32,000 nucleotides of DNA from an uncultured archaeon (GTDB lineage Archaea > Asgardarchaeota > Thorarchaeia > Thorarchaeales > CAZPUN01). Location of the stretch: NCBI GenBank assembly GCA_964589775.1, contig CAZPUN010000056.1, positions 1 through 32,000 on the forward strand, given 5' to 3'. Made by a program: the position numbers and the translations under genes. Below the pieces are notes generated by a model that was not told the DNA's origin, ran no database searches, and worked only from the letters and a program-made list of their open reading frames with translations. The number at the start of each line of letters is the position of its first letter. Positions within the stretch are counted from its first letter, which is position 1. This document shows positions 1 to 32,000 of the stretch, piece by piece.

Positions 1-539
1 AACTGAAGCAGGTGTGGAAGAATTTCAACAATGCTCACTTTACTTCCATTCTTAACAAGCTCATCTGCAAATTCAACTCCTATGAATCCACCACCAATAA
101 CTACGACATTCTTCGCATTCTGGGAAACCTCAAGCATGACTTCCAAATCGTCTGGGTTCTTGGTAACGGGAAACACATTTTTCTTATCAGCACCGGGAAT
201 TGGTGGCACGAATGGTTTGGATCCAGTTGCGAGAACCATCTTCTTGTACTTGATTTTTTCTCCACTACGTAGAGTTGCAACATGCCCCTCTAAATCAACA
301 TCTTCAACATAATCTTTAATGAGTTCAATACCCTTCTTTGTTAAGACTTCATCTGGAATCTTATCTTTTTCAACAGACTTGATGGTTCCAAAAATATATG
401 GAATCCCACAAGGAATTACGACGTATTTCTCAGGTCTTACGACCGCAATTTTGGCATCTTTATAATTCTGTCGTGCAGTAACAGCAGTAATGATAGCGGC
501 AGGACCACCGCCAACAATTAAAGCGTCAAATTCTTTCAT
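1..539 (-). CDS. FAD-dependent pyridine nucleotide-disulfide oxidoreductase (NADH oxidase / CoA-disulfide reductase type), 3' end runs off the window
   Basis: Manual translation from ATG 539: MKEFDALIVGGGPAA (FAD GxGxxA), IPCGIPY (single redox Cys), LATGS, VVIGGGFIGVE (NAD binding). RBS GAGGTGA upstream. Missing from the ORF track because the stop is outside the window. Confidence 0.92.
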   Translation of the reverse strand, partial: MKEFDALIVGGGPAAIITAVTARQNYKDAKIAVVRPEKYVVIPCGIPYIFGTIKSVEKDKIPDEVLTKKGIELIKDYVEDVDLEGHVATLRSGEKIKYKKMVLATGSKPFVPPIPGADKKNVFPVTKNPDDLEVMLEVSQNAKNVVVIGGGFIGVEFADELVKNGSKVSIVEILPHLLQ

Positions 540-715
540 TTTAGTCACCTCGCGTTGTAAGTGAGTACATATATTTATAAATTTGAGCTATGTTTAAATA
601 TTTCGTTAGTCGACTGCATAAAAAGCTCAGTATGTGGTACAAAATAATATTCAAATATAAATCAAAATATATAAAAAAGAGCAAAAATATGTAAAAAATG
701 CCCGATATTTTACAT

Positions 716-1423
716 TCATAATATATGTTTGAATTCATTCATAAACTGTTCATAATTATAAAAAGAATAACCATTTTTCTTTAATTTAGAAATCAATGCC
801 GAGATATATGGGAATAGATAAACATCATCAGGATGAATTGGAATTCGAATCGGCATTTTTAGAGAGGTTAAATATTTGAATGTACCCGTAGAAGCGAGTA
901 AGAAGATTAGATCCAGACCTTTATTTCCACCTTCAAAACTCAGTGTAGGTATACTTGCTTTACAATTTCGCTCGAGATCGATAATATCCGATACGTTTGC
1001 AGTATATTTTATATTGAGAGACTTGAGTACATCAAGCAAATAGTCATTAAAACGCCATAGGGGCGGAACAAAAGTATCGGAGACATAACCGAATGCATTT
1101 TTGAATAAATACAACATATACTTCATACGTCCCAGAGTTTCCTTATGCGAAGCCATAGAAAACTCGGAGTGAAGGCCATCTTCCCAATGAGTGGGACCAT
1201 GCATTATGATATGCTGTTCAAGAGACAATATCGTATCGATATATTTCTGATATTTTTCATCATCATTTTCATGTAATAAAGGAAGTAATTCAAATGTGCC
1301 GATCTGATGAGATTTTAGAAGACGCAAAGTATGATTCAAAAAGTTAATTCTGTTCTCAGAAATATCATGAATTTCAATTATGGCTACTTTTATTCCCTTT
1401 CTTATGGATTTTATGGCACTCAT
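716..1423 (-). CDS. DUF2334-like polysaccharide deacetylase (CE4/NodB-like fold)
   Basis: IEIHDIS, MHGPTH...SEF, FVPPLW and RIPIHPDD motifs typical of this family. Confidence 0.7.
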   Translation of the reverse strand: MSAIKSIRKGIKVAIIEIHDISENRINFLNHTLRLLKSHQIGTFELLPLLHENDDEKYQKYIDTILSLEQHIIMHGPTHWEDGLHSEFSMASHKETLGRMKYMLYLFKNAFGYVSDTFVPPLWRFNDYLLDVLKSLNIKYTANVSDIIDLERNCKASIPTLSFEGGNKGLDLIFLLASTGTFKYLTSLKMPIRIPIHPDDVYLFPYISALISKLKKNGYSFYNYEQFMNEFKHIL

Positions 1424-1515
1424 GAACTTTTATGGATTATATCATATTATAAATTTGTTCATGATATATATTTTATATTAGACATATTATCCGAAATGCA
1501 TTTGGAGGTATCCCT

Positions 1516-2856
1516 GTGCGAAAGATTACTAAGATTACATATTCCTCTGGAAGTATTGCTGCAGCAATTTCAAGTACAGCAATTGCTACATATGTTCTAT
1601 TCTATTATGTTGACACGTTAAATCTGAATCCGATTCTTGTAGGAATTGGCATGACCATATGGGCGGTTTGGAATGCAATCAATGATATTCTTGTAGGGCA
1701 ACTTTCTGACAAGACAAGAAGCAAATGGGGTCGAAGAATTCCATTCATTATAATTGGTGGGATACCTTTGGCTATTACAACCATACTTGTCTGGACTCCA
1801 CCATTTACAGCATCTTTCGAAGGCGGAATTCCACTGCTTATTTATTTTACAATTATTTTGCTTCTATTCGATACATTTTATACAATAGTCATTTTACCAT
1901 GGACCGCATTATTTGTGGAACAATTTTCAACTCATGAAGAACGAACGGAAGTGTCCAGTTATCGACAGATTTTTTCAGTTATTGGTGTTATTCTGGGAAC
2001 TGCAGCTCCACCAATAATTTATTCGACGCTTGGTTTTCCAATAATGGGATTAATTTTAGGAATCGTAACAGGTTTGTTTGTATATATTTCGATTATTGGA
2101 ATACACGAACGGGAAGAATTTCTCGCAGATGAGCCACTAAATACATGGGATGCATTAAAATCAACGTTTGTAAATAGATCCTTTATTACATATGTTTTGG
2201 GCTGGTTTATGATTGAGGTAGTGATAATGACTGTACTATCGTCGATGGCGTTCTATACTAAGTATGTACTTAATGCTTCAGATGAATTTACCGCATTTGT
2301 GTTTCTTCTTGCGTTTTCGTCGGCACTTATTTTTATTTTAATATGGCGAGTAATTACAAATAAGATCGGTTCAAGAAACGCAATGATATTTGGAATAATT
2401 GTATTTGGTATGGAACTGCTCATGTTTCTATTCATAGAGACAATTCAACAATTGTTAGTTTTGGCAGTTTTGTTAGGCATGGGTATTGCGCCCGTCATGC
2501 TGCTTCCAGATTTATTGATTGCCGAAGTTATTGATGAAGATGAATTAAAGACAGGAGTTCGGCGGGAGGGTATGTATTTTGGTGCCAATGCATTTGTAAT
2601 TAGACTCTCTACAGTCGTAGAGGCGATAATAATCAGTACAATTTTAACATATTTCGGCTATGATTCCAACTTATCGGTTCAGCCAGCTTCTGTTGCCATA
2701 GGTTTGCGACTGCTTGTGGGAGCAATTCCGATAATCTTTATTGCTATCGCGATAATATCATATATTGCATATCCATTACACGGAGATTATCTCAAAGACA
2801 TCAAGGACCAGTTAGAGGAACTTCATAAAAAGAAAAAAGAAAAGTTAAAAAGTTAG
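1516..2856 (+). CDS. MFS transporter, glycoside-pentoside-hexuronide (MelB-like) family
   Basis: About 12 TM segments; NAINDILVGQLSDKTRSKWGRRIPF and EVIDEDELKTGVRREGMYFG signatures; GTG start with GGAGGT RBS. Confidence 0.92.
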   Translation: MRKITKITYSSGSIAAAISSTAIATYVLFYYVDTLNLNPILVGIGMTIWAVWNAINDILVGQLSDKTRSKWGRRIPFIIIGGIPLAITTILVWTPPFTASFEGGIPLLIYFTIILLLFDTFYTIVILPWTALFVEQFSTHEERTEVSSYRQIFSVIGVILGTAAPPIIYSTLGFPIMGLILGIVTGLFVYISIIGIHEREEFLADEPLNTWDALKSTFVNRSFITYVLGWFMIEVVIMTVLSSMAFYTKYVLNASDEFTAFVFLLAFSSALIFILIWRVITNKIGSRNAMIFGIIVFGMELLMFLFIETIQQLLVLAVLLGMGIAPVMLLPDLLIAEVIDEDELKTGVRREGMYFGANAFVIRLSTVVEAIIISTILTYFGYDSNLSVQPASVAIGLRLLVGAIPIIFIAIAIISYIAYPLHGDYLKDIKDQLEELHKKKKEKLKS

Positions 2857-3494
2857 TCAACATTGTCTGTTTGAGCCGTTTCTTCCTGTTGCATGTCACC
2901 GAATGTTATATTAAGAATACTAAATTTATCTGCTATTTCTTTTGACGGATATTGCGACGTCTCATATTTTATGTTCCACGCCTTTGCAAGTTCTAAGATA
3001 TCACGAATTGCAACGCTACGCATATTCATCTCAATATGATCGACTATCAGAAATACAACGAACAGAATACCCGTAATTAGAATGAATATTATGAAAATAT
3101 TAAGAAAGGACGATAACCAATCAGAAAACATATTGGCAATATTTGGATTAATAGAATAGATTAGAAATTGTACACCGAAACCAACAACATAAAATATTGC
3201 TCCAAAGATTAATATTATAATAAACAACATTGTAATTACGGCGATCCATTGGAATATGTTTCTAAGTTTTTCAGAAATTGTGGCGACACCTATCCATTCA
3301 TGAGATTCAAAGTTTGACTTTATTAGTGTTCGTCCTTTTTCAAATCTTAACACTGCATCATCTTCTGCATATGTATAACCTTTATTTTTAAAATACTGAA
3401 CAATATCCGGTAAATCATGGTTTTTTATATTGAAATAGAAGGTCCATAAGGAACCTGTTTTTTGATCTTGTACCCACGAACTCATAAAAACCAT
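2853..3494 (-). CDS. hypothetical membrane protein (2 TM)
   Basis: 213-aa ORF with two long hydrophobic helices; 3' end overlaps the convergent MFS gene by 4 nt. Confidence 0.7.
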   Translation of the reverse strand: MVFMSSWVQDQKTGSLWTFYFNIKNHDLPDIVQYFKNKGYTYAEDDAVLRFEKGRTLIKSNFESHEWIGVATISEKLRNIFQWIAVITMLFIIILIFGAIFYVVGFGVQFLIYSINPNIANMFSDWLSSFLNIFIIFILITGILFVVFLIVDHIEMNMRSVAIRDILELAKAWNIKYETSQYPSKEIADKFSILNITFGDMQQEETAQTDNVD

Positions 3495-3714
3495 CTCGTA
3501 ATATACAAATAAAACATATTTAATAAATATATCTCGGAATGTCCAAAGAGATCCATAGAATTTATTTTCTATTTAAAATTTGTAGGTTTTGATTGTCTTT
3601 AAAGTTAAATAATTCAAAAAAAGAATTTATCAACTAAAACTATAAAAGAATAATCAAAAAAATATTAATATAAGGACAAAATATCGAGTATTTGAAAAAA
3701 TCGAGGGACCTTAA

Positions 3715-6594
3715 ATGAGTTCTTTAATGGCAGCAAGTAAAATGAAAATGATTTTAGCTCTTGTTGTTACTTCTGTTGTAGTCGTTTCTGGAGTTGTAGG
3801 GGTTCAGATTCTCATAAATAATCAGGCTCAGAATGTACTTGAAGACTCAAGTATTGAACTGGTTTCATTGAATCTACAAACTTCAGTAAATGGAGATCTT
3901 TTAATTAATACAACGATAAAAGTTGTAAATCCGTCGAATTATAATGCAACTTCAAATGAGACAACGGTCGATGTTAGATATTCGGGAGGATATTTATGTT
4001 CAATTGATATACCATCTCTGAATATCAAACCGGGAACTAATTATTTCACCTTTACTTCAAGTCTGAACAATATTTCACAAACTATTTTTGAAAACTTCTT
4101 TTATGACTTCTTTATGGATTCTTCAGTAAATCTTGAAATCAGTGCGAAAGTTCATATTAGTGTCCCGACAATTGCAAACCTGAAAATTGATTTGACGTTA
4201 AACAAAACTGTATCGTTGAGTGCCCTAAACAAATTATCAAATTCCTACATTCGTAGTATTTCAATGATCAATGCGACTTCAAATATGATTTCATTCGGGG
4301 CGCAGGTAGTAATTGTTAACCCGACTGATGTTTCATTTTCCATTAAGAATATGTTGATGAACTTTTCATACGCGGGAGAAGTTCTTGGCAATATTACTAT
4401 TGCAAACAAGACAATAGTGCACGGCAATAATATAATTTCCGTAGAAGGTGTATTTCAGCCCAAGAATCAAACTGCAGCTCAGGAGCTTGTCCAGACTTTT
4501 ATCGCTGGGCAGAGTGCTCAAATCTCTGTGAGCTTCAGAGCAGATTCATTAGTCAGTGGTCTAACATCACCTATAACTCTGAATTTTGAAATGAATGCAA
4601 ACATGAATGGGCTTTCAGGAATTGATGTTTTTCTAAATGCTCTTAAATTCCTCTCAATTTCTGAAGATGCAATCGAAACAATGCTGAACCTTACCATATA
4701 TAATCCATCATCAGTAGTTGGTGACCTACCGGATATGTATTTTGATCTGCTGTATAATGGAGAATATTTGGGTATTGCCTATGTTCCCACATTACCATTC
4801 TATCAGGGAAACAATACATACACTGTAAATGCGACATTTACCGATGCAAATTCGACAAATGTGAAAACGATGATTCAAAACATGCTGAACGGAAATGATG
4901 TCGCAATAACTCTGAAAGGTTCTACAGGCAAGAATCTCCTTTCAACGCTTGTGTCAGGCTGGAATAAAACTGTAAATATACCTAGCCCTGGAAAACTTGA
5001 ATTCAATCTGTCGAACATTAAGTTGATAAATTCAAGTGCAAACGCAATAACAGTGCAGACAAACATTTCGATATATAATCCAATAGACGTGGATCTAAAC
5101 ATTTCAAATGCGGCTTTTGATGTTTTTGTTAATTCTACGGATTATCTGGGAAATATCACACTGACAGATTTACAAATCCATAACGGCTGGAATAACTTTA
5201 CTACTGATTTGAGCATAGTTGCTGCAGATACGAACAAACTTTCAGATTTGATAAACTCATATATGGAAGGACACAATATCACACTTACAATTAGAGGCCA
5301 TGAGACTTCTGGATTGATTAGTGATATTGTCAGCAGCTTGTCTTATAATATCACATTGTGTGGTGTTCAGCCAACAGATATTGCCATAATAAGCTTCGAA
5401 TTATATAATGCGACTCACGGTTCGGTAGTATTTAACGTGACCATTAAAATTAACAATCCTACACAATATGATGTTGATTTGAACAATCTGACATTTGCCG
5501 TTGAGTATGAACACAACAAACTTGGAAATATCACACTACCCGCCATGCATGTATTACGTGGTGTGCATATTTACAGTGTTCTAATTAATTTCACAATTGC
5601 CAATGAAACTGCAATTCAAATTCTCCTAACCGATTACGTACATGGAAGACATATTGAACTTTTAGTGAAAGGCATGCCGAATGGTACAGATATCCTATCC
5701 AAAGTCTTAGCAAATTATTCAACGTACATCGTTCTACCGCCATTGAATCTTAATCCGAGAATTACAAACTTCACACTTGTAGATACAACTGCAGATACGA
5801 TCCATGTGAAGATGGAGATTGCTCTTGATAACAATGCAAATATGAATATCACACTTGATTCAGCAAACTTTACAATCTACTTTAAAGGTGAAGTAATTGG
5901 AAATCTCACAATATCGAATTATACACTAATTGTGGGTACGAATTACATTCAGTCTGATGTTTATCTTGTTAAGGGCAATAGTTCTACATTAAATGACCTA
6001 CTCTCGAATTATATTATGGGATTGAATTCTACGGTTATGATCGTTGGAAACTTCAGTACAGACCTCGAAGGATCAATAAATATGACTTCCGTAGATGTAA
6101 ATCTTACCACAAGTCTTGTCGGAATTCAGGAAAGCTTGATAGAAAGCGTAACTGTCGATACCATTTCTATTAATCTATCTTATAATCCGATTACCGGTAC
6201 GATTACTGCAAGTTATACGGTTAATGCAGTTGCAAACATCCGAAATCCACTTCCATTCGACATAAATATAACATACATAACGTACGAGATATACTTTAAC
6301 GATCCGGACGGTGCATCATTCTACATTTTGAGCTATCCTCCAAAGAATAATATATATCTGACAACCATCGAAGAAAATTACACGACCCCAGTAGGAGTTG
6401 CGGGTGATAGTACAACCAGCCTAACAGCTTCATATACGAGTAGTAATGTCGAGATGGCAATTCGACTGAATGATGAGTACAATTCAAAGAATCAACTCCA
6501 CATTGATATTCGAAGTGGCACAATGGTTGTTCAAATAGGCGAATTTGAAATTACGCTTAACTTCGCATTTTCAAACGTCTATGTTTCAAAGTAA
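3715..6594 (+). CDS. membrane-anchored protein of 7 tandem LEA_2-like (DUF3712/Tag1-like) beta-sandwich repeats
   Basis: N-terminal TM helix followed by seven ~125-aa units, each with (I/V)xNP...Y.G..(L/I)G.(I/L).....I..G.N; many N-x-S/T sequons; GAGGGA RBS. Confidence 0.8.
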   Translation: MSSLMAASKMKMILALVVTSVVVVSGVVGVQILINNQAQNVLEDSSIELVSLNLQTSVNGDLLINTTIKVVNPSNYNATSNETTVDVRYSGGYLCSIDIPSLNIKPGTNYFTFTSSLNNISQTIFENFFYDFFMDSSVNLEISAKVHISVPTIANLKIDLTLNKTVSLSALNKLSNSYIRSISMINATSNMISFGAQVVIVNPTDVSFSIKNMLMNFSYAGEVLGNITIANKTIVHGNNIISVEGVFQPKNQTAAQELVQTFIAGQSAQISVSFRADSLVSGLTSPITLNFEMNANMNGLSGIDVFLNALKFLSISEDAIETMLNLTIYNPSSVVGDLPDMYFDLLYNGEYLGIAYVPTLPFYQGNNTYTVNATFTDANSTNVKTMIQNMLNGNDVAITLKGSTGKNLLSTLVSGWNKTVNIPSPGKLEFNLSNIKLINSSANAITVQTNISIYNPIDVDLNISNAAFDVFVNSTDYLGNITLTDLQIHNGWNNFTTDLSIVAADTNKLSDLINSYMEGHNITLTIRGHETSGLISDIVSSLSYNITLCGVQPTDIAIISFELYNATHGSVVFNVTIKINNPTQYDVDLNNLTFAVEYEHNKLGNITLPAMHVLRGVHIYSVLINFTIANETAIQILLTDYVHGRHIELLVKGMPNGTDILSKVLANYSTYIVLPPLNLNPRITNFTLVDTTADTIHVKMEIALDNNANMNITLDSANFTIYFKGEVIGNLTISNYTLIVGTNYIQSDVYLVKGNSSTLNDLLSNYIMGLNSTVMIVGNFSTDLEGSINMTSVDVNLTTSLVGIQESLIESVTVDTISINLSYNPITGTITASYTVNAVANIRNPLPFDINITYITYEIYFNDPDGASFYILSYPPKNNIYLTTIEENYTTPVGVAGDSTTSLTASYTSSNVEMAIRLNDEYNSKNQLHIDIRSGTMVVQIGEFEITLNFAFSNVYVSK

Positions 6595-6601
6595 TCCTCA
6601 A

Positions 6602-6621
6602 TTTCTTTCTTTTTTATTTTT
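6602..6621 (+). terminator. U-rich archaeal terminator
   Basis: TTTCTTTCTTTTTTATTTTT directly after the 6594 stop. Confidence 0.45.
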
Positions 6622-6688
6622 CATGTTTCTAATAAATTCTCATTAATCTAAAAATATATTTAAGTGCTAATTTTAAACGAAAACTGAA

Positions 6689-6910
6689 ATGATTACATTT
6701 GATCCTAGACCTCAGAAAATATTCATGAAAATGAATTCGAAGGTACAACAAGATATTATGAATACATTACATGAGCTGGAGCGGGAGCCTCAATTACGAA
6801 AAAGGCATGGAGGCTCGAAAATTTATACGGTTCGAGTGGGACATTATTGCATAGGCTACCTGCCAATTGATGATGTAATTAGAGTTCTTCAGATACGAAA
6901 AATAAAATGA
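6689..6910 (+). CDS. RelE/ParE-like small protein (orphan, degenerate)
   Basis: 73 aa; layout ITF...QK...M....Q..I...L.EL...P, then IYTVRVGHYCIGY...IRVLQI, resembling RelE YRLRVGDYRIIY. Confidence 0.6.
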   Translation: MITFDPRPQKIFMKMNSKVQQDIMNTLHELEREPQLRKRHGGSKIYTVRVGHYCIGYLPIDDVIRVLQIRKIK

Positions 6911-6978
6911 AACAATAAAAAAGTAATACAATTCATAAAAAATATTAACAAATTAGAATTACAGTCTAATCGATTAAA

Positions 6979-7965
6979 ATGAGCAACGCTAGAGTGCTTT
7001 ACAGCGTATCATGGATACCCGCAACACTTGTTAGAAATTTTATAACCACGGATTGGGAGATTGTAGAGTTTGATCCGAAAAACTACGATGAAAAAATTTT
7101 TGAAAAGCCCTTTGAAGTGATTGTAGGCAGTGTTAAAAAAGAAATTTTTGAAAAAGTAAGGGGTGTCAAATACAACATATTTCAGGGAGCTGGCGTGGAT
7201 TGGGTGGATTATGGATTTTACAAGGACTTGGGTATTACATTAATAAACTGTCACGCAAATGCTAGGACAGTTGCAGAACATGGCTTCGCGCTTATTTTAG
7301 ACCAATGCAAGCGAATATCCATAAGCGATAGAAAAATCCGTGAATTGAAAGGCACATGGCCACCGAAAGAGTTCAATTATGCTTTGAGCATAGCACTTCG
7401 AGGAAAAATCCTGCTAAGTTTAGGGACAGGACGAATCGGTCGATATATAGCAAAATTCGCAAAGGCATTCGAAATGTACACAATAGGAATAAGACGCCAT
7501 GCAGGTCCCGTTGAGTATTTTGATGAGATTCATACTATAGATGAACTAAATGACATTTTGCCAAGGGCAGATATTGTTTTTACAGCATTACCACTCACCA
7601 AGAAAACTGAAGGACTAATTGATCTTGAGAAATTTAAATTGATGAAGCCAAGTGCCATTTTTGTAAATATCGGACGAGGACGTGTTGTGGATGAAGAGTC
7701 ATTATACATTGCATTGAGAGATAAAATAATTCGTGGGGCAGCAATAGACGTTCATTACATGTATCCGTGGGAACAGAAAGAAAAACCATACAAAATGGCA
7801 AACTTTCCATTTTTTGAATTAGAGAACATCACGATTACTCCACATAGAGCATGGACTTCAGATGAAGTCGCAGAGGAAATAGCACGAGATATCGCTCGGA
7901 AACTCGACATAATAAGGCGAGGAGAACCAATTCCAGACGTAGTAAATCTTGATGAGGGATATTAA
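6979..7965 (+). CDS. D-isomer-specific 2-hydroxyacid dehydrogenase
   Basis: GAGVD, VAEH, LGTGRIG (GxGxxG), LPLTKKTEGLI, FVNIGRG, AAIDV, ITPH motifs. Confidence 0.93.
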   Translation: MSNARVLYSVSWIPATLVRNFITTDWEIVEFDPKNYDEKIFEKPFEVIVGSVKKEIFEKVRGVKYNIFQGAGVDWVDYGFYKDLGITLINCHANARTVAEHGFALILDQCKRISISDRKIRELKGTWPPKEFNYALSIALRGKILLSLGTGRIGRYIAKFAKAFEMYTIGIRRHAGPVEYFDEIHTIDELNDILPRADIVFTALPLTKKTEGLIDLEKFKLMKPSAIFVNIGRGRVVDEESLYIALRDKIIRGAAIDVHYMYPWEQKEKPYKMANFPFFELENITITPHRAWTSDEVAEEIARDIARKLDIIRRGEPIPDVVNLDEGY

Positions 7966-8119
7966 ACTATCATAAATTATTATTTTTAAAAAGTGCATCA
8001 TTGCGAAAAAAATTTCATAAAACATCAACAAATCGCCAAAAGCTTAATAACTAAGAAAATATCAGATATTATAATAGATATACAAAAAAAATTTTGTATG
8101 ACTTTGAAAGGGATAAAAA

Positions 8120-8461
8120 ATGACTGTACCAAAGGGACTTTCAGCGGTTGAAGTAGCCAAGTTGCACTATGACCTGTTGAAAGAATCAAGAGATAAATGG
8201 GCGGAGACCATAGTAAAAAGTCTTCGTGAGCAATTAAAGAAAGTCCGAGGATCTTCGGCAGAATTCTGGTATAATACCGGACATAGATATGCTGAAAAAG
8301 GCATCCATTACGTCTTCGACCATATCGATAAGGAAGAAGAAGATTATATGAAAATATTCTTCAAAAGACTAGATAAAGATGGAAACCAGATGGGATTACC
8401 CGTACCGATCCATTTAGTCAAGGAAGATGGCGAATGGCGTGTAAAGATGGCTTCCTACTAA
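8120..8461 (+). CDS. hypothetical protein, possible NTF2/DUF4878-like fold
   Basis: 113-aa ORF ending IHLVKEDGEWRV, a strand-turn-strand typical of NTF2-like C-termini. Confidence 0.65.
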   Translation: MTVPKGLSAVEVAKLHYDLLKESRDKWAETIVKSLREQLKKVRGSSAEFWYNTGHRYAEKGIHYVFDHIDKEEEDYMKIFFKRLDKDGNQMGLPVPIHLVKEDGEWRVKMASY

Positions 8462-8520
8462 CTTGCTAAAAGGCAAAAATAAATATATTTCGTGTTCTCT
8501 TATTTTTTTAGATTAATTCC

Positions 8521-9132
8521 ATGGGAGTGGTTAATAGGTTGACAAATATTATGCGAATACATCTTTTTGATGAGGAACCATGGCATGACATATTAAGGCG
8601 GAAGGGCTGGATAACAAAAGGCTATCAGTATGAAATGGTATGCAAATTACCACCACCTGAATTGAATTTAAAACTTCCTGAGGGATTCATAGTTCGTCAG
8701 ATGAGATGTGATGAAGATAAAGAAATAGTAGAAGTAATTAACGAAGCATATGAACATGAACGCATTAGAGGAAGCTTAATTGAAAACATGAAAGCCCGAT
8801 ATACTGATTGGACTTGTGATTTTTGCTGGTTAATAGAAAAAAATGGGGAAATCGCATCAGTAGTTGTCTCACGTCCTCGTCAGGAGTATATTGACTATTT
8901 TGGAATTAAAAGAGGCTACGTGGGTCCAATTGGGACACGCCCAAAATATCAAGGTATGGGTCTTGCAACTTACTTAACACATCATGTTCTTAAATTCTAT
9001 ACGGATTTAGGATATGATGAAGTTTCCCTATGGGTATTCTCATCAACACCAAATGCAATTAGGATCTACGAAAGACTTGGATTTGTTAAAATAAATAGAG
9101 TTACAAATTATGATAAAGTTTTGGAGATATAG
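8521..9132 (+). CDS. GNAT family N-acetyltransferase
   Basis: IGTRPKYQGMGLA (acetyl-CoA motif A) and AIRIYERLGF. Confidence 0.88.
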   Translation: MGVVNRLTNIMRIHLFDEEPWHDILRRKGWITKGYQYEMVCKLPPPELNLKLPEGFIVRQMRCDEDKEIVEVINEAYEHERIRGSLIENMKARYTDWTCDFCWLIEKNGEIASVVVSRPRQEYIDYFGIKRGYVGPIGTRPKYQGMGLATYLTHHVLKFYTDLGYDEVSLWVFSSTPNAIRIYERLGFVKINRVTNYDKVLEI

Positions 9133-9235
9133 AGGCAAAACAAAATATCCAACAATAAATTAAAAATTTCATTAAAAAGTAATAATATTTTTAAGAGATT
9201 ATGATAAATAAAGGGTAATAGGAGGATTAAAAAAA

Positions 9236-9598
9236 ATGCCAAGGAAAAAAGGTGGAACGTCATATGGTAAGATATTCCTAGTACTTGTTATTCTCGCCGT
9301 TGGAGGATATGTCGCATATCATGATGGACTTTTCGGAGTAACTTCAATAAGAGATATTTCAAGTAGTATGGCAGACCAAGAAATTCGTATTAAAGGTCGC
9401 GTTGTCGAGGTTCAGAGTTCTGCAGATTTATTTAGAATATCTGACGGTTCAGCATCTATTTGGGTTCATTGGGAATTAGATCTTCCACATATTAATGATA
9501 CTGTAGTTGTCAGTGGAGTTGTACAAACCCAGAACATAATAATTACATTGCTCTGGATAGATGCAAAATCAATTACTCCGGTATGGATTTTTAAATAA
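9236..9598 (+). CDS. membrane-anchored OB-fold protein
   Basis: N-terminal TM helix, then IRIKGRV...FRISDGSASIWV...DTVVVSGVV (OB-fold strand pattern); GGAGGA RBS. Confidence 0.7.
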   Translation: MPRKKGGTSYGKIFLVLVILAVGGYVAYHDGLFGVTSIRDISSSMADQEIRIKGRVVEVQSSADLFRISDGSASIWVHWELDLPHINDTVVVSGVVQTQNIIITLLWIDAKSITPVWIFK

Positions 9599-9663
9599 AC
9601 AAAACAATGCCTTCCCTTTTTTTATAAATATATTAATATGAATTCGTAAAGAGAGTCAAAATC

Positions 9664-10599
9664 ATGTTTGTTGATAGCAAAATACAATCAGTATATATAT
9701 TTGAGAAATCCGGAATGACTTTGTTTTCATATGGATCAGATGTAGATCCACTGCTATTAACAAACCTATTAAGTGCCTTCGATACGTTCGGAGATTCTCT
9801 ATTCGGGCGGCCTACAAAAATAATAAGCTACGGCGACAAAAACATAATTATCGCAAGGAAAGATAAATATGCAGTAGCTTTAGTAGCAAATGAGAGCTCT
9901 AAAAATTTGGAAATATTAGCTCAAATAATTCTGGGCCGCTTTTTGTCAAAGTATATCACAAAATTGAATAGTTGGGACGGATTTGAAAATACATTTATGG
10001 ATTTCAATGATGAATTAGAAATAATTCTCCAGCAGGCAACCATAGATTTCTCAAAAAATAAAGTAGATGGTTCTATATATTCAGAAAACATAATTCAAAA
10101 ACTTGGAGATAATTTTGCTTCAATTTTGTGGGCGTATTTAGTAGGAGTACCAATTATAGTAATAGGAGACAACAAAGAACAACTTAGAGAATTCATTCAT
10201 GGTATTTCAGATTTATTCAATAACAAAATAGATGTGATTTATTGTAAAGAACCGGAACACGTAAATGAATTAGTATCAGGACAAAAGGCAAGGGTAATTA
10301 TCGGCACTAGCACGAATATCGAGCCTATGGATACTGCAATATTCGTAGAAATAAATGGAAAAATAAATCGCCATGTAAATATAGAATATTTAATGGAAAC
10401 AACTAAATACTTGAAAAGATTTGATAATTTTAGTGAAATTAAAGAATTCATAGAGTATCGTATTAAGTTCTTATCGCACATAAGAGCATTCTTAGAAAAT
10501 GAACATCTTCTGGGATCAACAAATATAGAAAAAGCCGCAAGAATTACTTCACTATCCGAAGAAACAATTAAATTAATAAATCAAATGATATCCGAATAA
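9664..10599 (+). CDS. longin-like N-terminal domain plus DENN-like central domain (Asgard-type eukaryotic signature protein)
   Basis: VYIFEKSGMTLFSY...DPLLLTNLLSAFDTF (archaeal longin/roadblock-like pattern), then ILWAYLVGVPIIVIG...FIHGISDLF resembling the cDENN helix-strand-helix. Confidence 0.6.
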   Translation: MFVDSKIQSVYIFEKSGMTLFSYGSDVDPLLLTNLLSAFDTFGDSLFGRPTKIISYGDKNIIIARKDKYAVALVANESSKNLEILAQIILGRFLSKYITKLNSWDGFENTFMDFNDELEIILQQATIDFSKNKVDGSIYSENIIQKLGDNFASILWAYLVGVPIIVIGDNKEQLREFIHGISDLFNNKIDVIYCKEPEHVNELVSGQKARVIIGTSTNIEPMDTAIFVEINGKINRHVNIEYLMETTKYLKRFDNFSEIKEFIEYRIKFLSHIRAFLENEHLLGSTNIEKAARITSLSEETIKLINQMISE

Positions 10600-10713
10600 A
10601 TAGGGTAGAACTTATAAAGGAAAACAAGCGCAAAGAGAAACATATTAAAAGGGTTTCATTTCATAAAATCCTAGAAAGAAAATAAAATTGTCCAGATTAG
10701 AAAGGTGATATAA

Positions 10714-10998
10714 GTGAGCAATATTGTTGAAACACTAAAGGCGCACTCAAGCCTTATAAAAATAGAAATAATTCTGTTCATTACTCTTCTATTCTTAGGT
10801 GCTGTTTTTGGCATACCACCTGCCATGGAAATCGTGCATCCCGAATATTTCAATGCTACAAATGTCGAAGACTTACATATGACAATGGGCATGCTGAGAG
10901 ATGCATTTCTTTACGTACTTCCATATATAATTCTCTTAAACGTAATAATCTTAATTATCCCATTCCTATACAAGAAGATCACAGAGCGCATGCTATAA
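10714..10998 (+). CDS. small membrane protein (2 TM)
   Basis: GTG start with AGGTGA RBS; two hydrophobic helices; GGTGG-CTAGA-CCACC hairpin just downstream (11015-11029). Confidence 0.7.
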   Translation: MSNIVETLKAHSSLIKIEIILFITLLFLGAVFGIPPAMEIVHPEYFNATNVEDLHMTMGMLRDAFLYVLPYIILLNVIILIIPFLYKKITERML

Positions 10999-11287
10999 TT
11001 AAAATGAAATTATGGTGGCTAGACCACCTCACAACTATTTTTTGATTAAGATATTAACAGTCATATAAAAGACCGCCAAATATCATTGAATAGTTTCGGA
11101 TTACTCTCTCCGATTCGTACTTGTCAGATTTAGTGAATAATACGTTTCAGAAAATACTTTGTTAATTCGTCTAGTATTGTTTTTTGAATACCGGGAGGTC
11201 ACGAAAATGTTAAGATTTAGAAATTCAAAAATAATTATTAACGAAATTGCAAAATTTGTAAAAATGACAGTATATTTTTATGATTTC

Positions 11288-11305
11288 GATACTTTTATAA
11301 GTATC
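11288..11305 (+). promoter_or_regulatory. TATA box inside an operator-like inverted repeat
   Basis: GATACTT-TTAT-AAGTATC palindrome covering TTTTATAA, about 30 nt upstream of the AGGTGA RBS of the 46-aa ORF. Confidence 0.5.
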
Positions 11306-11338
11306 AATTACAATATTTAAAATTGATAGGTGATTATA

Positions 11339-11479
11339 ATGTCAAAAGTATTAAAGCACACTAGTACATTCATGGAAGGGGTACATGCGTTAGCATTACT
11401 ATACGATCTTGTAGAAAATGATGCCATGCCCACGCCTGAAGAAGCAGAAGTTGTAAGAATATTATATTCAGCTTCCTAA
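11339..11479 (+). CDS. unannotated 46-aa small protein MSKVLKHTSTFMEGVHALALLYDLVENDAMPTPEEAEVVRILYSAS
   Basis: TATA box at 11293-11300, RBS AGGTGA at 11328-11333, ATG 11339, TAA 11477-11479, then CTTTCTTTTCTTT; more GC-rich than its flanks. Confidence 0.7.
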   Translation: MSKVLKHTSTFMEGVHALALLYDLVENDAMPTPEEAEVVRILYSAS

Positions 11480-11650
11480 ACCTTTCTTTTCTTTAATATG
11501 ATAAAGAATAATATAGTTTTCATATCTATGTATTATACGTCCTTTTTAGAGCTTATATAACACATTAAATATGTACGTAATTTCCATGTCTCACTACATT
11601 TTAATTAGTCTTTTTGCAACCTTATGGATAACGTTAGAATCTATTTGAGA

Positions 11651-11921
11651 ACTAACGTTTACTCGCTATCGCAAACACACCCGTTAGAAAAACAAACATT
11701 TACTCAGGGCAGCAGGTCAGCTCTGACAGCCACTTTAAGATCAGATTTGCGAATTTACCCGACCCAAAATTCGTGAATCCTAAAAGTGAGTTGTCTGGTA
11801 GTAAATGTTTCTCCCGGCGACCCAGCCTGCTGCCCATCAATTACGAATCAAACGTGTACTCTATGATTAAAATTCGTGATATAAGTTAATCACATTTAAT
11901 GTTGAAGGTAAACGTTTACTC
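11651..11921. repeat. left cluster of AAC(G/A)TTTACTC motifs (5 copies)
   Basis: 11651-11664 ACTAACGTTTACTC, 11692-11705 ACAAACATTTACTC, 11799-11812 reverse AGAAACATTTACTA, 11848-11861 TCAAACGTGTACTC, 11908-11921 GTAAACGTTTACTC. Confidence 0.8.
11707..11835. ncRNA. putative structured ncRNA (or ssDNA hairpin element), ~130 nt, unknown family
   Basis: Closing stem GGGCAGCAGG(T)/(G)CCTGCTGCCC; nested GACAGCCACTTT/AAAGTG-A-GTTGTC and GATTTGCGAATTT/AAATTCGTGAATC; on the minus strand a BRE-TATA-like CACGAA-TTTTAATC upstream and TTTGTTTTT downstream. Confidence 0.6.
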
Positions 11922-12164
11922 GAATAATAGGATAACTTTATGGAGTTTAATTAAATATATATTTTATAGTATAAATATTTATTTAATATTAATATTTCTG
12001 ATGACACATTTACAAAACTCACGTAGCATTTACCTTCAAATGAGTCGATGATTTCAAATTATTAAGATTTCAAAAATGTAAATTTAGAACAAGATTTCGA
12101 AGTGTTAATATACACAAGTATAGAAGATCCATAAAAGAATTAAGGAACTCAATCTGTAATTAAA

Positions 12165-12863
12165 ATGGAGACCTATACTATGTCTTCGGAATTATATCCT
12201 GACGATTTCTTAGACGCACAAATGAGTTTCACTATGCCAACACGAAAATTCATGTATGAACGAATAGGAATTCAGAAATCACACAGAGTATTGGATCTGG
12301 GATGTAATAGAGGATCAATCATGAGTGAATTAAAGAGGTATACAGATTTTGTATTCGGGATAGATTTAGATTTCGAAAGTTTGGAGAGAAATCCGAATAG
12401 ATCTTCAACTGCAAATGCCAGCGTTTTACAAATTCCATTTATGGATAGCACATTTGATGTTGTTGTTGATCATTATACTCTATTATGGTCTGGAAACTAT
12501 GAAGTGGCGATTAATGAAATCATACGAGTGCTAAAAGCAGGAGGGTTTTTTATTTCTATTGAGCCGGACTATTCAGGGCGTATTGAGGGAAGTTTGGAAT
12601 ATGAGCCAGCGGAACCAAAAACTAAACTACCAATTGTTGATGCTCTGATCAATGCGGGCGCAGATCCATTTATCGCCAATAAGATGATTATGTATCTCAG
12701 GCGGAAAGGCATTTACATGGAGTTCGGAGTTTTATCATGGAATTACAATCCGTCGCAAATGCTTTTTGAAATTCAGAGCGAAAGAAAAATGACAAAGGAA
12801 CGAATTGAAAAACAATTTTTCACATATACGCCGACATTTTGGATAATTGGGAAAAAATTATAA
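12165..12863 (+). CDS. class I SAM-dependent methyltransferase (Methyltransf_11-like)
   Basis: VLDLGCNRG, GIDLD, IPFMDSTFDVV, EIIRVLKAGG; true start may be ATG 12180, which follows GGAG. Confidence 0.88.
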   Translation: METYTMSSELYPDDFLDAQMSFTMPTRKFMYERIGIQKSHRVLDLGCNRGSIMSELKRYTDFVFGIDLDFESLERNPNRSSTANASVLQIPFMDSTFDVVVDHYTLLWSGNYEVAINEIIRVLKAGGFFISIEPDYSGRIEGSLEYEPAEPKTKLPIVDALINAGADPFIANKMIMYLRRKGIYMEFGVLSWNYNPSQMLFEIQSERKMTKERIEKQFFTYTPTFWIIGKKL

Positions 12864-13703
12864 AACGTTCGGCTTACCGTGTTTCGCCAATTGATCCAGC
12901 AAGTAGACAAACTTTGCAAACCATATATCATATTTTGCGATTTGATAAACAGGAGTTAGTCTATCGATTCGCTTGCTGAAATAGAGTGTAACATCGCCGC
13001 GCATCACTTGACTCTTTTCCTCTTCGAACTTGAAAACGAACTCGGTTCCGGGACCACTAATTTCAAGTCCATACGATTCAAATATCTTAAATGGAGCTGT
13101 AAATCGATATGTAAAGTTTCGATTTCTCTGAGGATAGGGGTTTATCTTAATTGAAGGAGACAAAAAGCTAACAAAAGCAAAATAACCCTTTCGATAGGTT
13201 GGAACAATTTCTTTTTCAATAATGGGCATCAGAAACTTCCTATATGGTACTTTTTCATGATAGCCTACGAAATCTCCACATATACCCTGGAAAAGAACAT
13301 AGTTCAACTCCTTTTTGCGAGGCGAAACGGATAACACAAATTCATCATCCGGAACACTGATAGGCTTAAAGTTTGTTGCCTTATTTGGACCCTTTTGCTC
13401 AAAATGTGGCACACAAACCATTGGTAAGGGATTCCCGTTTTCTTCACGGCTTGCGAAAATTTTACGGATCTTGGGATTGTCCACATAAATAGTTAAAACT
13501 AATTCCCTAAGGTCTGAAACCTCATTTTCAACCTCGGAAATCAATTCAAAAATGTCCATTTCAGATGCATTTGTGAGACCTAAAATATCATACAAACTGA
13601 TCTCTTCAGAGAATTCATAAGATAACAAGCTAGACAAAGCCTGAAGGTACTCATCACTAACATGTGGAATTCTTACATCAAGTGTAGATCTATACTCGCT
13701 CAT
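12858..13703 (-). CDS. hypothetical protein (acidic helical N-terminus, beta-rich C-terminus)
   Basis: 281-aa ORF; no motif recognised. Confidence 0.75.
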   Translation of the reverse strand: MSEYRSTLDVRIPHVSDEYLQALSSLLSYEFSEEISLYDILGLTNASEMDIFELISEVENEVSDLRELVLTIYVDNPKIRKIFASREENGNPLPMVCVPHFEQKGPNKATNFKPISVPDDEFVLSVSPRKKELNYVLFQGICGDFVGYHEKVPYRKFLMPIIEKEIVPTYRKGYFAFVSFLSPSIKINPYPQRNRNFTYRFTAPFKIFESYGLEISGPGTEFVFKFEEEKSQVMRGDVTLYFSKRIDRLTPVYQIAKYDIWFAKFVYLLDQLAKHGKPNVL

Positions 13704-13759
13704 ACGACAATTATTGTTCTTTTCATAAATTAAGTTACCTAATCATACATTTATATTGA

Positions 13760-13803
13760 ATAAAAATAAAGAGTAAAGGGAAACGTCGATACGACGTACT
13801 CCC
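13760..13803 (-). terminator. hairpin plus U-tract terminator downstream of the 14126-13839 gene
   Basis: Minus strand reads GGGAG-U-ACGUCG UAU CGACGU-UUCCC followed by UUUACUCUUUAUUUUU. Confidence 0.55.
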
Positions 13804-13838
13804 AAGATATTACAGTATCCCCATATGATTCAATGAAC

Positions 13839-14126
13839 TTAAGAACCAGCCATTTTTTGGCGATAGTCTCCTCGGAATCGCTCGTCCATCTGATTTAACT
13901 CATCAATAAATCTTTCCAATGGCTTTGCACGCTCATAAACGCGTTCCAAGTTTAGATCCCGTACTTTTATTATTGCTTTAGAATCTCGTAGGTATACATA
14001 AATACCTCCAAGACCCAAACTATGCTTCATATATGCTACTTCTCGTGAATCCTTTACTCTATAGAATCCTTTTCTTCTTAACATTCTGCTAAACATTTTT
14101 CTTGGTGGCCTCCCGGCAATCGCCAC
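13839..14126 (-). CDS. small basic hypothetical protein (possible nucleic-acid binding)
   Basis: 95 aa, R/K-rich N-terminus (GRPPRKMFSRMLRRKGFYRVK); GTG start without an RBS, so the start is uncertain. Confidence 0.7.
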   Translation of the reverse strand: MAIAGRPPRKMFSRMLRRKGFYRVKDSREVAYMKHSLGLGGIYVYLRDSKAIIKVRDLNLERVYERAKPLERFIDELNQMDERFRGDYRQKMAGS

Positions 14127-14135
14127 TTTTTTTGT

Positions 14136-14201
14136 TTGCCGCGCATAGCGTACGCTAAGAGGAAATATTAATGACTCTGCTCACGACGCAAAGCGAGGCA
14201 A
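14136..14201 (-). promoter_or_regulatory. multi-stem structured 5' leader (cis-regulatory RNA candidate)
   Basis: UUGCCUCGC/GCGCGGCAA closing stem (1 mismatch), CUUUGC/GCAGAG hairpin (G-U pair on minus strand), UAGCGUACGCUA palindrome; TTTATTA box ~23 nt upstream. Confidence 0.5.
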
Positions 14202-14436
14202 GTATAATTGTATGAATTTGCCCTAATAAATATTTAGTAAGGATTTATCATACACGTATGTAATAGAATTACAACTCGCTTAACAATCAAATTATTACTC
14301 ATTATGCATATTTTATAGATATTTGCAAATCTTGTAAAATATATATAAATAAAATTCATATTTTCAAAGAAAAAAATGTGAAAATGTTAATAAAATTAAA
14401 TTAAAAATGATTTTGGCGCCTAAATTTTCAAGCGTA

Positions 14437-14495
14437 TCTAACGTTTACTTTGGTAAACGTTCATTTTTTTTGACATATTTAGAGTAAACGTTCAT
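14437..14495. repeat. right cluster of AACGTTTAC(T/C) motifs (3 copies)
   Basis: 14437-14450 TCTAACGTTTACTT, 14451-14464 reverse ATGAACGTTTACCA, 14482-14495 reverse ATGAACGTTTACTC. Confidence 0.8.
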
Positions 14496-14564
14496 TTCAT
14501 TTGAAGGGATCATCTGAACAGAACTCAATGCATTCAGAACAAATAAAAAAGAAAATTTTGAAAA

Positions 14565-15470
14565 TCACTGTGGGTTCATGATAAATCCTTGCTTTTCAAG
14601 ATAATCACGTAGTGCCTTTTGACTATTTATGGAAAGTGGAATTGATAACCATTGTTGCTCTTTTGGGTCAATTTGAATAGAAGACAAGACTTCTTCCAAG
14701 GAAAGAGTATTAATTCCATCTGAGTGCCCATTTCGAATATAAAATATCGGAACCAAGAATTTTGGATTATTTCCCATACTACGTCTCCATAATTTGAGAT
14801 ATCTTGCTGCCCTTAGCATTCTATAGATTTGTAAAAATACCTGATTTACTTTTCGATTCTTTATTTCAAAGATATAAATGGTATCATTGTCGAATGATAC
14901 GACATCTAATTCAAACATGAAGTTGTATTTTCTTCTTTCGATTCTCAAAATGCAATAATTCCTATAAATAGGTAATGGCCAAACACGTTTAAGTTGATTT
15001 ACAAGCGGGATTTCGTATACGGATTGATCATTAACACGATGATTACTCACATAGAGAATTTTCTGTCGCTTCTTCTTAATTGTTAAAATATAATGATATT
15101 TGCCAGGAATTTTTGGTATTCGTCTATCGTGCCATACTTCTTTGCGAGTACGTTTTTGTTTTCTGATATATAAGTCGCGTTCTCTAAAAATATCCTCTAT
15201 GATGCCTATCAAAGGAATAAGAGGATATGTTGAGACAATCCTCTCCAATGTATTTAATACTGCAAGTTGATCCATTGGTTTGAAGTTATTATACATACGT
15301 TCATGAATTGCATTCAAAATTCTTTTGAATAGATCTGTCCTGCGGACTATCAATCTAAAACGGCCAATATCAATCACTATATTTTCAAAGCTTTGGTAGG
15401 CTTTGAAATGTTTCGTTTCAATATATGCATTCACAATATAATTGAGAAGGTTTTGATACCCCCGAACCAT
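14565..15470 (-). CDS. very basic PD-(D/E)xK superfamily nuclease (NERD/Hjc/YraN-like catalytic domain) with unknown N-terminal region
   Basis: YE..L...L helix, FELDVV, IFEIK, then LQIYR: a complete E-D-ExK-Q set; R/K-rich middle region. Confidence 0.7.
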   Translation of the reverse strand: MVRGYQNLLNYIVNAYIETKHFKAYQSFENIVIDIGRFRLIVRRTDLFKRILNAIHERMYNNFKPMDQLAVLNTLERIVSTYPLIPLIGIIEDIFRERDLYIRKQKRTRKEVWHDRRIPKIPGKYHYILTIKKKRQKILYVSNHRVNDQSVYEIPLVNQLKRVWPLPIYRNYCILRIERRKYNFMFELDVVSFDNDTIYIFEIKNRKVNQVFLQIYRMLRAARYLKLWRRSMGNNPKFLVPIFYIRNGHSDGINTLSLEEVLSSIQIDPKEQQWLSIPLSINSQKALRDYLEKQGFIMNPQ

Positions 15471-15637
15471 GATAAGCCCTCAAATTTATTTTTTGTATAT
15501 GTATATATAAGCTAATAAATAATATAAGATTTTTTATCAAAAATTTTGCAAAAAATGTAATAGTTACCACATTGCACGAAATAATATAATTTAAAAGCAA
15601 TTGCGGATTTATTTCGTGTAAGTTTTGGTGATGACCA

Positions 15638-16186
15638 ATGGATATCTGGACAGACCTTATAAATGGCATTCGAAACGCGTTAGGACCATGGGCATATCCT
15701 CCACTCTCAGCCATCTTAATTATGTTCATAAGTTTAGCAATAAGTCTCACTTCGATATTTGCACTGAAGAAGATGACGAACTTTGAGGAATTACAAGAAA
15801 AGATGAAAATTGTATATGAATTTCAAGATATGGTGAAGCAAGCGCGTAAGACCATGGACCCTGAATTATTAGCTGAGATTCAATCGCGTCAGGGTGAAGT
15901 TATGAGGATTCAGGGTGAAGTTATGAAAGCTCGTATGAAGCCAAGTCTGTATTTCTTCATTCCGTTCCTGTTGATCTTTACGATTTTCCGCGAGGTATTT
16001 CAAACCCCTGTAGCATATCTTCCTGTGAACCTGTACAAAATACCGATATTGAACATGTTAAATTTGGGTATTCCAACACCATATGGTATTGGATTTCATT
16101 TCTGGGCATGGTATTTGATAGCTGGTTTTGGAATTAATTTGATCTTACAAAAAATAACGGGTACAGGAATGGAGATGCCACACTAA
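15638..16186 (+). CDS. EMC3/TMCO1 (DUF106) family Oxa1-superfamily membrane insertase
   Basis: TM1, cytosolic coiled coil, MKPSLYFFIPFLLIF, LPV, FWAWYLI...QKITG. Confidence 0.85.
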   Translation: MDIWTDLINGIRNALGPWAYPPLSAILIMFISLAISLTSIFALKKMTNFEELQEKMKIVYEFQDMVKQARKTMDPELLAEIQSRQGEVMRIQGEVMKARMKPSLYFFIPFLLIFTIFREVFQTPVAYLPVNLYKIPILNMLNLGIPTPYGIGFHFWAWYLIAGFGINLILQKITGTGMEMPH

Positions 16187-17517
16187 TCGGGCAATTCCTT
16201 TCCTAAACTTTTTCTACTCAGCAAGATCAATAGGATCACTATGTTTATTGCCAAGCATGTAAGAATAAGCAAAAGACCGCCAATATATGTATATACGACA
16301 CCGAGAACTGAATTTAGGAGAATATTTGGAGCTTGAACTAATATTGCATATGCACTCAAAATTTTTCCGCTATCTAGTCTAGGAGCATACCGCTTGACAG
16401 ACATGAACAACAATGAATACCATAGTGTATCATTTATGAATTTGAGAACGATTGCAATAAAGCCCGTTTGAAATATTAAGTCAAGTGGAGCGAAAAAGTG
16501 TATTATATCATCTATGAGAACATTTGGTAAAATATATGTGAATCGAGAAGCAACAATGAGAAGCCCTAACGAGACTGGCATTAGAGAATAGACCTTTGCT
16601 AATAGCTTTGATGATGGAGATATATCCATGGCTTTTCCTAATTTTGTGGATAGTGGTCCCACAAGAACTGCCGCAAGAATGAATGCAGCATTAATTACTG
16701 AGACGGATATGTTTAGTTCGTATCGCATATAAAAGAGATAAACAAACTGGAACATCGTATCCGAGACCGCATCAAGAAACGCAATAACCATAATGACGGG
16801 CATTGTAGCGAAGAAGATTTTGAATCCACTTGTTAGACTGAACTTCTTTCGTTCGAGGCGTTTATTTAAGGGTTTCAATCCAAATAATCTGATAGCACCT
16901 AGAATGAAAAACACTATGCCTTCAAGAACTAGTGCAATCTGCATTGAGGCGACAAAGCTTACACTTATTGCGAATAATAGCCCTAGAAAAGATAAGCCAA
17001 TTACATTAAACACCTTCCGATACGAGAACATACTCATACCAAATCCACTATTTTCCTTAGGTACATTTTCCATGATAAATGCAGTAGATCCGGATGAGAA
17101 GAAATACACTAGCGTGAAACTCAAATATCCCAGAGCGAGCACAAAATCATCTCTTGCAAATGCGATTATGAATGGTCCAATTCCTGCAAGGAACATACTT
17201 ATTGCAGACTGCAATCGCCTATCATAATTATCTGCAATATGCCCACCGATCCATTTTGCGAGCAGAGCTATTGCGGAATAAATTGATAACAGGATTCCAA
17301 TCGTGATATATGATAGACCTTCCTCATGCATATATAGGTTTAAATAGCCGAGAACAGGCTGGAAAATCCCAGTAGCCCAATAAGTAACGATCAGAATAGC
17401 GAAATTTCGATTTTTGAAAAGTCGCTTTGCTTTTTCTAGATTACTTTCGCTTTCGATTTTGGGCGTAATAACTTGTTCAGCACTAATTTCCGTAGTCGCC
17501 AGGGGATAAACCTCCAT
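16183..17517 (-). CDS. MFS transporter
   Basis: About 12 TM segments; motif A GGHIADNYDRR. Confidence 0.85.
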   Translation of the reverse strand: MEVYPLATTEISAEQVITPKIESESNLEKAKRLFKNRNFAILIVTYWATGIFQPVLGYLNLYMHEEGLSYITIGILLSIYSAIALLAKWIGGHIADNYDRRLQSAISMFLAGIGPFIIAFARDDFVLALGYLSFTLVYFFSSGSTAFIMENVPKENSGFGMSMFSYRKVFNVIGLSFLGLLFAISVSFVASMQIALVLEGIVFFILGAIRLFGLKPLNKRLERKKFSLTSGFKIFFATMPVIMVIAFLDAVSDTMFQFVYLFYMRYELNISVSVINAAFILAAVLVGPLSTKLGKAMDISPSSKLLAKVYSLMPVSLGLLIVASRFTYILPNVLIDDIIHFFAPLDLIFQTGFIAIVLKFINDTLWYSLLFMSVKRYAPRLDSGKILSAYAILVQAPNILLNSVLGVVYTYIGGLLLILTCLAINIVILLILLSRKSLGKELPD

Positions 17518-17560
17518 AATGCTCTAAAAAGATAAAAAAGAGAATATAATAAAAAGACCA

Positions 17561-18889
17561 CTAATTTCCTTCTTGGGTGCCATTAGAAAATATTTCTCGT
17601 AATTCATCGATATTCCTATTCGGCAGAAAACTTCGGAACTTCAATATAATCAATATAATCGTATTGAGTATAATGATTATCAACAGAAGAATTGGACCAC
17701 CATAAAGGGCATAGATGATTGAACTTGGCAGCGGTGCCATAAGCATAAATGCGTTATATAAAACCGAAGTCACACCCATCATACTGGAAACGCTTTTTGA
17801 TGGGATTGTCTTTCTAACATAAGCGTTTAGAGCCGTTGCCCAGAGAATATCGTTCAAGGATTTTGTTGAAATTCCAATGAATGCAGTAGATACAATTACA
17901 GATAGTCCAGGAGTCAATGCATCCAAGATGTGAACAATGTTAATAGGTACAATATATTCATAATATTGGCTTAAATACAAAAGTAGCATAGTCACAGGCA
18001 TAAAGGAATATATTAGGACTATGGTCTTGTGACTGCCATGTTTATCAAAGAATCGCCCGACTTTTAAATTCAAAGGAACCGAAATTAACAAGGTAATCAT
18101 GAGCATTACGTTTATTGAGCCAATAGAGAACCCAAGTGCTTCATTTACATAAAATAGATTCACATATCGATAGATTCCATCACTAATTCCGTCGATCAGC
18201 AGAACAAGTATGAAAACCGGAAATGCCGTCAGCAGGACCTTAAATGTGATTTTGTATTGTTGAATGAAGTCCACCAGTACAGATTCTTTAAGCTTTTCAG
18301 CTCGCCCGCCAGAATCTAGAAAAACAAAACGCACCACAGAATTAAGTAAATACGAAACTCCGGTTAATATAAACATGAGTTGTGCTGCTTGAACGAAAGG
18401 TAGCCCAAAGTTTAGAAAGAGCCCAAATAGAGCAAGCCCCAATAGACTGAACGCCCGTCCTGCCATATACAGGCCCATTCCAATTCCACTTAACTCACGG
18501 GGTAGATTATCAAGCATATATGCAGCGGAACCTGAAGCAAACAAGGTTGTAGCAGATAGGAAGATAATTCCTAGAACGATAAATAGCATATTATTACTGA
18601 AGCCAAATATCAGATATCCAATTCCTGCAGAAACATATGTCAAAACTGTAAGATTTTTTCGATTTAGACGATCCCCTAGATATCCGCTAAAAAATCGCCC
18701 GATAAAACTAGTCCCGCGTGCGAAAGTGAAAACAACACCAATCATAATGTAGCTTAATCCGATATCTCGAAAGTATAGCGTAAAATAAGAAGACACTCCC
18801 GAGAAAATAAATACAAGCCAGTTCGTATAGAGGATGATTTTGAAATTTTTGTTCGACAAAAGAGTACTTATGTTCTGTCTTAGACTTAT
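17561..18889 (-). CDS. MFS transporter, paralogue of the downstream gene; start probably ATA 18889 (ORF track uses TTG 18859)
   Basis: Motif A GYLGDRLNRK; about 12 TM segments; GGGGGGT RBS 7 nt upstream of an in-frame ATA. Confidence 0.85.
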   Translation of the reverse strand: MSLRQNISTLLSNKNFKIILYTNWLVFIFSGVSSYFTLYFRDIGLSYIMIGVVFTFARGTSFIGRFFSGYLGDRLNRKNLTVLTYVSAGIGYLIFGFSNNMLFIVLGIIFLSATTLFASGSAAYMLDNLPRELSGIGMGLYMAGRAFSLLGLALFGLFLNFGLPFVQAAQLMFILTGVSYLLNSVVRFVFLDSGGRAEKLKESVLVDFIQQYKITFKVLLTAFPVFILVLLIDGISDGIYRYVNLFYVNEALGFSIGSINVMLMITLLISVPLNLKVGRFFDKHGSHKTIVLIYSFMPVTMLLLYLSQYYEYIVPINIVHILDALTPGLSVIVSTAFIGISTKSLNDILWATALNAYVRKTIPSKSVSSMMGVTSVLYNAFMLMAPLPSSIIYALYGGPILLLIIIILNTIILIILKFRSFLPNRNIDELREIFSNGTQEGN

Positions 18890-18943
18890 ATTGAGTACCC
18901 CCCGTTAATGTAATTGTGATTAAAATATAGTTCAAGAAAATAT

Positions 18944-20806
18944 TTAAATGTTTTTTAATGCTTTTTTAGTTTCTTCCAGTAGCTCACCATAAAGATTCAC
19001 GGAAGTAATTAGGGAAGTGTTTAGTGCCTTGTAATTCCTTTTCAGATAATAAAAAAGACTATTAAACACAAAGAAGCCAACCTTTAAACGAAGACTCTTC
19101 AATACGTCATATTCAAGTTCATAGCTGATGTCCAGAACATTCGAACCAACTTCTGAAATACCAATATGTAGTGCCATCAAGTTCAAATCTATCTCTGCAA
19201 TTTCAAGTATGATTAATCCATATACATATTTTTCCTCCTGACTTAAAATATCGATCTCTTTAGAGATACCATAGACCGCCTCCAATAGTTCGGTTATTTC
19301 TGAAAGAGACGTGTCAAGCTCCTCAAGATCCGTATCATAAATCTCATTTAATATACCAGTATGTTTGACTATCCGAAGACCCCATAGCAATATGTTAAGA
19401 TTCTGAAGATTTCGGTTCTTCACTATCAATTTCAATTTTTCAACAAATTCGAGTATCAATAATTTGACTTCGTTTGATTCCTTTTTGGATTTCATTGTGC
19501 GAATATAAATTTCTAACCCTTGTATCTTTATTGAGTAGTATGTCGCTTGTGCATCTTTCTCATCCACATAGCCTTTGGCTTTTTCATACAGATACTTTGC
19601 ATAACTTAAGCTGTTTTCGTCTCCAAAGCTTTCAAAGACAATCGCAATTTTTTCAAGTACTTCCGGCAAATCATCCAAGTTAGTCTGAACTTTTAAGTCT
19701 CGTATGATATCCACCATTGGCATTATTTTATCGAGTAAATTTATCCTCAAGGATATTGTCGAAATAAGCATTGGAGGTGCTCCTGTAAGTTCATCAAGAT
19801 GAATTTCCTTCGGCAGCATTCCGGTAAGTTTATCAGTCCACTTCTTAATCCATTCAGTTAAAATTTTAATACCCTCTATGAGACTTTCTTCATCGCCAAT
19901 CTTTGTGAGAGTGACTCCCATTTTCATCTGAATATCTTCGCCAGTAGAACTATCTTCACCATAGAGTTCTTTAGCTAAATTTGCCGCAAGTTCGTAATAA
20001 TGGATTGCCTGCCTCATATTTTCAGGGTCCGGCGATTTCGCCAAGTATTCTCCTGTTTCGCCATATATGCTTAGTTTTAATTTCTTGCCCTTTTCAGTAT
20101 TTGGAAGATACTCCATTTGCTCGATTAGGTGCGTTAGAATTTCTTCAATGCCATCGGTTATATTTTTCTCTTTAATGAGTTGAATGTGCTTAAGGTATAA
20201 TTCGAACCAGAGCTCAGGAGACTCCTTTACATCAAGATATTTTTCAGCTTCTTTTAGAACGCGAATGGATAAACGGGCGTTTCCAATATCTTTCAAATTC
20301 GTAGATAAGTTGATCAAACTCTTTATTGCTTCAATTTTATCAATACTTGCTTCTCCATTCCAGAGAAGATACCAGCCAGATAGTAGTTTTTCCAGTAAAT
20401 AATCCTGAGTATGTGTCAGCCCATACTGGGCACTCAATTTAATGAGTTGTTCCAGTAGATTTACAGATGCTGCGATGGTTTCAAGCTCATCCTTGTCTCT
20501 TGGAGGCGGCGTATTCACCATATCAAACGAATTACTTATTTTGATGGCTACAAGCTTGGACAAATTAAAATAATCTTCAGAAATGGACACGAACGCATTT
20601 AGCAAGTTTGAACTTATCTCGCTTAGTTCTTTTAAGGTCTTAAGGTCCGAAATAGGTACTTTATGCAGCTCTATGAATTTAATTAGGAGACTACGTGCAG
20701 TGCTAATCTTCTTGTTTCGAGTTCTGAATGCCTTTAGATTTTTATGGAACTCATCTAAATCCAGCTTGTCTTCAAGAAACATAACCATCAGATTTTCTAA
20801 ACTCAT
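18944..20806 (-). CDS. TPR-like all-helical protein
   Basis: AIHYYELAANLAKELYGEDS, AKYLYEKAK and SIRVLKEAEKY TPR-type helices; starts 1 nt after the upstream peptidase stop. Confidence 0.65.
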   Translation of the reverse strand: MSLENLMVMFLEDKLDLDEFHKNLKAFRTRNKKISTARSLLIKFIELHKVPISDLKTLKELSEISSNLLNAFVSISEDYFNLSKLVAIKISNSFDMVNTPPPRDKDELETIAASVNLLEQLIKLSAQYGLTHTQDYLLEKLLSGWYLLWNGEASIDKIEAIKSLINLSTNLKDIGNARLSIRVLKEAEKYLDVKESPELWFELYLKHIQLIKEKNITDGIEEILTHLIEQMEYLPNTEKGKKLKLSIYGETGEYLAKSPDPENMRQAIHYYELAANLAKELYGEDSSTGEDIQMKMGVTLTKIGDEESLIEGIKILTEWIKKWTDKLTGMLPKEIHLDELTGAPPMLISTISLRINLLDKIMPMVDIIRDLKVQTNLDDLPEVLEKIAIVFESFGDENSLSYAKYLYEKAKGYVDEKDAQATYYSIKIQGLEIYIRTMKSKKESNEVKLLILEFVEKLKLIVKNRNLQNLNILLWGLRIVKHTGILNEIYDTDLEELDTSLSEITELLEAVYGISKEIDILSQEEKYVYGLIILEIAEIDLNLMALHIGISEVGSNVLDISYELEYDVLKSLRLKVGFFVFNSLFYYLKRNYKALNTSLITSVNLYGELLEETKKALKNI

Positions 20807-20807
20807 T

Positions 20808-21809
20808 CTATGATCTCCGTTTCGCTAAATATACAATCACAGGGATTGGTAATATAACCGCTCCAACCAAGATTAGAATATCCACTGGAAATTCTGGTTC
20901 ATAAACAAATGTTATGCCCTTATAATATTTGAGGAATGACTCAATGGTCCGCCCGACAATTTCTAAACTGGTCGCACTACAATGCTCAGGCGTATCTTGT
21001 AGCGTGTGCCAATATGGATAGTCGAAATCAATTATGTCTACGGCAGGCAAGCCTAATGCCAGAAACGGACGATGATCATCAAGCATTGAATATCCAGTCC
21101 GATTCTGAAACACATCACCATACCCTAAATGCCCTGCAATACCCCAAATCGTATCAACAAGCGACTTTGTAGAATAACCCTCTCGCGGTATGTTCAGATC
21201 AGCATCACCTATCATATCAAGAATAATAACCGCCGTAGTACGATTTTTCTCGCTTTCACTCATCGATTGCGCATAGTGTTCACTACCGATACACCATGGC
21301 CAGTTATTCACATTCCCGGAATCTTCCGCATCAAAAAATACAAACTTCACCGACTCTGCAACATCGTTCGATAATATGCGGGCTAATTCTAACATCACGG
21401 CAACTCCACTGGCACCATCATTCGCACCTAGAATAGGCTTGTCCCTGTTCCCAGGATCTGGATCATGATCCGCAACAGGCCGTGTGTCATAATGAGCACC
21501 TATAAGCACAGACGCATTTTCACTCTTCGTCGCAATTATGTTTACAAGATTTACACCCATGTATGTCCAGTTCTGAAAACGAACAGTCCAATTCCAAGAC
21601 TCTAATAACCCCTTTATGTATCCGCGAGTTTGCTCTAATGCAACACTACCAGGCGGACGAGGCCCAAAATCACATTGCCCAGTGAGAAATCCAAATGCGG
21701 AATTACCGTCAAACTTGAGATCCTCTTGCTCGAACCCGCTTGCCATAACCGATGCCGAAAATAGTGGCACCAGAAATAATAGCAGAAATAAACTTACGTA
21801 AATTTTCAT
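20808..21809 (-). CDS. M28 family metallopeptidase / glutaminyl-cyclase-like, secreted with C-terminal TM anchor
   Basis: GAHYDTRP, GANDGASGVA, FFDAED, ILDMIGD, DDHRPF, WHT..DT; signal peptide from ATG 21809 (MKIYVSLFLL). Confidence 0.9.
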   Translation of the reverse strand: MKIYVSLFLLLFLVPLFSASVMASGFEQEDLKFDGNSAFGFLTGQCDFGPRPPGSVALEQTRGYIKGLLESWNWTVRFQNWTYMGVNLVNIIATKSENASVLIGAHYDTRPVADHDPDPGNRDKPILGANDGASGVAVMLELARILSNDVAESVKFVFFDAEDSGNVNNWPWCIGSEHYAQSMSESEKNRTTAVIILDMIGDADLNIPREGYSTKSLVDTIWGIAGHLGYGDVFQNRTGYSMLDDHRPFLALGLPAVDIIDFDYPYWHTLQDTPEHCSATSLEIVGRTIESFLKYYKGITFVYEPEFPVDILILVGAVILPIPVIVYLAKRRS

Positions 21810-22043
21810 GCAATAGATTATCGCAGATACAAATATAAATAATTTCATCCAGAAAATGAAAAAGGCTCCTAACGAAATATAACACAAACAATTCTAATTT
21901 TTCTAATGAATGATTTGTACTTATTTGGTCATTTTTATTTCGCATTTTTTCTAAATATCGAAAAGAGTTTTTATTGGTTTACTCCTGTCAGGCTCAAAAA
22001 TTTTGTTTATAGAGAAGAGTGTAAAAAATAATAAGAATTATGA

Positions 22044-25000
22044 TTAATTGAATAGATCTGATGTGGATACATTGAAGATTTCATCTGATTTTATATCTTT
22101 AGTAATGTTATTAGATTCAATACGAATCATATTAAGTATTTGATTAATACCCTTATTTTTCAATGAAGATTCATCACGTTTTTCTAATAGAATCTTACGA
22201 ATTGCATTTTTTACTTCTTCATCAGAAAAAATTTCTCGGGCTATTTTCATATTTTTAGATAAATCAAATAATAACATAATAATATTATTGAAAGAGTTTT
22301 CTTTTAATATTATTCTAATTGCATTTTTTACTTCTTCATCATAAAAAATTTCGTATGCTAAGTTTTCATCAATATAACATAAATTAAAATATATTGTGCC
22401 AATTATCATTGCTTCTTTCTCAGATTTCAGTACAGACTTTATTTCGGATTTATTATTCTCAATAATCTTTCTTGCAAATTCGTTATCGATTTCACTCAAA
22501 ATAGATAGTAATTTTCCTATAATTTCGCCATTTTTCTCATTTATTATAAGTTTAATATGATCTATAATATCTCTATCTTGAAGAATTTTACGAGCTAATG
22601 TATTATCAATATAACTCAAAATGGATAAGAAATTGATTAAAAATCGTTTCATATTTTCAGAGTCATTTAGTATATACTTCTTGCTCTTTTTATATATTTT
22701 AACTAATAAATTCTTATTTCTTGTATATACAACAGCATTTAGTATATATATAATAGATTGAAACTCAACTTTCTCTAAGTTTAATTCAATACGCTCCATT
22801 ATATTTTCCAAAATGTTAGGCATATTTTTACCTAAAATATAGATAGTCTCGCTTACATCATTAATGTTATTATTAGCAATTATATTACAAAGAAATTGAG
22901 TAAAACTTGCCAATTCAACTGATTTTCCATATTGATGCGTCTTCGTAATAATTTCATTAAAATATGGAATATATTTTATACTTACTCTAGGATCATTATC
23001 TAAATAATTTTCTATAACAATTTTTACAAGTTCTTCTAAACTAAACAACGATTTTAAATCATTTATTCTATCAAAATATTCGGGTTCGGTACAATCAATT
23101 AGTCTAAGATAAGTCATGGCAATTTTTGGATGTGATATAGATATCAATCTTTCACTATTTCTTTTTTTATAAGATAAATTCAAATACCTCTCAGAAAATT
23201 CAGCATATTTTATTAAATTTTCAATGGGTTTTTCAAAGTCCATTATTTCGAAATCTTTGGATTTTAGCTGCTTTAATAAAAAGTCATATGTAATTGGAAT
23301 TTTATATTGTGAAAAATATGAGACAACGGCAATTGGTGCATAATATTCATACAACTTGTCATTGATATCCGGATCTATTTTTTCAAGATATTTTTGGATT
23401 GCAGTACATAGTGGAGCATCAAAAACTTTTGGATCATTACTTCTAAGATAGTTATGAATATAAAAGCTCATTATTGTTAAATTATATTCTTTACTATCAA
23501 TTTTATATTTAATTTTCAATTTTTTAAGAATTTTAGACAATATATCATAGTAATTTTGTTCTACATGTAATTCATATTTGTTGAGTACTGATTTATCTAA
23601 AGATCCCTTTTTTTGCCCATAGGTTGATCCATCTAAGCGATTATTCACTAGTCTATTATTTAACTTTTCAAAATAACTTAAACTCTCCTTGCGCAATAAA
23701 TAAATGCTGTAAATCAATTTATTTGATATAACATTTTTAATAAAATCATCAATTTTTTCAATTGGAATTAATTGAATGTCATCAATAAAAATGACAAATT
23801 CAAAATATTTCCATTTTAAGATTTGGGTTATTTTCATAAATTCATCAAATTTAGATCTTATATCCGATGCACGGTATAGAAATACAGGAATACCCTCTAG
23901 CCATTTTTCAAACACTAATTTCAGTGCAAGAGTTGTTTTTCCACTTCCAGACTCTCCTATGATAAATAACGGTTTGTGTTCATTGATTTTATTTTTTACA
24001 TTAGGATAGTCATACGAATCTACTACATAACCATCGGCAAAATCTACAGGTGTTGGAAATACTCTCATAATCTTTGATTCAAGTTCTAATGCCCAAGTTT
24101 GCTCATTTAGAGGATATCGAGGCAACATGTATTTTAGTAAATCATTTTCAAGATATTTTGTTAATATTTCAAAAGACTTTTCTATAAAAATTTCATAATT
24201 TGCAATAATTGATACAGTCATTTCATATTCATTGGAATATACCTCTTTTAAACGTTTAATTCTATTGAGGTAAAAGCTCACAAAATATGGATTCTTCAAC
24301 AGTCCCAAATTTGAACCAATTTTATATTCTTTTAGCAAACGATTTTTGAATTCATTATCTTGGTTTTCAATAAAGGAATATAAATCCTTAGTGTTATTAT
24401 CAATAAAATCAAACATAACTATGAATGGCACAAAATTCTTTTTGATCTCATTTGGACCCTCACGGGATATCACAATTAATTTTATTTTCCCATCTTTGGC
24501 AAAATCTATTAGCTTTCCAAAACCCCAAAGGGAATACAACTTTAAATATGATAGATTCTTAGCATCTAGAAATACCACTGCATCCTTTATTTCGTCTATA
24601 TTATAAATTGTCTGTTCATTCTCTTTATTATATATTTCAATGAATTTGTCTGTTGGATTCGTTACTTTTTCAAAATCGTCAGGTTCAAAAAAGAAATAGA
24701 CCTTTTGGGGATACTTTTTATGAACCTCTTTCAGTTCATCATTAAATTTATCAGAATTTTTCAGAACGAGAAATGCTTTGAAGGCTGCAAAAGACTTTCC
24801 AGAGAGCGGTGGGCCAGACATCCATATAAAATTATATCGTTTAATAAGATCAATCAAGTTCGCAACATTATCATTTTCAATCAGTTCTTCCTGAGATGGA
24901 AATCTAATATGATTACTATAATATTTAATTAATTCTTGCTTAGTTTTTATTCTAAGAACATCTGAAACTTCACTTATATTTGTATTTATTTTCGAGATAT

Positions 25001-25490
25001 TTCGGTTAATATCCTCAATTTGCTCTTTGACTTCATTTAGGCTTTTATTCAGATTACTAAATACAACATCAATTTCAAATTTGATGGCCCTAATTTCCTT
25101 CGACTCCGATTTAGAAACAACTTCAGAAATGATTTCCTTTATTGTCGATTGAAATTCTCCACTTTTGAAATATTCTGCAAATGATTTTTCATGAAATATT
25201 ACATCATAAATTTTATCGGATATTATTGTTGAACCTACATTATTAGAGAACCATTCTACAATATTATCAACGTAACGTAGAGGGTCATCAGATTTAGAAA
25301 GTTTCTTTATTGATTCTAGGATAGAGTCTGGAATAATGTATGTGAAGAATGGTAAGCTTGTAGGATTCATCAAAATAAAGCCAACAGCAATAAGTCCTTT
25401 TATTATTTTTTTACCTTCTGATTTTATAGTTTTTATACTTTTAGAGAATATGCCCTTAAAAATAGATTTTATTGATTTTAGATTCACCAT
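22044..25490 (-). CDS. large STAND-like NTPase with two P-loop domains and C-terminal helical repeats
   Basis: Walker A GPPLSGKS with AVVFLDA; second Walker A GESGSGKT with FVIFIDDIQ; HP motif (ISHPKIA); four ~39-41-aa C-terminal repeats; visibly lower GC than neighbours. Confidence 0.75.
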   Translation of the reverse strand: MVNLKSIKSIFKGIFSKSIKTIKSEGKKIIKGLIAVGFILMNPTSLPFFTYIIPDSILESIKKLSKSDDPLRYVDNIVEWFSNNVGSTIISDKIYDVIFHEKSFAEYFKSGEFQSTIKEIISEVVSKSESKEIRAIKFEIDVVFSNLNKSLNEVKEQIEDINRNISKINTNISEVSDVLRIKTKQELIKYYSNHIRFPSQEELIENDNVANLIDLIKRYNFIWMSGPPLSGKSFAAFKAFLVLKNSDKFNDELKEVHKKYPQKVYFFFEPDDFEKVTNPTDKFIEIYNKENEQTIYNIDEIKDAVVFLDAKNLSYLKLYSLWGFGKLIDFAKDGKIKLIVISREGPNEIKKNFVPFIVMFDFIDNNTKDLYSFIENQDNEFKNRLLKEYKIGSNLGLLKNPYFVSFYLNRIKRLKEVYSNEYEMTVSIIANYEIFIEKSFEILTKYLENDLLKYMLPRYPLNEQTWALELESKIMRVFPTPVDFADGYVVDSYDYPNVKNKINEHKPLFIIGESGSGKTTLALKLVFEKWLEGIPVFLYRASDIRSKFDEFMKITQILKWKYFEFVIFIDDIQLIPIEKIDDFIKNVISNKLIYSIYLLRKESLSYFEKLNNRLVNNRLDGSTYGQKKGSLDKSVLNKYELHVEQNYYDILSKILKKLKIKYKIDSKEYNLTIMSFYIHNYLRSNDPKVFDAPLCTAIQKYLEKIDPDINDKLYEYYAPIAVVSYFSQYKIPITYDFLLKQLKSKDFEIMDFEKPIENLIKYAEFSERYLNLSYKKRNSERLISISHPKIAMTYLRLIDCTEPEYFDRINDLKSLFSLEELVKIVIENYLDNDPRVSIKYIPYFNEIITKTHQYGKSVELASFTQFLCNIIANNNINDVSETIYILGKNMPNILENIMERIELNLEKVEFQSIIYILNAVVYTRNKNLLVKIYKKSKKYILNDSENMKRFLINFLSILSYIDNTLARKILQDRDIIDHIKLIINEKNGEIIGKLLSILSEIDNEFARKIIENNKSEIKSVLKSEKEAMIIGTIYFNLCYIDENLAYEIFYDEEVKNAIRIILKENSFNNIIMLLFDLSKNMKIAREIFSDEEVKNAIRKILLEKRDESSLKNKGINQILNMIRIESNNITKDIKSDEIFNVSTSDLFN

Positions 25491-25597
25491 GAAGCCCTCA
25501 TTATGCGTTTATAAAATATAATAAAATTCAACTATGATATAAGTTTTATTCAAAAAATTCCAAATAGTTCAAAAAATAAGAAAAATGAAATAAATCT

Positions 25598-26665
25598 TTA
25601 TATTTCCCAGAAGAATTTTCCGTTCTCTTGAATTACTTCGCCATCTGCGATGATTTTACCCGGTTTCATTGTTTTGACTATGTCGACATGGACTGCGCTC
25701 TTATTGGTTCCACCGCACTGTGGGTATGCGTTTCCGAGTGCGAGATGGATCGTATCTCCGATTTTTTCGTCGAACAGCATATTAAGAGTGAAACGTTTTA
25801 TTCCACGATTTGTGCCAATACCGATTTCACCCAGTCGTTTTGCGCCAGGGTCGATATTAAGAATTTTTTCGAGCATTTCTTCGCCTTTTTCTGCAGAGAA
25901 TTCAACAACTTCACCCTTTTCAAATTTGAGCCTGACGCCTTGGATCTCAACACCATTAAATAGGAATGGAATATCAAAGTACACTTTACCTTCGACTGTT
26001 GTTTCGATTGGACTTGTGAAAACTTCTCCAGAAGGAAGATTATGCTTTGCTGTTGAAGCCACCCATGTTCTGCCTTCGACACTTGCAGTAATGTCGGTTT
26101 CAACGCCGATAATACGGATTTGTTTTTTGCCGTCGAGTTTAGCTTTCAATTTGAGCATATTTTCAGATTCTTTCTCCCAATCAAGTAGCGTGGCACCATA
26201 GACGAAGTCCTGATAATCAGAAAGGCTCATGTTAGCTTGCTGGGCAAGAGCATTATTTGGATGTACTGTAAGACTCCAGCGTTTGGGTAGAATTACTTCT
26301 CGCATTTTTTCGAGAGCCTTATTTCGCTTCATAATCTTTTCAGATGGAACACCAGAAAGCCCTTTTGTATTTTCAGGAGAGCGAATATTAATTATGACAT
26401 CACTCTTTTCGAGCAGTGCGTAATAGTGTTCAGGAAAGATATCCAGAAATTCATCAGGAGCGGAGTCGTAATAGGCCTTGGACATTTCCTGAGTGTTGAG
26501 CAGAACTATTGCACTTCCGCCTTTCTTAGCAACCCATTTCACGGTCTCAAGTGCCAATGGGTATCCATCAAGAGACGTATTGATAACAACCATATCGCCT
26601 TTCTTTACTTCGGTGGACCATTCAACCAAAATACGAGCATGTTCAGAGACTCGAGGATCAACCAT
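25598..26665 (-). CDS. aminopeptidase T / M29 (AmpS-like) family
   Basis: NLPSGEVFT, RLGEIGIG, LFDEKIGDTIHLALGNAY, SAVHVDIV. Confidence 0.93.
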   Translation of the reverse strand: MVDPRVSEHARILVEWSTEVKKGDMVVINTSLDGYPLALETVKWVAKKGGSAIVLLNTQEMSKAYYDSAPDEFLDIFPEHYYALLEKSDVIINIRSPENTKGLSGVPSEKIMKRNKALEKMREVILPKRWSLTVHPNNALAQQANMSLSDYQDFVYGATLLDWEKESENMLKLKAKLDGKKQIRIIGVETDITASVEGRTWVASTAKHNLPSGEVFTSPIETTVEGKVYFDIPFLFNGVEIQGVRLKFEKGEVVEFSAEKGEEMLEKILNIDPGAKRLGEIGIGTNRGIKRFTLNMLFDEKIGDTIHLALGNAYPQCGGTNKSAVHVDIVKTMKPGKIIADGEVIQENGKFFWEI

Positions 26666-26849
26666 AATGTTACACCAATTCGAAAAACAGAAGAATACTA
26701 CTTAAGTTTATTGAAATAAAAGCGAACGAGCAAATCCACAGATCGAAAGGTTTCAATATTACAAAAAATCAAAGTACGGATGGTGCTAGAAATTCTTAAA
26801 TTAATGTCTGCGCATGAACAATAACAAAATAGGATAAGAGGTCTTATTT

Positions 26850-28757
26850 TTGAAAATAAAAGAAGAGGATGTTGAAAAGGTAATAAAACCGATTCCGCCT
26901 TCATTATTGCCCGGACCTATTGCGAAATTCACTGTTTATGCAATTATTATTGATGGCAACCATGTCTATACCGGGTCATCTGCAGGCTCAATTAAAGTTT
27001 GGGAAAAGAATAGCTGGAGGCTAATTCGATCAATATATGCCCATGAATCTGAAATTATTATTACACTCGCTTTAGACGATAAATATCTGTACTCTGCCGC
27101 TCTGGACGGCACTGTTAAGGTGTGGGATAAAAAAACACTCCAATTAATCTCAACGCTGAAACATTCTACAAGTGTATGGGCTGTGGCGGTGGATGATGAA
27201 AGTGTTTACGTTGGCACAGATGAAAATACTGTAACAGTCTGGAAAAAAGAAAGATGGATACATGCTACGAGCCTCTACGGTCTTCGCTTGGGAGCAAATT
27301 CAATTGCTCTTGATGATGACCACATTTACGCTGGATCCAACGATGGAAGCGTATTTGTGTGGGATAAAAAAGATGGAGAGATCGTTAAAATCTTAAAACA
27401 TACAGATATTGTCAAGAAAGTCGTCGTAGACGAAAAATATGTTTATGCTTCTGCTATGAATGGTACCGTAATAATCTGGAAAAAAGATAAGTGGAAGAAG
27501 AAAGCTGTACTAGAAGCTCATAAGGGGTCTGTGGAAGCACTCGGAATTGATGAGAACTATATCTATACCGCGGGTAGTGATACTCAAGTAAAAGTCTGGA
27601 AAAAAGACAAATGGAAGGAAGTAGTAGCTCTATCAGGACATACTGAACCAATCTATTCAATTGCAGTGGACGATAATTTTGTGTATTCAGGCTCGAGCGA
27701 TAATTCTATTCGCATTTGGGAGAAAAACACATGGAAGGAACTTGTCAGCGTAGAGGGGCATTCCCAACCAATTTACGATATCGCACTAGATGAATCATTC
27801 ATTTATACGGGATCTTCGGACAAAACAATTAGAATTTGGGATAAATCCCATTTCAATCAACAAGCTATCCTGCAAGATGTAAATTGCATTTGTGCAATCG
27901 CAGTTGATTCTGATACGATTTATACTGGCTCAGAACATGGAAATATACGAATATGGAACAAAAAGGCACTAAGAAGCAAAGAGAACATCCAAGGACATAT
28001 GGACGAAGTGATGGATGTCACAGTTGATGAGAAGTATATCTATTCGGCTTCCAAGGATACAACTATCAAAATTTGGGATAAAAGAACATTATCTGAAATT
28101 AAAATGATCAATGCCCACAAATATACCGTGAGAAAACTTGCTCTAGATGAGCATTACGTGTATTCCTGCTCTGATGATGGATTCGTTAAGGTATGGGAAA
28201 AAGAAACGTGGAACCAGATTTACGTAATGGAACATAAAGATAAAGTAATCGACATTACAGAAGATGATGAATACATATATGTAGCATCAGAAGATAACAT
28301 CTATGTATGGGAAAAAGGTTCATGGAAAATGATCCATACCATAAAATGTTCAGGAAACGTCCGGGCTGTGCATATAGATGGTAAATTTCTTATTGCTATT
28401 GTTGATAACTACATCACTGCATGGAACAAAAAATCAGGCGAGAACGTAATAAAAATTCCGTGTAAGTTTGGTTATCCATTAAATATCATAAGCGATGAGA
28501 AATACCTTTATGCAACAACTACACTAGGCAACATTAAAGCTATTCCGAAATGGATTCTTACGGGAAATCAATATGAACTTCAAGAGTTTCTAAAAGAACA
28601 AGCAGATATTTACAAGAATCTAAAATGTCGAAACTATATTGATTCCTATTGGTACAAGTGGTATAGAACATTATGCGAATTCTTAAGAAAGGAGATTAAA
28701 TGTGAAGAAATACAAAATTTGCTGCAGGAATGCCTTGAAAAAAGAATGTACGGATAA
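26850..28757 (+). CDS. WD40-repeat protein (~14 blades, probably a double beta-propeller)
   Basis: Repeated H...V..(I/L)A.D..Y(I/V)YSGS.D.T(I/V)K(I/V)W(D/E)K units of ~40 aa; TTG start with GAGGT RBS. Confidence 0.92.
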   Translation: MKIKEEDVEKVIKPIPPSLLPGPIAKFTVYAIIIDGNHVYTGSSAGSIKVWEKNSWRLIRSIYAHESEIIITLALDDKYLYSAALDGTVKVWDKKTLQLISTLKHSTSVWAVAVDDESVYVGTDENTVTVWKKERWIHATSLYGLRLGANSIALDDDHIYAGSNDGSVFVWDKKDGEIVKILKHTDIVKKVVVDEKYVYASAMNGTVIIWKKDKWKKKAVLEAHKGSVEALGIDENYIYTAGSDTQVKVWKKDKWKEVVALSGHTEPIYSIAVDDNFVYSGSSDNSIRIWEKNTWKELVSVEGHSQPIYDIALDESFIYTGSSDKTIRIWDKSHFNQQAILQDVNCICAIAVDSDTIYTGSEHGNIRIWNKKALRSKENIQGHMDEVMDVTVDEKYIYSASKDTTIKIWDKRTLSEIKMINAHKYTVRKLALDEHYVYSCSDDGFVKVWEKETWNQIYVMEHKDKVIDITEDDEYIYVASEDNIYVWEKGSWKMIHTIKCSGNVRAVHIDGKFLIAIVDNYITAWNKKSGENVIKIPCKFGYPLNIISDEKYLYATTTLGNIKAIPKWILTGNQYELQEFLKEQADIYKNLKCRNYIDSYWYKWYRTLCEFLRKEIKCEEIQNLLQECLEKRMYG

Positions 28758-29492
28758 TTAATTCATAGTTTTAGCATAATTTCTTAAGAATTCTTCAAAT
28801 TCCTTAATAGGTCTGACTCTGGAAACGAATTGGTGAAAATCATCTTTAGTTCCATAATTTTTTATATACGATTTTACAAGATCACGATATTTTTTAGGGT
28901 CTGTGACAAAAGTGATATCAATAACGTGATGCAATATGTATCTATTTTTATCGCTTTTTAATTCACTATCTTTATCAGTAGTTATAAATATCACTATGAA
29001 TTTTTGATTTTTTTTCGTTTTTTCTAATTCTCGTTTCCAAAATGCAGTTTCTGTTAATCTTTCGCGTAAGCTAGTTTTACAGGAAATAATTGCGTTTATG
29101 ATTTGAGTCTTTTTATCAATAAGAAGTATATCTACATCTGGATAAATAATGTCCCAATTTTCAATAGCAATTTGATTTTTATATTTATTTAGATCAATAT
29201 TAATTAATACATCAATTTTATTTTGTAATTGGTTTTTTATTATTATTTGCATAATATATTTAAACACTGCATATTCATACAAAGCCCCTTTGCAGGATTT
29301 CCACGCCTGATCTCTACTTCTTTCTTTGTCATAATAGTTATTGAGCAGGGCTCTTAATTTATCTTCAGAAATAATATTAAAAGTCTCAATTGCCTTTAAG
29401 TAATCTCCATTATGTTCGCTTTCAACTATTTTATCATAATGATTTTTCAGGAGCTCATAAATTATTCTTTTACATTTATGTCCTTGGGACAT
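28758..29492 (-). CDS. Type II restriction endonuclease, BsaWI/CCGG family
   Basis: KG..YE helix, YPDVD, ISCKTSLRER motif; directly downstream of a DNA methyltransferase. Confidence 0.82.
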   Translation of the reverse strand: MSQGHKCKRIIYELLKNHYDKIVESEHNGDYLKAIETFNIISEDKLRALLNNYYDKERSRDQAWKSCKGALYEYAVFKYIMQIIIKNQLQNKIDVLINIDLNKYKNQIAIENWDIIYPDVDILLIDKKTQIINAIISCKTSLRERLTETAFWKRELEKTKKNQKFIVIFITTDKDSELKSDKNRYILHHVIDITFVTDPKKYRDLVKSYIKNYGTKDDFHQFVSRVRPIKEFEEFLRNYAKTMN

Positions 29493-29498
29493 TTTATA

Positions 29499-30326
29499 TC
29501 ACTCATTCAATAGTTTTAATTGATAGATATTTCCTTCATTTATGATCCGATTCTTAGCAATTTCACAATATTTTTTATCGATTTCAACACCGATTCCTTT
29601 TCTATTTAACATAGCACATGCTACAAGCGTTGTACAGCTTCCAGCAAATGGATCAAGAATTGTATCACCGACAAAACTAAATAATTTAATACATCTTTTT
29701 GGAAGTTCTACGGGAAATGGTGCGGGATGCCCTACTCTTTTTTTGCTTTCACCAGAGAATGTCCAAACACCACGAGTCCATTCCATGAATTCATCTCGCG
29801 TGATATCTGAAACGCCATTATTTAATTTCTTCCATACTTCTTTGTAAAAAACGACAATAACTTCTACTGGTGCAATTACATACGGAGCTTTTGCACTGAG
29901 CCACGAACCCCACGCAGTTCTTCTTGAGATATTACCTTCATTCCAAATAATTGTCGAGAAGTATTTCCAACCAACTTCCTTTGCAATTCTTACAACATCA
30001 GCGTAAACACTCTGAAATCCAGCTCCTTTTCGCCCTTTACTTTTGTCTAACGGTATATTTAAACAGAAGCGACCGTCCGGTTTCGCTAGCTCTAATGCTT
30101 TTGATAGCCATTTCTCAGTAAACTCGAGATATTTTTCATATGGCAGGTCATCTTTAAACGAATTGTAATGTATATCTACATTATATGGTGGCGAGGTGAT
30201 TATTAAATCTATAGAGTTTTTAGGTATCAAGTTCGTTGTTAGAAAATCATCATTTATGATAATGAGATTATCTTTCCAATTAAAATAAATACCATTATTT
30301 ACTTCATTCATTTTAAGATCATCCAT
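29499..30326 (-). CDS. beta-class amino DNA methyltransferase (probably N4-cytosine)
   Basis: ITSPPY (motif IV) precedes HPAPFP and ILDPFAGSCTT (motif I). Confidence 0.92.
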   Translation of the reverse strand: MDDLKMNEVNNGIYFNWKDNLIIINDDFLTTNLIPKNSIDLIITSPPYNVDIHYNSFKDDLPYEKYLEFTEKWLSKALELAKPDGRFCLNIPLDKSKGRKGAGFQSVYADVVRIAKEVGWKYFSTIIWNEGNISRRTAWGSWLSAKAPYVIAPVEVIVVFYKEVWKKLNNGVSDITRDEFMEWTRGVWTFSGESKKRVGHPAPFPVELPKRCIKLFSFVGDTILDPFAGSCTTLVACAMLNRKGIGVEIDKKYCEIAKNRIINEGNIYQLKLLNE

Positions 30327-30576
30327 TCAATTCTTAATTAATTTAATTTAATAAATTTGCTGTGAAGATTCTTTGTATCGTAATCATATATTTTTGAGAA
30401 TTCCTTCGTATAATATGCACATCTTATTCAAAAATAATTCACAACAGAAATTAACAAATAAATTTCTATAACCAATTCATATAGTTTCTATAATTTCAAA
30501 AAGATTCGAAAAACTCTTTAGTTCTTGCTATTTAATAACAATTATAATAATTTTAGTTTATGAGGGATAACATACA

Positions 30577-32000
30577 ATGCTCGCGTTCAGGCGTTCTATT
30601 AAGCCAATATTAATCATGTTGATTCTTCTACAGCCTGCTTCTCTTATTTCGCTCCATATAAATTCAAATAATTTGAAAGATACGCATTTCACAAATGTGA
30701 ATGAAAAGGTCTTCGCTATTTCAATACATAAAGATTTGGCAGGAATAGATGAAAGATGGCCAATCGGGGCTCGAATTGTCGGAATGCCTTTTGAAGAACA
30801 GACTGAAGAATCTATCAATAGAACACTAGATACTTTAAAATCCCAATATGTAAATACAATAGATTATGATATAGATTTGGGAAATAATTATGATACATTT
30901 ATTGATCCATCGCTTGCAGTTCAGTTAACAGAACGAGTGGTCCGATTAGCGCATGCACGAGGAATCAAAGTTTTCGAATATGTGCCGGGTTTTGAGATGA
31001 TTACACATAATGCAAGTTCAACGAATCATACAGTATTCAAGGAGCATCCAGATTGGGTACAGCGAGATATTAACGGACGCCCAGCGATATTTAATTCATC
31101 ATATGCATTCTGGATTGTTGAGGACGATGAAGACACATGGGTGACACCACTTGCCCCGGAATGGCGAGCGATGTATATGAATTATGTAAGGAACATAACT
31201 TCAGCAGGTGTAGATGCGATTTATATTGATATTCCGTACTGGATGACGCACTTTGAAGGATGGGAGGATTCATGGGCATCCTTTGATAATTATACAGTTG
31301 CAGAATTTACACGTCGGACGGGATTACAGCCGCCGGAGAATTTCTCTATGGACAATGAGGCATTCCTGCAATGGATACGATTTAGAAAGGACGTAATTAC
31401 TGAATTCATTCGAGACGTAAAATCGAATATAACTGCAATAAATCCAGATGTGAAGCTGATAATTGAGAATTATCCATCGTTTAGGGATTGTTCGCGAATG
31501 GGAGCGGATCCTTATGAGATATTGAAATATGCAGATGGCATTGCTCATGAATACGCACTGTACGAAAAGTATCAGACCTCAAACTATACAAAATTTGACT
31601 GGCTGAATTTCATAGCAGGTCTTAAAATTATTCAGGCAATAGATGGAGACAAAAACGGTTGGATTCTTTCGTATCCTGATACGCCTAAAGATTCTGTAAT
31701 ATTAGCAGCTTCAGATGTGTTTATGGGCAGGTCCTTCTGGGAACTTAAAGAACCGTACATGTCCGGAACTGTCGGATTGGATTACCGAACTGCAGTATTC
31801 AAGTGGATATCACAATATTCGGATATCTTATATGGAAAGTGGCATGTCATAGATCCAGTCTATGTATACTTTTCTCCAAATTCTCGGGATATGCTTGCAC
31901 CATTTGAAGATCATTATTCTGTTAATCAAGGCGATAGCGACCATTTACTCGAAACACTTGGAATCATAATCATGCTCCTGCAGAACCATATCCCATTTGA
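30577..32000 (+). CDS. secreted glycoside-hydrolase-like TIM-barrel protein (GHL6/GHL10-like), runs off the window
   Basis: Manual translation is open to the end: signal peptide MLAFRRSIKPILIMLILL, AHARGIKV, EHPDWVQRD..G, GVDAIYID, WIRFR, INPD, LLQNHIPF; GAGGGA RBS. Confidence 0.8.
   Translation, partial: MLAFRRSIKPILIMLILLQPASLISLHINSNNLKDTHFTNVNEKVFAISIHKDLAGIDERWPIGARIVGMPFEEQTEESINRTLDTLKSQYVNTIDYDIDLGNNYDTFIDPSLAVQLTERVVRLAHARGIKVFEYVPGFEMITHNASSTNHTVFKEHPDWVQRDINGRPAIFNSSYAFWIVEDDEDTWVTPLAPEWRAMYMNYVRNITSAGVDAIYIDIPYWMTHFEGWEDSWASFDNYTVAEFTRRTGLQPPENFSMDNEAFLQWIRFRKDVITEFIRDVKSNITAINPDVKLIIENYPSFRDCSRMGADPYEILKYADGIAHEYALYEKYQTSNYTKFDWLNFIAGLKIIQAIDGDKNGWILSYPDTPKDSVILAASDVFMGRSFWELKEPYMSGTVGLDYRTAVFKWISQYSDILYGKWHVIDPVYVYFSPNSRDMLAPFEDHYSVNQGDSDHLLETLGIIIMLLQNHIPF

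Follow-up and report, generated by a model that had tools for sequence, protein, structure and literature searches.

A conserved pair of putative operator arrays for a MarR-like winged-helix regulator in Thorarchaeota

An 11-bp word, AACRTTTACTC, recurs in two clusters bracketing a 2.5-kb unit in the genome of an uncultured member of the Thorarchaeales. What do these clusters do? The original prediction, made from a 32,000-nt window (the whole stretch of DNA that was analysed), offered a replication origin, terminus or segregation site, or a DNA-looping regulatory unit, and suggested that an adjacent basic orphan protein binds the word. Gene regulation in Asgard archaea is, to our knowledge, hardly understood, since almost none of these organisms have been cultured. 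The host genome is a 2.16-Mb MAG of 64 contigs, to which all coordinates with a contig prefix (C7, C13, C21, C26) refer. We put a probability of roughly 70% on the locus being a pair of operator arrays that are bound by a MarR-like winged-helix (wHTH) regulator and form its densest target.

The repeat clusters are real. Allowing at most one mismatch, AACRTTTACTC matched eight times in the 32-kb window against 1.34 expected, and none of 100 shuffles reached eight. Seven sites at 11654-11921 and 14440-14492 and a weaker eighth copy at 14451-14462 occupy two spacers 2.5 kb apart (Table 1). The orientations first described also hold, with four forward and one reverse site on the left and one forward and two reverse on the right. 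The perfect palindrome GTAAACGTTTAC occupies 11908-11919, and AACGTTTAC-TTTG-GTAAACGTT, the abutting pair, 14440-14461. The exact 10-mer AACGTTTACT occurs four times on the contig, as claimed, and ten times across the 2.16-Mb genome. Both AT-rich tracts were recovered: the 52-nt tract at 11946-11997 holds one G and no C (98% AT) and is the sole such tract in the 32 kb, and 14335-14414, ahead of the right cluster, is 91% AT. Site spacing is mostly in whole helical turns (31, 41, 52 and 104 bp). The core word is AACGTTTAC and its full palindromic form GTAAACGTTTAC (12 bp), of which, as a putative operator, the 11-bp word is most likely a half-extended version.

Scanning the whole 2.16-Mb genome, as the original prediction had proposed, revealed clusters at this locus and in only two other promoter regions, those of nrdD and an MFS_2 transporter gene. 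The best matches were restricted to three spacers. Six of the 18 copies of the exact 9-mer fell at the locus, and three lay in a single other spacer (C7:33520-33640).

Table 1. Features of the locus, in window coordinates.
Feature	Coordinates	Strand	Sequence	Remarks
Conserved small gene, 47-49 aa	11330-11479	+		Upstream of left array; 46-47 aa gene called in three relatives
Array B (left)	11653-11921			Upstream of methyltransferase gene (gene X), around 129-nt hairpin
Site 1 (array B)	11653-11664	+	TAACGTTTACTC	Position kept in relatives L006, L009, L012
Site 2 (array B)	11694-11705	+	AAACATTTACTC	Abuts 5' foot of hairpin; identical in relatives
GC-rich hairpin, 129 nt	11707-11835	+	GGGCAGCAGG/CCTGCTGCCC	Sequences are those of the outer stem
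Site 3 (array B)	11799-11810	-	AAACATTTACTA	Inverted, within hairpin 3' arm; surroundings CGCCGGGAGAAACATTTACT identical in relatives
Site 4 (array B)	11850-11861	+	AAACGTGTACTC	Aligned position in relatives is AAACGTTTACTC
Site 5 (array B)	11906-11921		GTAAACGTTTAC then TC	Full palindrome; in ~40-nt lineage-specific insertion
AT tract, 98% AT	11943-11997			Between left array and methyltransferase gene; conserved in L006
SAM-dependent methyltransferase gene (gene X)	12165-12863	+		Pfam Methyltransf_11, E 5e-15; convergent with 85-aa gene; downstream of array B
281-aa protein gene	12858-13703	-		Between arrays; single homologous cluster found, 63% identical
85-aa basic protein gene	13839-14096	-		Single-copy in 36/41 genomes of order
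GC-rich conserved leader of 85-aa gene	14097-14205	-		Hairpin GTGGC...GCCAC holds GGAGG just before ATG; aligned with L006
Near-identical conserved block	14220-14288	-	AAATATTTATTAG (TATA-like)	Aligned with L006
Array A (right)	14439-14493			Upstream of 85-aa gene
Site 6 (array A)	14439-14450	+	TAACGTTTACTT
Site 7 (array A)	14451-14462	-	GAACGTTTACCA	Inverted pair, abutting site 6; aligned pair in L006 is a 22-bp palindrome
Site 8 (array A)	14482-14493	-	GAACGTTTACTC	31 bp (three helical turns) from site 7; direct repeat D4
301-aa protein gene	14565-15470	-		PD-(D/E)xK-like motif; in this family inserted between EMC3-like and 85-aa genes
EMC3/TMCO1-like (DUF106) membrane protein gene	15638-16186	+		Pfam PF01956, E 1e-17

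Conservation at the orthologous locus, on which the original prediction had staked itself, is strong. Both arrays keep their position and orientation in GCA_053994715.1, GCA_053985755.1 and GCA_053940065.1, and spacer identity among close relatives is 79%, compared with 67% for the flanking genes. Across the order, the 420 bp preceding the 85-aa orthologue contain at least two core sites in 19 of 23 loci. These sites take fixed positions (-52, -93 and -255 to -340) at a density of 7.2/kb versus about 0.2/kb. At least 14 loci have a second array, 1.4-4.5 kb downstream, that adjoins a covarying RNA-like hairpin. How the sites are oriented with respect to the downstream gene varies between loci. 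A DNA search with the left spacer across 40 genomes belonging to the same order gave no match, the spacer having diverged too far over that evolutionary distance. The exact 12-mer showed no overall enrichment over a reversed control in 40 other genomes (other family); the motif signal is positional, not global.

The same comparisons bear on the idea that a mobile element or MITE carries the 2.5-kb unit and has the clusters as its ends. The words do point inward at both ends of the block, whose gene content varies between families, but across the order the arrays remain beside the same 85-aa and EMC3-like genes. In blastn searches of the host genome both spacers found only themselves and are therefore not MITEs, and no integrase or transposase was found among the neighbouring genes scanned. 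We regard a mobile element as scarcely credible. The EMC3-like gene is a conserved neighbour of the 85-aa gene throughout the order. At the position of gene X the other family has a geranylgeranyl-reductase-type gene instead of a methyltransferase gene, and the hairpin and arrays persist through this change. The 301-aa gene is syntenic in close relatives and missing from that position in the other family; Pfam, NCBIfam and PDB searches gave no family or PDB match for its product, and no link to the motif was found. The 281-aa protein likewise had no Pfam, NCBIfam or PDB match.

A second recurrent position of the word points to a candidate binder. Sites precede the gene of a small wHTH protein (117-126 aa), near -60 to -80 and -140 to -160, in 23 of 30 loci of the order and in 56 of 62 Thorarchaeota loci. 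In the Thorarchaeota loci they form two positional peaks, their density ahead of this gene is 8.3/kb against 0.125/kb in the flanks (66-fold), and the perfect palindrome is present in 20. In G039 two perfect sites stand in the spacer ahead of the gene (G039:C133:8987-9337), and the site 5 palindrome recurs there with the same right flank (AATAATAGG). The same word is thus found at fixed positions before the wHTH and 85-aa genes across Thorarchaeota, which is why we read the locus as a conserved double operator array. As judged from sequence, the word is most likely the binding site of this MarR-like winged-helix regulator, which was found in nearly all Thorarchaeota searched.

Of 41 genomes, 39 carry a single copy of the wHTH gene. 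The recognition helix of its product, SKQSITNAA(R/K)RL, hardly varies, and the host copy conforms. Finding a 12-bp palindrome alongside a single-copy wHTH protein whose recognition helix does not vary is the classical signature of a regulator. The AF2 model (pLDDT 85) shows four helices, a beta hairpin and a long helix, corresponding to a winged helix plus a long helix. The top 50 Foldseek matches were MarR/PadR/GntR/ArsR regulators, all with weak E-values (0.02-0.13). MarR_2 matched 21 of 27 members weakly, the best scoring 23.8 bits against a Pfam cut-off of 27, and the host copy matched neither MarR nor MarR_2. The protein is termed MarR-like rather than a MarR member because its score falls below the Pfam MarR/MarR_2 gathering cut-off. 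Neither the motif nor the regulator was found described for archaea in the literature. The putative regulator of the locus is probably encoded elsewhere in the host genome, at C21:50106-50486, on another contig than the arrays. This copy, the second gene after another wHTH gene, is 42% identical to the orthologues of the other family and has no operator in front.

Known MarR/PadR-type regulators (ST1710/BldR-type archaeal MarR, OhrR, MarR, LmrR) are likewise small dimer-type wHTH proteins with palindromic operators of about 12 bp and two sites before their own gene at promoter-like distances, and the top fold matches all belong to this class. The Thorarchaeota protein differs from MarR in its sub-threshold Pfam score and in a single long C-terminal helix that replaces the helical dimerisation core. 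Its distinctive recognition-helix word turned up in Thorarchaeota-type MAGs alone, and its apparent main target comprises two multi-site arrays with 1.4-4.5 kb between them instead of a single operator. The palindromic core is also nearly identical to that of Firmicute cre/XylR-type operators (TGTAAACGTTTACA-like), which are bound by LacI/ROK-family proteins (PMC9598941, PMC9104551). A LacI-type binder was rejected, as no LacI-type HTH gene was found in the host genome, and the resemblance is taken as coincidence.

The gene behind array A was originally called as 95 aa. It is present, but its start is most likely the ATG at 14096, according to gene calls in relatives, giving 85 aa. This gene is the probable main target of array A. 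The conserved block at 14220-14288 is its putative promoter, and on the upstream side ~210-260 bp separate array A from the putative TATA box, a long distance for an effect by simple occlusion. An element similar to the leader hairpin, GCCGGGAGG, precedes the 85-aa homologue in L014. The protein is very strongly conserved (92% amino acid identity versus 55-62% for neighbouring genes), indicating purifying selection. Pfam, NCBIfam and PDB sequence searches assigned it to no family. Its predicted fold is alpha-beta-beta-beta-alpha and HicA/dsRBD-like, at low confidence (AF2 pLDDT 60, weak HicA match). Folds of this kind are usually RNA-binding.

Could this 85-aa protein bind the sites? They would then still be operators, bound by the adjacent basic protein (autoregulating and controlling the wHTH gene) or by another factor, and the wHTH gene would be just one target. 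Association alone cannot separate the two candidates because the word precedes the 85-aa and regulator genes equally consistently. The strong purifying selection and the arrays at 19 of 23 loci fit the 85-aa protein, and in the host its gene keeps an array whereas the wHTH gene has none. Four genomes without a detected 85-aa gene also have no above-threshold site before the wHTH gene, although degenerate sites are visible by eye in one of them (G018). The predicted RNA-binding type of fold speaks against this protein, as do the classical regulator signature of the palindrome and wHTH protein and the absence of such sites upstream of its remote homologues from beyond the lineage. We consider binding by the 85-aa protein or another factor unlikely. 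In place of an adjacent basic orphan, the best candidate binder is the wHTH protein on another contig, the 85-aa protein being a minor rival.

The left non-coding spacer really spans 11480-12164, because a small gene fills 11330-11479. Its peptide is near-identical in a relative, with synonymous changes in the coding sequence. The hairpin within array B folds more stably on the + strand (z -5.5) than on the - strand (z -2.4). It survives indels in relatives, with one compensatory pair and with G-U pairs on the + strand only. Covariation was seen in two families, with five covarying pairs from only nine sequences. These patterns suggest that the hairpin is probably an RNA element transcribed on the strand of the methyltransferase gene. 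No Rfam family matched at gathering score in the window, 10900-12250 gave only chance-level matches (E up to 10), and a tRNA search of the window found none.

With such a structure at hand, the words themselves might act in RNA, as pairing modules of a long structured transcript (11640-11935) whose palindromic AAACGTTT cores pair mutually. The + strand of 11640-11940 folds with a z of -5.5, and its minimum-energy fold pairs sites 1 and 5; the closest relatives, however, lack site 5. Sites 2 and 3 are complementary, yet the covariation found in two families is limited to the hairpin proper. The sites also take either orientation, lie upstream of putative promoters and, at other loci, stand before unrelated genes. 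A role of the words in RNA is very unlikely on this evidence.

A replication origin, terminus or centromere-like segregation site would account for the inverted clusters, the long conserved non-coding DNA, the switch in gene orientation between the arrays and the unique 98% AT tract beside the left one. Archaeal oriC likewise combines iterated inverted boxes with a nearby AT-rich tract. Here, however, the boxes flank the tract on one side only; promoter or leader DNA explains it equally, and we regard it as probably such DNA rather than an unwinding element. The motif is not the canonical ORB, as was claimed at the outset, and is unrelated to it. Canonical ORB boxes (TTCCA[AG]TGGAAATCAAGGGG, inverted, flanking an AT-rich tract) were found in the host genome only at C13:30817-30840 and 32137-32160, beside orc1/cdc6, which places the canonical origin on another contig. 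Cdc6_C matches were confined to C13 and C12. No Orc1/Cdc6 gene was found on the contig of the arrays, no initiator among the window genes scanned, and no ParA/SegA-type partition gene or domain among the neighbouring ones scanned. The arrays, separated by 2.5 kb of gene-bearing DNA, sit on the outer, promoter side of convergent genes. In dozens of genomes the word stands at fixed promoter-like distances before ordinary genes and a regulator gene. An origin, terminus or segregation site is thus highly improbable, and this part of the original prediction was not upheld. Its conserved locus of iterated predicted protein-binding sites did stand, the DNA-looping regulatory unit being the closest of its options.

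In the operator reading, a dimer of the small MarR-like protein with its long C-terminal helix would bind GTAAACGTTTAC in arrays A and B at the two outer ends of the convergent gene block. The whole-turn spacing means that several dimers could bind one DNA face cooperatively. They would control both outward promoters, possibly bridging the arrays, and the hairpin would be transcribed on the gene X strand. Helical-turn phasing and two separated clusters bracketing genes are shared with looping repressors (bacterial Lac, Gal and AraC; the archaeal Lrp-type Ss-LrpB with three phased sites). The Thorarchaeota arrays, in contrast, are kilobases apart and involve another protein family, and looping, like the identity of the binder and the sign of regulation, is something we infer. 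A more speculative and rather doubtful extension is that the two arrays, the covarying hairpin RNA and the dsRBD/HicA-like 85-aa protein form a single module. The regulator would then loop the arrays over kilobases and co-control a small RNA together with the RNA-binding protein that partners it, next to an EMC3-like insertase gene.

The 12-bp palindrome and the small, purifiable protein make an order-wide candidate regulator-operator pair that is open to in vitro work without culturing the organism. Candidate targets are the 85-aa gene by the EMC3-like insertase gene, the geranylgeranyl-reductase/methyltransferase gene, nrdD and the transporter gene, which have no evident common function. The same putative operator also stands before nrdD (C7) and the MFS_2 gene (C26). 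Single exact sites elsewhere in other genomes were mostly intragenic or by unrelated genes, with none adjoining nrdD or MFS_2 homologues, and such sites showed no conserved wider regulon in the other family. The site pair upstream of the MFS_2 gene is present in the host and in the L012 orthologue, and both sites upstream of nrdD are conserved in L152.

The window holds eight matches to AACRTTTACTC with at most one mismatch, against 1.34 expected, a count that none of 100 shuffles reached. Seven of the eight fall within 11654–11921 and 14440–14492, in the left (array B) and right (array A) clusters respectively, and a weaker eighth copy at 14451–14462 abuts one of the other sites. The original prediction described the motif correctly in every detail checked (copies, palindrome, abutting pair and both AT tracts). 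Because the core AAACGTTT is palindromic in its own right, each site comprises a good half and a variable half of GTAAACGTTTAC. Across the archaeal MAG (2.16 Mb, 64 contigs, of which the window is C56), exact AACGTTTAC occurs 18 times, six copies lying at the window locus and three in a single C7 spacer. One extra locus, on C26, was found by a position-weight scan of the genome.

Features of the window and of related loci on other contigs
Feature	Position	Strand	Remark
Possible ~40-aa gene	~11200–11320		called in relatives
Conserved 47–49 aa gene, unannotated	11330–11479	+	called in relatives
GC-rich hairpin, 129 nt, enclosed by array B	11707–11835	+ folds far better	z −5.5 (+) vs −2.4 (−)
12-bp palindrome GTAAACGTTTAC	11908–11919		read in sequence
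52-nt tract with a single G	11946–11997		sole one of its kind in 32 kb
SAM methyltransferase gene (gene X here)	12165–12863	+	
91% AT tract	14335–14414		composition
Abutting inverted site pair	14440–14461		read in sequence
orc1/cdc6 gene	C13:29370–30629	−	
Second NrdD-family gene (730 aa, PF13597 E 1e-99) and winged-helix (wHTH) gene pair (114 aa, 126 aa)	C21:47361–50486 (L016, L154)	divergent	

Three recent assemblies share the syntenic locus (L006, L009 and L012) and are nearly identical mutually; they were counted as one further lineage. Apart from site 5, which is lineage-specific, every site retains its position and orientation there, and DNA identity is 79% in the two spacers versus 67% in the methyltransferase and 281-aa genes, bearing out conservation of the arrays at the orthologous locus. 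Over 10–20 kb flanks in these relatives, matches occur only in the two spacers and one promoter. The array B hairpin outlasts indels, shows one compensatory pair and forms G–U pairs only on the + strand. The region 11000–12165 is partly coding, its conserved small gene ending at 11479. Between the arrays, the − strand encodes a 281-aa protein without family assignment, together with a small basic protein that most likely starts at the ATG at 14096 to give 85 aa and is 92% identical to its copies in the three assemblies. This block is convergent, with an array upstream of each unit on its outer side, an arrangement that alone explains the inward-pointing look of the clusters.

Thirty-six of 41 genomes carry exactly one copy of the 85-aa gene. 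Regions of 13 kb around it were taken from 21 genomes of the order's other family, where its upstream spacer is common to a divergent EMC3-like gene. At least two sites precede the 85-aa gene in 19 of 23 loci (70 sites in 9.7 kb), core sites of one orientation lying near −52 and −93 and those of the opposite orientation between −255 and −340. A second array lies 1.4–4.5 kb downstream in at least 14 loci; in the five inspected it precedes a FAD-type oxidoreductase gene that runs convergently and whose G003 representative matches a geranylgeranyl-reductase catalytic domain. Nine genomes have a hairpin inside the second array, with the inverted pair CGTGTAC...GTACACG at its foot, five covarying pairs and G–U pairs on the strand of the oxidoreductase gene. 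Gene X, downstream of array B, is thus swapped between families (methyltransferase here, oxidoreductase there), and the arrays and a hairpin persist.

Across 40 further genomes from the order, the exact 12-mer showed no overall enrichment. In genome G039, two copies lie in the 175-bp spacer upstream of a gene for a 117-aa winged-helix protein. Of 41 genomes, 39 have a single copy of this gene. In 23 of 30 loci scanned, sites precede it at two fixed distances; only two of ~40 matches fall elsewhere in the 3.3-kb regulator loci. The recognition-helix word SKQS[IV]TN[AV]A was found at 65 loci in a scan of species-representative genomes, and all those with a named lineage belong to Thorarchaeota or Promethearchaeota MAGs. 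Among 62 usable loci, 56 have at least one core site no more than 260 bp upstream of the regulator gene. Site density there is 8.3/kb versus 0.125/kb for flanking DNA and peaks in two intervals, −140 to −160 and −60 to −80; the palindrome is perfect in 20 loci. We consider it probable (roughly 70%) that this winged-helix protein, as a dimer, is what binds the palindromes.

The protein itself, as modelled, fits a regulator. Its AF2 model (pLDDT 85) has a winged helix and a long C-terminal helix, and its best fold matches are all MarR/PadR/GntR-type regulators, at weak E-values. Its mode of action would resemble that of MarR/PadR-type regulators that have several phased operators, but it differs in not being a scored member of Pfam MarR: MarR_2 matches 21 of 27 members, each below cut-off. 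The only homologue in the window's genome (C21:50106–50486; 42% identical, E 6e-25) shares the nearly invariant recognition helix; this 126-aa protein is the putative motif binder. Its gene has no operator upstream and is the second gene behind another wHTH gene, the pair being divergent from the second NrdD-family gene; a TraB-like gene takes the neighbouring place in 85 of 95 other Thor loci. The 85-aa protein is the chief competing candidate but an unlikely binder, even though its gene is accompanied by arrays no less faithfully than the regulator gene and keeps them in the window's genome: its predicted fold is RNA-binding-like, at low confidence, and such sites are missing upstream of remote homologues from outside the lineage.

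Spacings of 31, 41, 52 and 104 bp place most sites on one helix face, and a 41–44-bp spacing is seen again in other families. This geometry suggests cooperative dimer binding at both arrays, which may extend to bridging between arrays A and B. GTAAACGTTTAC also resembles Firmicute cre/XylR operators, a likeness taken as coincidence because the window's genome has no LacI-type gene. A literature search found no paper on the motif or regulator in archaea. The arrangement offers a directly testable regulatory circuit common to nearly all Thorarchaeota genomes searched.

The arrays had also been proposed as an origin or segregation site, a reading we consider very unlikely. Orc1/Cdc6 genes are located on C13 and C12, and C13:30800–32200 is a canonical oriC: beside orc1/cdc6 it has two perfect, inverted ORB boxes (TTCCA[AG]TGGAAATCAAGGGG) and a degenerate third, with an AT-rich tract between. 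The box is absent from the rest of the genome, and no initiator or partition ATPase was found among the window genes scanned. Neither spacer is repeated elsewhere in the genome, making a mobile element unlikely.

The word also precedes ordinary genes, which by the original prediction's own criterion argues against a special chromosomal site. On C26, an MFS_2 transporter gene has a site pair 100–140 bp upstream, and its orthologue in L012 is likewise preceded by a pair. On C7, nrdD has two or three sites 440–550 bp upstream; both are kept in the relative L152 inside a spacer otherwise 79% identical. At L136 (G001:C30:3400–3520), away from the regulator gene, two perfect GTAAACGTTTAC copies mark a gene boundary with a spacing of 78 bp, which is also seen upstream of regulator genes in other places.

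At one regulator locus, L042 (G019:C1; recognition helix I to V), no AACGTTTAC sites lie upstream; three GTCTAC/GTAGAT-like words occur at similar distances, and the operator may have diverged. In five genomes (G003, G009, G014, G019 and G039) the AACGTTTAC 9-mer is less frequent than its reversed control by a factor of 2 to 8 (8–16 vs 29–77 copies per genome), perhaps because stray operators are avoided, or simply through CpG depletion. A 301-aa protein (14565–15470, −) with a PD-(D/E)xK-like ELD...EIK motif had no family or PDB match; its gene sits between the EMC3-like and 85-aa genes only in the window's family. At 14100–14121 (−), a hairpin GTGGC-GATTGCCGGGAG-GCCAC, the same in relatives, contains GGAGG ~12 nt upstream of the 85-aa gene's ATG and may sequester the ribosome-binding site. 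A similar GCCGGGAGG element lies upstream of a 53%-identical homologue (L014).

Follow-up and report, generated by a model that had tools for sequence, protein, structure and literature searches.

The window analysed here, a 32,000-nt stretch of a 49.5-kb contig (C56), belongs to the 2.16-Mb genome of an uncultured Asgard archaeon of the order Thorarchaeales (35% GC, 96.75% complete). At positions 11707–11835 it carries a structured element, which lies among genes for a methyltransferase and for proteins of 311, 281 and 95 aa that are either orphans or lack synteny in relatives. The methyltransferase gene starts at 12165, 330 nt from the element across an AT-rich tract, and its product has only two relatives (55% and 31% identity) among 5.8 billion proteins. 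For the 311-aa protein no homologue was found in 40 relatives, and the ESM Atlas was uninformative on the 281-aa and 95-aa proteins. The surroundings of the element also include an archaeal YidC/EMC3-like gene, in keeping with an archaeal source, and no transposase, integrase, Rep or Orc1/Cdc6 genes were found there.

Upstream of the element, a 46-aa open reading frame on the plus strand (11339–11479) scores higher in codon usage (0.39 per codon) than real genes do on average and is followed by a T-rich tract; it had no Pfam match and is probably a real small protein gene. On the minus strand, a 68-nt GC-rich stem-closed leader (14136–14203; UUGCCUCGC...GCGCGGCAA) stops 9 nt short of the GTG of the gene for the 95-aa protein, which is basic. 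The ESM Atlas version of this protein begins at residue 11, and its true start may be an internal ATG, making the leader longer. The features of the element and its flanks are the following.

11654–11664, plus strand: motif copy AACGTTTACTC
11688–11696, minus strand: UUUGUUUUU tract, candidate terminator, 8–16 nt after box D
11695–11705, plus strand: motif copy AACATTTACTC, abutting the element
11704–11707, minus strand: box D CUGA, abutting P1 on its 3' side
11707–11716/11826–11835: P1, the terminal stem, a perfect 10-bp inverted repeat (GGGCAGCAGG/CCTGCTGCCC, perfect complement); 11826–11835 is the 5' arm when read on the minus strand and the 3' arm when read on the plus strand
11725–11795: long imperfect hairpin with a 10-nt apical loop at 11757–11766 (ACCCGACCCA on the plus strand, UGGGUCGGGU on the minus strand)
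11799–11810: inverted copy of the AACATTTACT motif, within an unpaired linker
11814–11825, minus strand: P2, a small hairpin (CUGG-GUCG-CCGG) predicted at 60 °C, which stacks on P1 and carries one UGGGUCG
11834–11840, minus strand: box C-like UUGAUGG, abutting and entering P1
11851–11861, plus strand: motif copy AACGTGTACTC, candidate operator in the gap separating the TATA-like box from the predicted start on the minus strand
11878–11865, minus strand: BRE/TATA-like CACGAA-TTTTAATC, 30–37 nt before P1, with a predicted start near A11842/A11841
11908–11919: perfect palindrome GTAAACGTTTAC, the motif dyad, upstream of the TATA-like box

A sequence-only reading had proposed a GC-rich structured element at this position, and all the sequence features that it listed were found in place, including the nested helices 11725–11736/11783–11795 and 11744–11756/11767–11779 and the two occurrences of CGACCCA, one in the apical loop (11760–11766) and one at 11818–11824. 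The description as GC-rich holds relative to the flanking spacer windows (50% versus ~17–33% GC), but the element stays below the tRNAs and the rRNA. P1 was predicted in every fold of either strand and is perfect over 10 of 10 pairs, whereas the inner arms diverge at about a quarter of their positions. For the plus strand of 11700–11845 we obtained a minimum free energy (MFE) of −50.6 kcal/mol, compared with −30.6 ± 3.7 kcal/mol for 200 shuffles (z = −5.5), and the same domain forms within a 271-nt context. In a sliding scan with GC regression the element was the top plus-strand folding outlier among the 2,470 windows of the 49.5-kb contig.

Perfect 10-bp inverted repeats at 60–160 nt spacing gave 760 matches in the genome, with GC-rich arms (at least 7 of 10) in only seven loci, against ~1 expected from our own composition estimate. 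Four of these seven lie in non-coding DNA, namely the element itself, C20:56999, C26:21962 and C27:31556. Together, the outlying fold and the rarity of GC-rich terminal repeats argue that the terminal stem is not a chance feature. The CGACCCA pair carries no weight alone, as a 7-mer repeated within 129 nt is expected ~0.5 times (own estimate), which puts the repeat at chance level, and as the word is not enriched genome-wide (89 copies).

The other three non-coding loci (C26:21962–22048, C27:31556–31663 and C20:56999–57099) have 11–13-bp perfect GC-rich terminal stems around 60–85 nt, and those on C26 and C27 form GC-richer islands inside AT-rich spacers. We scored promoters with a matrix built from 27 tRNA genes of the genome (consensus TCGAAAAATTTATA), which gave matches at about −35 for the C20 and C27 loci, the latter with 10.7 bits at −36. 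A T5 run directly follows the 3' arm of the C27 locus and another is found on one side of the C26 locus, and none of the three loci matched Rfam. They are probably small RNAs; the C20 locus, a 101-nt element closed by a 12-bp stem, is probably a clamped H/ACA RNA, judged by its length and stem only. By its terminal stem, the element looks like a member of a locus type that resembles small-RNA genes in this genome.

A GC-rich non-coding stretch at C1:27000–27300 contains an internal repeat, CCGTG(T/C)GCTAGGG, and two CGACCCA copies 84 nt apart (C1:27179 and C1:27263); it was unrelated to the element by alignment and had no Rfam match. In its 3' half, the 23S rRNA gene (C23:99368–103215) exceeds the Rfam model by ~880 nt, and an AT-richer stretch lies near C23:101526–102185; the surplus may be an intron or a large insertion.

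The element had been called unclassified, and an Rfam 15 covariance-model search of the window, which returned zero matches at the gathering score, bears this out. At E ≤ 10, no match covered the stems and the hairpin within 11500–12050; the sole overlapping match, to a trypanosomatid mitochondrial LSU rRNA model (16 bits, E 0.36, 11811–12028 on the minus strand), extends only into the 3' end of the element. ARAGORN, with introns allowed and thresholds relaxed, detected no tRNA or tmRNA at the element, its only output being junk in other parts of the window. BLAST, exact word matching and the covariance model each found a single copy of the element in the genome, and a MITE or other dispersed repeat is therefore ruled out, direct repeats and further copies being absent.

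A likeness to retron msr-msd, which had also been suggested, did not survive. The element shares with retrons the terminal inverted repeat around a short arm and a long imperfect hairpin, and its 10-bp perfect inverted repeat corresponds to the retron-style a1/a2 pairing. It differs in its archaeal chromosomal context of orphan genes and in having no reverse transcriptase nearby or genome-wide: the neighbouring ORFs of the window are devoid of an RT domain, as the sequence-only reading had stated, and the 96.75%-complete genome yielded no RVT_1 match at E ≤ 0.01, whereas control genomes did. Likewise, no Ro60 (TROVE protein) was found in the genome, and since the defining partner protein was found in neither case, both the retron and the Y-RNA analogies fail.

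A 45-codon open reading frame on the minus strand (11837–11700) starts at the 5' arm and ends right after the 3' arm, before the U-tract. Its codon score of −0.16 per codon compares with a coding mean of 0.33 and a 5th percentile of 0.11, and by codon score the element is non-coding in all six frames. The peptide had no protein homologue in two very large searches (1.84 billion representatives) and, on reading its sequence, contains no hydrophobic helix. A small protein or type I toxin gene was rejected on the non-coding score and the lack of homologues.

The outer end of the element exhibits, on the minus strand, a kink-turn signature that was first recognised here. In this register G11838·A11704 and A11837·G11705 would form tandem sheared pairs, followed by U11836·U11706 and by G11835–C11707 as the first pair of stem II, which continues directly as the 10-bp clamp. 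The succession G·A, A·G, U·U and then G–C is the architecture of the box C/D kink-turn. Flanks of the form GAU[G-stem-C]UGA were found at 3 of the 19,594 outer ends of perfect inverted repeats of at least 8 bp in the genome (1.5 × 10−4), a frequency to be read with the signature having been picked out post hoc, after several other motif checks. The other two flanked stem ends lie inside reading frames of 946 and 545 codons, leaving the element as the only non-coding case, as it was again in a looser flank scan. Only on the minus strand do the flanks abut the clamp directly. Box D matches at 4 of 4 positions and the box C-like sequence at 5 of the 7 positions of RUGAUGA, and a canonical stem I is lacking, as the tails on both sides stay unpaired. 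The genome encodes the partner proteins, with a gene for fibrillarin and two L7Ae-family genes.

Archaeal box C/D sRNAs have a box C (RUGAUGA) towards the 5' end and a box D (CUGA) towards the 3' end, carry internal C'/D' boxes with guides of 10–12 nt that end beside D and D', and form guide RNPs with L7Ae, Nop5 and fibrillarin. The minus-strand ends of the element could form the G·A/A·G, U·U, G–C core of such RNAs, its box C would sit 2–3 nt from the predicted start, and L7Ae-family and fibrillarin genes are at hand. In contrast to these 50–70-nt RNAs, the element would be ~150 nt long, and it has no C'/D' boxes and no terminal stem I, while its 10-bp stem II helix buries the guide positions. 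No C'/D' pair at canonical spacing was found within the element on reading the sequence, and the nucleotides beside box D pair within P1. Against 16S and 23S rRNA, complementarity did not exceed runs of 12 nt with 1–2 G·U pairs, which 17–46% of shuffles matched. An ordinary methylation guide was thus rejected, as the sequence next to the boxes is locked in the clamp and C'/D' boxes are absent. A regular-expression search for canonical C/D sRNAs in the genome, intended to calibrate the promoter distance, gave none that was usable.

H/ACA RNAs have an ACA or ANA box 3' of the lower stem, a pocket 14–16 nt upstream of it and a K-turn or K-loop in the upper stem. With the clamped guide RNAs of this class, the element shares a base sealed by a long perfect helix, a C/D-like kink-turn or both, and it differs in having no ACA/ANA box, no pseudouridylation pocket of the usual size and no upper-stem K-turn or K-loop. 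No such box was detected on either strand, after or inside the clamp, the flanks being AUCA (plus) and UGAG (minus); the internal loop measures 2–8 nt versus 23–30 nt, and no upper-stem K-turn register fits. The element was accordingly not assigned to this class.

With respect to the strand, the sequence-only reading had held that the inner hairpin pairs better on the plus strand. This stands in so far as six G·U pairs of the plus strand are A·C on the minus strand, but the accompanying gap in z scores (−5.5 versus −1.6) is largely a shuffle effect, because the G+U-rich shuffles of the minus strand fold better. The plus-strand helices contain six G·U and zero A·C pairs, and the opposite direction is represented by one pair only, in P2, where a U·G pair of the minus strand is a C·A mismatch on the plus strand. 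The G·U pairs comprise U11748·G11775, G11749·U11774 and G11729·U11791 within 11725–11795 and, outside the core hairpin, U11724·G11797, G11720·U11802 (weaker outer extension) and U11717·G11825 (inner end of P1); only 3–4 of the six fall within firmly predicted helices. Under neutral decay of a palindrome, a six-to-nil asymmetry has a two-sided p of ~0.03 (own estimate). The mirrored fold on the minus strand loses 6 pairs and ~12 kcal/mol, and, compared with shuffles of itself, this strand does not clearly stand out (z = −1.0 to −1.6). For the 129-nt core the MFE is −49.1 kcal/mol on the plus strand and −43.0 kcal/mol on the minus strand, a gap of 6 kcal/mol that shrinks to less than 3 kcal/mol at 60 °C, and both strands are outliers under DNA folding parameters (z = −5.0 and −3.5).

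Among the transcription signals, the minus-strand BRE/TATA-like sequence is present where it had been placed, at a distance from P1 as found at the tRNA genes of this genome, but it is weaker than claimed, scoring <2.5 bits with the tRNA-derived matrix. Better-scoring minus-strand boxes are located farther upstream (11983–12100), and the tRNA-type promoter consensus is not matched well on either strand. The U-tract after the minus-strand 3' arm, likewise proposed, is a U5 run at 11692–11688; the spacer is AT-rich, and both T-runs and TATA-like words abound in it. On the plus strand, the best promoter match (5.7 bits, at 11591) would place a 5' end near 11632, and no T-run of at least 4 occurs until about 11961, ~125 nt past the element. 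Two other plus-strand BRE/TATA matches lie further on, one of 8.3 bits at 11929–11942, 10 bp after the motif dyad, with a start near 11970 and no obvious product, and one of 7.7 bits at 12097–12110, which fits the methyltransferase gene. On the combined basis of the kink-turn flanks, the TATA-like box and the U5 tract we tentatively favour the minus strand, against which stand the six A·C mismatches, the z of −1.0 to −1.6, the lack of stem I and the <2.5-bit promoter.

The element is embedded in copies of the motif AACGTTTACTC (dyad form GTAAACGTTTAC), five around it and three more 2.6 kb away. The copy that had been noted in the interval from the TATA-like box to the predicted start on the minus strand was confirmed at 11851–11861, and a site between TATA and start is the usual position for an archaeal repressor. 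The motif is not confined to the window, since a cluster at C7:33520–33641, in the 700-bp spacer upstream of nrdD (anaerobic ribonucleotide reductase), includes a second perfect GTAAACGTTTAC dyad, and one copy (C26:18780) lies ~100 nt upstream of an MFS transporter gene. Genome-wide the motif 9-mer occurs 18 times against ~27 expected (own estimate) and thus without enrichment. The dyad symmetry and the promoter-region sites would fit an operator for a DNA-binding protein, and it is plausible that a motif-binding protein regulates the element, as had been suggested. The inverted copy in the linker (11799–11810) is a perfect 11-bp complement of 11694–11704, outside P1, with a duplex energy of −9.5 kcal/mol; because this helix crosses P1, it would constitute a pseudoknot or an alternative fold.

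BLAST of the element against 60 relatives returned nothing, and a single-sequence covariance model run on 86 other genomes of the order, and then with laxer filters on 39 relatives, identified no homologue, its only match having an E of 0.66 per genome, which equals the chance expectation. An unfiltered covariance search around homologues of the methyltransferase and of the 120-aa and 301-aa proteins gave none either, and at those loci synteny and the motif were absent as well. In a metagenome scan, both clamp arms used as a pattern, a poorly suited one, yielded >120 unrelated GC-rich matches, none alike inside, and scans of viral and genome collections with 18-mers produced seed-level matches only. 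The source genome is the sole member of its family among the genomes compared, its nearest relatives belonging to another family of the same order, with orthologous proteins 30–46% identical. The absence of homologues reflects thin lineage sampling as much as the element itself.

Taken together, these observations make a small non-coding RNA gene the most likely identity of the element. The earlier proposal of a novel sRNA is partly supported, by a fold far beyond chance, by the non-coding status, by the lack of an Rfam or tRNA match and by the single copy, but no homologue of the element was found in any collection searched. Our leading interpretation, to which we hold tentatively and which builds on sequence features, is that of a lineage-specific structured RNA gene of ~150 nt on the minus strand, the ends of which would be defined by a terminal kink-turn bound by L7Ae. 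Transcription would begin near 11842 and stop at the U-tract (11696–11688), and the RNA ends would be clamped by the 10-bp helix, the outer end forming the box C/D-type kink-turn (UUGAUGG/CUGA). Binding of L7Ae to the kink-turn may then define and protect these ends, giving a stable L7Ae-bound RNP rather than a methylation guide. This RNP would present the GUCG hairpin, the 17-nt open linker (11813–11797) and the long irregular hairpin with its G-rich loop, UGGGUCG thus being displayed twice. Expression may be controlled by a protein binding the AACGTTTACTC/GTAAACGTTTAC sites, one of which lies between the TATA-like box and the start.

As to what such an RNA might act on, a search for genome-wide complementarity remained at chance level, and a duplex scan of 2,100 start regions, run without accessibility, gave no informative target. 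The element resembles the intergenic trans-acting archaeal sRNAs, for example of Methanosarcina mazei, in being single-copy, stand-alone, structured, lineage-restricted and located in a spacer, with exposed loops. It differs from them in that no target was found and in its strand ambiguity.

The same DNA might instead be read from the plus strand, a possibility that we regard as less probable than the minus-strand RNA while ranking it next. The RNA would be a rod-like domain of P1 and a ~30-bp hairpin with C-rich unpaired segments (ACCCGACCCA and CUCCCGGCGACCCAG) and an open 3' segment, AGUAAAUGUUU, able to pair, with one G·U, with RNA copies of the AACGUUUACU motif. It could be part of, or processed from, a longer transcript starting at ~11632, and its action would rely on base pairing or be that of a switch in cis. 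The energy of −49 to −51 kcal/mol, with the z of −5.5 and the top rank on the contig, the identical folding of the domain in the 271-nt context, the six G·U pairs without A·C in the helices (p ~0.03, own estimate) and the 11-bp complement between 11694–11704 and 11799–11810 are all in line with this reading, as are the C-rich loops, which are typical of pairing sRNAs. However, only 3–4 of the six G·U pairs are in firm helices, the best promoter-like site (5.7 bits, 11591) is not at the right distance and no T-run follows for ~125 nt. Furthermore, the minus-strand kink-turn flanks would have to be a coincidence of 3 × 10−4, and neither a homologue nor a target beyond chance was found.

Somewhat less probable still, and in our view unlikely, is that the element has no RNA function and represents a decaying DNA palindrome, left by an inverted duplication or a mobile element, or a cruciform-prone spacer in a cluster of protein sites; these sites might also delimit a 2.8-kb unit or a stretch resembling an origin. 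Both strands are folding outliers under DNA parameters, the element sits among five motif copies beside an AT-rich tract, its orphan, non-syntenic neighbours suggest that the region may be recently acquired, and no homologue or covariation shows selection. Such an origin is difficult to reconcile with a perfect P1 next to diverged inner arms, which suggests constraint on P1, and with the one-sidedness of the mismatches (six G·U versus one). It also leaves the kink-turn flanks unexplained, and the element is single-copy, with no direct repeats and no gene for a transposase, integrase, Rep or Orc1/Cdc6 in its vicinity.

We consider it improbable that the element is a structured part of an mRNA acting in cis, be it as a far-upstream leader of the methyltransferase gene (12165) or as an antisense or 3' element of a neighbouring transcript. 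Promoter matches on the minus strand (11983–12100) and on the plus strand (11591) could give transcripts through the element, but the methyltransferase gene has a better match of 7.7 bits at 12097, with a start at ~12138, and is separated from the element by 330 nt that include an AT-rich tract, the upstream 46-aa frame has its own T-rich tract, and methyltransferase homologues in another Asgard family lack such an element upstream. Least probable by a wide distance are a retron msr-msd and a gene for a small protein or type I toxin, for although the terminal repeat and the long hairpin recall the a1/a2 and msd layout and the 45-codon frame covers the element exactly, ahead of the U-tract, the genome lacks the RVT_1 match that the controls give, the codon score is −0.16, and the peptide has neither a homologue nor a hydrophobic helix.

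Asgard archaea are the archaeal lineage closest to eukaryotes, in which non-guide C/D-type RNAs such as U3 and U8 exist. To our knowledge, the small RNAs of Asgard archaea are essentially uncatalogued, and a literature search retrieved no survey of them. Extending the minus-strand interpretation, one may speculate, at a rather low level of confidence, that this lineage makes non-guide RNAs sealed by a C/D-type kink-turn and a clamp, which would serve as L7Ae-bound scaffold or regulatory RNPs under an operator shared with nrdD, the linker being complementary to this operator.

At present the element is a well-defined candidate and not a demonstrated gene, and if it were merely a decaying palindrome it would hold no wider interest. 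If the broader proposal is true, a protein could recognise as DNA the very word that the sRNA, the linker of which is complementary to the operator, could recognise as RNA, and the locus would offer a handle on a tiny regulon linking it to nrdD. Should the element indeed be an L7Ae-capped non-guide RNA, the known uses of the kink-turn/L7Ae module would be extended in the Asgard lineage.
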